Below are positions 1 to 64,000 of a stretch of 64,000 bases of DNA, one piece after another. Each line of letters begins with the position of its first letter. Position 1 is the stretch's first letter. Under the pieces are notes generated by a model. The model saw only the letters and a list, made by a program, of their open reading frames with translations, was not told where the DNA came from and ran no database searches. The DNA lies in assembly GCA_965205865.1 (NCBI GenBank), contig CBDBHR010000030.1, forward strand, positions 416,001 to 480,000, given 5' to 3'. Source of the DNA: a bacterium. Its GTDB lineage: Bacteria; SAR324; NAC60-12. The position numbers and the translations under genes are program-made.

Positions 1-2
1 AG

Positions 3-1133
3 AAAAAGGGTATCACTTGTCAGCCAATTCCCAGCGTCCAACCCAAAAAACGCGATCTGTTGATTTCCTATCTGGAGGACGCGCCAAATTTTCAGGAAGA
101 GTTGGCCGATTTGTTCGGTGGTGAGGCACAGACCTTTGGTGATGCGGATTTTGCTGCGCGAACACAGCCTGTGCTTAAAGCCTTGAATGGCAAGTTGCAA
201 ACGGAGCCGAATCTGAAAGTTCGAATTCTGGCTCTGTGTTCACTCGACAAGGCACGGAAGCAAATTAGCCTGCATCGCCAGTTTCGTGTGCAGGACATCG
301 TTCGGGCAGCTGGTGACTGGAAGATCGGAGCTGCCAACACGCCGCCCGTTTCCATCTGGTTCTACGACAAGAATGAAAGGAAGCTCGTATGGAAAACCCA
401 TTTTGTCCCTCATCCACTTGAACTGACATCGGTCATAAATCGCGTCCGGAGTTCAGACCCCAGGTCCGGATTTAGATCCTCGTTCCAACGTGCTGTTACT
501 ATTTCAGACGCTTACGACGTATTCTTTGCCGACGGACCAATATCCGGGAGCAAGACGCGCCTTTGCTTTTCTCTTCTCTTGTATCGGATGTCTCCAGTCC
601 TCACCCGCCTCGGGGTCGTCAAGGCCGGACTGAATCGGAAAGGCTTGGGTGAGCCAGTTCGTTGGCAATGCAGGAAGGCGATTTCGCTCCTCGGCATTCT
701 TCTTCATCAACTCGGACACCTAAAGGATCAGTTTATGGAAGACTCAATCTATCAAATCGGGCGGCTGCTTGCTTTGGCTGACAGCCTGCATTTCCAATAC
801 TGTAAGTGGGTCCGTACTTCGGACAACAACCGCAAGTCTGGCAAGGTGGATGCGCCTTCCGAATTACTTGGTAACGCACTTTTCAACTTCGCCCTCGATA
901 ATCCAGTCGTGGCACTAGCCCGTCTCGCCGAGCGCATCCGGCCATACAAGGGCTGGGCAGACACATACTCTGACGAGAGCTCAGGATTGGTTCGTTGGTT
1001 TGTTCTTCAAATGGGCGAATGTGAACGTCATCTCGACGTCACTAAACTGCCCCCACGAATGGAAGACATTCACAAGGCCCAACTCCTTCTCGGCTACTTG
1101 GCCGACCACCCCAAAACTAAAACAGAGGATTAA
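3..1133 (+). CDS. cas8c: Cas8c-like large subunit, 5' end outside the window
   Basis: Frame open from the window start; C-terminal YQIGRLLALAD motif resembles Cas8c/Csd1 YxLGRLFA; lies directly upstream of cas7. Confidence 0.7.
   Translation, partial: KKGITCQPIPSVQPKKRDLLISYLEDAPNFQEELADLFGGEAQTFGDADFAARTQPVLKALNGKLQTEPNLKVRILALCSLDKARKQISLHRQFRVQDIVRAAGDWKIGAANTPPVSIWFYDKNERKLVWKTHFVPHPLELTSVINRVRSSDPRSGFRSSFQRAVTISDAYDVFFADGPISGSKTRLCFSLLLYRMSPVLTRLGVVKAGLNRKGLGEPVRWQCRKAISLLGILLHQLGHLKDQFMEDSIYQIGRLLALADSLHFQYCKWVRTSDNNRKSGKVDAPSELLGNALFNFALDNPVVALARLAERIRPYKGWADTYSDESSGLVRWFVLQMGECERHLDVTKLPPRMEDIHKAQLLLGYLADHPKTKTED
735..1133 (+). CDS. cas11: Putative internally translated Cas11 (132 aa), in frame within cas8c
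   Basis: AAGGA at 723-727, 7 nt before an in-frame ATG at 735 (MEDSIYQIGRLL); matches the known internal-start Cas11 arrangement of I-C systems. Confidence 0.55.
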   Translation: MEDSIYQIGRLLALADSLHFQYCKWVRTSDNNRKSGKVDAPSELLGNALFNFALDNPVVALARLAERIRPYKGWADTYSDESSGLVRWFVLQMGECERHLDVTKLPPRMEDIHKAQLLLGYLADHPKTKTED

Positions 1134-1137
1134 CCTT

Positions 1138-2049
1138 ATGAGCACTAAAGAGCAAAAAACCATAACCCAAGTTCCCCGGATCACTGGACTGCTCGTCATC
1201 GAAGTCCGTAAATCCAATCCCAACGGCGATCCTGAACGCGAAAGCTCGCCGCGCCAGCGGCCGGACGGCAAAGGTGAGATCTCACCGGTGTCCGTCAAAC
1301 GCAAGCTCCGTGATCTGGTCCTGGAAAAAGAGGGTGTGGTCTGGCAGGAGATCAAGGGCAAACTAAAAATTCAGAGTGACCGGCAATTCCAAATTTTGGA
1401 AGACCGCGGCCTCAAAAGAGCGGATGTAAGCAAACAGCTTTCGGAGGACTTCGAGGGCTTCAAAGGAACCTATTGGGATGGACGATTGTTCGGTAACACT
1501 TTCTTAGAGGAGGATGGCGGTGACACGATCCGCTCCGGTGTGGCACACTTTGGTGTCGGCATTTCTGTTGCGCCAATCGAAATTGAGTTTTCGACATGGA
1601 CGAAAAAAGCGCCGGCGCAGGAAGGCAAAACACGCGGTATGGCTCCAATGGCGTTCCGCGTCGTAAAACATGGCGTTTATGCCGTACCTTTTTTTGTCAA
1701 CCCCAGTTTGGCCCACAAGACGGGATGCACGAAACTCGACATAGGTCTGATGCTCGAGCTTCTACCACTAGCATACGCGCATACCCGATCGGTTATTCGA
1801 ACAATGGTCGAGGTAATGCACGTTCACGTTTTCACCCATAATAAGCCGCTCGGTTCGCTGTCGGATTTCGCTCTGCTAGATGCGCTCACGCCCCGAAAGA
1901 AATCGGATTCGGACAAGCCGTCAAATTCGCTGGACGAGTATGAGGTTCCTACTTGGGATGCTATTAAAGACGAACCTATCCGGGCCGGAGCCAATAAAAA
2001 TATTGCGGATTGCGGCACTTACCGTGACTACACGATTGAGAACGAATAA
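1138..2049 (+). CDS. cas7: Cas7 (Csd2-like) backbone subunit
   Basis: SNPNGDP...PR, SPVSVKRKLRD and YWDGRLFG motifs; ATG 4 nt after the cas8 stop. Confidence 0.9.
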   Translation: MSTKEQKTITQVPRITGLLVIEVRKSNPNGDPERESSPRQRPDGKGEISPVSVKRKLRDLVLEKEGVVWQEIKGKLKIQSDRQFQILEDRGLKRADVSKQLSEDFEGFKGTYWDGRLFGNTFLEEDGGDTIRSGVAHFGVGISVAPIEIEFSTWTKKAPAQEGKTRGMAPMAFRVVKHGVYAVPFFVNPSLAHKTGCTKLDIGLMLELLPLAYAHTRSVIRTMVEVMHVHVFTHNKPLGSLSDFALLDALTPRKKSDSDKPSNSLDEYEVPTWDAIKDEPIRAGANKNIADCGTYRDYTIENE

Positions 2050-2051
2050 AC

Positions 2052-2850
2052 ATGTCATCGCTCGCCAATCTGTCGCTTCTGGCCTATAGCGCCCGAAGAG
2101 GTGCGCCAGAAGAGAGCTACCATGAACATGTAGCCAATGTGCGCCGCCTTTCGGCCAAGTTTACCCGCGAAGCGGTAGCATACTCGTCGGCATGCTGGCG
2201 GGAATCATTTCAAACGGTGGTGGAGTTGGTAGCCACTTACCACGACCTCGGTAAGTTGGACGACATCTTCCAAGACATTCTGCGTCGTAACCGCCCCAAT
2301 AAAGAAGGATTCAATCACGTCGAAGCGGGCACCGCTCATCTCCTGAAAGGAAAGCTGGGTGGACTTCTCTTTCCGTACCGCCTTTCGTGAACGTTGCAGC
2401 TTGACCAGCCTGCTCCAGATCGCCGGACGGATCAGTCGTCACGACGAATACACCGAAGCCGAGGCGTGAGATTTTCGGCACGACGAATCTGACTCCCTAA
2501 ACCTACATCCTCACTTCAAGAGCTCGCAAAAGGTGCTTACTGATATGCTTGCCGAGTACGGCGAGTCTATCAGCCCGCAACACTGCACCGAAGCATTACG
2601 TCGAGAAGTTAATGCGGGCTTCGGAAAAACCGAAAGCATGGCTCGGCAAATCATTGCCGCTGAGAACAAGGAGGACTATCCCCAAGTTGCTCAACACTGC
2701 CGGATTATCACAGCGGAGACACACACGGCGCTTGTCTGTCAGGAATTGATTGACCGGTTTCAAACAAAAGATCCCAAACAATCTCCGATAGTCGTCCGCT
2801 TGAGTGTTGTTCCTCTGAAAATCGGGAAAAATAACTGTAAACCGGGGTAA
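2052..2850 (+). pseudogene. cas3: cas3 remnant with a large internal deletion
   Basis: HD-nuclease start (YHEHV, YHDLGK, FNH) joined near 2350 to helicase motifs V/VI (VDFSF, LLQIAGRISRH) in another frame, then an in-frame TGA near 2467; motifs I-IV absent. Confidence 0.8.
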
Positions 2851-3038
2851 CCACGCCGGAAAATGCCGTCTATTTGCAAAATACCAACACTTCACAGGGT
2901 GAATTATGCTGAGAACAGGTACCAACACTCAAGAGGGAGACTATCGAAAATCGAATAAAGGTTTATCGAAAATCATTTGACCGGTTCGCGCATTTGCTGG
3001 TATAATTTCATGATAATTTGCTGGTTTTTGCAACCAGC
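2851..3038 (+). promoter_or_regulatory. CRISPR leader
   Basis: Non-coding, AT-richer region directly 5' of repeat 1; repeats end in GAAAC on +; the mismatched repeat is distal. Confidence 0.5.
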
Positions 3039-3510
3039 GTCTCCCCTTGCTTCGGTAAGGGGAGCGGATTGAAACCTTCCTTCCCGGTCTGTTGATCTCA
3101 ACGCGCTTAGTCTCCCCTTGCTTCGGTAAGGGGAGCGGATTGAAACATCACGAATTCCTGCCAGGAATTCATTTGACGTAGTCTCCCCTTGCTTCGGTAA
3201 GGGGAGCGGATTGAAACTTAAAGAGTAACTATTCAGGTGCGAAAACACTGGGCTAGAGGTCGACAGAACCTCTAAATTGCGTCAAAATACCTCGAAAGTG
3301 GATGATTTAGTTCGCTTTTTCTAAGGAAAATACCCGCAAGCCCAGGAAACTCGCACCTGAATAGTTACCTTAAAGAATATAAATAGCTTGACAGAATTGA
3401 TCGTCTCCCCTTGCTTCGGTAAGGGGAGCGGATTGAAACTTTTGATGAGAGGCGAACCGTCGTTGGCTCCGTTGTCTCCCCTTGCTTCGGTAAGGGAAGC
3501 GGATTGAAAC
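3039..3510 (+). CRISPR. Array of five 37-nt repeats GTCTCCCCTTGCTTCGGTAAGGGGAGCGGATTGAAAC with four spacers
   Basis: Repeats at 3039, 3110, 3181, 3403 and 3474 (last has one mismatch); spacers 34, 34, 33 (after MITE removal) and 34 nt; 10-bp stem with cUUCGg loop and 11-nt 3' tail fit I-C. Confidence 0.97.
3225..3368. mobile_element. 144-bp MITE inside CRISPR spacer 3
   Basis: Perfect 18-bp TIR GTAACTATTCAGGTGCGA (25/30 when extended); 8-bp target duplication CTTAAAGA at 3217-3224 and 3369-3376. Confidence 0.92.
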
Positions 3511-3596
3511 GTGTTCTTTCGGTGGATTGTCTTTTGTGTTGAAAGGGTCGGCTTTGGTCCTTTAAGGAGGATTGCAACCTCCGGAGGAGACCGCTC

Positions 3597-3701
3597 ATGG
3601 CAAAAACGAAAGCCCCGATTCATAACAATTTCTTTCTGCGGCAGTTCAGTAATCTTCAGACCGCGCGCTCCTTTTTTGAAGAATATCTTCCTGCTTGGTG
3701 A
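3597..3701 (+). pseudogene. 5' fragment of an Rpn/YhgA-like nuclease or transposase
   Basis: GGAGGAG RBS; MAKTKAPIHNNFFLRQFSNLQTARSFFEEYLP resembles the YhgA N-terminus; cut off by the tandem repeat. Confidence 0.55.
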
Positions 3702-4257
3702 CTACCCCTGGATTCCTGCCTGCGCAGGAATGACAACAAAGGCGTAAAACTGAAAACTATTGATATTACTACTTATAATCAATTTCTTAAAATAATCCGG
3801 GCACCTTTCATTTTCCAGTTTACAGTTCCTCTGTCATCCTCGCGAAGGCGGGGATCCATCTTCGTGACTACCCCTGGATTCCTGCCCGCGCAGGAATGAC
3901 AACAAAGGCGTAAAACTGTAAACTATTGATATTACTACTTATAATCAATTTCTTAAAATAATCCGGGCACCTTTCATTTTCCAGTTTACAGTTCCTCTGT
4001 CATCCTCGCGAAGGCGGGGATCCATATTTGTGACTACCCCTGGATTCCTGCCCGCGCAGGAATGACAACAAAGGCGTAAAACTGTAAACTATTGATATTA
4101 CTACTTATAATCAATTTCTTAAAATAATCCGGGCACCTTTCATTTTCCAGTTTACAGTTCCTCTGTCATCCTCGCGAAGGCGGGGATCCATCTTCGTGAC
4201 TACCCCTGGATTCCTGCCTGCGCAGGAATGACAACAAAGGCGGCAAACTGTAAACTA
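3698..4257. repeat. About 3.4 tandem copies of a 166-bp unit carrying paired REP-like palindromes (BIME-like)
   Basis: Units start at 3698, 3864, 4030, 4196; each has GGATTCCTGCCYGCGCAGGAATGAC and GTCATCCTCGCGAAGGCGGGGATCC plus the inverted pair AACTGTAAACT/AGTTTACAGTT. Confidence 0.95.
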
Positions 4258-4609
4258 CTTTTTTCTATTTTTGAAGGCTCCCATAATTCGTATATTTATT
4301 AAAAATAAATGCCGACTTCTATATCTCAATACAAGATAAAGTTAATCATTAAACTTTATAAGTATGAGTTAATGAGTCGCCGTATAAAAAAAAGTCGACA
4401 AACATTCCCTGAGCGAGTAAACATTTTTTCCAACTTCCAAGGATGGTTTCAAACACGCCCGGAAGAAAAGTGGCGAAACATTCGATAGACTGCCCATGCC
4501 CCCAAGAAACCTGCCAGAAAATCAAAAAAATCCCTCCTGAATTCCCCTTGACACACCCATTTTCAAATGGTAAGGTCTTCTGTAAATTTTTATTTTTCCT
4601 ACTATATGG

Positions 4610-5467
4610 ATGGATATGATAACGTCATTATTTGCGATCAAGGTCGTTGCCGCTTTGGCGATTCTCGTTATGGGTATCGTCGGAGGTATCATCCCACTCC
4701 TGGTTGCCCGTCACGACACAAGCCGCCGCTTTATGTCGATGGGCAATGCCCTGGCAGGCGGTATCTTTCTCGGCGCCGGGTTCATTCACCTGCTGCCCGA
4801 AGCCGGCGAAGCGCTCGAGGAGTTGATCGACTACCCCCTGGCGCCGTTGTTGGTGGCAGTCGGCGTGCTTGTGCTGCTGCTTATCGACCGTGTTCTGTTA
4901 GAAACCAACCGTACACTCGATCCGGGGCAGGGCGAGAAGACTCACCAGCCCATCTACCCTTTAATTCTGTTTGTGGTACTGTCTATCCACTCCATTATCG
5001 CCGGCATCGCCCTTGGGCTCGAGGCTGAAGTGGCCGCTTCCTTGCTGGTCATGCTGGCCATCCTGTTCCACAAGGGATCGGCTGCTTTTGCCCTGATAGT
5101 CAGCGTGCATGTCTCAGGCGCTGACAGGAAACGCTTATGGACAGTCTTGACAATCTTTGTCTTGATGACGCCGTTGGGGATCGTGTTCGGTATGGTCGCC
5201 TCCGGCTTTTTTGAAGGGCGAGCCGCGTTGTTGATCGAAGGGAGTTTCAACGCGCTGGCTGCAGGGACCTTTATTTACATAGCCATCCTGGATATCATCA
5301 ATGTAGAGATGTCCAGGGTCGATGACCGCATTGCGCATTTCGTGCGCCGTTCATTACTCGGGGACGATGAGGTGGCAATGCCTTCGCATGATACGGATCG
5401 CATATTCAAGTTCGCGCTGGTATTCGTTGGCCTGAGCAGTATGGCAGCGATTGGGATCTGGGTATAA
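4610..5467 (+). CDS. ZIP family metal transporter
   Basis: GGIFLGAGFIHLLPEA, LSIHSII, ILFHKG and AAGTFIYIA motifs; multiple TM segments. Confidence 0.9.
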   Translation: MDMITSLFAIKVVAALAILVMGIVGGIIPLLVARHDTSRRFMSMGNALAGGIFLGAGFIHLLPEAGEALEELIDYPLAPLLVAVGVLVLLLIDRVLLETNRTLDPGQGEKTHQPIYPLILFVVLSIHSIIAGIALGLEAEVAASLLVMLAILFHKGSAAFALIVSVHVSGADRKRLWTVLTIFVLMTPLGIVFGMVASGFFEGRAALLIEGSFNALAAGTFIYIAILDIINVEMSRVDDRIAHFVRRSLLGDDEVAMPSHDTDRIFKFALVFVGLSSMAAIGIWV

Positions 5468-5491
5468 GAGTATCATTCCGCCGGTGACACT

Positions 5492-6487
5492 ATGAGTTCC
5501 AATCACGACAAACATAAAGGTGCTAGTCACAGCCACCAGGGTCACCATGGTCCGGGCAAACATGATCATTCCCACGAGTTGCGCCATGCCGGCAAGCGCA
5601 GCCTGATCGCTGCCTTTATTTTGATCGCCGTTTTTATGTTCGTAGAGGTTATCGGCGGCGTTTTGTCCGGCAGTCTGGCGCTGCTCGCCGATGCGGGACA
5701 CATGCTTACCGACGCGGCATCCATTGCACTGGCCCTGGTCGCTATGCTGTTCGCCGTGCGGCCTTTCTCCGTGCAACGCACCTTTGGTTATCATCGGCTT
5801 GAGATCCTGGCAGCCTTACTGAATGCACTGGCCCTCTGGCTGATCGCGGCCTGGGTGATAGTCGAGGCTTATGACCGCTTCACATCCGTACCCGAGGTAA
5901 AAGGCGGGCTGATGCTGAGCATAGGTATCATCGGTCTTGGCGTCAATATCGCCGCGGCCTGGATCCTCCATGGTTCCTCCAAACATAACCTCAACGTTGA
6001 GGGTGCCTTTATGCATGTTATCGCGGACCTGCTGGGGTCGGTGGGCGTCGTTGTATCAGGTACTCTTATCCTGGTTTTTGGCTGGACGCTTGCTGACCCC
6101 ATTGCCAGTGCGATCATTGCCCTTCTCATACTTATCAGCAGTTGGCGCCTGCTGGCAAAGGTCGTTCACGTGTTACTCGAGGGTACGCCCGAACATATTG
6201 ACGTGTATGATCTTTGCAGCGAATTGGAAGCGGTGGAAGGCGTCACCCTCGTCCATGACATCCACGTCTGGACACTCTCTCCAGGCAACGAGGCGCTCAC
6301 CGCGCACGTCCTCATCGATCCGGACTACCCGGGTGACATGGAAGACCTGCGTTTGCGCCTGCGGGAGATTGTTTCCCATGATTTCGGTATAGGCCATATT
6401 ACCCTTCAGGTGGAAAAGTCACTGGAGGGATGCACTGAAGATCACCATTTTGATCACCTGGTGGCCCATGTGCGCTCGACCGACTGA
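5492..6487 (+). CDS. CDF family Zn/Co/Cd efflux transporter (CzcD/ZitB-like)
   Basis: His-rich N-terminus; SLALLADAGHMLTD, TFGYHRLE, HVIAD and VHDIHVW motifs. Confidence 0.93.
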   Translation: MSSNHDKHKGASHSHQGHHGPGKHDHSHELRHAGKRSLIAAFILIAVFMFVEVIGGVLSGSLALLADAGHMLTDAASIALALVAMLFAVRPFSVQRTFGYHRLEILAALLNALALWLIAAWVIVEAYDRFTSVPEVKGGLMLSIGIIGLGVNIAAAWILHGSSKHNLNVEGAFMHVIADLLGSVGVVVSGTLILVFGWTLADPIASAIIALLILISSWRLLAKVVHVLLEGTPEHIDVYDLCSELEAVEGVTLVHDIHVWTLSPGNEALTAHVLIDPDYPGDMEDLRLRLREIVSHDFGIGHITLQVEKSLEGCTEDHHFDHLVAHVRSTD

Positions 6488-6686
6488 ATTCGTGCTATTT
6501 GTGCTTATGAGAAGATAAATCCGACTATCTCTCCGGTCGACTGACGAGGAATTGGGGTCAGGCCTGCGACTTTGGGAGTTTAAGTTTAAATTTCCGTTTG
6601 ATCTCTTCGACACGGTTTTGCAGATCAGGAGACTTTCTGATTTTTTGTCTCAGCTGATGGATTCTGGCACTGATCGTCGAATCATC

Positions 6687-7517
6687 TCAATTGAGCTTGT
6701 TTGCCAGCTCTCTGATTGTCGCGGACTTCAAGTTGAAAGCGATCATTCCAACCACGGCCAGCGCTTCACTGAACTTGCGGGACTGCCCCGCATTTTTTAA
6801 TTGTTCCTCCTCAATCCGATAAACCTCCGAAACCCGCTGAATAATCTTTTCTAAAGAAGGAGGCGCGTGAGGCTTCGTTTTCAGTTGCTCGAAAACAGAA
6901 CTCAGGAAATGATCTTCTCCGATTACTTCGGGATGAGTTGACCCTTTTTTAAAATTCACTTCGGAGGCGATTCCCCTTCTTTCATGAATATAAGTCGCAT
7001 AGAATTTCCTCGCCTCAGAACGATCTGAGGAAAAGAGAGACAATCCCAAGTCACAATGCAACCAATCCGGCTGCTTTCCCCCCAAATAAGCGGCATGGCT
7101 ACTCCAGGGAAATTCCGCCAATTCCTTGACGATTCCCGCTCGGGTCGGATTGAGGTGGATGTAACGTATTAAGGCAAGCAAATAGCGGTCTTGATCCACT
7201 AACAGAGCTTTGTAACGCCCTTGGAATAAGTGTCCGACTCGTTTTTGCCGTTTGTTGATCCAACGGGTGTAACGAAATGATACATTTTGCATAATCGGCG
7301 AAAGTGGCTGACTGCCGGTTTGGATGGCTAGATGCGCATGATTGTTCATCAAACAAAAGGCATGAATGCGATGATCAAAACGCGCATGACCCTCTGCAAG
7401 CAACTTGTAAAAATGATGATAATCCGTATGCTCGAAAAATAGGGCTTGTCCGCCATTGCCACGGAGCATGACATGATAAAGGGCGCCGGGGAAGTAAAGA
7501 CGAGGTTTGCGGGACAT
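6687..7517 (-). CDS. REP-associated tyrosine (Y1/HUH) transposase with a C-terminal DnaA-C-like HTH, prematurely terminated
   Basis: YHVMLRGN, FCLMNNHAHL, GHLFQGRYK and YIHLNP motifs; CGA>TGA at 6687-6689 compared with the copy at 15091-15584. Confidence 0.88.
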   Translation of the reverse strand: MSRKPRLYFPGALYHVMLRGNGGQALFFEHTDYHHFYKLLAEGHARFDHRIHAFCLMNNHAHLAIQTGSQPLSPIMQNVSFRYTRWINKRQKRVGHLFQGRYKALLVDQDRYLLALIRYIHLNPTRAGIVKELAEFPWSSHAAYLGGKQPDWLHCDLGLSLFSSDRSEARKFYATYIHERRGIASEVNFKKGSTHPEVIGEDHFLSSVFEQLKTKPHAPPSLEKIIQRVSEVYRIEEEQLKNAGQSRKFSEALAVVGMIAFNLKSATIRELANKLN

Positions 7518-7583
7518 TGGCAAAATCGGCTGAAGGGAGAAACTTAAAATTAAAAATCATAACTCCTGTTTCCCAAACTCGCA

Positions 7584-9540
7584 GTCACCGTAAAGAACTG
7601 ACTTATAGTGGTTTCCAGCCACCTTTCGTCATTCCTCCGGTACAGATCCGGACGTGCGCTGCTAACGCATCCGGCTCCTGCTTCGAGTCAGACGCTCAAA
7701 CGTTGATTCGGATACGGGTGGGTTGTCCTTACAGAAGGAATGTGTAGTTTGACCAGTACTTTGAAGCGTTCCCAGTTCATCCTCTTTGCTTTGTGACTCC
7801 TCCGTCTTAGTGATTTGAACCACGTCCGATGGATTTCCGTGCGAAAAGCATTCAAGGAACTCCGGTTGCCGGGGACTCCATAGTAGTTGTACAGACCGTT
7901 TAAAACAGACCTGAGCCATTTTCCTTGTTCATGCGCATTTTCATGACGTTTGCGTTTCGCTTCAAGTTTGATCTCTTTGAGCTTCTTTCGCAACCTTTTG
8001 GAAATGGTGAGACGGGTGAGCTTGAATTTTCCATCCTTTATCCGAGTGTCACAGACATGAGTGAATCCTGAAAAGTCGAAACTTTCCGGTTTTCCCAGAC
8101 CTTGTTTTTCCCGGTTATCGGCGGCAAATCGCCCGAACTCGATGAGGCGTGTTTTCTCTTCATGTAAAGTCAGTCCAAATTGAGAGAGGCGTTCTCTTAG
8201 TTGGCGATTAAATTTCTGGCCATCTTCAGAATATTGAAAACCCACGACGAAATCATCCGCATAGCGAATGATGTAAACTTCCCCCCGAGCTTCCCGCCTT
8301 CTCCATTGATTGACCCATAGATCTAAAACATAGTGCAGGTAGATATTTGAATAGATTGGAGAAACTACCGAACCTTGTGGTGTTCCGACCACCGTTTCAG
8401 ACCACTTCCCCTCTTCGATGACTCCGGCGCGCAACGTTTTCTCTACTAAACGCAGAATCCTTTTGTCGGAGATTCGATGCTCGATAAATTTCAGCATCCA
8501 ATCATGCTGAATTGTGTCGAAAAATCCTTGAATATCCGCATCTAAGATGTAGCTCACTTTCCGTTGGGTAATGGCCACATACAAAGCGTCTAAGGCTTGA
8601 TGTTGGCTTCGTCCGGGTCGGAACCCGTAACTAAACCCAAGGAAATCCTCCTCATAGATCGATTCCAACGTCCAAACAAGGGCTTGTTGTACGATCTTGT
8701 CTTCAAGTGCGGCTATTCCGATTGGCCTTTGACGGCCATCCGGTTTAGGAACCCACACTCGCAGAGAAGGGTGAGGACGATAACGTTCTTGGTGGATCCT
8801 CCCGTGCAGATCGTTAATCCGCTCCAGGAGATTTATGCCATACTCATTCCAGGTCTCCTCGTCCACTCCCGCCGCTGAGTTGCGATTGAGATCAAAGTAA
8901 GCTCTCCGCAGTAAGTCAGGGTTGATGTGATGAAAGAGATTGTTGAATTGAAGATGGGGGTTCCTCTTCGCCCTTTGGCGCACCCTGCTTAAACCGCTCT
9001 CTGATTTTACCGGCCTCTGAGTTCCGAACACAGGAGGGCAAGCAGAATTCCTCTCAGCCAAGTCCCTTTGCTCCACAGGCTCCGTTGATTTCCTTTGCAT
9101 TGTTACTCTCTACAAATGATCTCATTGTTCGCCGCTTCATCGCTACTACGAACTTGTCCGACTTCCTGAAGACGTAGATATCGGGGTTATTTATTAATTT
9201 TCCCGATCCGACTACCAATAGAATGTTGACAGTCGTCTTCAGGATCTCCCAGGTTCCGATCAAGAAACTTCCACACATGCACCGGGTCTTTGACTCCGCC
9301 AGGCTCAGCCGAGACTCACGCTAACGCCTTCGGTTGATATTGCCTTCCCCACCAGACCACAAGGTCAGCGCCTGAAACTATGATTTCGGAGCTCAATACC
9401 GAGCCTATGTTCTCCCCTGTCAACGCTTAGCGCCTATCCTTGCGAATAACCACTCATGACTCGGGGACTCGGCGGGTCGTTACTGCCTTACCGAGTAAGA
9501 GACTTTCACTCTCTATTTCTTGCCAGCTTTCCTGGCGCAC
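7584..9540 (-). mobile_element. Complete group II intron (about 1957 bp; bacterial IIB-type, class E-like)
   Basis: 5' GTGCG at 9540; domain V GAGCCGGATGCG...CACGTCCGGATC just after the ORF; 3' end ...GGTGAC at 7584. Confidence 0.92.
7688..9100 (-). CDS. ltrA: Group II intron reverse transcriptase/maturase without endonuclease domain
   Basis: PKPDGRQRPIGI, SYGFRPGRS, GTPQG and RYADD motifs. Confidence 0.95.
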   Translation of the reverse strand: MQRKSTEPVEQRDLAERNSACPPVFGTQRPVKSESGLSRVRQRAKRNPHLQFNNLFHHINPDLLRRAYFDLNRNSAAGVDEETWNEYGINLLERINDLHGRIHQERYRPHPSLRVWVPKPDGRQRPIGIAALEDKIVQQALVWTLESIYEEDFLGFSYGFRPGRSQHQALDALYVAITQRKVSYILDADIQGFFDTIQHDWMLKFIEHRISDKRILRLVEKTLRAGVIEEGKWSETVVGTPQGSVVSPIYSNIYLHYVLDLWVNQWRRREARGEVYIIRYADDFVVGFQYSEDGQKFNRQLRERLSQFGLTLHEEKTRLIEFGRFAADNREKQGLGKPESFDFSGFTHVCDTRIKDGKFKLTRLTISKRLRKKLKEIKLEAKRKRHENAHEQGKWLRSVLNGLYNYYGVPGNRSSLNAFRTEIHRTWFKSLRRRSHKAKRMNWERFKVLVKLHIPSVRTTHPYPNQRLSV

Positions 9541-9654
9541 AGCCTGACCCCGTACCGTACTCTGGGAGAGGACTTGACATCCTCCGGGGGATACGATAGA
9601 GATGGAGTGCTTTCTTTAGAAGAATTTTTAAAACAGTCTGATAAGGAGGACCGG

Positions 9655-10689
9655 ATGGCAAATGTAAGCATGGAAAAAGAGGAATTGATCGATGGCATGC
9701 CTCGGGATAAGCGGGGATACTGGCACCCTGAAGGAGGGACAGGTGCCCCCAGTCCTTTGTTTGCCTGGCCACCCAAGCCCCTCGCGGCTTTCAAATACCT
9801 GTTTGGCTTCCCGGGTTACCTGTTTCCGTGGAATATGATCTATTTTAGCATCGCCACGGTCACATGGCTCTACTTCCAGCCGGCCTTGTCCCGCTGTGTC
9901 ACATTCCAACTTGACTGGATCCTGGAGATGTTTGTCCGCAACCTCGTGCTGCTGGTCCTCATTTATAGTGCCTGGCACTACTGGCTCTGGTCGCGTAAGT
10001 CCCAAGGGCTCCAGTACAAATACAACGCCGAGTGGCTGGCAACGGGAAAGCGGAAGTTCCTCTGGGGGGACCAACTGCGCGACAACATCTTCTGGTGTTG
10101 TGTCAGTGCGGTTCCGATCTGGACGGCGTATGAAGTGCTGATGATGTGGGCCTACGCCAACGAGCTGCTGCCCTACATCGATCCGCGAGAACAGCCGGTC
10201 TACTTTATCGTGCTGCTGGTCTGTATGCCAATGATTCGAATCTTCCACTTATACTGGGTCCATCGTCTCTTGCACTGGCCTCCGCTCTTCAAGCGAGTGC
10301 ACTACCTCCATCATAAAAACATCAATGTCGGGCCCTGGTCCGGTGTGGCCATGCATCCGATTGAGCACCTGGTTGTCTTCAGCAGTGTTCTGATTCACTG
10401 GATCGTGCCCTCGCATCCCATCCACATGCTGATGAACGCCCAACACAACGCGCTCCCGCCGGCTCAGGGGCATTCCGGGTTCCAGCAGCTGGTTATCAAG
10501 GGAAACCTCCGGGTCCCCGGTGCCAGCAGCTATTTCCATCATCTGCATCACCGCTTCTTCGAGTGCAACTACGGGGAACCCATGATGCCGTTGGATCATT
10601 GGTTCGGGACCTATCACGATGGCTCTCCCGAGGCCCACGAAGCGATCCTGAAGCAGCAAGCCCAGAAAAACATGAGGTTCAGTGCCTAG
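9655..10689 (+). CDS. Sterol desaturase/fatty acid hydroxylase family protein
   Basis: His boxes HRLLH, HYLHH, HHLHH; NYG...DHWFGT; AGGAGG RBS before ATG 9655. Confidence 0.88.
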   Translation: MANVSMEKEELIDGMPRDKRGYWHPEGGTGAPSPLFAWPPKPLAAFKYLFGFPGYLFPWNMIYFSIATVTWLYFQPALSRCVTFQLDWILEMFVRNLVLLVLIYSAWHYWLWSRKSQGLQYKYNAEWLATGKRKFLWGDQLRDNIFWCCVSAVPIWTAYEVLMMWAYANELLPYIDPREQPVYFIVLLVCMPMIRIFHLYWVHRLLHWPPLFKRVHYLHHKNINVGPWSGVAMHPIEHLVVFSSVLIHWIVPSHPIHMLMNAQHNALPPAQGHSGFQQLVIKGNLRVPGASSYFHHLHHRFFECNYGEPMMPLDHWFGTYHDGSPEAHEAILKQQAQKNMRFSA

Positions 10690-11104
10690 TGTATTGCCTG
10701 TTTAATACATTTGTATTATTGGTCATTTGGTAGACATTTCTTCGGCAGTTTTAGTCCAAACATATGGTTTTGGGTTGGATTGTGCGCCTCGATGTAACTA
10801 TGGATGGCTTCGGTCAACTCGAGCACGCTTTTGAAGGCGCCTCGCCGTCGCCACTCCAACGGAATTGCCGCTGGTTCCAATCGTTTTGGCAATCTCTTGA
10901 TTCTTAAGGATCAGCAGCCAACTGCGCGCACGAAGAGCGTCTCGCATCGCTCCGGTCTGACGGCGTGCGGTTTTGCTCAATTCATCCCGTTCTTCCCGGG
11001 TCAGTTTTATACTTGGCGCTTTCCTAATGCTGTCTCCATAATGCAAATAAAAAGAACAGCTCGGTATAGCAAACCAAGGAATTATTTATACATTAATGAC
11101 ACAC
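10689..11104 (-). mobile_element. IS630-family internally deleted remnant
   Basis: Both ends in CTAG context with GTGT/ACAC termini; LTREERDELSKTARR...RAR resembles the IS630 N-terminal HTH. Confidence 0.6.
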
Positions 11105-11257
11105 TAGCATGCAGGAACTGACTGAAATGGATGTTTGACTTTGGTCTCTCACTGCATCGCCGAACATGTTGAGACTGTAGACGACAAGCGTGAAGTCAGG
11201 GGTGGGATGGCAGCTTCTGCCACCGCCGTCCCACAGTTGGTAGGCAATCAGCCCAAT

Positions 11258-13084
11258 CTAGAATCCCATTTCCTTCTTCAGCGCCTGGTCAATCCAGAGG
11301 CGGGCGAACAGGGAACGACGGTCCGGGCCTCCCAGATCGGATTCACCGTGATACCCCTTGAGCCATGGCTGGATCGCGTTAAAGCTGGGAGCTTTATGAC
11401 CCCATACATACGTGATCCCTAACTTCTCTAGCTGGTACATATCTGCCTCTCTAGCCAGCTTCATCTGCTCCTCAATGGTGGTAGCGGCTGCGGCGGCGTC
11501 AACCATAGCGTCATAAGCCGGGTCCCTGAATCCGGGACGTTGTGGAAGAAACTGTAGCCCCCACATAACGGAATAATCTGGCGCGGCCACCATATTCATC
11601 ATACCTTCATAACTATGTTCCTTGACACTAGAGATATGGCGAGGGACATCCACTGTCTTAATCGTCACATGAACACCGATGTCCGCCCAGTAGGCGGCCA
11701 CTATTTCTGCATAGTCTAAAGGGAAATACTCCGAGAGGTTTTCCAAGACCGTCTTGAATCGAATGCCGTCGGCGCCGCGCGGATACCCTGCCTCATCAAG
11801 CAACGCTTCTGCCCCTTTCGGGTCATAGGTATAGCGTTCCTTGATCGCTTCGGGCCACTGTTCAAAGGGGATGTGATACTCAACAAGACCATCCCCCAGC
11901 ATCCCCTGAGGTTTCCACTTTGCATAACCCTTAAAGTAGGTATTGTTAATGGTCTCCAGGTCCAGGGCCTTCTGCATGGCTATGCGCACCCGGATGTCGT
12001 CAAAGGGCGGCTTGAGCATGTCCAGAGCAAAAGTCTGATTCGCTCGAGAGAATTGCGAGAACAGCTCGATTTCGGGGTTAGTCCGCCGGAGGCTTTCTAC
12101 CTGATCGATAGACTTTATGTCAGCGGAGGCGTTGTGACCGATGTAATCCAGCTTACCTGAGCGAAGTGCCGCCAGAATGGTCGCGTCATCTTTCATAATC
12201 AGGCCCCTTAACTGGTCCGCATAGGGCAGGCGGTTCTGCGTGTATTTTTCGTCGGTGCCCCAGTAGTCAGGGTTCTTGTCATAGGTCATAGAACTGCCAT
12301 CGACCCAGTCGGTCATCATCCAGGGCCCGGTGCCGACCAGATTTCTCCAATCCCTAATGTCGCCGTGTTGCTGGATGACCTCAGGCGGTAATACCCAGGG
12401 ACAGCGGCCGATGAGGATCTCCCTCAGCGCATCGAGGTTTACCGCCTTCAGCTTGATCACAACCGTCCATTTGTCGGTGGCCGTTATCGATTCGAAGGGG
12501 AGCTTGACGAGTACCGCACAAATGCCTGCAGGGGTAGGTTCGCTGAAGCCGCTGCCCAGACCTAATATCCGGTGGAAGGAATACTCGACATCACTGGCAG
12601 TTAGCTCCCGACCTGACATGGGTGCCTTATTGTGCCAGTGAACGCCCTGGCGAATCTTGAACACGTACGTGAGAGGATCCGGGGTCTCCCAGCTTTCCGC
12701 CAGCTGCCCTTTTATGGCAAACAGAGGGAATAATTGATTTTGGAAGCGAAATAAATTCCTGTCCGTTGCCCAGTTCCCGATGCCCAGCTTCTCTGCAACG
12801 CCACTGAGGGGGTCGCAGGTAGGCCCGAGGTAGATGGCAGTACTCGGAGGCACGCACTTCTGGGCATAGGTGATTGTCCCGCCGTACTCAGGTACGCTCA
12901 CCATTTTACCCGTGGTCGGATCTTTGACCATCTTTTTCTCAGCAGCCACGACCGAACTGACTCCGAGGGCGGCCACCATCAGGGTGAGGGTGAGCAACAA
13001 GGATTGCAATTTTGCAGCAGACCAGGCGCCTGCCGGGTTCAGCCCCACGAGAGGGGTAAAAAGTTGCTTGATATACATGTCCAT
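11258..13084 (-). CDS. Family 5 (peptide/nickel) ABC substrate-binding protein with no adjacent permease or ATPase genes
   Basis: LAESWE, FKIRQGVHWH, GTGPW, KNPDYW and PFDDIRVR motifs; signal-like N-terminus. Confidence 0.9.
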   Translation of the reverse strand: MDMYIKQLFTPLVGLNPAGAWSAAKLQSLLLTLTLMVAALGVSSVVAAEKKMVKDPTTGKMVSVPEYGGTITYAQKCVPPSTAIYLGPTCDPLSGVAEKLGIGNWATDRNLFRFQNQLFPLFAIKGQLAESWETPDPLTYVFKIRQGVHWHNKAPMSGRELTASDVEYSFHRILGLGSGFSEPTPAGICAVLVKLPFESITATDKWTVVIKLKAVNLDALREILIGRCPWVLPPEVIQQHGDIRDWRNLVGTGPWMMTDWVDGSSMTYDKNPDYWGTDEKYTQNRLPYADQLRGLIMKDDATILAALRSGKLDYIGHNASADIKSIDQVESLRRTNPEIELFSQFSRANQTFALDMLKPPFDDIRVRIAMQKALDLETINNTYFKGYAKWKPQGMLGDGLVEYHIPFEQWPEAIKERYTYDPKGAEALLDEAGYPRGADGIRFKTVLENLSEYFPLDYAEIVAAYWADIGVHVTIKTVDVPRHISSVKEHSYEGMMNMVAAPDYSVMWGLQFLPQRPGFRDPAYDAMVDAAAAATTIEEQMKLAREADMYQLEKLGITYVWGHKAPSFNAIQPWLKGYHGESDLGGPDRRSLFARLWIDQALKKEMGF

Positions 13085-13170
13085 GAGAACTCCTTATACA
13101 TGATTTTGACAATACTTCACCCAGCCATTGAGCCCATCGAAAGAACGGGTGCTCGAACGCCCGGATGAGG

Positions 13171-13563
13171 AAAAAAAGATTCCCGGGGAGGATCAATCGT
13201 TTTCAATTCCTCTCACGATATTGTTCAATCGATCGGGAACCCTCTCATTCACTAAAACAACTTAGCGAAGGCATGATCCTAGTACAATAACAACAACGCA
13301 ATGTCTAGCCCCAAATGCAAAAAAATGCGGGATTCGCAAAAAAAAATAAAAAATCAATAAATCTGCTCAAATCCGGGGACAGTCAGAAGCCGTTCAGTTC
13401 AATAACGTTGAAAAAAGATTCCCGAGGAGGATCAATCGTTTTCACATCCTCCCAGGGTATTGTTCAATCGATCGAGTGGGAACCCTCCCACAGCTAATTT
13501 TGAATCAAACGAGCGGAAATCCTCTCCTTCCCTAAAACAACAAGGCATGATTTCAGCACTACT
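13171..13563. repeat. Two diverged direct copies of a 120-150-bp structured segment upstream of the SBP gene
   Basis: AAAAAAGATTCCCGRGGAGGATCAATCGTTTTCA...TATTGTTCAATCGATCG at about 13172 and 13411, each followed by CTAAAACAAC...AAGGCATGAT. Confidence 0.8.
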
Positions 13564-13619
13564 ACGCGGCGCAAAGCCTATAGCAAGTTTGGATCAGGAG
13601 AATTGCGCAACAATGGAGG

Positions 13620-13835
13620 TCAGCTATAAAAAGATATATTGCGGTCAATCTTCGGCATGAGCCAAAAAGCGAATGTTCGCTCCACAGTCCAGCGTTTTTT
13701 CCAACGGCGATAATGATCGTAAACGCTTTGCCAGGGAGGTAAATCATGGGCAAGCATGCTCCACTGACAACCCGTTTTCAGGACATACAAAATCGCATTG
13801 ACGATGCTATGTTTGCTATGAATACTTTTGGCCAC
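13620..13835 (-). pseudogene. IS5-family transposase remnant, N- and C-termini fused
   Basis: NAILYVLKTGCQW...LPPWQSVY joined directly to RWTVERTF. Confidence 0.8.
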
Positions 13836-13868
13836 GCAGGGGGCGGAACGTTTAAAAAAAGGGGAGTT

Positions 13869-14225
13869 TCAGTAACAAGGAGGAGCATGTGAAGCCTGTC
13901 CCGGACTTGATCCGGGGGATGCAAAGCCTGAGTGAGCAACTCGAGCATGGATTTCCCCTGTTTTCTGGTAGTGGAAATGGGCTCGGATACAAAATGCCTG
14001 CGTTCCTTCAGCAGTTCGGAAGCCGCCTGAGATTTTCTGTTTCAATTTGACCATGCGGATATCTCTCTCGGCTTGGTTGTTGTCAAAAGGAACTTGAAAG
14101 TCATGCATGAATAACAAGCTTTCCTTTTCAAAGAGGATCAAACGATCGAGTAAATTTTTTGCTTTCGTCTGTTTGGGGCGTTCTCGTTTCTTTTTTTGAG
14201 GACTTGCAGGATAGAGCTTGAGAAT
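13869..14225 (-). pseudogene. IS66 transposase C-terminal fragment
   Basis: [27 protein letters not shown] motif. Confidence 0.85.
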
Positions 14226-14231
14226 GAGATT

Positions 14232-14297
14232 GGGGTCAGGCCTTTGTTGTTGTGTTATTCAAGTATTTAAATAAGCCAATAACAAAAGCCTGACCCC
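14232..14297. repeat. 66-bp hairpin (REPIN-like) made of two RAYT-type IR ends
   Basis: GGGGTCAGGCCTTTGTTGTTG versus the reverse complement of CAATAACAAAAGCCTGACCCC, 19/21; inner arms also complementary. Confidence 0.88.
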
Positions 14298-14303
14298 ATT
14301 TCT

Positions 14304-14906
14304 CCGTTCAGCGAAACCATCTGGGTCAAGCAGCCCGGCTTGGGCGCGTCGACGGCGTGGCACCAGGACGGCGCGACACATTGGGACAACCCCGAGTTGG
14401 ATCGGGGCACCCACGGTTTCAACTTCATGGCTTAGCTTCACCCCACCAATCCGACGAATGCGTTGTGGGTGATTCCAGGGACACACAAGCGGGGCAAGCT
14501 CGATATCGTCGCACGGATCCAAGCCAATGGAGGTTCAGACCGTCTCCCGGACGCCGTACCGATGCTGGGAAACCCCGGCGATGTGGCGATCTGCAACCGC
14601 CAGGTGTTGCATGGCTCCTTTCCCAACACCTCACCGGGCATGCGGGCGACTTACCAGTTTGGCTTTCACCGCCGGGCTTCCCTCCTGGGCGTGAAGGGAT
14701 GGAGTGCCCAGCTCTACGACGAGACGCGGATCCATGAACGCTCCCGCATCATCGCCCTGGCCATCGATGCCCGTCACCAGCGTTTTCCCCATGAACCGCG
14801 CTACCTCTATCAGCCACTGACCGATGAGCTGGACGCCATCCACTGGAACAGCTTCACGCGCGAGCACCTTTTGAAAAACTACAACCGGAAAGACATGTCG
14901 GTCTGA
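14304..14906 (+). pseudogene. 5'-truncated phytanoyl-CoA dioxygenase (PhyH) family gene
   Basis: WHQDG, LWVIPGTHK and HGSFPN motifs; no start codon; internal TAG near 14433. Confidence 0.8.
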
Positions 14907-15045
14907 GCATAACCGCTGAGAAGGCTCGGGCAGAAGCTTGTCTCCTGAGACGAAAGGGGGATGGGCCTCACTTCGGCCAATGGATTAATAGGGGACAGGT
15001 CAAGCAAGCCTACAATAAGCACCGAACAATAAACCAGAAATCATC

Positions 15046-15090
15046 ATGACAGAAGATAATGTTGACTTTTTAGTCATTGGTTCAGGGATT
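15046..15090 (+). pseudogene. N-terminal stub of a FAD-dependent oxidoreductase (NadB-like)
   Basis: MTEDNVDFLVIGSGI (start of a Rossmann motif), cut exactly at the IR. Confidence 0.45.
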
Positions 15091-15584
15091 GGGGTCAGGC
15101 CTGCGACTTTGGGAGTTTAAGTTTAAATTTCCCGTTTGATCTCTTCGACACGGTTTTGCAGATCAGGAGACTTTCTGATTTTTTGTCTCAGCTGATGGAT
15201 TCTGGCACTGATCGTCGAATCATCTCGATTGAGCTTGTTTGCCAGCTCTCTGATTGTCGCGGACTTCAAGTTGAAAGCGATCATTCCAACCACGGCCAGC
15301 GCTTCACTGAACTTGCGGGACTGCCCCGCATTTTTTAATTGTTCCTCCTCAATCCGATAAACCTCCGAAACCCGCTGAATAATCTTTTCTAAAGAAGGAG
15401 GCGCGTGAGGCTTCGTTTTCAGTTGCTCGAAAACAGAACTCAGGAAATGATCTTCTCCGATTACTTCGGGATGAGTTGACCCTTTTTTAAAATTCACTTC
15501 GGAGGCGATTCCCCTTCTTTCATGAATATAAGTCGCATAGAATTTCCTCGCCTCAGAACGATCTGAGGAAAAGAGAGACAATCC
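15091..15584 (-). mobile_element. Second, partial RAYT element copy (IR plus intact 3' half of the gene)
   Basis: Near-identical to 6554-7046. Confidence 0.93.
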
Positions 15585-15915
15585 GGGTGCGCCAGGCTAT
15601 GCAGATGGCTCTGCAAAGAGGAAACGCAAACGAGGCCTCCTGCCCACTGATCAACCCGTTCAATTGATAAGCGGACAAAAGGAGACCTCCCTTTTTCCTT
15701 CTTGAGAATCGCTGTTTTTTCTTCTTCCTCGAGTCAGGGTGAAAAAAATCAAGCCTGAGAGAATCTATTCTTTTTTTGTCGTATCATCCTAAGCAGAACG
15801 GTTGTTTGTGAAGAGGGTCACCTTTTGTCTTTGATGTGACGGACAATCTAACGTATGATTGGAGCGCATTTTGGACTGATACCGTCTTTCTCCCGATTCG
15901 CAGGAACGGTCAATC

Positions 15916-17019
15916 ATGGAAACATTCGAGGTTCTCAAATTTTTTCAAACCCAGTTGCTTGGCATTTCGATACAAAATTTGCTGATTGCATTTGGTATTC
16001 TGCTGGCAGGATTTTTCGTACGAAAAATCGTTATGGTTATTTTCGCGCATTTGATCCAAAAAGCGCGAGGGTCCCGTTTTCAATTCGATCATCTTTTTTT
16101 AGAGAGTCTGAATAAACCCATCGGCTGGGTTCCTCCGCTGATTGCCGTCTATGCGGCCTCCCTGGTATTGCAGCTACCGACGGAACCGGTTGATGTGGAA
16201 CGATTTGTGGAAGCATTGTTTCGGGCGAGTTGGATTTTGTTAGGGATCTGGATTGCCCTTCGACTTTTCGAAGTGCTTTGTAATCTTTGGATGGATGCGG
16301 CCATTGAAACGGAAACGAAGCTCGACGACCAGATGATTCCCATTCTTCGCAAAGCCGGACGAGCCTTTTTGATTTTGCTGGGAATCATACTTTTCGTGCA
16401 AAACATGGGTTATTCCGTCGGCAGTTTGATTGCCAGTCTGGGTCTGGGAGGCGCTGCTATTGCTCTGGCTTCGAGGGACACGTTGGCCAATCTCTTTGGT
16501 TCGCTGGTCATTTTTTTCGATCGCCCTTTCCAAATTGGAGACTGGATAGAGGTGGATAATATCGAAGGTACGGTTGAAGACGTGGGGTTACGCACCATCC
16601 GCATCCGTACCTTCGCCAACAGCTTGATCACGGTGCCGAATTCCCATTTTACCACCAGCGTCATCAACAACTGGTCCCGCATGCAAAAAAGACGGATCAA
16701 ACTGACTGTTGGAGTGACCTACGGGACCTCCGCCCGGCAGATGCAGGCGGCATTGCAAGGAATCAGGACGATCATTCTGGAAGATGATCAGCTCCACCAT
16801 GACTTCTTTCTGGTCAATTTTGTCGGGTTCGGCGCCTACAGCCTCGATATTCTGGTATACTGCTTCAGCGTCACCACCGTCTGGCAGGAACACATGGACG
16901 TGAAAGAATCGTTTCTTTTGAAAATCATGACGAAAATTGAAGAATTGGGACTGGAATTTGCTTTTCCCACCCAAACCCTGCACCTTGATCCTCCCCAAGC
17001 GGAAGAGGATCTCAAGTAA
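15916..17019 (+). CDS. MscS family mechanosensitive channel
   Basis: ALASRDTLANLFGS, DRPFQIGDWI, VPNS, INNWS and FAFP motifs. Confidence 0.92.
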   Translation: METFEVLKFFQTQLLGISIQNLLIAFGILLAGFFVRKIVMVIFAHLIQKARGSRFQFDHLFLESLNKPIGWVPPLIAVYAASLVLQLPTEPVDVERFVEALFRASWILLGIWIALRLFEVLCNLWMDAAIETETKLDDQMIPILRKAGRAFLILLGIILFVQNMGYSVGSLIASLGLGGAAIALASRDTLANLFGSLVIFFDRPFQIGDWIEVDNIEGTVEDVGLRTIRIRTFANSLITVPNSHFTTSVINNWSRMQKRRIKLTVGVTYGTSARQMQAALQGIRTIILEDDQLHHDFFLVNFVGFGAYSLDILVYCFSVTTVWQEHMDVKESFLLKIMTKIEELGLEFAFPTQTLHLDPPQAEEDLK

Positions 17020-17194
17020 TTTAAAGCTCAATAGCAGTCCGTTTTTTCTCGAGAAAAATTTCTCGTACGGGCAAAATTATAATTGATGAAGAGAAAAAAT
17101 AATTTTATATTGATTGATTGATCGATATGATCCTTAATAGCATGAAAATTTTCAGTCATTGTAGCGAATAAATTTTTAATTTTCGGATTCCCTC

Positions 17195-17938
17195 ATGCAT
17201 CCATTCCTTTTTTCCGCTTTCATAGCAACGCTTGCCACCTCATTTGTCGCCTTATTTTTTCTGACGAGTGGTTCATTCATAATGGCCGAGGAACAACCGA
17301 TCGCATTCAGTCATGATGAGCATGCCACTCAAAATCAAATACCCTGTCAATACTGCCACATTTATGCGAGGCGATCTTTTTCCTCAGGTGTGCCTCCTGT
17401 CAGTATTTGTCTGGGTTGTCACGGGACGAAGGAAGCTCCCTTGATCCTGCCGGAAAGTGTGGAAGTGAATAAAATGCGGGACTATTGGGCAAAACAGGAA
17501 CCCATTCCCTGGGTCAAAATTCACGACATTCCCGACTTTGTGCGTTTCCCTCACACGAAACACGTCAACGCTGATTCCGAGCGTTTCAAGGAAGGCGCGG
17601 AAAAGGGTTGTGACGAGACCAGCGATGAACGTTCACTGGCGTGTAAAGTGAAATTTTTCAAACAAGGAGGAGACGACCGCTGCATGGCCTGCCATGGTGG
17701 AATAAAAACGATGGAAGTAGCGCAAGTGGTCGACAGTAACTTTGGCGAGATGGGATGGTGTCTGCAATGCCACCTCGAAGTGAAAGGGGCAGTTGCCAGG
17801 AAAAGTGCGCTCAGCACCCTTCAGGGTTGGTTCAATGCCAAAGAACAAGATGAAAAACGAGAAAAATTGATTGGATTGGAAAACGCGAAAGGGTACCACA
17901 ATCCTGTTCTCACAGACTGTTACAGTTGTCATTATTAG
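17195..17938 (+). CDS. actA: Alternative complex III pentaheme cytochrome c
   Basis: Five CxxCH motifs; QPIAFSH; N-terminal TM. Confidence 0.88.
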   Translation: MHPFLFSAFIATLATSFVALFFLTSGSFIMAEEQPIAFSHDEHATQNQIPCQYCHIYARRSFSSGVPPVSICLGCHGTKEAPLILPESVEVNKMRDYWAKQEPIPWVKIHDIPDFVRFPHTKHVNADSERFKEGAEKGCDETSDERSLACKVKFFKQGGDDRCMACHGGIKTMEVAQVVDSNFGEMGWCLQCHLEVKGAVARKSALSTLQGWFNAKEQDEKREKLIGLENAKGYHNPVLTDCYSCHY

Positions 17939-17949
17939 GAGACGTTGCA

Positions 17950-20925
17950 ATGAAAAAAGGCCTCAGTAGAAGAAATTTATTCAAATACATGGGATTGGGT
18001 GGCGCAACGGCGCTGGCAGCGAGTTGTGAGCAAAAACCTGAAAAATTGATCCCCTTGCTGCTCCCTCCCAATGAGTTTGAATACACTCCCCAGACGGCAT
18101 ACCAATATATGACCACCTGCCAGGAATGCTCGGCAGGCTGCGGTATGATGGTCACTGCCCGGGAAGGCCGGGCCCAAAAAGCGGAAGGCAACCCCAATCA
18201 CCCTGTCAACCAAGGGGCGCTTTGCGCCAAGGGGCAGGCATCCATGCAAGCGCTCTACAATCCGGATCGACTCGCTTTTCCTCAACAATCCGCAAGGCCA
18301 TTGAGCTGGGCTGATGCGGTGAATATTTTTACGGAGAAAGTACAGGGGGCCGCCGGACAAATCGCATATCTCGGCAAACCGCTCACAGGGAGTGATGGTC
18401 CCTTCATCGAGCAATGGCTTGCGGCCGCAGGTGGAGGAAAACGGGTCAACTTCGAGGTCCAATCGCGGGTCAGCGAAAGAACTGCCAATCAAATTGCGTT
18501 TGGGCGGGCGGAGCTGCCGCATTATGCTCTTGAAAAAGCCAAATATTTGCTCAACTTCAGCAGCGATTTTATGGAAACCTGGGGCAGTGTCGTGGAAAAC
18601 ACCCGTCAATTCACTGCCATGCATGCCTATCAAAATGGCCATAAAAACAAATTCCTGCATGTGGGACCGCATGTTTCCCTGACTGGCGCCAAAGCCGATG
18701 AATGGGTGCCGATCAAACCGGGCGCCGAAGGCATGATGGCATTGGCCATTGCCCAGCAAGTGCGCAATACAAAGGATAATTACAAATTCTTGGAGGGATA
18801 TCTCGCTGAATTCGCCCCGGAAAAAGTTGCGGATCAAATCGGAATCACTGCTGAAACCATCAAAAGAATCGCCGGGGAATTCGAGTCTCATTCCCCAAGC
18901 CTCGCTTTGGGTGGAGGCAACATAGTGGCCACGGAACACGGTACCAGCACTCTGGTTGCGATCAATATCTTGAATGCAGTTGCCGGGAATCTTGGCGAGA
19001 CGGTGCGGTTTCTCGATCAAACGACTGCTGTTCCCGACTCGCACCGGGAAGTACTGCAACTGATCCGGGATTTGAATGAGGAGAAAGTCAGAGTACTGAT
19101 CATTGACGATGTCAATCCGGTTTATGCGTTGCCTCCTTCGTTCGGCTTCGCGCAAGCCATGCAGAAGGCATTTGTGGTGGCTCTCTCGACATTCCGGGAT
19201 GAAACCACAAGCCAAGCCGACCTTGTTCTTCCCACGCTGACCGCTTATGAAAGCTGGGGAGACACCTTTCTGCGCTCCGGAATCCGCAGTATCATGCAAC
19301 CGGTGATGTCACCGGTGGACAAATTTGACGCAAAAGCCAAAGCCGATGTTTTGCTGGCGGTCAACAAGCAGCTGGGGACAGGTCAGTTTGCAGGTGTTGG
19401 CAGCTATCAGGATTATTTAAAAAACGTCTGGGCCGGAATTCACGCAGAGACGGACAGCAGCGATCCATTCGCCGCTTTTTGGATAAAAACATTGGAAATG
19501 GGGGGATTATTCAATGAAGCGACGCCTGTCCATGTCTTCTTGCAGCCGGATGTGAGCAAGTACAAACCACAAGCCCCCCAACTGGAAGGAACAGGTCTGA
19601 CTTTGTTGCCTTCACCCTCCTTGATGATGGGAGATGGCAGTGGAGCCAACAGACCCTGGTTGCAGGAAATTCCAAATCCCATGACTCAAATCGTCTGGGA
19701 TTCCTGGGTCGAGATCAATCCCGATACCGCCAGAAAGTTGGCCATTGGAGATCGGGAAGTCGTACGGGTGAGCACGCCTCACGGCAGTGTGGAAGCAACG
19801 GCTTATTACCATTTTGGTATTCATAGAGATGCCATCGCAATCCCTTTAGGCCAGGGGCATACGCGCTCGGGTCCGGTTGCGGACAATTACGGAGTCAATG
19901 TTCTTGATTTGCTCCCGCTAAAAACCGACCCGGACTCCGGGGATCTCAGTTGGGTCAGTGTCAATGCCCAAGTCGTCCGCGCATCACAGCGTTCCTATAC
20001 CGTCAACGTCGATGGCAACGCCCGTCAATTGGGTCGCAACATCGCCTTGGCCACAACGCTGGAAGCACTTAAAAATCCGCAGTCCGATGACAACGGTCAC
20101 CCGCAACGCCCCACGGAAGCATATCCTCCACGCCGGGAAACGGCTGGATACTACAAACCATATCGTTGGGGGATGACCATTGATCTGGATCGTTGCAATG
20201 GCTGTTCGGCCTGTGTGGTTGCTTGTTATGCGGAAAACAATTTACCAGTAGTAGGTAAAGAACGAACCGGGTTGGGACGCGAAATGTCTTGGATCCGCAT
20301 CGATCGCTATATTGAAGGACATGGAGATGATTTTGAAACTCGCTTCGCTCCCATTACTTGTCAGCAATGCGAGAATGCAGGTTGTGAACCCGTCTGTCCG
20401 GTATATGCCACCTATCACAATTCTGAAGGATTGAACGTACAAGCCTACAATCGCTGCGTGGGAACCCGGTATTGTTCCAACAACTGCGCCTACAAAGTGC
20501 GCCGCTTCAATTGGTTCAATTACGAATTTCCCGAGCCTCTCAATCAACAGTTGAACAGCTCCATTACCACCCGCAGTGTGGGAGTGATGGAAAAATGCAC
20601 CTTTTGCGTGCAGCGTATCAAACAGTCCCAAAGCGCCGCTCGTCAGTTGGGACGCGACGTCAAGGATGGGGAGGTTTTGACGGCTTGTCAACAGACTTGT
20701 CCAACGCAAGCCATCACCTTTGGCAATCTGATGGACCCCGAAAGCCAAGTTTCTCGAAATGCCAGGCGGAGGGAAAACGGAGAGGGTGAAAATGGCGCAA
20801 AAAATCGGGACCGTCAATATGAAATGATTGCTGAATTAAATTACAAACCAGCCATCACGTATCTCAAGAAAGTCAATCTGCATGACGCGCCGTCGTTCCA
20901 TCATGGCGAAGAATCACACAGCTAA
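17950..20925 (+). CDS. actB: ACIII molybdopterin-like/Fe-S fusion subunit
   Basis: Tat signal SRRNLFK, lipobox LAASC, PWLQE; C-terminal NrfC-like Cys clusters. Confidence 0.9.
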   Translation: MKKGLSRRNLFKYMGLGGATALAASCEQKPEKLIPLLLPPNEFEYTPQTAYQYMTTCQECSAGCGMMVTAREGRAQKAEGNPNHPVNQGALCAKGQASMQALYNPDRLAFPQQSARPLSWADAVNIFTEKVQGAAGQIAYLGKPLTGSDGPFIEQWLAAAGGGKRVNFEVQSRVSERTANQIAFGRAELPHYALEKAKYLLNFSSDFMETWGSVVENTRQFTAMHAYQNGHKNKFLHVGPHVSLTGAKADEWVPIKPGAEGMMALAIAQQVRNTKDNYKFLEGYLAEFAPEKVADQIGITAETIKRIAGEFESHSPSLALGGGNIVATEHGTSTLVAINILNAVAGNLGETVRFLDQTTAVPDSHREVLQLIRDLNEEKVRVLIIDDVNPVYALPPSFGFAQAMQKAFVVALSTFRDETTSQADLVLPTLTAYESWGDTFLRSGIRSIMQPVMSPVDKFDAKAKADVLLAVNKQLGTGQFAGVGSYQDYLKNVWAGIHAETDSSDPFAAFWIKTLEMGGLFNEATPVHVFLQPDVSKYKPQAPQLEGTGLTLLPSPSLMMGDGSGANRPWLQEIPNPMTQIVWDSWVEINPDTARKLAIGDREVVRVSTPHGSVEATAYYHFGIHRDAIAIPLGQGHTRSGPVADNYGVNVLDLLPLKTDPDSGDLSWVSVNAQVVRASQRSYTVNVDGNARQLGRNIALATTLEALKNPQSDDNGHPQRPTEAYPPRRETAGYYKPYRWGMTIDLDRCNGCSACVVACYAENNLPVVGKERTGLGREMSWIRIDRYIEGHGDDFETRFAPITCQQCENAGCEPVCPVYATYHNSEGLNVQAYNRCVGTRYCSNNCAYKVRRFNWFNYEFPEPLNQQLNSSITTRSVGVMEKCTFCVQRIKQSQSAARQLGRDVKDGEVLTACQQTCPTQAITFGNLMDPESQVSRNARRRENGEGENGAKNRDRQYEMIAELNYKPAITYLKKVNLHDAPSFHHGEESHS

Positions 20926-20959
20926 ACTTTAATATCCATAGCCTGACAGGAGGTTTTTT

Positions 20960-22342
20960 ATGAGTGCAACAACACTCAGCTATGCGAAAATCGATGACGA
21001 CCTACTCGCCCTGCTGGATCGTCCGCACCCCTCTTATTTTCTCTTGGTACTGGGCTTCGTGACAGCGCTGGGATTGGGTGTACTTTCCGTTGCCGTTCAA
21101 ATCAACGTTGGTATTGGTTACAGCGGGATCAGTCATCCGATTGGATGGGGAGTCTACATCACTAATTTCGTATTCTGGATCGGGATTGGTCATGCCGGCA
21201 CGCTTATTTCCGCAGTTTTTTATTTGACTCGCGCTCCCTGGAGAACAGCTATCTATCGTGGCGCGGAAGCGATGACGGTTTTTGCGGTGATGACTGCGGG
21301 ACTCTTTCCTCTGCTGCACACGGGTCGTCCCTGGCTCGCCTATTGGCTGATCCCTTACCCCAATCAAAGGATGCTCTGGGTTAATTTTAAATCGCCTTTG
21401 CTTTGGGACGTTTTTGCGGTGACCACCTACCTGACTGTTTCTGTGCTTTTCTTCATGATCGGCTTGATTCCGGATATTGCGATCATACGAGATGACGCGA
21501 TTCGTAAAGGCAAGAAATTGCGGGCATTGATCTTCATCCCCTTGTCATTTATGTGGCGTGGTACCAATTTTCAATGGATGCACTATCTCCGCGGCTACAT
21601 GATATACGCCGCCATCGCCACCCCTCTTGTCTTCTCAGTACATTCCATCGTTTCCTGGGATTTTGCCATGTCCTCACTTCCAGGCTGGCACACTACGATC
21701 TTTGCCCCTTATTTCGTCGCTGGCGCAATTTTCTCGGGATTGGCGATGGTGATGACGGCTTTGATTCCAATGCGGGTTGTATTCGACTTGGAAAAATACA
21801 TCACCGATCACGTCATTCAAAGCGTCTGCCGCGTCATTCTGTTCACTTCGGTGATCGTGGGTTACGCGTATGGCAGTGAATTTTTTATTGCCTGGTACAG
21901 TGGCAGCGAATTCGAACGCTCTCTCTTTTACTTCAGGACCTTTGGCGCCATGGAAGACTGGACGCTTTTGGGAGAGCAAGAAATCGGTTTTCCACAGATT
22001 GCATTCTTTTTGATGGTTTTCTGCAACGTGATTGCGCCTCTTCCTCTCTGGCGTTGGAAAATCCGCAACAACATCGTTTGCGTGTGGATCATCTGCGCCC
22101 TGATCAACGTGGGGATGTGGTTCGAACGTTTCAACATTGTGGGCAGCTCCCTGCAAAGGGATTTCATCCCCTCCGCCTGGGGGTCCTATTGGCCGACCGT
22201 TGTTGAGTTTGGCATAACTATTGGCAGTTTTGGTTTCTTTTTCACGTTGTTCAGTTTATTCGCAAAATCCCTACCGCCCATGGCCATCATGGAAATGAAA
22301 GAAAACGCGCATCCCCCCATGAAGAAGGAGATAGATGAGTAA
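20960..22342 (+). CDS. actC: ACIII NrfD-family quinol-binding subunit
   Basis: WGVYITNFVFWIGIGHAGTLISA and SVHSIVSWDFA motifs. Confidence 0.93.
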   Translation: MSATTLSYAKIDDDLLALLDRPHPSYFLLVLGFVTALGLGVLSVAVQINVGIGYSGISHPIGWGVYITNFVFWIGIGHAGTLISAVFYLTRAPWRTAIYRGAEAMTVFAVMTAGLFPLLHTGRPWLAYWLIPYPNQRMLWVNFKSPLLWDVFAVTTYLTVSVLFFMIGLIPDIAIIRDDAIRKGKKLRALIFIPLSFMWRGTNFQWMHYLRGYMIYAAIATPLVFSVHSIVSWDFAMSSLPGWHTTIFAPYFVAGAIFSGLAMVMTALIPMRVVFDLEKYITDHVIQSVCRVILFTSVIVGYAYGSEFFIAWYSGSEFERSLFYFRTFGAMEDWTLLGEQEIGFPQIAFFLMVFCNVIAPLPLWRWKIRNNIVCVWIICALINVGMWFERFNIVGSSLQRDFIPSAWGSYWPTVVEFGITIGSFGFFFTLFSLFAKSLPPMAIMEMKENAHPPMKKEIDE

Positions 22343-22856
22343 GTTTAATGGAGTCTGGGCCAGTTTTGAGTATCTTGACGAACTCACGGAGGCAATTGAG
22401 AAAGTGCGGCAGCAGGGAACACAGCCGCAAGTGCTTTCTCCCTGCCCCCGGCATGAAATCGAACGCGCATTGGGAGATCCGCAAACCCGGCTACCCTTCA
22501 TCGCTTTGATTTTTGGCGCCTTGGGTTGCCTGACCGGATACAGTTTTCCCGCCTGGACGGCCTCTGATTGGATTTTACCAGTGGGCGGGAAACCCCTTTT
22601 GGCGATTCCACCCTTCACTATCATAGGATTTGAATTGACCATCTTGTTCACCGCTCTTTTTACGCTGGCAGGCATGATTGTTTTGATTGCGTTTGACGCC
22701 CTTCGCTATCCTCTGCCGAAAGGGGTTAAAAAATACGCGCGCTTTCAAAGAGATCGTTTCGGTCTGGTGGTTGCTTGCGAATCCAATCAAACCCAGGATT
22801 TTGAAAAACTCTTAAAAGCTCATGGAGCCGAGGAGGTGCGCATTGAAACTCATTAG
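22335..22856 (+). CDS. actD: ACIII subunit D (DUF3341)
   Basis: VGGKP, FELTILF and GAEEV motifs; operon position. Confidence 0.88.
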   Translation: MSKFNGVWASFEYLDELTEAIEKVRQQGTQPQVLSPCPRHEIERALGDPQTRLPFIALIFGALGCLTGYSFPAWTASDWILPVGGKPLLAIPPFTIIGFELTILFTALFTLAGMIVLIAFDALRYPLPKGVKKYARFQRDRFGLVVACESNQTQDFEKLLKAHGAEEVRIETH

Positions 22857-23535
22857 ACTCATGCAGACCCTCCGTACCAACGTTCCAGCCACCGCATTCG
22901 TCATAATCCTGATGATTCCGAGTATTGGCATGGAAGGATGGGCCAATCCTCCCAATCGTCCTTTGAGCGACCCTGAAAAGGGAGGCTACAATTTCAAGGA
23001 TGATGCGCGCCCCTGGTTCGACTGGATTGAAATTCCCTACTATCGGGAAATGTTCGATGGCCCCGGTATCAAAGCCCAGCAAGAAGGAACTTACCAGCAA
23101 TTTCCCCAAGGCGCGGTTCCCGTAAAATTCAGCTTAGGAAAAATCCAATCCATCTTTGAACCGATTCTCTTTGCGGAGCGGGAAATCAAACCACAAAATC
23201 CGACGCAAGCCACCGCTGAATCGATTGCGAGGGGACAGCTGTTGTTCAATACGTACTGCAGCGTATGTCATGGAAAAACGGGGAAAGCAGACACGGTTGT
23301 TGCGCAAAAATCCAAGGGGATCCTTTATATTCCCGCAGATCTTACTCTGTATATTCAAACTTTTGGCGAGCCCCATCTTTACAACAAAATACGGTACGGC
23401 AGCTACTACAACACGGGATATTATTACCCCCTGCCCGGACTGATGCCGTCATACGGAGCGCAAACCTCCCCTCAGGACCGTTGGGATATGGTTAACTACA
23501 TGAAGAGTGAAAATTTTGGTAAGGAGGCGAAATAG
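22843..23535 (+). CDS. actE: ACIII monoheme cytochrome c (start uncertain)
   Basis: CSVCH, MPSY and DRW motifs; operon position. Confidence 0.82.
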   Translation: MKLIRLMQTLRTNVPATAFVIILMIPSIGMEGWANPPNRPLSDPEKGGYNFKDDARPWFDWIEIPYYREMFDGPGIKAQQEGTYQQFPQGAVPVKFSLGKIQSIFEPILFAEREIKPQNPTQATAESIARGQLLFNTYCSVCHGKTGKADTVVAQKSKGILYIPADLTLYIQTFGEPHLYNKIRYGSYYNTGYYYPLPGLMPSYGAQTSPQDRWDMVNYMKSENFGKEAK

Positions 23536-24810
23536 ATGAAAGAGTTATTGGATAAGTCAGGCTTCGAGATTTCAGGCCCCGTGAAAATGGGGCTTTGGAT
23601 CTGCGTGGTCCTCGGAGTACTGATGTTCATTACTGGCTTGGCTACCAGTGGTCAGGAAGGACTGGTACGCACTTGGGAGACCTTGTTGATCAACGTCATG
23701 TTCTGGGGAGGATTGGCTCAAGCCGGAGTGATCTGGTCCGTGATCTGGCAAATCACTGATGCGAAATGGGCAAGGCCATTCAAACGCATGGCAGAAGCCT
23801 GTGGGGCGTTTTTGCCCCTTTCTTTTTTCTTGTTCATCCTGGTTTTTTTTGGAAGCCATTTTCTTTACGAATGGGTGGAAAATCCTTTCATGCACCATGG
23901 GCGCGCGGTCAAGGAGGGCTGGCTGAATCTCCATTTCTTTGTCGCTCGAAATATTTTCTGGCTGGTATTGATGTACGGCGTTTCTTACATCTTTGTGATT
24001 ACCTCTCTGAAGCCCGATTTTGGTCTGGCCCGTCAGTTGTCGCAAGGATGGGGAGGCAAACTGGGGGATTTTCTCCTCAAGGGATACGGGGCGCATGAAA
24101 ACGAAGTGCTTCGTTTGGAACAGCTCTCCCGGAGACTGGCTCCTACACTGGCGCTGATTTATACGATTGCGGCAACTTTCATTGCCTGGGATTTTATCAT
24201 GAGCCTGGACCAGGAATGGTTCAGCACCCTTTTTGGCGTATTCATTATAGTGGGGAGTTTGCAGACGGCCCTGGGGATTCTCCTGGCAGTGGCAGTGACG
24301 TTTCGCGACAAGTTGGATCTTGGAGAGTACATCACGATCAACCGCTTGCACGATCTGGCTAAAATGACATTTGCTTTTTCTTTGGTGTGGACCTACATGG
24401 GCTACTCTCAATATCTTGTCATTTGGTATGCGGATCTTCCCGAGGAAACTCCATTCCTGGTCATCCGTTCATTTGAACAGCCCTGGCAAACGCTGTTCGT
24501 CATCGTTATCTTGTGGATTTTCGTATCCGTCTTTTTGATCTTGTTGCCCAAGACCATCTGCCGCACTCCCTGGATCATTCGTATTGTGGGAATTTATGTT
24601 GCAATCGGGCATTGGGTGGCCATCTATTTGCTGATCGTTCCCTCGCTTCAGGAGCCGGGACATTATCACATTCTTTTTGGCGCCCATGAAATTTTAATCA
24701 CGCTTGGATTTCTTGGCGCATTTTTCCTCTGTTATTTCACTTTTCTGGGAAAAGTGCCGATTGTCCCCATCTCGGACAAACATCTTTGCAAATCATGGCA
24801 TGGTCACTGA
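23536..24810 (+). CDS. actF: ACIII membrane subunit F
   Basis: DFIMSLDQEWFSTLFG and YSQYLVIWYADLPEE motifs. Confidence 0.9.
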   Translation: MKELLDKSGFEISGPVKMGLWICVVLGVLMFITGLATSGQEGLVRTWETLLINVMFWGGLAQAGVIWSVIWQITDAKWARPFKRMAEACGAFLPLSFFLFILVFFGSHFLYEWVENPFMHHGRAVKEGWLNLHFFVARNIFWLVLMYGVSYIFVITSLKPDFGLARQLSQGWGGKLGDFLLKGYGAHENEVLRLEQLSRRLAPTLALIYTIAATFIAWDFIMSLDQEWFSTLFGVFIIVGSLQTALGILLAVAVTFRDKLDLGEYITINRLHDLAKMTFAFSLVWTYMGYSQYLVIWYADLPEETPFLVIRSFEQPWQTLFVIVILWIFVSVFLILLPKTICRTPWIIRIVGIYVAIGHWVAIYLLIVPSLQEPGHYHILFGAHEILITLGFLGAFFLCYFTFLGKVPIVPISDKHLCKSWHGH

Positions 24811-25003
24811 AATTCTCCCCATTCCTCCTTTTTGCTCCCTGGGAAGGAAGGATGCTTCGGGAAGGAGTTTTGTGAACTTTCATTTAAAGACTTGACAGAT
24901 GAGCTACTCCAATATTAATTTAGGGAGATTGGAGTGAATCTCTTATTGAGAGAGATTTTTATATAAACTCCGCGCAAGAGATGATTTTATTATAAGGGAG
25001 AAT

Positions 25004-25702
25004 ATGATGGCAGTTTTCACAATGGACGGTTTATACATGATATTACGTTGGGCCCATTTATTGGCGGGGATCACCTGGATTGGCCTTCTTTATTATTTTA
25101 ATTTTGTGCAATCAGAATGGTTTAAAGAAACGGAGGCCGGTGCCAAGTCCGCTGCTGTTCAAAAATTGGTTCCGCGCGCTTTATGGTGGTTCAGGTGGGC
25201 AGCGATGGTGACATTCCTGGCAGGAGCTCTCACTCTTTTGTTAAAAGGCGGCCATGCTGGTTGGGCGATTTATGATACCTCCTGGGGTATTTTCATATTG
25301 ACCGGATCTGCAATGGGAACCTTGATGTTTTTGAATGTCTGGCTCATTATCTGGCCGGCGCAACAAGTGGTCATCGCATCGGCAGACCAAGTGGCTCAAG
25401 GAGGAAAAGCCATTCCGGATGCAGTGGAACGAGGAGCGAAAGCAACATTGGCTTCTCGTACGAACACGCTCTTTTCCATTCCGATGCTATTCTTCATGGG
25501 AGCGGCCAGTCATTTGCCTTTGAATGCTTCAGAAGATTATAGCAGAAGCGCCCTGGTGATTGTGCTTGCCATCATCATCGGCGCACTCGAAATAAATTCC
25601 ATAGTGGGCAAACCGAGTGTGATGACAACAGTGAAAGGAGTCATCACTTGGGGTTTTGGCCTGTCTGTGGTTTTATACGCAGTCATTGAAATTATAGTCT
25701 GA
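25004..25702 (+). CDS. Urate_ox_N/PuuD-like membrane protein
   Basis: LRWAHLLAGITWIGLLYYFN, WFRWAA, NVWLIIWPAQ and SRTN motifs. Confidence 0.75.
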   Translation: MMAVFTMDGLYMILRWAHLLAGITWIGLLYYFNFVQSEWFKETEAGAKSAAVQKLVPRALWWFRWAAMVTFLAGALTLLLKGGHAGWAIYDTSWGIFILTGSAMGTLMFLNVWLIIWPAQQVVIASADQVAQGGKAIPDAVERGAKATLASRTNTLFSIPMLFFMGAASHLPLNASEDYSRSALVIVLAIIIGALEINSIVGKPSVMTTVKGVITWGFGLSVVLYAVIEIIV

Positions 25703-25804
25703 TCTCTTCTCTCTTTTCCGTTTCACAGGCAACGCCAATCCGGGGGTTTCCGGATTGGCGCCTGTCCGCATTTCCCAATATCCGTTTGAAAAATTCTTTT
25801 TTAT

Positions 25805-26155
25805 ATGAAAAATCGAACAGTCTGCGGATGGATATTGGCATGCTTGTTGGTAATAATAATCGGCTGCGAGAAGAGCCGGAATTCCTCTTCGCAGAGTTCT
25901 GCGGATAGCGTTTTGCTCCAAAAAGGGAAAATCGTCTATATTGCGAATTGCACTGCGTGCCATCATACGGATCCCGCGCAAAATGGAGCGCTTGGCCCCT
26001 CAGTGGCGGATTCTTCATTGGAACTCCTGCAATTGCGACTCTTGCAATCGAAATACCCGGCAGGGTATGTTCCTAAGAGAAGCACAAAAATCATGCTCCC
26101 CCTACCCCATCTTAAAAATAACATCCAGGCGCTTCATGCTTTTTTGAACCAGTAA
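25805..26155 (+). CDS. Monoheme cytochrome c lipoprotein
   Basis: Lipobox IIGC; CTACH. Confidence 0.8.
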   Translation: MKNRTVCGWILACLLVIIIGCEKSRNSSSQSSADSVLLQKGKIVYIANCTACHHTDPAQNGALGPSVADSSLELLQLRLLQSKYPAGYVPKRSTKIMLPLPHLKNNIQALHAFLNQ

Positions 26156-26331
26156 AAGCAGCGGGACACCCCCTTAAAAAACGCTAGACCTATCAGAGAT
26201 AAAAAGGTATCTTTCGTCATGGATATTTGTGAGATACGCAACCAGATGGCTATTATCCGCAAGGAGACGAGAGACAGTGGTATCCGGTTGTTTGTTGTTT
26301 CTGCGCGCCCCCAATCAATATCAAGAAGTTT

Positions 26332-27219
26332 ATGCGAATACTCATTGCGGATGACAATGTAGAAATTCTTGATCAACTGAGACATTTCCTTGAAATGCAA
26401 GGTCACGGCGTCATCGAAGCTCAAGATGGCAACCAGGCGCTTGAACTTTTCGAGCAACAGAAAGTGGATGCCGTCTTCAGTGCGCTCACCATGCCCAAAA
26501 TGGGAGGCATGGAACTCTTGAAAGAACTGAAAGCGCTGCGTGCCAATCTCCCTTTTGTGCTCATCTCCCGGCATGAAGGCGCTCAAAACATCCTGGCTGC
26601 CTTGCATTTGGGGGCTTGTGATTTTCTCATCAAACCTCTCACCACTGCCAATCTCCATCGAACTCTTCACCAAGTCAGCGCCTTGTATGGGGATTATCAA
26701 TTCGACTATTTTTGCTTGGAACACTCCATCTCGGAATCTCGCAGTTTGGAGTTAGGAAACGATTTTGAATATATCAACCAGATTGTGGCTTTCATTACCC
26801 GGGATGCGCCTTTTTATGGAATTCTCGAAAAGGAAGACCTGTTCTCTCTGGATATCGTATTGGCGGAAGCTTTGGAAAACGCCATTTTTCATGGTAATCT
26901 GGAAATTCCTTCTGAATTGAAAAATGACGGGTATTCCCTTTTTCAGGAAGAAGGAACGCGACGCAGACAAATCATGCCGTATCGAGATAGAAAAATTTAT
27001 CTTTTCTATGAAATCACGCAAAATTCCGTCAAATATGTAATTCGTGATGAAGGAAATGGATTTGCGCACGAAAATATTTTGGATGCCAGGGACCCGGATA
27101 ATCTTTTCAGAATCACGGGTCGAGGGATGTTGCTGACAATCAATTTCATGGATGAAGTTTTTTGGAACGAGCGGGGCAATGAAATCACCATGGTCCGTTA
27201 TCGCAAAAGAAATCAATAG
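26332..27219 (+). CDS. Receiver domain fused to an RsbW-like HATPase domain
   Basis: RILIADD...KP; EALENAIFHGN, IRDEGNGF and GRGM motifs. Confidence 0.85.
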   Translation: MRILIADDNVEILDQLRHFLEMQGHGVIEAQDGNQALELFEQQKVDAVFSALTMPKMGGMELLKELKALRANLPFVLISRHEGAQNILAALHLGACDFLIKPLTTANLHRTLHQVSALYGDYQFDYFCLEHSISESRSLELGNDFEYINQIVAFITRDAPFYGILEKEDLFSLDIVLAEALENAIFHGNLEIPSELKNDGYSLFQEEGTRRRQIMPYRDRKIYLFYEITQNSVKYVIRDEGNGFAHENILDARDPDNLFRITGRGMLLTINFMDEVFWNERGNEITMVRYRKRNQ

Positions 27220-27222
27220 TGC

Positions 27223-28038
27223 TTGCCAACCATTATGACCCGTTTCAATCTTTATTCTAATCTTTCTTCACTGTTCTGCTCACGAAAATATTCTCTGATT
27301 TTCCCATTGCTACTTTTGCTGGGGAGCTTGCTGCAAAGTTGTGGCACAGGAATTGATGGTGAACTGACTACAGTCGAATTGTACCATAAAGCCTTGATGT
27401 CCTATGAAGATGATTCTCTAAAAGAGGCGCAGACTGGTTTTGAAAAAGTCATCGAGCAAAGTCCGGAAACTCGTCTGGCCACGCTTTCCTATTTGAAATT
27501 GGGTGAACTGCATTTCAATACCTCCGCATGGGATGAGGCGGAAATCAATTACCGCGCTTTCCTCGATCTCAGTCCGAATAGCCATCTGACTCCCTATGTC
27601 TTGAGCCAGCTGATTTCCCTCAACTACAAGAGAAATTTTCAGGGACTGATTTTCAAAAGCCGGGAGTCCGATCGAAATATGGAACCCAATCGAAAAATCA
27701 TCCGGGATTATCAGCGTTTTTTCTTTTTATACCCCAACAACGCCTACCTCTCCGACGTGAAAACTTTCCTGACCCGTGCCAGGAGAGACCTTGCTGATCA
27801 TGAATTTATAGTCGGGGATTTTTATTTTGAACAAAAAGCGTTTCATTCCGCGATCTCGAGGTATTTACACCTTTTGAAAACCTATCCTGAATACCCGCGA
27901 AACAAAGAAGTCGCACTGCGATTGATCGACGCCTATCAAGCCAATCAGCAACCTCAGCTTGCCGATGAAATGCGCAAAGCAATGGAAATACGCTTTGCTT
28001 CGGATCGTAATGAAGGAATGTCGTCACAGGCGCCATAA
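27223..28038 (+). CDS. bamD: Outer membrane protein assembly factor BamD (start uncertain)
   Basis: Lipobox LQSC; TPR repeats; LADHEFIVGDFY...AISRY. Confidence 0.82.
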   Translation: MPTIMTRFNLYSNLSSLFCSRKYSLIFPLLLLLGSLLQSCGTGIDGELTTVELYHKALMSYEDDSLKEAQTGFEKVIEQSPETRLATLSYLKLGELHFNTSAWDEAEINYRAFLDLSPNSHLTPYVLSQLISLNYKRNFQGLIFKSRESDRNMEPNRKIIRDYQRFFFLYPNNAYLSDVKTFLTRARRDLADHEFIVGDFYFEQKAFHSAISRYLHLLKTYPEYPRNKEVALRLIDAYQANQQPQLADEMRKAMEIRFASDRNEGMSSQAP

Positions 28039-28069
28039 AGGGGATGGGAGGATAGAACGGGGACCGTCC

Positions 28070-28540
28070 ATGAAAACTGAAGGACAGAGTATAAGTCCAT
28101 CCATGTCCCGCAAAGTTCCAATTACCGCATTTGAATCCAATTGGCATTGGGGCAAGCCCATGTTTTTTGTACGTCCTCAACGTCGATTCAAGAATGAGGA
28201 TCATATTTCGAGCAAGGGAAAGCATTTCATTTGCAAGATCTGTAAAACCCCTGTCAGCCAACCTCGCTATTTACTGGCCATCGATGGTGACACGCCTTAT
28301 CATACATTCTATAATCCCAGTCATCGTCGTTTTGACGTCATGACCCTTTCCTTCTGTCAGTCGGTGCTCGACGTTTCTCCTCCTTCAGCGGAATACGCTT
28401 GGTTTGTGGGGTACATCTGGATTGTCCTCTGTTGCGCATCTTGTTATGAGCATCTGGGATGGCGATTCGAAAGCGCAGAAAAATCACCAAAACAATTTTT
28501 CGCCATGATTGCGGACAAGCTTGAAACTGCGGCGAGCTAG
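28070..28540 (+). CDS. Bacterial cereblon (CULT domain) protein (start uncertain)
   Basis: CKIC...FYNP...AWFVGYIW...CASC..HLGWRF. Confidence 0.82.
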   Translation: MKTEGQSISPSMSRKVPITAFESNWHWGKPMFFVRPQRRFKNEDHISSKGKHFICKICKTPVSQPRYLLAIDGDTPYHTFYNPSHRRFDVMTLSFCQSVLDVSPPSAEYAWFVGYIWIVLCCASCYEHLGWRFESAEKSPKQFFAMIADKLETAAS

Positions 28541-28675
28541 CGCTCTTTGCGCATTCCAAATGCTCTGCAAAAATGGGATTTTCTCAATCTTTAGATTGAA
28601 AGTCGATGTGTTTTCAGTTAATAAGAAAGATTTATAAATTACGCGTATTCATCTTGATCCCATAAAGGAACTCAA

Positions 28676-29392
28676 ATGCCGATTTCGATAGAAGACTTGG
28701 TGGCGCTCAGTCGAACAGATCAGCAACTGAACACTTCACAACGTAGTTCAGAGCAGCTGGAGCAACAAATCATGGAAGCGCGTGAGCCACTGAGTCACTA
28801 CGAATCAGAGCTCGAGGAAAAAAAGGAACAATTTGAGTCGGTCACTCTGATCAATCGAGACGCGCAAAAAAAAATGGAGGAAGAAGATCTCTTTATCAGC
28901 AAAGTAGAAGCTCAGGTTCCTTTGATCAGAACGGTAAAAGAATTCAACGCCCGTAAAAAAGAATTGGAAGAAGCTCGGAAACGGCGTGGGATTGCGGAAA
29001 ACGAATCACTCGAAAGTGAGATCAAACAAGAAGAATACCGGACGGAGTTGAATCAGCTTCAAGAAAATTGGAGCCAGGCAAAAGAAGAATTCGAGAAAAA
29101 TATTACCGACCTGGTCCTGCGAAAAAATTCCACCACAAAAAAGCTGAATGAGTTGAAGAATCGTCAAGTCGATTTAAGGACAAAACTCGATGCCGCATTG
29201 AGTCGCCAGTATCAGAACTTTCGTCAAAGGAATATCGTTCCTGCCATTTGCCCGGTTGTCAACAAAGCATGCAGCGGATGCAACTCGGTGTTGCCGCCAC
29301 AGATGTTCAATGAAATGATTGCCAACCCGGACAAACACCGCAATTGCCCATTCTGCTTCCGTATTATTTTCTACCTTGCTGAAAAACGGTAA
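28676..29392 (+). CDS. Coiled-coil protein with C4 zinc ribbon (DUF164-like)
   Basis: Long coiled coil; CSGC...PPQ...CPFCFRI. Confidence 0.82.
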   Translation: MPISIEDLVALSRTDQQLNTSQRSSEQLEQQIMEAREPLSHYESELEEKKEQFESVTLINRDAQKKMEEEDLFISKVEAQVPLIRTVKEFNARKKELEEARKRRGIAENESLESEIKQEEYRTELNQLQENWSQAKEEFEKNITDLVLRKNSTTKKLNELKNRQVDLRTKLDAALSRQYQNFRQRNIVPAICPVVNKACSGCNSVLPPQMFNEMIANPDKHRNCPFCFRIIFYLAEKR

Positions 29393-29429
29393 TGCCCACT
29401 CATACAGGTTCATTCGGTTGTAACTCCCC

Positions 29430-30686
29430 GTGCTTATTCCTTCTTGTTTGCTTCTTTTCAAAAAATTTTTCTACCGCTTCAACTGGCGAATCACTCCATT
29501 GATTTTCTTCGTTTGTCTGGGAGTTTTCCTCTCGGGTTGCGGAGAATTTCACTATTATCTGCAAGCCATCGAAGGACATCTGGATATTTTGAACCGCAAA
29601 AAAGACTTGCGACAGTTGCTGCAAGATCCTCAAACCCCACCCCCATTGGCCAGGAAACTCAGATTGGTCCGGCATGTTCGCCAATTTGCCAAAGAACAAC
29701 TGCAATTGCCACGCATCCAGGGGTACACGGCTTATGCCGATATCGAAAAAACCTATGTCAGTACGGTGGTGACGGCCTCTCAGGCCTTGAAACTGGAGCC
29801 ATACCAATGGTGTTTTTTATTCGTAGGATGCGTGGCGTATCGCGGGTACTTTGATTCTGCGCGGGCAAAAGCCTATGCCGGTCAATTGGCAAAAGAAGGC
29901 TGGGACGTCGCTCTCGGAAAAGTTCGCGCCTATTCGACTTTAAAGTGGTTGAATAATGAATTTATGCCCGATTATTTCAAAGACCCCATTCTCAATACAT
30001 TTATTGAACGTTCAGACAGGGAGATTATTGGCACCTTGATTCACGAAATGGCCCATCAAGTGGTTTTTGTTGCCGGAGACACTTCCTTCAATGAATCTTT
30101 TGCTGTCTTTGTGGAACAGGAAGGGATGAAGCAATATATGCAATCCCGCAATCAAGAAGACTCCCCGGCATACCGGCGTTATCTTCAGAGCAATGAAGAC
30201 CAAAACCGCTTTCTGCGGATCATCCGGACCTTCTATAAGAGATTCGAGGAACTCTATCACTCACCATTGTCGGAAAAGGAGAAATTGCTTCACAAAAAGC
30301 GACTTTTTCTGGAAATGCGGGAAAAATATCGACAAATTGCGCATCAATTCAAAGTGTTGAATTACCGCGGTTGGTTTGAACAACCCTTGAACAATGCGCA
30401 TTTATTGGGAATAAAGCGATACCATAGTTATACGACTTCTTTCCAGCGAATTTTTGAGGAGCAGCATCGGCATTGGCCTGCATTTTTTAAGACAATTGAA
30501 GAAATTGCAGATCTTCCCAAAGATGAGCGTGACGCCTATTTACAGTCGCGACAATCCACGAACCGAGGTTCTTTTTCGGAAAACCAGGGGTTTTCAAAGG
30601 GGAATATCCGGAAGGGAAATTTCAGGATTCTGCCGAAAAAACGATTTTACTCAAATCCATATAATCTGCAGACCAATTTGCAATAG
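29430..30686 (+). CDS. Putative zinc aminopeptidase lipoprotein
   Basis: LSGC lipobox; WCFLFVGCVAYRGYF, HEMAH and FNESFA motifs. Confidence 0.82.
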   Translation: MLIPSCLLLFKKFFYRFNWRITPLIFFVCLGVFLSGCGEFHYYLQAIEGHLDILNRKKDLRQLLQDPQTPPPLARKLRLVRHVRQFAKEQLQLPRIQGYTAYADIEKTYVSTVVTASQALKLEPYQWCFLFVGCVAYRGYFDSARAKAYAGQLAKEGWDVALGKVRAYSTLKWLNNEFMPDYFKDPILNTFIERSDREIIGTLIHEMAHQVVFVAGDTSFNESFAVFVEQEGMKQYMQSRNQEDSPAYRRYLQSNEDQNRFLRIIRTFYKRFEELYHSPLSEKEKLLHKKRLFLEMREKYRQIAHQFKVLNYRGWFEQPLNNAHLLGIKRYHSYTTSFQRIFEEQHRHWPAFFKTIEEIADLPKDERDAYLQSRQSTNRGSFSENQGFSKGNIRKGNFRILPKKRFYSNPYNLQTNLQ

Positions 30687-32697
30687 AACGGCATAGGAAC
30701 AAACGATTGCGCCTCTTGGCGCAATCTTCATCCATCACCAGGATTTTATCGAAAAAGAGAGTAATTGCAGGTTCCAGTTCAAAAAGAGTTTGAAAATATT
30801 GATTCAAATCCGCTGCGGAATCAGTCAAAGGCACGACTTTTTTCCACAAAGCTTTTTCTTCTTTTTCAGTGTAGGATTCTATTGAAACCCAATCAGGAAG
30901 ATTGCTTTGATTTTTTGAAATATTGTTTGCGCGGACGATAGCTTCGACTGCTCGTTTGAACGCGGGAGATTCCAAATGATCTCTTGCCATCTCCGCCAAT
31001 TGCAGTTGTTGCATGGGCAATAAGGCTTTTGCAGCCAATGACGCCTCGATCACGTCGAAGCGGATCTTGGCTTCCTGCATGAAAAAACGTTGCCGCAGCG
31101 CAAAAAACCTTAACAGTTCCCCTGTGATTCCAGGAATATCCAGACTCAAATCCTGTTGCTCATTCAAAATTTCCAGGCAGCGAACGGAAAGCTCATGAAG
31201 AGAAATGAGCAACTTCGATTCCAGCACTATCTGGACGATGCCCTGTGCCATCCGACGTAACGCATAGGGATCTGCAGAGCCTGTGGGAATGAGATCAAGG
31301 GAAAATGCAGTGGCCAGCATGTCTAGTTTGTCGGCTATGGCTACCGCGGCAATTTCAAGATGCCGTGGGATACTGTCTTGGGCAAAACGGGGATGGTAGT
31401 GTTCCCGTATTCCCTCACTGACCAAGGGATCCTCTTTCCGCAAGCGGGCATAATGGGCGCCAATGACTCCTTGCAAGGATGGAAATTCAGAAACCATCTG
31501 GGTTTGCAGGTCGAATTTACAGAGTGTGGCAAGTCGTTCAACTACATTTTTTTGTTGCTCATTCATACCAAGCTGCTCTGCAACGAAAATGCTCAGGATT
31601 TGCAAGCGTTCAATTCGTTGCGCAAGGGAGCCGCGTTTATGGAAAAAAACCACCCGTTGCGCTTTTTTATTGAAAAATGCCGGATCATGTTTTTGATCTT
31701 CCAGAAAAAAGAAGCGAGCATCATTCAAACGAGCGCGAATCACTTTCTCATTACCGCGCACTACGATTCGAGATTGGTGAGTGTTTCCATTACGAACCGT
31801 AATGAAACAAGGTAGCAATCGTTGATTTTTATCATATACGGGAAAGTAGCGCTGGTGTTTGGCCATAGCAGTCACCAGCACTTCCGGAGGCAGCAGCAAA
31901 AAATCATGCGCAAAATTTCCCAGCAAAACCGTGGGCCATTCCAGCAGGTTGGTCACTTCTTCCAAGAGTTCTTCTTCCATGACGACACAAAAATTATGTC
32001 TCTCTTCCAAAACCCTGACTTGCTCGACAATCATTGAACGCCTTTTTTCGTGATTGGCAACCACATGCAGTGTTTCCATCAAAGTGGGATATTGTTCGGC
32101 ATGAGGCAATAAAACAGGTTCCGCATGCAAAAAACGATGACCATGCAGGAGATTGTCGGCAGTTACCATTTCCAGGGAAACCGGTAGGAGTTGATCATTC
32201 CACAAAGAAATCAACCAGCGCACGGGGCGGATATATTTCATTTTATATTGGCCCCAGCGCATACTGCGGGGAAAGGAGAGCTCGGTGATCCACCCTTTGA
32301 CGTGCTCTTCTATCACCCGGGACGTTCGCTTGCCTCGAATTTCCTTACGGATGAATAAAAAATCCTTGCCTTTGAAATCTCTGATGAACAAGTCCTTGAC
32401 ACCTGATTGATTTTTCTTCACAAACCCGGCAGCCGCTTTATTCCAGTTACCGTTTTCGTCCCTGGCAATACGCTCGGGAGGGCCTTTGATCTCCAAGAAC
32501 CGGTCTTGCTGCTTGTCTGGCAGTCCTCTTACTAAAACGGCCAGGCGTCGTGGAGAAGAAAATATTTGCAGGGATTCGAATGTAATTTGGTTTTGTTGAC
32601 AAGTCGTCCGAATTTTTTCCGCAAGTTGTTGTGCCGAAGGCACGATCACATCTGCAGGCATTTCTTCCAAACCGATTTCCAGTAAATAAGCATTCAT
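30622..32697 (-). CDS. glyS: Glycine-tRNA ligase beta subunit
   Basis: [20 protein letters not shown] and [10 protein letters not shown] motifs; ATGA overlap with glyQ. Confidence 0.95.
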
Positions 32698-33629
32698 TGT
32701 GATTTTTCCATTTCCTTGATCCGGATTTCGGCTGATTGACGATCCTGCAATAAGGGGAACTCCAGTTTCCGACGTTCCTCCAGGAATAAGACGGCAATCT
32801 GATGGGACAGCTTTCGCACGCGGTCGATATAGGTGGCACGTTCCGAAACGCTGATCGCCCCTGCCGCATCCAATTGATTGAAGGTATGGGAGCATTTCAG
32901 TACGTAGTCGTATGCGGGGAAAACGAGTTTCTGCTCCATGCACCTCCATGCTTCCGATTCATACTGCTTGAACAGCCTGAAGAGGAAATCCCCTTCAAGG
33001 ACTTCAAAGGTATATTTGGAATGTTCAAATTCAGGCTGCCTGAAAACAGCGTTATAAGAAATCCCTTCGGTAAGCTCCAGGTCAAAGACATTTTCTTTCT
33101 CCTGCAGACAGGAAGCCAGACGTTCCAATCCATAAGTCAATTCCACGGAAATCGGATTGCATTCCAATCCACCAATTTGCTGAAAATAAGTGTATTGGGT
33201 CACTTCCATGCCATCCAGCCAAACTTCCCATCCCAACCCCCAGGCGCCCAAGGTGGGAGATTCCCAATTGTCCTCGACAAAACGGATGTCATGTTCCAGG
33301 GGATTCAAATCCAGCTCCCGCAAAGAATCCAAATAGATGTCTTGAACGTCGTCCGGCATTGGTTTCAGAATGACCTGGTACTGGTGGTGCTGATAGAGAC
33401 GATTGGGGTTGCCTCCATAGCGCCCATCCGCAGGGCGACGGGAGGGTTCCACATAAGCGACGTTCCAGTTTTCCGGACCAATCGTCCGCAGAAAGGTTGC
33501 CGGATTCATCGTTCCGGCTCCTTTTTCGATATCATAGGGGTTCATCAATAAACAGCCATGCTTTGCCCAAAACTGATGCAAAGTCATAATGATGTCCTGC
33601 AAGCTACGCGACTTTTTTGTGTGGGTCAT
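32694..33629 (-). CDS. glyQ: Glycine-tRNA ligase alpha subunit
   Basis: [14 protein letters not shown] and TYGLERL motifs. Confidence 0.97.
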
Positions 33630-33895
33630 GGCAGAGTTGGAATGAAATGAGTTATATGTGGAAGACAGAAAGTAATCTGGCAGATTCTGGTTTTATAACC
33701 TTTCATAAGGAAATGGACAAATGATTTTTAAATCGTTCTTGATTTGCATAAAATCGCTCAGGCGCTGAACCTCAATGGATTTTCTCTAATACCTCAGACC
33801 ATTCCCGATCGCTCGAGTCGCATGCATACATCTCTCTCCTTTTGAAAAAAGTGGAAATTCAGCAGACAAGCAATTTCTTGACAAAACAACTTCTT

Positions 33896-34127
33896 AACTG
33901 ATGTTACCGTGAAGAAAACTATCTAACTTACTGAAACTATATGGTTTGTTATTTTTATTCATCCTCCGGGGTGAAAATAATTTTCATGAAGGTTACGTGA
34001 ACGATTTTTACAGTTATGCGTCTCATCGAGTTGTCATTCCTAGCGAAGACCAGGAATCCACCGGGCTGACGATCCAGGGTAACTAAAACGTTTCATATAA
34101 ATCTTTCCATTGATGATTATTTTTCTC
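33896..34127. mobile_element. End remnant of the GIY-YIG/REP element
   Basis: 33896-33997 is the inverse of 52979-53083; the rest matches 52413-52554 including a REP (34033-34059) and the last GIY-YIG codons. Confidence 0.88.
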
Positions 34128-35034
34128 GCTGATCGCAGGGGGCTCTCTTCCTCAGGTGAAGAGACCAGGTTATGGGTGCGAGGGGAGGAACGTCGGTTCG
34201 TCCCTTGAGATACTTCCGATCATGATCGGTGGGTGATTCGTTACGGACAACTTCCCACACGCCACCGGGATTCAGCACAGCACCAACCAAGGCCGGGTCA
34301 AAACGCGAGATCATGGGTTCGCCCCGCTTTTCTACGAACGACATCATATCGTTGAAAAGCGACCGGTCTTCCGGTGGAACGCACTCGGTTGCGATCAGAT
34401 AGTCGAATACAACCTCCGAGCCGGGAGCCCCGATCTCGGCCAGCCGATCCAGGTTGCCCAGGATGGCAGCTTGGGTGAGGTAATAGGTCACCCCCATCCA
34501 GTTAAAGAACGATCGCCGGGAGGTGTCGAGCCCGGCCGCAACCAGCTTCGCTTTGAGATCGTCCTTCTCGAAGTCGAAGGGGATGAAAGACAGGTGTTCG
34601 GGAACCTTCAGGTTCACGTTCGCAAGACGTTCTCTCTTAAGATCGCTCGTCGTTGCCAGATCGACCTCGAATACTGTCAGGTCAAGGTTAGGGCGGCGGA
34701 ATGCGAACGTATCGAATCCTGCTCCAAGAATCACGTATTGGTTCACGCCATTACAGACCGCCTCTTCCAGACAGTCTTCGGCGAAGCGAGCTCGAGTCAG
34801 ATGCTGGGTGGTCACAGGCATGAGCCTTTTCAGAAGGACTTTGGAAAACAGCGTGTCGAGCACCCTCGACCCGATGATCCGGCGCCACCGATTCCCGATG
34901 AAATAGATGGCGTAGGGGTCGTTAAAGACGGGGGGCTTGTCGTGCTTGAGAAGGTGTCGGGCACGGCTTACCGCCACGATTTCAGCTGTTCGGCTTCCGC
35001 GGATACGAGCACGATTGACCGGTGCTTGTGTCAT
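34117..35034 (-). CDS. Class I SAM-dependent methyltransferase (LCM-like family)
   Basis: DPYA, QYVILGAGFDTFAFR, FEVD and GVTYYL motifs; higher GC than core genes. Confidence 0.88.
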   Translation of the reverse strand: MTQAPVNRARIRGSRTAEIVAVSRARHLLKHDKPPVFNDPYAIYFIGNRWRRIIGSRVLDTLFSKVLLKRLMPVTTQHLTRARFAEDCLEEAVCNGVNQYVILGAGFDTFAFRRPNLDLTVFEVDLATTSDLKRERLANVNLKVPEHLSFIPFDFEKDDLKAKLVAAGLDTSRRSFFNWMGVTYYLTQAAILGNLDRLAEIGAPGSEVVFDYLIATECVPPEDRSLFNDMMSFVEKRGEPMISRFDPALVGAVLNPGGVWEVVRNESPTDHDRKYLKGRTDVPPLAPITWSLHLRKRAPCDQREK

Positions 35035-35183
35035 AGATCCTCCTTCTCTTCGTCTCGATTCACGCCGACCCCCACGTGCGGGGAATAGTAAAGATAGTTA
35101 CAATGGAAAACAAACAGTCTCCGAGGGTTGTGATAGTATTGAAGTTTGTCAAAATTCAAACTACCCTTTTAGAGGAGATAGTC

Positions 35184-35320
35184 ACGAAAAAGGTTAACAT
35201 TGAATCTTAATCAGGGCAAATATTTTTTTTGGAATCGATGCGCATAAGAAAGCCTTTCACATAACCCTTCGGACTTTTTGATTGCGAGTTGGCAGTTAAT
35301 CGATACAGGGCCAATTGATC
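35184..35320 (+). pseudogene. IS110-family 5' remnant
   Basis: Degenerate frame containing GIDAHKK after a GAGGAG RBS. Confidence 0.5.
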
Positions 35321-35322
35321 AG

Positions 35323-35625
35323 AATCGGGAATCGGGGAAATCGGGGTCAGAATCGGGGTCAGGCTTGCAAGTTTGCAAAAATGGGGTATTTTTTTAAATT
35401 TTAACCTTTTCAATTTGCCAAGATGTCTCTGAAACTGCGTTTGTAGTACTCTGGTACGCTTTATTATGTGATACTTCGAGGCAATGGGGGCAACGTATTT
35501 TTTCGATGACAGCAACTCTCGACGCTTTTATCAGTCTTCAATTGGAAATCCGCAACAATCCGGGAAGTGGCAAATGCTCTCAAGCGAGATGATGCTACTT
35601 TCAGTCAGAGCGCGCGATTCGAGAT
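35323..35625 (+). mobile_element. Degenerate, internally deleted RAYT element with a stuttered IR
   Basis: IR GGGGTCAGGCTTGCAAGTTTG at 35355; ATG 35423 MSLKLRL*YSGTLYYVILRGNGG fused to FNWKSATIREVANALKRDD. Confidence 0.8.
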
Positions 35626-36016
35626 TTGTTGAGAAAAAGGAGTCAGTTGGTACGTTTCAAAACAACCAATATTCTCAGTGCTCAAAATATTCTCTCCCGT
35701 CAAAGCGGCCAAATCTTGAAGGCCAATGAAATCATGAAAATAGTTCCCGGTGATCTTCCTTATATGCTAAAAAATGAGGACACGATTATGGCCTTGGAGA
35801 GCAATCTCATGATGATCCATATTCTGAAGGAACGAATAAAACAGGTGGAAAAGCGGATTCGTCAACGGATCCAATTAAAACCAGAGTATAAAAAATTGTT
35901 AACCGTCTCAGGGACCGGAACAATCCTCGCCTTAACCGTCATGTTAGAAACAGGAGAGATTAGTCGATTTCCCGGCGTGAGCGATTTTGTTTCTTATTGT
36001 CGAAATGCTCCCAGTA
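35626..36016 (+). pseudogene. IS110-family transposase internal fragment
   Basis: LLTVSGTGTILALTVMLETGEISRF...SYCR. Confidence 0.8.
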
Positions 36017-36820
36017 AAAAACGGGTGTGTCCCACTTAATCTACGTGGGATGAGCCCTTGGAGGGGGCAATTGATGTACAGTCCGGCCGAGATACTTCAC
36101 GGCCTGATAGATCCACAGACAATTGTCCCGACCCTTCTCGGAGCGAAAGCCGTCGTGTTCGATTTCCAGTCGTCGCAGGACTCGCATGCCGCTTTCGGCC
36201 AGAGAATTGCGCCGGAGCCCGTCCTTTCGCAAGTACTCGGTCATCCATTCGAAATGGGACTCCAAGAACCGGAGGACTTTCTCAAAGGGCTTCGAATGGC
36301 GTTGATCCCGCGGCATCTGTTTCAAGGTGTGCAGCGCCGCGCGGACTTGCTCTTCGTACTGACTGTCTTCGAAGATGTTCCGGACACCACCCAAGAAGGC
36401 GCGCAAGCGACCGATCTGCTCATCGGCCTCGACGATCTCGATCAAGCGCTGCTTTTCTTCGGGACTCATTCGCTTTTCGGCCTTGAACAGCAGGTAGCGG
36501 TTCTCCCACAGGCTCTGAGCCAAGGTATGGAGCCGAGTCTTGCTGCTCAGCCCCAAGCGCTGATGGACATTTTGACCACGGGTATCGATTGTGATCACCA
36601 GAACCCCGTTTTCATAAGCCCCAGTGAGGGCACAGTCGGGATTGGATTCAATGACTTCGATGCTAATCGGGACGGTGACAAATAGTGCCATCTCTGCCTC
36701 TTTTTTCGGGTGGGTTTGCAGTCACCCTAATAGGAGATAAGCAGGAAAGTCAGTTTGTCAAGTCCTTTCAATCAGTTAGGCCAGATTCGAGATAGATTCA
36801 GTGGGACACACCCTGTTTTT
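36017..36820. repeat. Inverted pair TAGATT(A/C)AGTGGGACACACCC bracketing a transposase fragment
   Basis: 36023-36043 and 36793-36813 match 20/21, each continuing into a T-run. Confidence 0.8.
36041..36691 (-). pseudogene. Internally deleted DDE transposase, family unassigned
   Basis: RYLLFK...RRNSLAESGMRVLRR...GFRS; too short for a full transposase. Confidence 0.6.
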
Positions 36821-38102
36821 CCAAGAAACGGTATGCGTATCGATGATTGTCACAACCGGGTTCATCTATGCGTTGAATGCTAATGCCATCGAGCATCAAA
36901 GTTTGAAATCCCGGAACAATAATATTATTCAAAATGTTCAATTGGGCCCACGTCCTTACTATTTGATTGAAGACATGGACGAAAGTACATTGAAGCGCGA
37001 ATTGCAACAATGCGCGGATGGTCCATTTTATAAAACGGATTTTTCCATCGGACACCGGGGAGCTCCCTTGCAATTTCCGGAGCATACCAAGGAATCCTAT
37101 GAGGCGGCCGCTCGAATGGGAGCGGGAATTCTCGAGTGTGACGTGACTTTTACGAAGGACCGCCAGTTGGTTTGTCGTCATTCCCAATGTGATCTCCATA
37201 CCACCACCAATATACTGGCGAAACCGGAATTGGCGGTAAAATGTACGGAAGGCTTTGCACCTGCGGAGTTTGACCCTGAAACAGGAGAACTCGTCAAGAA
37301 GGCAACTGCAAAATGCTGTACCAGTGACATCACTCTGGTCGAATTCAAATCTTTGAACGGCAAGATGGATGCGGCAACTCTTGAAGCCCGGAACCCGGAA
37401 GAATACATGGGCGGCACCGCAAATTGGCGTACGGATTTATATACCTCCAACGGGACTTTGTTGACGCATGCGGAAAGTATCGAATTGTTTGAAAAATTGG
37501 ATGTGAAAATGACTCCTGAACTCAAAGCTCCCAGTGTGACGATGCCGTATGAAGGTGACTACACTCAGGAAAAATATGCGCAGCAACTGATTGATGAATA
37601 TAAAAAGGTTGGAATATCGCCTGGAGACGTATTTGCGCAGTCCTTCAATTTGAATGACGTGCTGTACTGGTTAGAGAAGGAACCTCGATTCGGGAAGCAG
37701 GGAGTCTATCTGGATGGTCGTTACAGTGTTGAAGGTTTCGATCACGACAATCCCTCTACCTGGTCTCCCAACATGGAAGAATTGTTTACCAGGGGAGTAC
37801 GCATCGTCGCTCCCCCCATGTGGATGTTGGTGAAAGTCGACGAGCAAGGTCATATTGTTCCCTCCGAATATGCAAAATATGCGAAAGCTGCCGGTTTGGA
37901 AATCATCACGTGGACGATTGAGCGGTCCGGTCCGTTGAAGACAGGAGGCGATTGGTATTTTCAATCCGTCAAAGAAGTCATCGACAATGACGGTGATATG
38001 TTGGAAGTATTGCATGTTCTGGCCAAAGATGTTGGCATCCTGGGTATTTTCTCTGACTGGCCGGCAACCGTCACATACTATGCAAATTGTAAAAATTTAT
38101 AA
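36801..38102 (+). CDS. Glycerophosphodiester phosphodiesterase; 5' end overlaps the IR
   Basis: IGHRGA, PEHT, ECDV, RHSQCDL and GIFSDWP motifs. Confidence 0.9.
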
Positions 38103-38354
38103 TTCGCTCAGCTCTCCCGAAATCGTCTGTTTCAGAGCAAAAACAAATACGCGCGAAAAGTTTCTTTTGTTTGAATATTGCTTTAATCCGGTACTCGAGG
38201 AGACTTGCTCATCGACGATGCAAGGATTCTCTTTCCTGTCAAGCACTAGTTGGTATTCTCCAAAATCCTTTCAATGCCCCGTTATTCGTATCGTGATAAG
38301 GATTCAATTCAATAACCAATGGTATATTTCTACTTGATTTGGGATATAATGTTA

Positions 38355-38516
38355 TTATGAGGACATTCCTGTCACAGCCACCCACGCCTTGCCATGATCT
38401 TGACGAGGCTTTAAGGTTATTTCCACATCCGTATCGAGCTTACGGAGATAAGACACCAAGCGTTCAAGTGTGAAACGGTCGAATTGCTGTCTGTAAATTT
38501 TAGACATTTCGACAGT
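38355..38516 (-). pseudogene. C-terminal fragment of an XRE/HigA-like antitoxin
   Basis: SKIYRQQFDRFTLERLVSYLRKLDTDVEITLKPR. Confidence 0.55.
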
Positions 38517-38726
38517 TATTATAACGATTCTCTCTTTCTCTTTTCAGGAAAAGTATTGGCCCCTGTTCTCAAGTCACTAGGCCAATGAGATATCCAGCTT
38601 TTGTCGATTCAACAGGTGTAAGATGACGCGTTTTGTCAGGTTGCATGACTTACGAGAACCGCCTCCTTTCGTTCAGGTACTTTTGTCCCTGTTGCGGTGT
38701 CGTGTACAACGCGAAGCTTCACGAGG

Positions 38727-39173
38727 TTATTCATATAATCCTCTTTGCTTCAATTCCGTCATAAACTGATATGCAGTGACGATGGAGATGCCATATTGTT
38801 CTTTAAGGTCTGACTTATGATGCTCGTCAAGATCGAGCAAATCGTTGTCCTGTGTCACAATGTATTCCGCACGGCCGCTAATCGCAGTGGCGACAATTTT
38901 ATTGTCATCAAAATCACGAACCATATCGACATCAACGATGATTGGTGTATTGACCAATATTGGCAGATCAGCGAGCAAGCATTCAGAACGAGAAATTTTG
39001 ATAAATTTTTGTAGCCGTGGCTTCTTCAGCGTTTTCTCAAATTCTTCGACGATCTCTGCCGACAAAATCAGATCAACCGCACCTGAAAAAACCATCTCCA
39101 TTATATCTTTTGGTGTCCGGCTTGAAGACAGAACATAAGAAACGAGAATATTTGTATCGAGTACAATTTTCAT
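38727..39173 (-). CDS. PIN-domain toxin
   Basis: VLDTNILVS, RDFDDNK and IVTQDNDLL motifs. Confidence 0.88.
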   Translation of the reverse strand: MKIVLDTNILVSYVLSSSRTPKDIMEMVFSGAVDLILSAEIVEEFEKTLKKPRLQKFIKISRSECLLADLPILVNTPIIVDVDMVRDFDDNKIVATAISGRAEYIVTQDNDLLDLDEHHKSDLKEQYGISIVTAYQFMTELKQRGLYE

Positions 39174-39442
39174 CCGTCTTGCCGGATTTCTTTAATTGCT
39201 TGCAAAATCTCGTCTTCGATAACTTCTTCCGGGACGCCATGGTTGAGGACCGCATTTTCTTCTGCAGCTTGCTTAAAACGCTGCATCGCTTGTCGCCGTG
39301 CTTCTAAGAATTGTATGGGAACCAGTACTGCCATTGGCTTCCCGCGCCGTTCGATTGTAACAGTATCCCCTTGATAGCAGACCTCACTCAGCAACTCACC
39401 AAAGCGGTCACGGGCCTTCATCGAACTAATTGTTTTATTCAT
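39170..39442 (-). CDS. Phd/YefM antitoxin
   Basis: ARDRFGELL...IERRGKPMAVLVP; 4-nt overlap with the PIN gene. Confidence 0.88.
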   Translation of the reverse strand: MNKTISSMKARDRFGELLSEVCYQGDTVTIERRGKPMAVLVPIQFLEARRQAMQRFKQAAEENAVLNHGVPEEVIEDEILQAIKEIRQDG

Positions 39443-39674
39443 TTTTATACCATAGGTTTAAATTATCTAAATCGCGTGATTCGCGTGTTAAGTGTAATTC
39501 GTGTGGTTGGTGGTGTCAAGAAGCATTTCAGAATTACCTTTAATTCTTCATATTCAGAAGTTACCTCTGGCTATAAAGGTCAGGTTTTAACGGGGAGATG
39601 AGGCGGCGTGCAACGAGCAAGCATCCATGACGAAGGTGCGGTCTAGGACGAAGTCATGCGGGTCCCGCTCCGCT

Positions 39675-39880
39675 GCATCTGGCCATCCAAACCGGCAGTC
39701 AGCCACTTTCGCCGATTATGTAAAATGTATCATTTCGTTACACCCGTTGGGTCAACAAACGGCAAAAACGAGTCGGACACTTATTCCAAGGGCGTTACAA
39801 AGCTCTGTTAGTGGATCAAGACAGCCAGTTGTTTGCCTTAATACGTTACATCCACCTCAATCCGGCCCGAGCGGGAATCG
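39675..39880 (+). pseudogene. Internal fragment of the same RAYT gene
   Basis: Close match to the reverse complement of about 7130-7336; CAA>TAA stop. Confidence 0.9.
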
Positions 39881-39886
39881 GAAAGT

Positions 39887-40465
39887 CGCCAGGATACGGT
39901 CGCGGACTACGCGGGGCGCATCCTCGCTATCCTCGGCCTGGCCACCCCCAACTTCTGGCTGGGCATTATGGTAATGATCTACCCGGCCATCTGGTGGGGC
40001 TGGTCGCCCCCGATGGAGCTGGTGCCTTTTGCCGAAGACCCGTGGGGCCACCTGGGGATCCTGGTCATTCCCAGCCTGATTCTGGGAACGGCCCTTTCGG
40101 CCGGCACCATGCGCATGACGCGCACCATGATGTTGGAGGTACTGCGGCAGGACTATATCCGCACTGCCTGGGCCAAGGGGCTCAAGGAACAAACGGTCGT
40201 GCTGAGACACGCCATCAAAAATGCCCTCATCCCGGTCGTCACCCTGGTCGGCTTGCAGTTGCCGCTCGTGGTCGGGGGCGCCGTCATCATGGAGAACCTC
40301 TTTAACCTGCCAGGCTTGGGCCGTCTCCTGGTGGATGCCCTCTCGGACCGGGATTACCCGGTGGTCTCCGGGGTCAACCTGTTTTTCTCCTGCATCGTTT
40401 TGTTGAACAACCTCTTCATCGACCTCATTTATGCCTATTTGGACCCCAGGATCCGGTATCAATAA
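39887..40465 (+). pseudogene. 5'-truncated DppB/OppB-type ABC permease
   Basis: TPNFWLG, QDYIRTAWAKGL, HAIKNALIP and LDPRIRY motifs; fused to the RAYT fragment. Confidence 0.85.
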
Positions 40466-40797
40466 GGGGATTAGACTGAAGGGGGAAGGCTGTTAGGGCA
40501 TCAGTCTAAACTTCAGTCCTCCTCTCCTGCATTCCTGATCGCCTCTTGCATGGATGCATTAAGAAAAACTTCATGCTCCGCACCATGTACTCCCTGTTCA
40601 AGAAATTGATCGATGATACCCTATGGAAATCGTCTGATTTGACATCGCCTCGTATTTTGCGTAAAGGAAACACGTTGCCATGAATGCATGGGACGTATGA
40701 AGATAATTTGACATTGTTTATGTTACACCGTAAATTTACTAAAAGATTAAAAAATGTAATGAAGTTACAAATTATAAAACCTATCTGCATATAATCG

Positions 40798-41448
40798 ATG
40801 CAACCTTTGACAGAAAAAATGCTAAGACTGGCTCCCCCAGGAGGATTTTTCGACATGGCAGTCATCAGTAATTTATTTCCCGAATTGTCGCCCACTGCAA
40901 GAAAGGCGATTGTTCATCGAGCTTTTAAAAAAAATGAGATCCTCAGGTTGAAGCCAGGCTTGTACTGTTTGGCAGAGGTTTTCAGGAAATCAGAAATCCA
41001 CCCTTTTTCCATGGCGGGGATTTTGGTTTCACCTTCCCACATCAGTCTTGAATCCGCACTATCATATCACGGTTTGATCCCTGAAGCCGTCTATCAGGTA
41101 ACCGCCGTTTGCAACGGCAGAAGCCGGCAGTTCACAACGCCATTCGGCGTCTTTGTTTATAAAACGGTACCTGCCACCTTCCCCAAAGCAGGTGTAAGGG
41201 ACGTAGAAGTATCCCCAAACTCCTGGGCTTTTATCGCACAACCGGCCAGGGCCATTGCCGATCTTATCTATCTGAGACGGGAAGTGCATTGGAATCAGAC
41301 TGACATCCGTTTTTTGACCGATTCGATGCGTATTGAAGAGGAAGATTTATTTCAATTGCCGGTATCGGAAATCGATGAAGTGATTCAAAGCTTACGCAAC
41401 AAACGGACATTAAATTTCATGGAATGCTTAAAAAAAGAGATTCAATGA
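40798..41448 (+). CDS. AbiEi-like antitoxin (type IV TA)
   Basis: RLKPGLY, SHISLESALSYHGLIPE and PARAIAD motifs. Confidence 0.85.
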   Translation: MQPLTEKMLRLAPPGGFFDMAVISNLFPELSPTARKAIVHRAFKKNEILRLKPGLYCLAEVFRKSEIHPFSMAGILVSPSHISLESALSYHGLIPEAVYQVTAVCNGRSRQFTTPFGVFVYKTVPATFPKAGVRDVEVSPNSWAFIAQPARAIADLIYLRREVHWNQTDIRFLTDSMRIEEEDLFQLPVSEIDEVIQSLRNKRTLNFMECLKKEIQ

Positions 41449-42323
41449 TGATCGAAACTCTTTGGTCACAGAAAATTAAAGACTATGCCCCGACAAACAC
41501 GATTGAACAGGAGAACGTGCTTCAGGAATTGACTCAGCATTATGTACTCGCCAGTCTTGCCAGAGCTCAGTTTTTTCAACTGGCACAATTCCATGGGGGG
41601 ACTTGTCTGAGAATTCTACATGGTTTGAGTCGTTTTTCTGAAGATCTTGATTTTGTGTTGAAGAAAGCGGACCCCCATTTTGCCTGGAAGAAGTATCTGG
41701 ATCGAATCGGTAGAGACTGTGCTGAAGATGGAATTCAGTTCGAATTCGTTGACAAATCAGAATCCGATTCAACCGTCAAGAAGGCGTTTTTAAAAACAGA
41801 TTCTATTGGCAAGGTGCTGATCCTCAATCTACCGCATCTTCGACATCACCACAGAAAAATCAAAATCAAGCTCGAAATAGATACCAATCCACCGCTCGGC
41901 TCGACCTACGAAACCGCATATATTTATTTCCCTGTTATGTCGGCCATCACTGCCCAGACCCTTGAATCCGCATTTGCCAGCAAATCTCACGCACTTCTTT
42001 GTAGACCCTATATCAAAGGAAGAGACTGGTTTGATTTTCTATGGTACTCCGTAAAAGATATCCGGCCGAACCTGGTCTTGCTGAGTAATGCCATAGCCCA
42101 GCAGGGAGCATGGGCTGGAAAAACAACTGATGTGACCGCAGACTGGTATCCGGAGAATCTGAGTGACACCATCCGGAAAACTGATTGGAAAATGGCCCAA
42201 GAGGACGTTAAACGCTTCCTGCCGCTAAGGGAACAGGAAAGCCTCAATCTGTGGAACATGGACTTTTTCCTTCATCACCTGGAGAAGTTGTGTCAAAACA
42301 TCAAATCCCTGCCAGCTACCTGA
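41445..42323 (+). CDS. AbiEii nucleotidyltransferase toxin
   Basis: FHGGTCLR, RFSEDLDF, KLEID and KGRDWFD motifs. Confidence 0.9.
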   Translation: MMIETLWSQKIKDYAPTNTIEQENVLQELTQHYVLASLARAQFFQLAQFHGGTCLRILHGLSRFSEDLDFVLKKADPHFAWKKYLDRIGRDCAEDGIQFEFVDKSESDSTVKKAFLKTDSIGKVLILNLPHLRHHHRKIKIKLEIDTNPPLGSTYETAYIYFPVMSAITAQTLESAFASKSHALLCRPYIKGRDWFDFLWYSVKDIRPNLVLLSNAIAQQGAWAGKTTDVTADWYPENLSDTIRKTDWKMAQEDVKRFLPLREQESLNLWNMDFFLHHLEKLCQNIKSLPAT

Positions 42324-42782
42324 ATTTCACTTGGAAGCACACGGATTCTGCTCGAGATTGATTCAGTATCTGTCGCGCCTCAAAATACTTGGGCTTGCCT
42401 TTCCAGTTTAAGTTTTCGCAGGCGACTGACTCCAGGGGATGGATTTTGTTGTTGTTCTTGCCAAGATTCTTCAGCATATTTTCTCCATCGTTCCATATAC
42501 TGATCCACATCGTTTCAAAAAGTGGCTTGAGTCCCGGATCCAATAGAAATTCTTAAAAAATCAGTATTCATGCAATAACTTCTTATAAAAGGGCATAATA
42601 GTGCTGATATTTGCCAAAATGGGTGGCGTATTCAATTCAGAGATCAATTATTTTAATTTCTTTGAAGAATGGAAGGGCCAGGTGAATATTGGACCGAATT
42701 CCTCACCTGTTTACGCGGAAAAGGGTACCGGTACGGCCTCTACCCGCATATGCCATCCCCTTCTGCAGAGAGCTCGCAGCCA

Positions 42783-42914
42783 GGCGTCAGCCTATGGAGC
42801 AGCGCTGGAGAATTACTGACGCGCTGGGGAGGAGAGGACACTTTAGCCCCTGGGAACTTCCGCATCCCCCATGCAATATGCGTGGACTCGCGAGGTGACA
42901 TCTATGTAAGCGAC
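42783..42914 (+). pseudogene. NHL-repeat protein fragment
   Basis: PGNFRIPHAICVDSRGDIYVSD. Confidence 0.6.
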
Positions 42915-42960
42915 CTCCCAATTGGAGCGAATAAGGAGAACGTCTCAAACGAACAATATG

Positions 42961-43173
42961 AAAAAATTTGACAACCTGAATCAAACCTGATTGCGCGGTC
43001 AGGTCTCTGCCTCCCTGGCTGATATGGATATTTTTTACTGACGTTCTTGCCGATCTTGTGCTACCTTTGTTCTTCATGGAAATGGTGATCTCTCAAAATG
43101 TTGATTCATGTGTCAACTATTTGAGTATATTACCTTTTCCATGTTTGATTGTCGTCTAATTGCAGGATTTGGG
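42961..43173 (-). mobile_element. IS1380-like left end with transposase start
   Basis: LTAQSGLIQVVKFF; CCCAAATCCTGCA terminus. Confidence 0.5.
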
Positions 43174-43215
43174 TAGTATTAATCGTTTTCAGTTCAACAT
43201 AATTGAGGAGAAGAC

Positions 43216-43935
43216 ATGATTGTCATCCCTGCCATTGATTTAATAGATGGTAAATGTGTGAGACTACTGCAGGGAAAAGCGACAATGGGAACTGTTTATT
43301 CAGACAATCCCGCGGAGATGGCGATGGTGTTCGAAGAAGCTGGCGCGCAATGTTTGCATTTGGTGGATTTGGATGGCGCCTTTTCAGGAAAATCCGCCAA
43401 TATGCGGAGCATCCAAGCAATCATTCAGGCTGTTGGGATTCCCGTGGAGTTGGGAGGAGGCATGCGCAATCGCGAGGATATTGAAAGAATGCTGGATCTG
43501 GGAGTTTCCTCTGTGATTGTGGGTACCATGGCAGTAAAGAGTCCTGAAATTCTAAAATCCGTGCTGAAAGAATATTCCGGAGAAAAGATTATTTTGGGAA
43601 TTGATTCGAGAAATGGCAAAGTTGCTATTTCAGGATGGGAAAAGCAAACAAAAATCAATGATATTGAATTTGGAATTCATTGGAAACAATACGGCATTGA
43701 ACGTATTATTTATACCGATATCACCCGCGATGGTATGCTAACAGGCCCCAATCTGCCAGCATTACGGCAATTTGCAAAGGAAACTCACTTGAAAATTACG
43801 GCTTCCGGTGGGATTTCGTCGAAAACTGATATCGAACGCATAAAATCTCTGGAATCTGAGGGAGTCGACCATGTCATTGTCGGTAAGGCAATTTATGAGG
43901 GAAGAATTCGATTAAACGAGATTTTGCCATGCTAG
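43216..43935 (+). CDS. hisA: ProFAR isomerase
   Basis: [13 protein letters not shown] and TDITRDGML motifs. Confidence 0.96.
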
Positions 43936-44693
43936 CAAAGCGCATTATACCTTGTTTGGATATCAAGAATGGACGGGTTGTCAAAGGGACCAGTTTTGCG
44001 CAATTGAGAGACGCAGGTGACCCTTTGGAGCTTGCCCAATTGTACAACGACCAATCTGCAGACGAATTGGTATTTTTAGACATTACGGCTTCCCAAGAAA
44101 AAAGGAAAACTACCCTGGAACTGGCGAGCCATCTGGCAAGAGCGCTTTTCATTCCTTTCACAATCGGCGGGGGAATCTCCACAGTAGCAGAGATTCGAGA
44201 ATTGGTCACTGCAGGCGCGGATAAGGTATCGATCAATTCATCAGCTCTGCTGAATCCCAGCTTGATTACAGAAGGGGCAAATCGTTTTGGCTCTCAATGT
44301 ATCGTAGTGGCTATTGATGTCAAAAAGAAAAAAAATCATTGGGAAGTATTTAGTCATGGAGGCACTCGCGGTACAGGTTTTGATGCCTATCAATGGGCCT
44401 TAGAGGCAGAAAGACGGGGAGCAGGAGAAATTCTTCTCACAAGTATGGATGCGGATGGTCAGAAAAAAGGTTATGATCTGGCGATTACCTCCAAAATCAG
44501 TCGAGCCCTCAATATTCCAGTTATTGCTTCCGGAGGGGGAGGACAATTGCATCACTTCAAAGAGGCCCTCGAAGCGGGGGCTGCCGATGCCGTGCTGGCG
44601 GCCTCGATTTTTCATTATGGGCAATATTCTGTCTCTGAAGTCAAGCAATACTTGCATGCCCAACATATTCCTGTACGGTTGACTTCTGCCTGA
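43929..44693 (+). CDS. hisF: Imidazole glycerol phosphate synthase cyclase subunit
   Basis: [18 protein letters not shown] and LAASIFH motifs. Confidence 0.97.
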
Positions 44694-44757
44694 GCATCGA
44701 TTTTAGGGAACGGGTTTCACACTTTAATTTGTAGTTCCGACTTGCAGAAAAATCTGG

Positions 44758-45087
44758 TTAATTATTGAAACCAGGAATTTTAAGCCCTCCCATTCCTCCT
44801 AATTGTTTCCCTAATTCGTCTTGTACGATTTTCTGGCTCTGACGAATCCCTTCATTGACAGCAGACAAAACCAAATCTTCCAATGTTTCAATATCTTCCG
44901 GATCGATCACTTCCGGATCAATACAAATTGAAACCGCTTGTTGCTTACCATTGAACGTCATCTTCACCATTTCTCCTCCAACTGAGACATCGATCCTTTT
45001 TTTGGCAAGTTCTTCTTGATGCGCCTGCATATTTTGAGAAACTTCTTGAGCTTTTTTCAGGAGATCTTCCATCGAACCATCGAACAT
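44758..45087 (-). CDS. ybaB: YbaB/EbfC nucleoid-associated protein
   Basis: IDPEVIDPEDIETLEDLVLSAVNE; follows dnaX. Confidence 0.92.
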   Translation of the reverse strand: MFDGSMEDLLKKAQEVSQNMQAHQEELAKKRIDVSVGGEMVKMTFNGKQQAVSICIDPEVIDPEDIETLEDLVLSAVNEGIRQSQKIVQDELGKQLGGMGGLKIPGFNN

Positions 45088-45108
45088 TGGGTACCTTTGA
45101 CAATATGG

Positions 45109-46860
45109 TTAGAGTTTGGGTTCCTGGATTTGAATTTCTACAATTTTGCTGCCAGGAAACGTATTTAAGATCATTTGGGTCCGTTCATCATACTCCGCTG
45201 CATTTCGACGTCGCGCTCTTTCTTCTTCCAAAAGACGCTGTCGCTTCTCAGAGAGTGTGAGGGAATTCACAACCCGGTTATTTCCTTGAACTACTATTTG
45301 CATGACACGGCCATAGAAATTTTCGGCATATTTTCGCAATGCCACTTTTTTTTCTTCAGAAAGCATCTCTTTGAATTGCGATTCCTTGAATGCAATCAGA
45401 ATTTGCTGTTCGCTGCTCTCCAACAACACGGCGTTTTTCAAAACACTACTCAATCTGGGAGATTTTTGTTGGATGTATCCCACAAACGATTCCCAATCTT
45501 TCGACGGCATTTGCAAGGATGGAAGGGATGCGGCAGGAACGGTATGCCGATACGGCACTGTTTTTTCTCCGATTTTTTGCTGCAGAGTTTCAGCGGTTTC
45601 CTGTTTGGAAACAGATGAATTGGGAGGAGACGAGGGCTCCGGAGTGATTTTTTCCAGAGACAATTGCCTGTTACCGGGTATCTTTAGGTCTTCATTCCCG
45701 TCGTCCCCGCGCAGTCCCTTCACCTGTTGCAATAATTCTGGAATTCCCACCAATGCTTGGACGGCTGTCAGTTGGATCAAAGCCATCTCGAAACAAATTT
45801 GCGCATGACTGCTTTGTTTGATCTGCTCTTCCAGCTCCATTAAAATATGAAACATTTGCTGCAATTCATCTAATGAGACAACAGGAACCAAGGTTTTGTA
45901 ATTATTTATTTCGTCTTCGGGGATGTCTTGAAACAGGGTCGGAGGCAGTTGATTCGAGTGCTGAGTAAACATGTGGACCAAAGACAGGTTTTTCACTGAC
46001 TGCAATAAATTTGAAAGAATATCTTGATAGTCATGACCATGCTGTTGCATCTCGTGAAATTTTGCCATCACGGCGATTGGATCCTTTTCTAGTAATGCTT
46101 TCAAAATCTGAAATCGCATTTGAGTGTCAATCAGACCCAATATCTTGATAACTTCTTCATCAGAAGCCGCCTGTCCGGCATAACTTGTGATTTGATCAAT
46201 CATCGTCAAAGCATCTCGCATTCCTCCTACTGCTTGTCGAGCTACCATCTGCAATGCATTTCTTGATATTACAATTGCTTCCTCTGCAATAACCCTTTGC
46301 AAATAATCCACCATTTTATGCAGAGGAATGCGAACAAAATCATATCGCTGGCAACGGGAAATGATGGTTTGTGGTAGTTTGTGGGGATCGGTTGTGGCTA
46401 GAATGAACTTCACATGGGCCGGAGGCTCTTCCAATGTCTTTAAAAGCGCATTGAAAGACTCTAGCGTCAGCATATGCGCCTCATCAATAATGTAGACTTT
46501 ATATCGACAGTTGGCAGGAGCATACTTGATATTTTCCCTCAGTTCGCGGATGTTGTCGATCCCTCGATTAGAAGCGGCATCGATTTCGTAAATATCCGGA
46601 GAAGCATTACTAGTGATATCGAGGCAATTTTGGCATCTCTCACAAGGATTGGCATCTGTGGGATTCAGGCAGTTGATAGCTTTGGTAAGCACGCGAGCCG
46701 CTGTTGTCTTTCCCACTCCGCGGGAACCTGAAAATAAAAAAGCATGGCTGACTCGATTCGTTAAAATGGCATTCTTCAGAATCTGAGCTATGGTTTCTTG
46801 TCCGACCAAATCATCAAATCGGGTTGGCCTCAGCTTACGCGCCAATACAACGTAGGGCAT
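45109..46860 (-). CDS. dnaX: DNA polymerase III subunit gamma/tau
   Basis: GSRGVGKT, EIDAASN, IIDEAHML and SRC motifs. Confidence 0.97.
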   Translation of the reverse strand: MPYVVLARKLRPTRFDDLVGQETIAQILKNAILTNRVSHAFLFSGSRGVGKTTAARVLTKAINCLNPTDANPCERCQNCLDITSNASPDIYEIDAASNRGIDNIRELRENIKYAPANCRYKVYIIDEAHMLTLESFNALLKTLEEPPAHVKFILATTDPHKLPQTIISRCQRYDFVRIPLHKMVDYLQRVIAEEAIVISRNALQMVARQAVGGMRDALTMIDQITSYAGQAASDEEVIKILGLIDTQMRFQILKALLEKDPIAVMAKFHEMQQHGHDYQDILSNLLQSVKNLSLVHMFTQHSNQLPPTLFQDIPEDEINNYKTLVPVVSLDELQQMFHILMELEEQIKQSSHAQICFEMALIQLTAVQALVGIPELLQQVKGLRGDDGNEDLKIPGNRQLSLEKITPEPSSPPNSSVSKQETAETLQQKIGEKTVPYRHTVPAASLPSLQMPSKDWESFVGYIQQKSPRLSSVLKNAVLLESSEQQILIAFKESQFKEMLSEEKKVALRKYAENFYGRVMQIVVQGNNRVVNSLTLSEKRQRLLEEERARRRNAAEYDERTQMILNTFPGSKIVEIQIQEPKL

Positions 46861-46886
46861 TTCAATTCGCCGTCATGGAATCGGGA

Positions 46887-46978
46887 GGCTGAGTTTCGCG
46901 GCACATCTCCGGTATCTTAGTGCTGCTTCCGTTAGGACCTGACACGGTTCGAAACTTTCAATTGCGCGAAACCCGGCC
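46887..46978 (-). ncRNA. ffs: Small SRP (4.5S) RNA
   Basis: GTCAGGTCC-TAAC-GGAAGCAGC core within a long hairpin; tRNA-Ser-ffs-dnaX context. Confidence 0.9.
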
Positions 46979-47016
46979 ATTTTATAGAAAGTCGTTTATA
47001 AAAAATTTACGTTCTA

Positions 47017-47104
47017 TGGCGGAAAGGGAGGGATTCGAACCCTCGGTACGCAGACGTACACACGATTTCCAGTCGTGCACCTTCGGCCTCTCGGTCACCT
47101 TTCC
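47017..47104 (-). tRNA. tRNA-Ser(GGA)
   Basis: Cloverleaf with anticodon arm CACGA-CTGGAAA-TCGTG, long variable arm, GGTTCGAATCC and encoded CCA. Confidence 0.97.
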
Positions 47105-47363
47105 CGTATAAATTTCTACAACTTGGCATTTATCTGCTTATATATTATCCGATTTCATCTTTGTCAAGGATATCTTGCTTCCGGCAAAATTTTAAAATGA
47201 ATGCCAACTCTTGAATAATTATATTATGACGCATATCATTTCAAGCTATTTGAGCAGCCTTTTGAATATGAAGACTGTCGGAAAGAGCTTTCATTTTGAT
47301 GGGTTTGATGCTAGCTTATTGTCTTTAAAATCGGTTCATTTTCATATCATTTAAGATCAACCC

Positions 47364-48368
47364 ATGAATCAACATATCGCCATTGTAGGCGCCACCGGCG
47401 CAGTTGGCACAGAATTCATGAAGCTACTGGAAAACCGCGATTATCCTTTAAAAAGTCTCAAATTGCTCGCGTCTGCACGATCGGCGGGTAAAAAACTTCC
47501 CTTTCGAGGAGAATCCTTGCTTGTTGAAGAATTGACAGCTGAGTCATTCAAGGGTGTGGACTTGGCATTTTTTTCAGCAGGAGGAAAACGAAGTAAGGAA
47601 TTTGCTCCTCATGCGGTGGATTCCGGAACTCTGGTGATTGACAATAGCAGTGCGTTCCGGATGGAAAAAGGAGTTCCGCTTGTCGTGCCGGAAGTCAACC
47701 CGGAAGTCGCTAAACGTCACCAGGGGATCATTGCTAATCCCAATTGTTCTACCATTCAAATGGTAGTGGCGCTCCATCCACTTCATAAAGCGGCCACTAT
47801 CAACCGTGTTGTGGTTTCGAGTTACCAAGCTACCTCGGGGGCTGGTGCGGCGGGTATGCAGGAATTGCTTGATCAAATTAAAGCGTTTAATCAAGGTCAA
47901 CCGCTCTCTTCTCGGGTTTTTCAAGCCCCAATTGCTTTCAACGTCATTCCTCATATCGGAAACTTCATGGACAATGGCTACACCGAAGAAGAGATGAAAA
48001 TGGTGCGGGAAACTCGCAAGATCATGTCGGCTCCGGATATGAAGATCAGCGCTACTTGCGTGCGGGTTCCGGTTTTGCGTTCTCACTCGGAAGCCGTCAA
48101 TATTGAAACCGAAAGAAAGCTCACGGTAACAGATGCCAAGGCTATTTTTTCCAACACCCCCGGGATCATTGTCAAAGACACGCAGAAGCCTGGTGGTTAC
48201 CCTTTACCATGGGATGTGGCCGAAACATACGACACATACGTAGGACGGATTCGAGAAGACATTTCCGTGCCCAATGGTCTGGCCTTTTGGGTAGTTGCAG
48301 ATCAGCTATACAAAGGAGCAGCTTTGAATGCCTTGCAAATCAGCGAATGGCTCAACCTCCACAACTAG
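47364..48368 (+). CDS. asd: Aspartate-semialdehyde dehydrogenase
   Basis: GATGAVG, IDNSSAFRM, ANPNCST and KGAALNA motifs. Confidence 0.97.
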   Translation: MNQHIAIVGATGAVGTEFMKLLENRDYPLKSLKLLASARSAGKKLPFRGESLLVEELTAESFKGVDLAFFSAGGKRSKEFAPHAVDSGTLVIDNSSAFRMEKGVPLVVPEVNPEVAKRHQGIIANPNCSTIQMVVALHPLHKAATINRVVVSSYQATSGAGAAGMQELLDQIKAFNQGQPLSSRVFQAPIAFNVIPHIGNFMDNGYTEEEMKMVRETRKIMSAPDMKISATCVRVPVLRSHSEAVNIETERKLTVTDAKAIFSNTPGIIVKDTQKPGGYPLPWDVAETYDTYVGRIREDISVPNGLAFWVVADQLYKGAALNALQISEWLNLHN

Positions 48369-48413
48369 TGGTTTTTTCTCAATAATTTTTATGCGATCAA
48401 TGTCTTTGTTCCA

Positions 48414-48758
48414 ATGGACGTCAATTTAGCTCGCCAACTCACCCTGCAATTTCTAGTACATTCGTTTTTGTATTATGAATTGGGAGAGTCCCTTATTTCT
48501 GATCGGCAATACGATGAGATTTGCAGTGAGTTGAAAAAACTCTGCAACTCAACCTCTGAAATTTCAGTTCCCTATTGGGACATAGTGCAACAACTTGGAA
48601 AAGAAGCATCTGGTTTTTTCATCAAGAAATATCCTCCTTCCATCGTCAGTAATGCCATGCATCTTCTCTATCAGGAGAATTATGCGACGCGGTTCAAATT
48701 TGATGAGTTCATCACCCGGTTTGGCTATCGCTGTGAACCATCATTTGAATCACACTGA
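48414..48758 (+). CDS. Small protein resembling NAD-dependent ligase subdomain Ia
   Basis: HSFLYY...ISDRQYD motif. Confidence 0.6.
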   Translation: MDVNLARQLTLQFLVHSFLYYELGESLISDRQYDEICSELKKLCNSTSEISVPYWDIVQQLGKEASGFFIKKYPPSIVSNAMHLLYQENYATRFKFDEFITRFGYRCEPSFESH

Positions 48759-49101
48759 TAAACTCATGGGTTGCGTTTAACGTCGACCACACGGTAAAGC
48801 AAGTCAATGACCCCCCCGTGTCGTTTTTATAAATTTTTTTTGTATTGCCATTTGATTCATATTATTAATTATTGTGAAGTTTTCCAAGCATATCATCAAC
48901 TTAAATCTTGCGGGTTGCGCAAATAAGACGCACGTCCGCAAATTTCTTTCCTCTTGAATATAAACATCTCTTGCATGCAATCAAGATTGGATTTAACTTG
49001 AGATTTCAACTCGAATTCGGCCATATCCTTTTGAAGGATTGACACTCATAAAATGAAAAGATTGAGCGAGATGCTTTTCTCGTTCCATTGGAAGCAAAAG
49101 A

Positions 49102-49956
49102 ATGATGAAAATCGGAGTGATTGGAGGCAGTGGACTTTATGACTTACCTGGAATATCAGAGGTCAGAGAAGAATCAATCACCACGCCTTTTGGAAAAACC
49201 TCGGACGTTTTTATTTGTGGCAAGCTCCATAACAGGCCCGTAGTCTTTTTACCCCGCCATGGTATAGGTCACCGTCTGTTACCGACGGAGATTCCGTTTC
49301 GTGCCAACATTTGGGGGATGAAAAAACTGGGAGTTACCCATCTCATTTCTGTCAGTGCGGTGGGAAGTTTAAAAGAGGAAATTGTCCCGGGACACATTGT
49401 TTTTCCCGATCAATTCATTGATCGGACCCGGCATCGGGATTCCACGTTTTTTGGAAATGGTATAGTTGCTCATGTGCAATTGGGGGATCCGGTCTGCCCC
49501 AATTTAAAGGCTCAAATGGTAAAAGCCGCAGGAGAAGTGGGAGCCACCTTTCATCAAGGAGGGACATATGTTTGCATGGAAGGGCCGGCGTTTTCCACAC
49601 GTGCCGAGTCAAATATGTATCGTTCCTGGGGAGCTTCCGTGATTGGCATGACCAACATTCAAGAAGCCAAACTCGCGCGAGAAGCGGAGATGTGTTTTGT
49701 AACCATCGCATTGGCAACCGATTATGACTGCTGGCACCAATCCGAAGAAGAAGTGACCGTTGATCAAATCTTGTCAGTGATGCATGAAAACATAAAAACC
49801 TCTAAAGAAATTCTTTCTCGCACTTTGGAATCATTGCGCAATGAGCGGACCTGCCAATGTGGGACTGCTTTGCAGTACGGGATTGTTACTCAAAAGGAGA
49901 TGATTCCAGAACAAGTAAAAGTCGATCTGAATGTCATCATTGGTAAATATCTATAA
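49102..49956 (+). CDS. mtnP: S-methyl-5'-thioadenosine phosphorylase
   Basis: GGSGLY, PRHG, EGPAFSTRAES and TDYDCW motifs. Confidence 0.95.
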   Translation: MMKIGVIGGSGLYDLPGISEVREESITTPFGKTSDVFICGKLHNRPVVFLPRHGIGHRLLPTEIPFRANIWGMKKLGVTHLISVSAVGSLKEEIVPGHIVFPDQFIDRTRHRDSTFFGNGIVAHVQLGDPVCPNLKAQMVKAAGEVGATFHQGGTYVCMEGPAFSTRAESNMYRSWGASVIGMTNIQEAKLAREAEMCFVTIALATDYDCWHQSEEEVTVDQILSVMHENIKTSKEILSRTLESLRNERTCQCGTALQYGIVTQKEMIPEQVKVDLNVIIGKYL

Positions 49957-50074
49957 AAAATACACGACAGACCTGATCTCGGGTCCCTCGTCAATCATCC
50001 ACATTGTCAAATCCAAACGAGACGATTTGAAGTACATTTTTTTAACCAGGCATTCTACATTGACGAGCAGTTAA

Positions 50075-51043
50075 ATGACTGAAACAAAGGAACGTCCGCT
50101 TACTGGGCTAAAAAAAATAGGCCAGCAACTCAAACTTGCGCGTAAAGAGAAAAATCTATCTCTCGAGAGAGTCGCTGAAATTACGCGTATCAATATTGGC
50201 ATCTTGAAAAACATAGAAGATGGCCAAATGGGAGAACATCCAGGACCTGTATTTGTGAAGGGATTTCTCAAAACTTATGGAGAATTGGTTGGATTGGACG
50301 GTAAGGCGTTGCTGAAGGAACTCCATTCGGTTCCTGAGTTGAATGAATCGATTGTCTTGCATGGCGCCTCCGTTCTTCCAATCGAGAACGAATCTTTTTT
50401 TTGGCAGGAACAAAAATTTTTGTTGCTGTTTTTGATTATCGTTGTCTTGGGCGGAGGTTATTTTCTGTATAATTACTTAAATCAGGATACGAATCAACTT
50501 CCGAACGAATTGCAGACAGACGAATTGCAAACATTGGATTCCCCTGCGCAGGACGATTTACCAGAATCCACGACAGAGCTTGAATTCACTTTCCCACAGG
50601 AAGAGACAAACACGCCACCATCACAAAATACGCCTACACCTGCTTTATCTCCACAAGAAGTCGTACAAATCATGGAAACACAGCCCGTTGTTCCTGCAAA
50701 CTTGCAGACACTCCCTCTTGCTGTTCCTCAGCAGAAATCTCTTGAGGAAGTACTTGAAGAGCCCGTATCTGTGCCTTCTCAGCCAAAGCCACTTGTCTTG
50801 TTGATCAAAGCAACACTCCCTACCTGGATCAATATCAGGACCGACGAAGAACAACCTGTTGATGTTTCAATGCAAGCTGGGGAAGAATATTCACTGGAAG
50901 CAGAAGAGCGCTACATTTTAACTATCGGAAATACCAAAGGTGTGGAATTATTCCTGAACAGACATCCCCAAATCATCGACCTGCAAAATGAATTGCTGGT
51001 GAACTGGACTTTAGATAAATCGGCAATCCCCAACTCTGAATAA
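50075..51043 (+). CDS. rodZ: RodZ-like protein (HTH, TM, DUF4115)
   Basis: N-terminal HTH with FVKGFLKTY; single TM; C-terminal IGN...V.L.LN. Confidence 0.82.
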   Translation: MTETKERPLTGLKKIGQQLKLARKEKNLSLERVAEITRINIGILKNIEDGQMGEHPGPVFVKGFLKTYGELVGLDGKALLKELHSVPELNESIVLHGASVLPIENESFFWQEQKFLLLFLIIVVLGGGYFLYNYLNQDTNQLPNELQTDELQTLDSPAQDDLPESTTELEFTFPQEETNTPPSQNTPTPALSPQEVVQIMETQPVVPANLQTLPLAVPQQKSLEEVLEEPVSVPSQPKPLVLLIKATLPTWINIRTDEEQPVDVSMQAGEEYSLEAEERYILTIGNTKGVELFLNRHPQIIDLQNELLVNWTLDKSAIPNSE

Positions 51044-51100
51044 TGGGATTCCAGCGCCCCATAGTCTTAAATACTCTAACCCGAATGCATCCTCTATTTG

Positions 51101-51370
51101 ATGATAATCTTCGTTAGTTTGATTTTGGCTGTAATTACAATAATGGTCATTGCTTATCCTTTATTTTTTCAAAAAATTACCCGATATCTGTCCGAATCAG
51201 ACTTTTCAACGGATTTTAATGAACAGGACGCTTTGTTGTCCGCACTCTCTGATTTGGAAGAAGAATACCAATTAGGACGATTATCCGAACCAGACTACCA
51301 GCGGCTCAAACTTCATTTTCAAAGACGTTATCTTCACCACAAACAGTCTGGTCCGCCAAAAAAATCATAA
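51101..51370 (+). CDS. Small membrane protein (CcmI N-terminal-like)
   Basis: TM followed by LSDLEEEYQLGRLSEPDY. Confidence 0.6.
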   Translation: MIIFVSLILAVITIMVIAYPLFFQKITRYLSESDFSTDFNEQDALLSALSDLEEEYQLGRLSEPDYQRLKLHFQRRYLHHKQSGPPKKS

Positions 51371-51393
51371 TATGCTCCCGGCAGGTTTGAAAG

Positions 51394-52215
51394 ATGGTTG
51401 CGCGACTTGAAATAACTCCCATTATCATTGGCCATGCTTCCACCGAAAGAAGTGCCTTGGAAGAATCCTATATCATGCAACTGTCTCAGGGACTATTTGC
51501 TTTCACGTCTTTTCGTGGCGTCGGATACAAACATTTGAATGAAGACCGCATCATTATTCTACCTCAAATTCCCCTGTTTTGTGTCATTGACGGACTAGGA
51601 GGTCCTGGAGACGGAGCCAGGGCTGCGGAGATATTTACAGAAGAACTTTCCAAACTCCGGGACCCGAATTCTGAAAGTCTGTCGGAAGTGCAGAAACAAG
51701 TATCGATCCGTATTGAAGATGAATGCCGCACTCCAAATTCCGGTGTTTGTTTTGCACTTTTCTGGATTGCGGAAACCACCTTGAAAGTTTATCACCTTGG
51801 AGACGTGAAGTTTGCATTGTTGAATCATGAAAACCAGATCAAATGGGAATCTCGAGACCACACCCTGCTCAATGCCTGGGTGGATCAAGGTTTTCTTTCT
51901 GCAGAAGAAACCACAAATCATCCTAAACGTCATATCGTCACAAAGGCACTCACTGGCTATGAAACGCCCAACCCCGAAATTCAACAAATTTCTTTTGTTC
52001 CCGGAGATCGAGTGATCGTCGCCAGTGACGGCCTTTGGGACAATTTCATGATAGATGAAATAACTGTCATGCTTGCAGATTCCAATCCCCAAGCGCAGGT
52101 GCGTCAGTTGATGCGGAAAGCTGTAAGGAAAATGCAGCAAAACCATTCTGCAAAATGGGAGGGGCTTTTGGTACCAAAACCAGACAATATTAGCATTTTA
52201 ATTGGAAGTCTATAA
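51394..52215 (+). CDS. PP2C-family phosphatase
   Basis: NED, DGLGG, GD, SDGLWD and DNIS motifs. Confidence 0.88.
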   Translation: MVARLEITPIIIGHASTERSALEESYIMQLSQGLFAFTSFRGVGYKHLNEDRIIILPQIPLFCVIDGLGGPGDGARAAEIFTEELSKLRDPNSESLSEVQKQVSIRIEDECRTPNSGVCFALFWIAETTLKVYHLGDVKFALLNHENQIKWESRDHTLLNAWVDQGFLSAEETTNHPKRHIVTKALTGYETPNPEIQQISFVPGDRVIVASDGLWDNFMIDEITVMLADSNPQAQVRQLMRKAVRKMQQNHSAKWEGLLVPKPDNISILIGSL

Positions 52216-52250
52216 ACACACTCGAAAATTCTCTTCATCTTGCTTTTATG

Positions 52251-52412
52251 AACTGATGTTACGCGTGCGGATTTTACAGTTATGCGTCTCATCGAGTTGT
52301 CATTCCTGGCGAAGACCAGGAATCCAGAAATACAGGGCTGGCGATCCACGGAAATGGGGTCAGAAATAGGGTCAAAATAGAAATAGGGTCAGGCTTGCAT
52401 ATTTGTATTAAG
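52251..52412. repeat. Duplicated left end of the GIY-YIG element followed by a stuttered RAYT-type IR
   Basis: AACTGATGTTACGCG...REP (52299-52325), then AAATGGGGTCAG AAATAGGGTCA AAATAG AAATAGGGTCAGGCTTGC. Confidence 0.85.
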
Positions 52413-53083
52413 AACTGATGTTACGCGCACGGATTTTGCAGTTATGCGTCTCATCGAGTTGTCATTCCTGGCGAAGACCAGGAATCCACAGGGCTGGCGA
52501 TTCAGGTGACTAAAACGTTTCATATAAATCTTTCCATTGAGGATTATTTTTCTCAATGAGTTCGATTTTCCAAGCTCGTTTCCATTTCTTGATCAGGGTG
52601 ACTAAAACGTTTCATATAAATCTTTCCATTGAGGATTATTTTTCTCAATGAGTTCGATTTTCCAAGCTCGTTTCCATTTCTTGAGTTGTTTTTCTCTCCG
52701 GAGAACAGCTGTTACCTCTGAAGCGGTCTCATAGTATACCAATTGACGTACTTGGTATTTACTGGTAAATCCTTCTATGAGATTTTTTTTATGTTCATAA
52801 ACTCTTTTAGGAGGATCATTTGTCACTCCATAATATAGAGTACCATTTCTTTTACTTGCCAAGATATAAACGTAGTAGGTTTTCATGATGGCGACTCCTG
52901 GATTCCTGGTCTTCGCCAGGAATGACACACTTGTGGGGAAGCGTATTCATGGAAACCGCTGAATGCAAAAAATATACGCGTAACCTTCATGAAAACTTAT
53001 GCTTTCACCCCGGAGGATGAAGAAAAATAACAAACCGTATAGTTTCAGTAGGTTAGATAGTTTTCTTCACGGTAACGTCAGTT
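52413..53083 (-). mobile_element. REP-flanked GIY-YIG element with terminal IRs
   Basis: Ends AACTGATGTTAC/GTAACGTCAGTT; flanks ATTAAG/ATTAAA; inverted REPs at 52461-52487 and 52900-52926. Confidence 0.75.
52602..52886 (-). CDS. Small GIY-YIG nuclease (94 aa)
   Basis: YYVYILASKRNGTLYYGVT...R...H...REKQLKKWKRAWK. Confidence 0.9.
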   Translation of the reverse strand: MKTYYVYILASKRNGTLYYGVTNDPPKRVYEHKKNLIEGFTSKYQVRQLVYYETASEVTAVLRREKQLKKWKRAWKIELIEKNNPQWKDLYETF

Positions 53084-53134
53084 ATTAAAAATATCGTCAT
53101 CTTGCTGCAAATTTAGATGCGCATCCGGCATCGT

Positions 53135-53917
53135 TCACTCGTGGTGATAAGATTGCATGCCTTCCGGAGGAAGGAAAACAAGTTCAGGAAGAGGCGTCCT
53201 CCGGGAAGTGACATCGTTCATCACCAGCCGAAGCCTGTCGCCATTTTGTACATCTACAATTTGAATGGTTTTGGGATAGTTATTTCCCGAAAACTCCTCA
53301 TATTGAGCAATCGTGACTTCATATTCTTTGAGCCCCCCCACTACTTTGAACATTTGTTCCATCAGACTGTTGGATCCCAAAGTGACAAAAAAAACAGCAC
53401 TGTCACCGGCTAATTTGAGGTTCCTTGACGACAATAGTTCTCCATTGAGCAGTACGAAATCTTTTTGTGGCATTCGTCCCCAGATTACCCAACTCAACTC
53501 GCTCAACGAAATATCCACTCCCAGCCAGCGTCGACGGACTGGGGAGGTATTCTGGCCTAAAAAATATTTTTCTTCCCGAAAATCCAAGATCATAAATTGA
53601 CGGGGATTGGCTCGAATTTCATACAAGACGGTTCCTATGAGAGGCGTGAATATTTGCAAACGCAGTTCGAGATTGTTTGACAGGCTGAATTCTAACTCTC
53701 CTGTATATCTACGATTCGAAACCGTCAGTAAAATACGTCCTGCAGCCTGGTAACTATCCAGGGTTTTTGGAAGAAGAAATAATTGTGGTCTGGGCACAGG
53801 AGCAGGTGGGGTTGCGCACCCGGATGCCCAGATAGCAGAAAGGATGGATACTATTAATAGTTGAGGGAACCATTTCGTCCGGTTCGGTTTTTTATTTTTG
53901 CGCTCCCTCTTTGTCAT
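53135..53917 (-). CDS. LolB/DUF4292-like lipoprotein
   Basis: Lipobox ASGC; predicted beta-rich pattern. Confidence 0.6.
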   Translation of the reverse strand: MTKRERKNKKPNRTKWFPQLLIVSILSAIWASGCATPPAPVPRPQLFLLPKTLDSYQAAGRILLTVSNRRYTGELEFSLSNNLELRLQIFTPLIGTVLYEIRANPRQFMILDFREEKYFLGQNTSPVRRRWLGVDISLSELSWVIWGRMPQKDFVLLNGELLSSRNLKLAGDSAVFFVTLGSNSLMEQMFKVVGGLKEYEVTIAQYEEFSGNNYPKTIQIVDVQNGDRLRLVMNDVTSRRTPLPELVFLPPEGMQSYHHE

Positions 53918-54410
53918 CTTGCATACAGATAATTTCTGCAACGTAAAAAATAGCGAAGTAAATTCCTGAAATCACGAAAAACGTCACCAAAGTGTTCATT
54001 TCATGCATAATTCTCCCCATTCTCTTCAAATATTCAATGAAACATCAATCTGTCCAACTTGTAAAATGACAGCGTCATTTTTTTTTAGTATTCCAAAATA
54101 AAACAAAACTCTATTATGCAGAATACAATCTGCAATTTCAGTGTCTCTTGATTCCAAATCACAGTCAATCTTTTATCCTCTTTGAATTGACTGGACTTTT
54201 TTTCGTATTCACTATGCAATGGCAACATTCATTTGAATACAAATGAGTTTGGCTCCGTTGAGGAAAAAGTCAAATATCTGCTTCCGAAATAATCCCATTC
54301 GCATTGGATCTCCCCAACTTAAACACGCTTCCTAATAGAATGTGAATCGTGAATAACTGAGCCATCAAACCCACAAATACTTTAATTGCCCTTATATCTA
54401 CGAGAGACCT

Positions 54411-55604
54411 ATGAAGAAGAGACTGAATTCAATTCGTTTTATATTATTCTTTTCGCTGACACTTTGTTGTTTGTCCACAAACATAGCCCTGTCAAACACT
54501 TCGCTGATTTTCAATAGCGATCCTAAGCTTTACAAAGCTGCACTTTTGATGGAGCATAAAACAGGGTTCTTTCTGTACGAGGATCGGATAAGAGAGCCGA
54601 TCATTCCAGCATCCTTAGTGAAAATGATGGTCTCGTTGATTGTGATGGAACATTTGGCTGAAGGACGAATCAGCCCGGACGACAAAGTGACGGTTTCACG
54701 ATGGGCCAGTAAAATCGGGGGACACCAGGTTTATTTGAAGGAAAATGAAGTTTTTGATTTATACGAGTTAATGAAAGCGCTCGTTATTGGTTCCGCCAAT
54801 GATGCGGCTGTTGCGGTAGCAGAATTTATTGGAGGGGACCAGGACTTTTTTGTCGGAATGATGAATGAACGTGCAGCAGAATTGCAAATGAAAGACACTA
54901 TTTATTACAATCCCCATGGACTTCCTCCTGGAAAAGGACAAAAGGAGAATATCACAACCGCTTATGACCAGGCACTATTGGCTCGCGAGTTATTGAAATA
55001 CCCCCAATATCTGAAATTGTCTTCCACCATCCTGGATTCATTTCGCAATGGGACATTTGAACTGATGAATACGAATAGGACTTTGCTCAAACAAATGCCT
55101 GAGCTTGATGGTATGAAAACGGGTTATTACCGGAAAGCAGGTTTCAGTGTGGTCGCCACGGCAAAAAAAAAGAATACTCGTTTGATTGCGTTGGTGATTG
55201 GCGCGCAAAATAAATCAGATCGCACTCGCATCACAGCAAGTTTGCTGAAAAAAGGTTTCAGTCAGTTTGGGTTGGTCAAAGTGCTGGAAAAAGGAAGCAG
55301 GTTGGGAAAGCCGGTCCCGGTCAAAAATGGTTTGCATGAAACCGTGGATCTGTTGGTAGAAGAAGATATTGAATTGTTGCTAAGCCATTCGGATGCCAGG
55401 CAAATAGAGCATCATTTCTCGATTCCTTCCTTTCTCACCGCTCCGGTTCAAGCAGGAACCGTAGTAGGCACGGTTGAGTTGAAAGCCAACCATCGTTCTT
55501 TCAAGAAAGTGAATTTGCTATCGGCAAAGACCATTCCCGCCAAATCACTTTGGGAGAAAATACAGGATTTCTTCAAATTGTGGGAGAAGGTCTTGCCGCG
55601 TTGA
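54411..55604 (+). CDS. dacA: D-Ala-D-Ala carboxypeptidase (PBP5/6)
   Basis: SLVK, SAN and KTG motifs. Confidence 0.92.
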   Translation: MKKRLNSIRFILFFSLTLCCLSTNIALSNTSLIFNSDPKLYKAALLMEHKTGFFLYEDRIREPIIPASLVKMMVSLIVMEHLAEGRISPDDKVTVSRWASKIGGHQVYLKENEVFDLYELMKALVIGSANDAAVAVAEFIGGDQDFFVGMMNERAAELQMKDTIYYNPHGLPPGKGQKENITTAYDQALLARELLKYPQYLKLSSTILDSFRNGTFELMNTNRTLLKQMPELDGMKTGYYRKAGFSVVATAKKKNTRLIALVIGAQNKSDRTRITASLLKKGFSQFGLVKVLEKGSRLGKPVPVKNGLHETVDLLVEEDIELLLSHSDARQIEHHFSIPSFLTAPVQAGTVVGTVELKANHRSFKKVNLLSAKTIPAKSLWEKIQDFFKLWEKVLPR

Positions 55605-56382
55605 TGCGGTTTCTCAATTGTTCCGCTGCCTTCTCAGCGCTATCGGCAAAATCTTCTCCTGAATCCACATAGAGAATGCTGCGGGACGCATTGATCAGAT
55701 AGGGATAAGTTGTGCCATCTTCTGCTGCGGTGACAGTCTTTTTCAAATCCCCTCCCTGCGCGCCAATTCCGGGAATCAAAAAAGGCATGGGGCCGGAAGT
55801 TTGCCTGACGGCGTGAAAGAGATCGGCTTGGGTCGCCCCCACGACCAGTCCGCAGTTTTTCCTGGTGTTCCAGCGTTTCACATTTTCCGCAACACGCAAA
55901 TAGAGTTGCTCTGGAATTTGAAAATCATGGGCACTCGGGTTAGATGTCAGGCAAAGGACAAATGTCCCTTTCTCTTCATAGTCCAGAAATGGCGCCAGCG
56001 CATCATGCCCTTGATAAGGATTTGCAGTCACGGCGTCACAACCATAAACCTCAAACACCGCTTTGGCATACATTTGGTCGGAGTACCCGATATCGCCCCG
56101 TTTGGCATCACCAATCACAACAATATCAGAGGGAATTGCCTCGACAACTTGCAAGAGGATTTCCATCCCTTGGGGTCCCAGTGCTTCAAAAAAGGCAAAA
56201 TTAGGCTTATAAGCTGCCACCCATTTTTTGGTGGCAGCAATGATTTGCAAGCAGAACGACAAAATGGGATCTCTTTCATAACGTAGAAAAGCAGGAATGT
56301 TTTCCCAAACTGGGTCGAGACCTACGCAGAGCAGACTATTTCGCTGTTCGATACTCTGTTTCACTTTGGAATAAAATCGCAT
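55573..56382 (-). CDS. pyrF: Orotidine-5'-phosphate decarboxylase
   Basis: LCVGLDP, DAKRGDIG and PGIGAQGG motifs. Confidence 0.95.
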   Translation of the reverse strand: MRFYSKVKQSIEQRNSLLCVGLDPVWENIPAFLRYERDPILSFCLQIIAATKKWVAAYKPNFAFFEALGPQGMEILLQVVEAIPSDIVVIGDAKRGDIGYSDQMYAKAVFEVYGCDAVTANPYQGHDALAPFLDYEEKGTFVLCLTSNPSAHDFQIPEQLYLRVAENVKRWNTRKNCGLVVGATQADLFHAVRQTSGPMPFLIPGIGAQGGDLKKTVTAAEDGTTYPYLINASRSILYVDSGEDFADSAEKAAEQLRNRINAARPSPTI

Positions 56383-58269
56383 TTATCTTCTAGTTTTGGT
56401 GCCGGTCCGACGTCTGTAGGAAACTATCCCCACAAGGGCTACAATTGCTGGTACAAACAACATATTCATGCCCAGCAGCCAATTTCCGAGCGTCTCAATA
56501 TCCTGGCGTAGAATTTTTCGCACTTCCCGCAATCGCTTGCGTGTCTCGATTTCCTCCGTACGAAATCTCTTGATTTCTCCCTGTTGTTCTTTTGTGAGGA
56601 GACGTTTTTGGTTGGGATCTTTATGTTCCTCCAATTCGGCCAGTTTCTCCTGAACTGCTCTGAGGGTTTGCTGGAGGCCGATTTCTTCTTCTTGAAAACG
56701 CATCTGCGCTTGATTTTCAAGCTCCATCACTTTGGTGAAAGGACGAGCGAAACGCCCTCGGGAGCGGATACTCATCAACTCGTCATCACCGGTAAAAAAT
56801 TCAACTGCATTGATCATAAAATTTAAATTGTCATTGAGCAAATTGACAACGACTTGGCCCATAAAATTCATTTTCTGTACGGAAAACGTGTCGCTGGCGA
56901 AATCCACGTCGGCGATCACTAAAATCGTTCGGGGATCTATTGCTTCCTGCAAGTGCGCATGTTTCAGTGGAGGCAATTTTTTTTCTTGCGCTTGTTCCCC
57001 TGCTTCTGTCGAAGAAGGAGGTTGTCCCTCAGGAAAAGCCGTTTTGAACTTATCCCGCAGGAAGGCTGCCAATACCTTTTGAGTCTGATCAGTTTTAAGG
57101 ATTCGGGCAACTTGGTCCGGTGGCGTAAATTGAATCATCAGAGATTCCAGGATCCCGCTTTGTGAAGAGCTCTGAAGTAGGGGGCTGAATTCTACGGTAC
57201 TCTCCTCAACTTTACTCAGAAATCCTGAATCTGCAAAGAGGAGACTTTCCAGTTGGCTGGTAATTGGATGATCCGCATCCATGGCAGCAGGAGGCAGACT
57301 CATCCACAACGGGTAGCGCACTATGTTTCCCCGACCCGTGTTGATCGAGGTGGCATAACGAGAATCACCCACAAGCTTGCCTGAGTCATATTCCACTCCC
57401 CAATTCTTCAACAGCCGGGGGACATCGCTTTTTACGTCCGGCATCCTTCCCATTTGGGCCGTTCTCGCTCTGGCTTCATGATTGGAATTGGGATCTACCA
57501 GAACGATCAAATGTCCTCCACGGAGCACATATTGATCTACGGCATATTGAATTCGTTCATTCAATTCTTTGGGATGTATCAGCAACAAAAGCGGGATGTC
57601 ATCTGAAATTTCTTCTGTCTCTGCTGGCAGAATCCGCAAATCAAAACTTTTTTGCAGTTCCGAATGCAGCGCCCATTCTTCGGCAGGCGTGGCTCCTCTA
57701 CGAGACAGATTTCCTTTAAGATCCAGAGAAGTCAATATGCCAATTTCAGGGGGTCGTACTTGATTGAGTCCCATCAATGCCTGGGAAACGTCATATTCTA
57801 AAAACTTCTCACGACGAGGATCAAAAAACGGAATGGCCACTTCCTGGTCCAGCAGCAATGCGACCATTCCCATGTAAAAATTTTCACCATTTGGTAAACC
57901 AAAAGAGGCAATCCCGTATTTTTGCGCCCATTCTTCTTCTTCGCTGTCGATTTTGGGATCAAACACTTCCAATTTGATATTCCCTTTCGCTAAAATTTCA
58001 TATTCTCTCAGCACTTCTTCCACTCGCTGGGCATAAGCCTTGAAATCTGGCGGTAACCCGGATTTGTCTTTGGAAAAATAAAATTTAATCGTCACCGGAT
58101 CTTCGAATTCCCGCAAAATCTTTTTTGTTCCCTCAGAAATCGTATAGAGCCTCTCATCGGTGACATCAATACGCAAAGGAAGGAAACTGCCAAGCGCATT
58201 GATCCCGATCAAGCAAACCAGCAGTAGAATGACACTGAGAGTGGAATACGACCATCGGTGTTGTTTCAT
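56383..58269 (-). CDS. GldG-like ABC auxiliary component
   Basis: DVTDERLYTIS, DQYVLRGG and LMSIRSR motifs. Confidence 0.85.
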   Translation of the reverse strand: MKQHRWSYSTLSVILLLVCLIGINALGSFLPLRIDVTDERLYTISEGTKKILREFEDPVTIKFYFSKDKSGLPPDFKAYAQRVEEVLREYEILAKGNIKLEVFDPKIDSEEEEWAQKYGIASFGLPNGENFYMGMVALLLDQEVAIPFFDPRREKFLEYDVSQALMGLNQVRPPEIGILTSLDLKGNLSRRGATPAEEWALHSELQKSFDLRILPAETEEISDDIPLLLLIHPKELNERIQYAVDQYVLRGGHLIVLVDPNSNHEARARTAQMGRMPDVKSDVPRLLKNWGVEYDSGKLVGDSRYATSINTGRGNIVRYPLWMSLPPAAMDADHPITSQLESLLFADSGFLSKVEESTVEFSPLLQSSSQSGILESLMIQFTPPDQVARILKTDQTQKVLAAFLRDKFKTAFPEGQPPSSTEAGEQAQEKKLPPLKHAHLQEAIDPRTILVIADVDFASDTFSVQKMNFMGQVVVNLLNDNLNFMINAVEFFTGDDELMSIRSRGRFARPFTKVMELENQAQMRFQEEEIGLQQTLRAVQEKLAELEEHKDPNQKRLLTKEQQGEIKRFRTEEIETRKRLREVRKILRQDIETLGNWLLGMNMLFVPAIVALVGIVSYRRRTGTKTRR

Positions 58270-58282
58270 GGCAATCTTCAAT

Positions 58283-59017
58283 TTAAAGCGCTTTATGAGA
58301 ATCCAGAATCACGACATTGAGCAGGAGCATGAAAGCCATCACGGAAATGAAATAAAGGAGGTCTCGCAAATCAACCACTCCGCGGCGCAAAGCATTAAAA
58401 TGAGTAGTGAAACTAAATTGAGAAACCAAGTCGGAAATCCGGACGGGCAATAAGGAATGGAGGATGTTGTTCAGCACCCCCCAACCCAAAAGGAGCAGTA
58501 CAAGGCAGATGACCACGCTGATGATAAAACTAATCACCTGGTTTTTGGTAAGAGCAGATGCGCAACCAGCAATCGCCAAATAGGCTCCGGCCATCAATAG
58601 GCTGCCTAGATAACCTGCTATAATCGGACCGTTATCCGGCTCCCCTAAATAATGAACGGTAATAATCATCGGAAAGGTAAGAAGCAAGGCGATGGCTATG
58701 AAGCCCCAGGCAGCCAAAAACTTGGAAACCACAGCAGTGAATGTGGTCACGGGAAAAGTCAATAGCAACTCCACGGTCCCTGCTCGCCGCTCTTCTGCCC
58801 AAAGGCGCATTCCAACTGCAGGAATCAGGATTAAGTACAACCAGGGATGAAACAAGAAAAAAACCTCTAAACTCGCTTGATTGGTTTGATAAAAATTACC
58901 CAAGAGGAAAGTACAACCGGCATTTGCGCTTAAAAAAATGATGATAAACACATAGGCGATGGGGGAACGGAAATATGCCCAAAATTCTCGTTTAAAAATA
59001 GGTACCAGTCCTTTCAT
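58283..59017 (-). CDS. GldF-like ABC permease
   Basis: FRSPIAY, MRLWAEERRAGTVELLLT and TKNQVI motifs. Confidence 0.88.
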   Translation of the reverse strand: MKGLVPIFKREFWAYFRSPIAYVFIIIFLSANAGCTFLLGNFYQTNQASLEVFFLFHPWLYLILIPAVGMRLWAEERRAGTVELLLTFPVTTFTAVVSKFLAAWGFIAIALLLTFPMIITVHYLGEPDNGPIIAGYLGSLLMAGAYLAIAGCASALTKNQVISFIISVVICLVLLLLGWGVLNNILHSLLPVRISDLVSQFSFTTHFNALRRGVVDLRDLLYFISVMAFMLLLNVVILDSHKAL

Positions 59018-59024
59018 ACGCTCC

Positions 59025-59960
59025 TTATCCTTCCAATGTCACCTTACGAAACACTTCATCCAGACGTCCTTTTTCGGAGTATAACTGCTCCACTTGAAGT
59101 TGCTGCTCCTGTATAAATTTTTCCACTTCTCCCAAAATGGTTTGACCCTTTTGGGGAAACAATTGAAAGGAAGTTTTTCCGTTTTCAGTTTTCAAGATTT
59201 GAGCGGATTGGATGCCGGCTATATTTTCCAATCGAGAAATCAGCCCTTCCTGTGCTTCATCCCGAACCGTCAGTAAAATTGCATTATGGTAAATAGAACG
59301 GGCCAGCAATTCTTCGGGAGTGCCATCAACCACAATTTTTCCTTGCGCAATGATGATGGCCCGAGTGCAAATTGCTTCCACTTCTTCCAGAATATGCGTA
59401 GAAATCAAGATTGTTCGATTTTCGCTAATGCGATTGATCAGTATGCGCACTTCGTGTTTTTGATTGGGATCGAGTCCGTCTGTGGGCTCATCCAAAATCA
59501 ACACGGGAGGGTCATGAAGAAGCGATTGAGCCAGACACGTCCGCTGGCGATACCCTTTTGAAAGTGTATCGATCGTTTGCTGTCGAACTTCTTGCAACGA
59601 AGTTTCATCAAGCGCCCGCTCCACTCGTTTTTTCAGATCTCCACCGTTGAAACCCCGTACTTCTCCTGAAAATAACAGGAACTCTTCGACTCGCATTTCA
59701 TGATAGGATGGAGCGCTTTCAGGCAGATAGCCGATTTTTTCTCGAACTTGAAACGAATTTTTAAGGATATCATGCCCACAGACGCTGGCGGTTCCGGACG
59801 TTGGCGGAATGAAGCAGGTGATCATTTTCATCGTTGTGGATTTCCCGGCGCCATTGGGACCCAGAAATCCTAAAATTTCTCCCGTATTCACTGCAAAGGA
59901 AATGTTATCGACTGCCCGGATTTTTCCGAATACTTTACAAAGTTGTTCAACTCGAATCAT
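59025..59960 (-). CDS. GldA-like ABC ATPase
   Basis: GPNGAGKST, LSKGYRQR and LDEPTDGLD motifs. Confidence 0.93.
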   Translation of the reverse strand: MIRVEQLCKVFGKIRAVDNISFAVNTGEILGFLGPNGAGKSTTMKMITCFIPPTSGTASVCGHDILKNSFQVREKIGYLPESAPSYHEMRVEEFLLFSGEVRGFNGGDLKKRVERALDETSLQEVRQQTIDTLSKGYRQRTCLAQSLLHDPPVLILDEPTDGLDPNQKHEVRILINRISENRTILISTHILEEVEAICTRAIIIAQGKIVVDGTPEELLARSIYHNAILLTVRDEAQEGLISRLENIAGIQSAQILKTENGKTSFQLFPQKGQTILGEVEKFIQEQQLQVEQLYSEKGRLDEVFRKVTLEG

Positions 59961-61018
59961 CCTTGTTCCTCATCCTTGATAATCAAATCCAAACGCTTCT
60001 CGAGGAAACGTTGGCCATACCAGGATTGCACTCCATAGAGCCATGATTTTGAACGAGCATTGAACTCTTCGATTTGTTGCTGCAACCCTTCGTCGCGAAT
60101 ATCATCTCGCAATGCCATGTCGATGGCGAGATAATAATGATTTCCCTCCTCGATTTCTCGCTCTCCAATATTGACACGGACAATACGGCCATCAAAAAGT
60201 TCGGCTGTGTAATAAGTAAGCTGTTCTCTCCCTGTTTCTTCCACAGGTGTTCCCACAGGAACGATCTTGTCAAAACGCAATCCGCGCATTGCATTGCCGA
60301 GAGATCCGATGGCGTTTTGATCCATTTTGCCCTGCTCCACCATCCCTTCACTTTTCCATTCTGTCTCTATTGTTTCACGAACAAAACGAAATATTTCTTC
60401 TGCGTGCCGTATTTCCACGGCTTTAACCATTTCATCCCCCTGTATATCCACAATGGAGGTATTGAGCCACGCCGATTCTTCTGCTTCAGCAGTTATACTC
60501 TCAGCAACCAGGTATACCGCGGAGTCTCCTGCAAAGCGCAGATACTGCCCAACTTTAAAGCCCTGTCTTTCACTTCGAGATTTTCCCAGAAGAATTTCCA
60601 ATAAAGGACCACCTTCTTTTCCCCGCAACAAGAGGAGTTTTCCGGTTTTTTCCTTCTGCCATTGTCCATTGTTTTCATTGACGTGCAGCAAATGAAAGCG
60701 TGAATGGTATTTAGTCTGTTCGGTGACTTTTTCTCCCAATTTGGTATCCAAGAGCTGTAACAAAAGATCATGAATCTTATCTGCATCCGCCTCGTAATTG
60801 AGACCTTCGACTCTCCACTGATCATCTTTTGATTTAAAAAGCTCTGCTTTTCTCTGCTCATCATTTTGAATGACGATTCCTGCGAGTTGCTCGGTATCCA
60901 AATTGGATAAGATTCTCTTATTTTCTACACTGCTGGAGGAAACCCTTCCCTGCGCATACCATAAAGCCAGTCCGACTACCACGATGATCCCTGTCACAAT
61001 TGACAATTTTTTCAGCAT
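59957..61018 (-). CDS. DUF4340-like exported protein
   Basis: N-terminal TM; typical partner of GldAFG-like operons. Confidence 0.65.
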   Translation of the reverse strand: MLKKLSIVTGIIVVVGLALWYAQGRVSSSSVENKRILSNLDTEQLAGIVIQNDEQRKAELFKSKDDQWRVEGLNYEADADKIHDLLLQLLDTKLGEKVTEQTKYHSRFHLLHVNENNGQWQKEKTGKLLLLRGKEGGPLLEILLGKSRSERQGFKVGQYLRFAGDSAVYLVAESITAEAEESAWLNTSIVDIQGDEMVKAVEIRHAEEIFRFVRETIETEWKSEGMVEQGKMDQNAIGSLGNAMRGLRFDKIVPVGTPVEETGREQLTYYTAELFDGRIVRVNIGEREIEEGNHYYLAIDMALRDDIRDEGLQQQIEEFNARSKSWLYGVQSWYGQRFLEKRLDLIIKDEEQG

Positions 61019-61554
61019 GACTTCACTCCTTGTCAATGGAGAATTAAAATGAAATCAGATGTACTGACGTATGAAATTATACTACGGGTTTTTCTCCATA
61101 AAAACGAGAATCCCACTGTTTCCAAGCGATTTTGGCATCATTCATTGCAGATTCTCTTCTTTATGTATATGTTTAATTCTTGAATAAAGGGATTTTGCCT
61201 GCCGGTGGAAAGCGAATTCCCAGGGAATTTTCTGGTACCTTCACTCCCCTGGAATTGAATTGTTATACACTGCCATACTCCTCCCTGACGTATCAAGATA
61301 TATTTCCGACTCCCGGGGAATACTCTTTTATTTTTATTGATTAACCTGAGTTCGGCAGGATTTAATACTTGATAAATAATTTAGAAAAAAAAGGATTAGC
61401 AATTAAGGGAGAACGGAAGATAGAATCAGGTTCGCAAGAAAAGAGCATCAAACTCGCATGATTGTAAAATTTGGATTCGATTGTAAAATGGGATATCCTT
61501 ATATAATCCCTTTCAATTTATCTTTTTAAATTCACTTATGAAGGAATACAGCCA

Positions 61555-62523
61555 ATGAAAGCAGTATTGATCAAAGAAACAGGTGGTTCTGAAAAAATGA
61601 CATATGAAGACGTTGACGCGCCTGCCTGTGAAGCAACCGATGTTTTAGTTAGTATCGGAGCGGCTGGCGTCAACTTTATCGACACTTATCAACGCTCCGG
61701 ACTTTATTCGGTGAATCTCCCACATGTTTTAGGAATGGAAGGAGCGGGCGTAGTGGAAACAATTGGAACAGAGGTCGCTGATTTTTCAGTTGGAGACCAT
61801 GTTGCCTTCACCGGAGTTCCCGGAGCTTATGCGGAATATGTGAAGGTACCGGAATCGCGGCTGGTGAAATTACCGGCAGGCGTGTCGATCCGTGAAGGGG
61901 CGGCAGCAATGTTACAAGGCTGTACCGCTCATTATCTTACGCACTCCACATATCCCTTACAAGAAGGCGACCGTTGTCTGATTCATGCCGCTGCCGGAGG
62001 GATGGGCCTCTTGATGCTTCAAATGGCAAAAATGGCAGGGGCCTACGCGATTGGGACCGTTTCCACAGAAGAAAAAGCCGCAAAGGCCAAAGAGGCGGGT
62101 GCTGATGAAGTGATCCTCTATACTCAAACTGATTTTGAACAAGAAGTCTCCCGACTCACTGCCGGACAAGGGGTCCACGTCGTTTATGACTCTATCGGTA
62201 AAGCCACCTGCGCCAAAAGCCTCAATTGTTTGAGACCCCGCGGCTTTCTGGTACTATATGGCAATTCCAGCGGTCCGGTGACAGAATTCAATCCCGTGCA
62301 TCTACAAGCCAAAGGCTCGTTATTTCTAACACGTCCCTCCCTGAATGACTATATTGCCGAAAGAGAAGATTTGGAACAACGAACCAATGAGATTTTTGAT
62401 TGGATTAAAGAAAAGAAATTAAAATTGGCCATCAATCATATTTTTCCGCTCTCTGAGGCCAAAAAAGCCCATATGGATCTGGAAGGACGAAAAACGACCG
62501 GGAAGATCTTATTGATACCCTGA
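61555..62523 (+). CDS. qor: NADPH:quinone oxidoreductase
   Basis: GVNFIDTYQRSG, HAAAGGMG and KGSLFLTRP motifs. Confidence 0.93.
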   Translation: MKAVLIKETGGSEKMTYEDVDAPACEATDVLVSIGAAGVNFIDTYQRSGLYSVNLPHVLGMEGAGVVETIGTEVADFSVGDHVAFTGVPGAYAEYVKVPESRLVKLPAGVSIREGAAAMLQGCTAHYLTHSTYPLQEGDRCLIHAAAGGMGLLMLQMAKMAGAYAIGTVSTEEKAAKAKEAGADEVILYTQTDFEQEVSRLTAGQGVHVVYDSIGKATCAKSLNCLRPRGFLVLYGNSSGPVTEFNPVHLQAKGSLFLTRPSLNDYIAEREDLEQRTNEIFDWIKEKKLKLAINHIFPLSEAKKAHMDLEGRKTTGKILLIP

Positions 62524-62653
62524 AGGGATAACACCCGGTACGCCTATCCATATTTGTTCCCAACACCACCCTACGGGATACCCGGATGCGAAATAAACTG
62601 AACTATTCTGGTCCCTTAGGAATGAAATTTAAATAAGTTAGAAGTATGGATAC

Positions 62654-62734
62654 GCAAAATTAGGGGACACGTAACAGCAGGCATAAAACAGTAGAGTTGG
62701 GATGCGCAGCGGTGTACATGTCCCCCAATTTTGC
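62654..62734. repeat. REPIN-like GGGGACA inverted pair
   Basis: GCAAAATTAGGGGACACGTA and TACATGTCCCCCAATTTTGC, 18/20. Confidence 0.75.
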
Positions 62735-62889
62735 TCACACCATCGAAAGAATTACAGGTTATTTAAGGTTTGTTCCTTAAAGGAGAGTTTCGGTAACAAG
62801 GAGGTGCCAGTGAAAGATGCGGAGCCTGAGGGAGCACTTCATAGTTATCTGTCAGACACCGACTATCATGGAAGAATCAACTGATACCG

Positions 62890-64000
62890 TCAGATAAGCA
62901 CGTTTTCTTTTTCTTCCGGCACACGGAAATAATTGCAGTTGGACTGAGGACATTTTAAGTAACTATTTTTTCCGGACTGCCTCTCTTCCATGATTGGAAA
63001 TCCACATTGAGGACAGGCTTCTCCAACTGGCCGATTCCAAATCGAATATTTACACTTGGGATAATTGGAACAGCTGTAAAACACCTTCCCTTTTCGAGAT
63101 TTTCTCTCGAGGAGGGAGCCTTTCTTGCAGTGAGGACAGGCAACTTCCGTATCTATTTGAACTTTTTTCCGAACATAGTTGCACCGGGGATAATTTTCAC
63201 AAGAAACAAAAGGGCCATAACGACCTCTACGCTGAACCAAACCAGAACCACAAATTTCGCAATCACCCTCCACAAGGATGGTAGATTCTTCCTCCAACGG
63301 TTTTGTGTTCCGGCATTTTGGATAATTGGAACAGGCATAAAATTTTCCAAAACGTCCAATCTTAATTTTAAAAGGTTGCCCACATTTGTCACATAAAACG
63401 TCACTGACATCCGGTTTGACGATAAGGGGGTCGCCGTTGGCATCCCGAGTCAGTTCCGCCGTAAATTTGCAGTCGGGATAATTGGTACAGGCCAAAAATT
63501 CTCCATGTTTACCCCACTTGACCACCAACATATTTTGGCAGATTTCACATTGGATATTGGTGGGAATTTCCTGTTTTTTGACATCTCGCATCTTCACCTG
63601 AGCTTCTTGCAGGTCCTTTTTGAATTTCTGATAAAAGACACGAATCGCTTCTCTCCAATTTTCATCACCCGCTTCGACAGCATCTAAAATATCTTCCAGG
63701 TGGGCAGTGAAATGGACGTCAAGGATTTCAGGAAAATTTTCTACGAGTAGTTCATCGACGAGTATGCCTATCGAGGTGGGATGGAAGCGATTTTTGTCTC
63801 GTTTTACGTATTCGCGCTTCGTGATGGTTTCCAGAATGGATGCGAAGGTGCTGGGACGTCCAATTCCTTTTTCTTCCAATTCCCGGATCAAGGTAGCCTG
63901 GCTATACCGAGGAGGCGGCTCTGTGAAGTATTGAAAAGGCGTGACTTTGCTAACTTGCAGCACTTCTCCTTCTCTCAAAGGGGGCAGGGGCTGATCGGGT
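62890..64000 (-). CDS. topA: DNA topoisomerase I, C-terminal part
   Basis: PPPRY, GIGRPST; five C4 zinc ribbons. Confidence 0.96.
   Translation of the reverse strand, partial: PDQPLPPLREGEVLQVSKVTPFQYFTEPPPRYSQATLIRELEEKGIGRPSTFASILETITKREYVKRDKNRFHPTSIGILVDELLVENFPEILDVHFTAHLEDILDAVEAGDENWREAIRVFYQKFKKDLQEAQVKMRDVKKQEIPTNIQCEICQNMLVVKWGKHGEFLACTNYPDCKFTAELTRDANGDPLIVKPDVSDVLCDKCGQPFKIKIGRFGKFYACSNYPKCRNTKPLEEESTILVEGDCEICGSGLVQRRGRYGPFVSCENYPRCNYVRKKVQIDTEVACPHCKKGSLLERKSRKGKVFYSCSNYPKCKYSIWNRPVGEACPQCGFPIMEERQSGKNSYLKCPQSNCNYFRVPEEKENVLI

Follow-up and report, generated by a model that had tools for sequence, protein, structure and literature searches.

An intact group II intron within the terminal repeat of a Y1 transposon, a probable multicopy homing site

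According to a 2015 review (PMC4424553), bacterial group II introns choose their targets in three ways, namely by means of a specific homing site, at terminators, or at attC sites. The IIC introns, which occupy intrinsic terminators and integron attC sites, are characterized there as endonuclease-less elements with a small ribozyme, which address multicopy, structured repetitive DNA; they insert after a stem-loop and their EBS1 is shortened (PMC3753933). RmInt1 of Sinorhizobium meliloti homes into ISRm2011-2 and has been discussed as a control on the dispersal of this host element (PMC1802570, PMC8914252, PMC4238363). In Thermosynechococcus elongatus, the introns TeI3/TeI4 are described as reaching tens of copies per genome, with ORF-less derivatives served by an RT acting in trans and with nested introns (Mohr et al. 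2010, PMC2882425). Classes E and F, which are small and IIB-like, are reported to have EBS1 in domain Id, and class IIF to have a long structured D6 (Nagy et al. 2013, PMC3753933). Short repeats as landing sites are documented for insertion sequences targeting REP elements (Tobes and Pareja 2006, PMC1525189); in the table of that paper, the only group II intron is REP-associated in two of nine copies in P. putida KT2440. The IS200/IS605 family is described as having subterminal hairpins instead of terminal inverted repeats (PMC7923331). In the literature searched, which comprised mostly non-subscription texts without their supplements, we found no precedent for intron homing into RAYT, REP or IS200-type end repeats.

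The DNA analyzed here is a stretch of 64,000 nt, in the following called the window. On its minus strand (7584-9540) it contains an intact group II intron of 1957 nt, which splits the upstream 24-nt inverted repeat (IR) of a Y1 transposase gene. Read directly on this strand, the 5' exon terminates in GGGGTCAGGCT (9551-9541), the outer core of the IR, whose last six bases (9546-9541) constitute IBS1. The intron starts at 9540 with GUGCGCC, which gives it a GUGYG-type 5' end (GUGCG, 9540-9536), and terminates at 7584 with ...CGGUGAC; the 3' exon, which is the subfamily-specific inner part of the same IR, begins with TGCGAGTTTGGGA (7583-7571). The direct reading of both boundaries thus bears out the proposal of the first-pass annotation that the intron lies exactly inside the transposase IR. 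Likewise, the removal of 7584-9540 restores the repeat as had been claimed there: the joined halves match the uninterrupted downstream IR (6554-6577, plus strand), which reads GGGGTCAGGCCTGCGACTTTGGGA, at 22 of 24 positions.

The core of domain I (9284-9506, minus strand) matches the Rfam family group-II-D1D4-6 (RF02005) with 168.2 bits, compared to a gathering score of 49, and domain I as a whole is short, about 265 nt. Domains V and VI are assigned to 7584-7679 (minus strand); the match to RF00029 reaches 31 bits, which is below the cut-off of 40, and stops exactly at 7584. In the predicted fold of this part, a hairpin resembling D5 is present together with a long D6, whose bulged A is 8 nt away from the 3' end, with 7 nt in between. 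The ORF in domain IV (7688-9100, minus strand) encodes an RT/maturase of 470 aa with the motif YADD, which scores 342.7 bits against TIGR04416 (cut-off 300); RVT_1 (127 bits) is its sole Pfam domain match, and no endonuclease domain was found by the Pfam search. Among solved structures, the best match of the RT is the IIC RT 7uim (E = 1.4e-43), by a small margin over IIB T.el4h (E = 1.3e-37) and LtrA (E = 7.7e-37).

The host gene (6687-7523, minus strand) is intact and encodes a Y1 (HUH) transposase of 278 aa; the Pfam model Y1_Tnp scores 49.7 bits (cut-off 23), and HAH and RY motifs can be made out in the translated sequence. The host element ends in 24-nt terminal inverted repeats. A tblastn search with the Y1 protein gave 43 HSPs in the genome. 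These represent at least six subfamilies with 34-67% amino acid identity, one of which has five full-length copies within 24 kb, and each subfamily is flanked by the core and its own inner repeat. The outer core GGGGTCAGGCY is common to all subfamilies, and the inner part is subfamily-specific with T as its first base. The core repeat flanks Y1 genes as inverted copies and occurs also in gene-less inverted pairs. Judged by these arrangements, the repeat is the terminal IR of a superfamily of small Y1 (HUH, IS200/RAYT-like) elements and of their gene-less derivatives. The designation of the host as a RAYT, as chosen in the first-pass annotation, is approximate: the flanking inverted repeats accompanied by gene-less pairs agree with it, but the score against the RAYT model NF047646 (68 bits, E = 7.7e-19) does not reach the cut-off of 80, and the genes are IS-like. 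RAYT genes are usually single-copy and vertically inherited, whereas the Y1 genes considered here are multicopy.

Uninterrupted repeats are found at several places in the window. The Y1 subfamily of the host element is present in a second copy, which is truncated and has an IR at 15091-15114 (plus strand); the residual gene at about 15228-15584, which corresponds to C30:431228-431584 with 100% identity, covers residues 160-278. The uninterrupted alleles reported previously near 35355 and 52385 do exist, as GGGTCAGGCTTGC occurs exactly and without interruption at 35356-35368 and 52386-52398. The first of these belongs to an IR of another subfamily (35355-35378, plus strand; inner part TGCAAGTTTGCAAA), which lies upstream of a degenerate Y1 reading frame, the second to a solo IR of a third subfamily (52385-52408, plus strand; inner part TGCATATTTGTATT). 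With up to two mismatches, GGGTCAGGCTTGC has five matches in the window; the mean for shuffled sequences was 1.11, and none of 100 shuffles reached five. A gene-less, MITE-like element at 14241-14303 consists of two inverted cores about 40 nt apart and is unoccupied; it is predicted to form a hairpin as single-stranded DNA (-12.3 kcal/mol, z = -4.9, for a stretch starting 5 nt inside the element). An intact site of the subfamily to which the window's own element belongs is known as well: contigs in the public runs X15 and X1 contain a roughly 96% copy of this element, which runs past 7583 straight into the outer core and then into a different flank. In the window, the insertion separates the outer 11 nt of the element end from the remainder by 1957 bp, which might immobilize the host element, as the first-pass annotation had suggested.

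The intron belongs to a family with 44 loci in the genome, four of which are intact, while 25 carry one shared deletion in the RT gene. The intact copies are exactly 1957 nt long, differ by 8-24 nt and all possess an intact 470-aa ORF with YADD; the deletion junction is at roughly 571/1836 and was also found in contigs of four public runs. The ORF-less form measures 692 nt. The 5' junction was found in 41 cases, 40 of them non-tandem. At these 40 junctions the 11-nt core is present with zero, one or two mismatches in 23, 8 and 6 cases, respectively, which means that 37 agree with GGGGTCAGGCY at this tolerance; CAGGCY is exact at 35. The 10-mer GGGTCAGGCY occurs 164 times genome-wide, compared to an expected number of about 15, and is followed by an intron in 27 instances. 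The same junction is thus used throughout the genome, and the insertion site in the window is not due to chance; that the target is multicopy, as previously suggested, is confirmed by these counts. The majority of the insertions reside in gene-less, MITE-like copies of the repeat and not beside a transposase gene. The base at +1 is T in 126 of 136 unoccupied core copies and in 30 of the 35 3' junctions at occupied sites; the TTTGAT family accounts for 14 of these 35 3' exons. Exon sequence upstream of -16 is not conserved. Occupied and unoccupied sites alike have a conserved GGGG at -11 to -8, so that its conservation next to introns could be plain conservation of the repeat.

In the Rfam alignment, GGUCUGG (9358-9352) lies within a hairpin of domain I, in its variable terminal loop. 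EBS1, which comprises GGUCUG (9353-9358, minus strand; intron nt 183-188), is complementary to CAGGCY, the six bases that end the core, and the insertion point of the intron is exactly the border between this core and the inner part. The G at position 1 of EBS1 accepts both C and U, and the pairing with the DNA contains one wobble if base -1 is C and two if it is T. In 22 of 25 homologues, whose intron 5' ends were placed solely by motif and distance, the counterpart of this loop pairs with the 5' exon at no fewer than five of six positions; the chance of such a pairing per random pair of 6-mers is about 0.03 by our own arithmetic. The pairing of further homologues was read by eye. In a sister genus of the same family (genome G008), the loop reads UGGCUG and the exon CAGCCA, so that two positions have changed in a compensatory manner. 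The alignment, the homologues and this covariation identify as EBS1 the very loop that had been named beforehand. With respect to the proposed 7-bp pairing, the comparative data fix six base pairs, GGUCUG/CAGGCY, and the seventh, a G-U pair, is optional. Folding of domain I had been recommended as a confirmation; the minimum free energy fold fails to reproduce the Rfam structure around EBS1, and the loop was placed by means of the comparative structure instead.

Within the genome, EBS1 variants and the base at -1 showed no clear match across the intron copies. Copies with A at EBS1 position 1 are preceded by T in seven and by C in three cases, those with the unaltered loop GGUCUGG by T in 14 and by C in nine; of two further single-base variants starting with G, one is located at T and one at C. 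Another candidate for EBS1, AGCCUGG (about 9297-9303), matches the exon better in Watson-Crick terms; it was rejected, because in the Rfam alignment it forms the 3' strand of a conserved helix and pairs with an internal UCAGGC. A comparison by eye of homologue loops with exon positions -7 to -12 and +1 gave no consistent partner for EBS2 or EBS3. CCCC beside GAGUC was dismissed as EBS2, since the Rfam structure has it base-paired inside domain I.

The first-pass annotation had also proposed a lineage that homes into the IRs of such elements and had suggested inspecting the targets of homologues. In this genome and in two related ones, the family does sit in this repeat: homologues with 82-86% RT identity are located in homologous repeats. 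In contrast, those with 47-65% RT identity occur mostly in other sequences, which is to be expected if EBS1 has changed. A 5'-exon form recurs among distant relatives: an A-rich segment, GGGG, A or T, C, and then a variable IBS1. A few distant homologues, belonging to other phyla, are located directly upstream of Y1 genes. In Psychrobium and Endozoicomonas, the Y1 homologues (36-42% identity) are not flanked by the intron target motifs of these genomes. In a genome of the same genus (G001), the part homologous to the window begins no earlier than 9606 and the neighboring cation-efflux gene is unmatched; consequently, there is no orthologous empty site to compare.

Taken together, the window very probably contains an intact copy of a recently active, endonuclease-less intron family, the homing site of which would be a fixed position in a multicopy repeat of Y1 elements. 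By analogy with established group II biology, RT produced from the four intact copies would bind spliced intron RNA, and the resulting RNP would reverse-splice into the core whenever the DNA is single-stranded or unwound. Since the RT is devoid of an endonuclease, cDNA synthesis would presumably be primed by the nascent strand at a replication fork. With respect to a strand bias due to such priming, the GC skew in 50-kb bins of the eight largest contigs was weak with irregular sign changes and gave no leading/lagging assignment. The DNA hairpin predicted for gene-less elements joins the core to its own inverted copy, so that IBS1 would be inaccessible as long as the DNA is not unwound. The RT-deleted copies share one junction and occupy different sites; they have probably spread to many further repeats by using the RT in trans.

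Alternatively, the family might be immobile by now and the copy in the window a fossil of a past burst. This reading is unlikely, although many copies are truncated, nested or fragmentary and a search upstream of the intron gave no promoter-like site. We compared contigs of three metatranscriptome runs and one other run with positions 7300-9800. They contain intron sequence and the deletion joint of the ORF-less form, whereas the 7583-to-9541 joint, which would represent ligated exons or an empty site, is absent from the contigs of all four runs, none of which covers 9568-9800. Note that RNA libraries can hold DNA; these contigs consequently say nothing on transcription or splicing. Against a fossil argue the small number of differences between the four copies with intact ORFs, and the apparent integrity of the 5' end, of EBS1, and of the predicted D5 and D6 including the branch A.

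It is highly improbable that the intron entered an element end only once or a few times and was then multiplied by Y1 or MITE-like transposition instead of homing. The outer core stays 5' of the intron, so that a still-transposing element would carry it along; moreover, copying by duplication does occur, as two loci (C28:358767 and C29:409363) have identical 40-nt 5' flanks and three intron copies of G001 are tandem duplicates. Some copies could therefore have moved passively with the host element or by segmental duplication. However, introns that are 97-100% identical reside in the end repeats of at least six divergent subfamilies, whose transposases are only 34-67% identical, which argues for repeated homing and not for co-copying with one element. 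In addition, different subfamilies carry full-length and ORF-less introns at one and the same position. EBS1 matches the site by complementarity and changes along with it from one genus to another, and a second intron family, represented by fragments, has hit this core as well, on the opposite strand.

Least probable of all is a structure-directed, IIC-like targeting, in which the RNP recognizes the hairpin or cruciform of the IR and the 6-nt pairing only fine-tunes the position: the IIC RT as best structural match, the short domain I without a detectable EBS2, the predicted hairpins of gene-less elements and the target of a related intron in Psychrobium (G041), which is palindromic and placed between a run of A and a run of T, are in line with it, but the insertion lies within the first arm and not after a stem-loop, about 1 kb separates the sites at full-length Y1 genes from the partner repeat, an inverted copy of the 5' exon within 400 nt was found at none of 17 homologous loci with a placeable 3' end, and the 6-nt IBS1 is nearly invariant, being exact at 35 of 40 junctions.

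Starting from homing into the repeat core, one may ask whether the ends of HUH (Y1) transposons are the niche of an entire clade of endonuclease-less introns adapted to them, as both kinds of element would need transient single-stranded DNA at forks. We regard this extension as conceivable but doubtful; it fits the recurrent 5'-exon form and the related introns upstream of Y1 genes in other phyla. If it were true, the intron would have evolved to land between the cleavage core of the transposase and the subfamily-specific binding repeats, and would be either a natural inhibitor of the transposon or a passenger riding it between genomes; the 5'-exon form recurring in distant relatives would then be a conserved transposon end, tracked by changes of EBS1.

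Formally, the target is a homing site; its peculiarity is that it is the shared end-core of a diversified transposon/MITE family. A single specificity offers about 160 safe, non-coding landing places, which explains the presence of about 40 intron copies in a genome of 4.7 Mb. The system represents a clear natural case of one genetic parasite specialized on another in a sponge-associated bacterium, and provides a natural covariation of EBS1 and IBS1 between genera as well as the convergence of a second intron family, known from fragments, on the same core. It also raises the question whether an intron in a transposon end silences the transposon or travels with it. The 6-nt rule and the fixed position of the EBS1 loop allow target prediction across the Rfam D1D4-6 clade.

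How does this intron compare with the known systems? The host shares its Y1 HUH transposase with the IS200/IS605 family and differs from it by the 24-nt terminal inverted repeats. Compared by description, the intron resembles classes E and F in having a ribozyme of about 540-690 nt without the ORF and a long structured D6; these classes are described with a covarying EBS2-IBS2 pair, whereas none was found here. With class C it has in common the lack of an endonuclease, a small ribozyme, a repeated structured target and, by PDB similarity, the closest RT; unlike class C, it recognizes a sequence-specific IBS1 of 6 nt and inserts within a repeat arm. The nearest case known from the accounts cited above is RmInt1, which likewise combines an endonuclease-less RT with a homing site in a multicopy mobile element. 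RmInt1 is reported to have its site inside one IS and not at a terminal repeat, and to use EBS2 too; here, the site is the terminal-repeat core of at least six Y1 subfamilies and their gene-less derivatives, and EBS2 was not found. Insertion sequences targeting REP elements similarly land in a short repeat outside genes, which offers them many safe sites, but are DNA transposons. Finally, tens of copies, ORF-less derivatives and nesting are features shared with the accounts of TeI3/TeI4. In T. elongatus, the families proliferated through a diversification of target specificity; in contrast, the family described here exploits with one specificity a target that is itself multicopy.

In the window, the group II intron can be read directly from position 9540 (GUGCGCCAGG...) to position 7584 (...UUUACGGUGAC) of the minus strand. 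Its 5' exon ends at 9541 and reads ...GTACG GGGGTCAGGCT; the 3' exon (7583-7571, TGCGAGTTTGGGA) is followed by a 60-nt spacer and an intact ORF of 278 aa (7523-6687, minus strand), which profile scores identify as a Y1 (HUH) transposase (Pfam Y1_Tnp, 49.7 bits; cut-off 23). A downstream repeat, GGGGTCAGGCCTGCGACTTTGGGA, lies at 6554-6577 on the plus strand, its reverse complement being found 110 nt past the ORF on the minus strand. The claim of the first-pass annotation that the intron splits the inverted repeat of this element holds: as stated there, the joined halves are identical to the downstream repeat at 22 of 24 positions. The outer 11 nt of the element end are parted from the remainder by 1957 bp of intron, and we infer that the insertion may have disabled the host element. 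For the ribozyme, the Rfam model group-II-D1D4-6 scored 168.2 bits at 9284-9506 on the minus strand (gathering score 49); the D5-D6 match to RF00029, at 31 bits below its cut-off of 40, has its 3' limit exactly at 7584. The predicted fold contains a long D6 with a bulged A located 8 nt (7 intervening) from the 3' end of the intron. The encoded RT/maturase of 470 aa (TIGR04416, 342.7 bits; cut-off 300) contains YADD and, as its sole Pfam domain, RVT_1.

With the intron as query, blastn gave 44 loci in the genome to which the window belongs (30 contigs totalling 4.74 Mb). Four are full-length copies (1957 nt) with an intact 470-aa ORF in every one, which differ pairwise at 8-24 nt. In 25 loci, a common internal deletion joins intron nt ~571 to ~1836 and takes out nearly the whole RT gene; simple elements of 692 nt make up 12 of the 25. 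The remaining loci are truncated or broken by other insertions. Of the 41 5' junctions, a single one joins two introns in tandem. The other 40 were compared with GGGGTCAGGCY, the outer core common to the end repeats of the Y1-element subfamilies: mismatches number zero in 23, one in 8, two in 6, three in 1 and four in 2, and 35 of the 40 carry an exact CAGGCY as the last six exon bases (IBS1). The first base of the non-tandem 3' exons is T in 30 and C in 5 of 35 cases, and beyond it these exons fall into several unrelated families. As a separate observation, copies of the family harbour, as twintrons at intron nt ~396-406, group II introns of other families that lack an ORF and measure about 835-906 nt. 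They were seen in at least six places of this genome (C30:1206304-1207210, C28:263299-264205, C29:627307-628213, C30:788637-789544, C28:326616-327517 and C30:654281-655115, C denoting contigs) and are of two types, which start with GUGAGCAGCC and with GUGCGCACUG/GUGCGCUGGG.

The target was said to be multicopy, and the counts agree: GGGTCAGGCY occurs 164 times in the genome, compared with about 15 occurrences expected from base composition, and is directly followed by an intron in 27 of the 164 cases. With the Y1 protein as query, tblastn gave 43 HSPs, which represent no fewer than six subfamilies with 34-67% identity to the protein of the window. Wherever both ends of a Y1 copy are visible, the inverted repeats consist of the common outer core and a subfamily-specific inner part (for example TGAAAGTTTGGAAAA, TRCAAGTTTGCAAA, TTTGATTAAAT, TCGTTAATTCGTTA and TGCATATTGGTAT), and the intron is always located at the border between the two. 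Gene-less pairs of inverted ends constitute many further copies; the pair at 14241-14303 of the window is predicted to form a hairpin in DNA (-12.3 kcal/mol, z = -4.9). The 136 unoccupied copies possess GAAA-N at -16 to -12, and 126 of them a T at +1; these are consequently features of the repeat itself and not assignable to recognition by the intron.

Labelling the host element a RAYT was only partly justified. It resembles RAYTs in its REP-like flanks; however, the NCBIfam model for REP-associated tyrosine transposases gave 68 bits, under the cut-off of 80, and the element is multicopy and diversified, as insertion sequences are. From IS200/IS605 elements it differs by true terminal inverted repeats. 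On account of both properties we call it RAYT-like and place it in neither group. The inner parts of the end repeats seemingly comprise two direct 7-mers (TGNNAGT TTGNNAA), which differ between subfamilies. On visual inspection, the C-terminal ~50 residues of the Y1 protein (6687-6830) look like a helix-turn-helix of the DnaA domain-IV type, but no Pfam match there reaches E < 0.001. They might serve as a specificity module, varying in step with the repeat. At 35320-35368 and 52350-52398 of the window, partial tandem iterations of the outer part of the core (GAAAT, one base, GGGTCA) precede a full core, and comparable doublets are found upstream of some intron copies, e.g. at C26:286295 and C29:718096. 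The solo end repeat at 52386 is flanked on both sides by a direct repeat of ~78 nt (52247-52330 and 52412-52490). Within 24 kb at C29:722173-745924, a single subfamily accounts for five full-length Y1 genes, and three intron copies are interspersed with them; the region resembles a hot spot or graveyard of Y1 elements. Ordinary genes on the minus strand of the window include those for an SRP RNA at 46885-46977 (43.9 bits) and a long-arm tRNA at 47020-47104 (56 bits).

The assignment of EBS1 to GGUCUGG (9358-9352), likewise made in the first-pass annotation, is corroborated. In the Rfam alignment, this heptamer lies in the terminal loop of a hairpin; the consensus is variable at this loop and conserved in the loop of the next hairpin. 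The RT was used to fetch homologues, 37 genomic and 80 metagenomic loci; conserved flanking sequence served to find the hairpin, and a GUGYG-like motif 178-190 nt upstream was the sole criterion for the 5' splice site. At 22 of 25 homologous loci, several of which come from one genome and are not all independent, the loop six-mer pairs at five or six positions with the exon six-mer that precedes the splice site; the calculated chance rate per random six-mer pair is ~0.03. The misses are L115 (4/6), L016 and L151 (both 3/6); the latter two reach 6/6 after shifting the junction by one base. Some 20 more homologues (L006, L013, L031, L100-L112, L123-L132 and others) begin with GAAAGCG, GAUAGCG or GAGCGCC instead of GUGYG; by eye and unscored, the predicted IBS1 stands directly before this start. 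Finally, the loop covaries: in G008, a genome of a different genus within the same bacterial family, the RT of the intron is 82% identical, the loop reads UGGCUG and the exons end in CAGCCA, CAACCA and CAGCCA, which amounts to two compensatory changes relative to the window. The aligned six-mer of the window intron, GGUCUG, forms with CAGGCY five Watson-Crick pairs and one wobble if position -1 is C, and four plus two if it is U; both C and T are found at -1 because the first EBS1 position is G. Copies with an A variant of EBS1 have T at -1 in 7 and C in 3 cases, those with unaltered GGUCUGG in 14 and 9, with no clear match to the -1 base. AGCCUGG in domain I, a better Watson-Crick match, was rejected as EBS1, since it contributes the 3' strand to a conserved helix. 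Comparing homologue loops by eye with exon positions revealed neither EBS2 nor EBS3.

Intron DNA was detected in three of 41 genomes searched, namely that of the window, G001 (same genus) and G008; no match was found in the remaining 38, not all of which are complete. The 5' exons in G001 read GGGGGTCTGGCT, with a Y1 fragment downstream; a further copy is followed by a gene-less inverted pair as its 3' exon, with the core at the end of the pair. The G008 genome has a repeat of like form. The G001 and G008 copies sit in repeats homologous to those of the window's genome. In RT homologues of 47-65% identity, the targets differ together with EBS1. Many of their 5' exons keep the form A-rich, GGGG, A or T, C and variable bases. 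In Psychrobium, the 12-mer AAGGGACAGGCA occurs 14 times versus 0 for the control, and some of these sites are short palindromes with intron fragments inside. At four places in this genome (L080, L082, L085 and L087), 5' intron fragments of ~85 nt with the same truncation point lie in palindromes flanked by an A-run and a T-run. At 54 loci the available sequence extends 400 nt or more beyond the intron, and in five of them a Y1-like ORF follows on the same strand: L033 (31.5 bits with Pfam, over the cut-off of 23), L109 (frameshifted, 21.4 bits, below it), L015 (19.7 bits, also below), and L009 and L022, seen solely with a purpose-built HMM. The link to Y1 outside this bacterial family is therefore recurrent, in a minority of loci and mostly weak.

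Some copies clearly arose by duplication, as indicated by two loci with identical 40-nt flanks and three tandem duplicates in G001. For the family as a whole, the intron copies are 97-100% identical, yet they reside in the ends of at least six highly divergent element subfamilies, and the ORF-less form, which stems from one deletion event, is found in many different repeats. A second intron family, represented by 5' fragments only (C30:272498-272770 and, on the minus strand, C25:64080-64188; 5' start GUAUGCGG, loop GGUCAG), has 5' exons ending in ...GCCTGACC and ...TTTGACC; both end in ...TGACC, the opposite strand of the same core. Moreover, contigs of two public runs contain an uninterrupted, ~96% identical copy of the window's element subfamily. 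There, the bases left of 7583 are joined directly to the outer core, beyond which a different flank begins; this is the form expected if the intron inserted precisely. Taken together, these four observations are sequence-based evidence that the intron spread by homing.

With respect to known systems, the closest solved structure to the intron RT is a IIC RT, by a small margin, and the long D6 and small ribozyme fit classes E and F as described by Nagy et al. (PMC3753933). No precedent for an intron homing into end repeats of the RAYT, REP or IS200 type came up in a literature search of incomplete coverage. According to Tobes and Pareja (PMC1525189), a P. putida intron is REP-associated in only two of nine copies, and class C introns are described in PMC4424553 as targeting repeated structured motifs, i.e. 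terminators and attC sites. The nearest known case is RmInt1, which, according to PMC1802570 and PMC8914252, is endonuclease-less and homes into the multicopy ISRm2011-2 via single-stranded DNA of the lagging strand.
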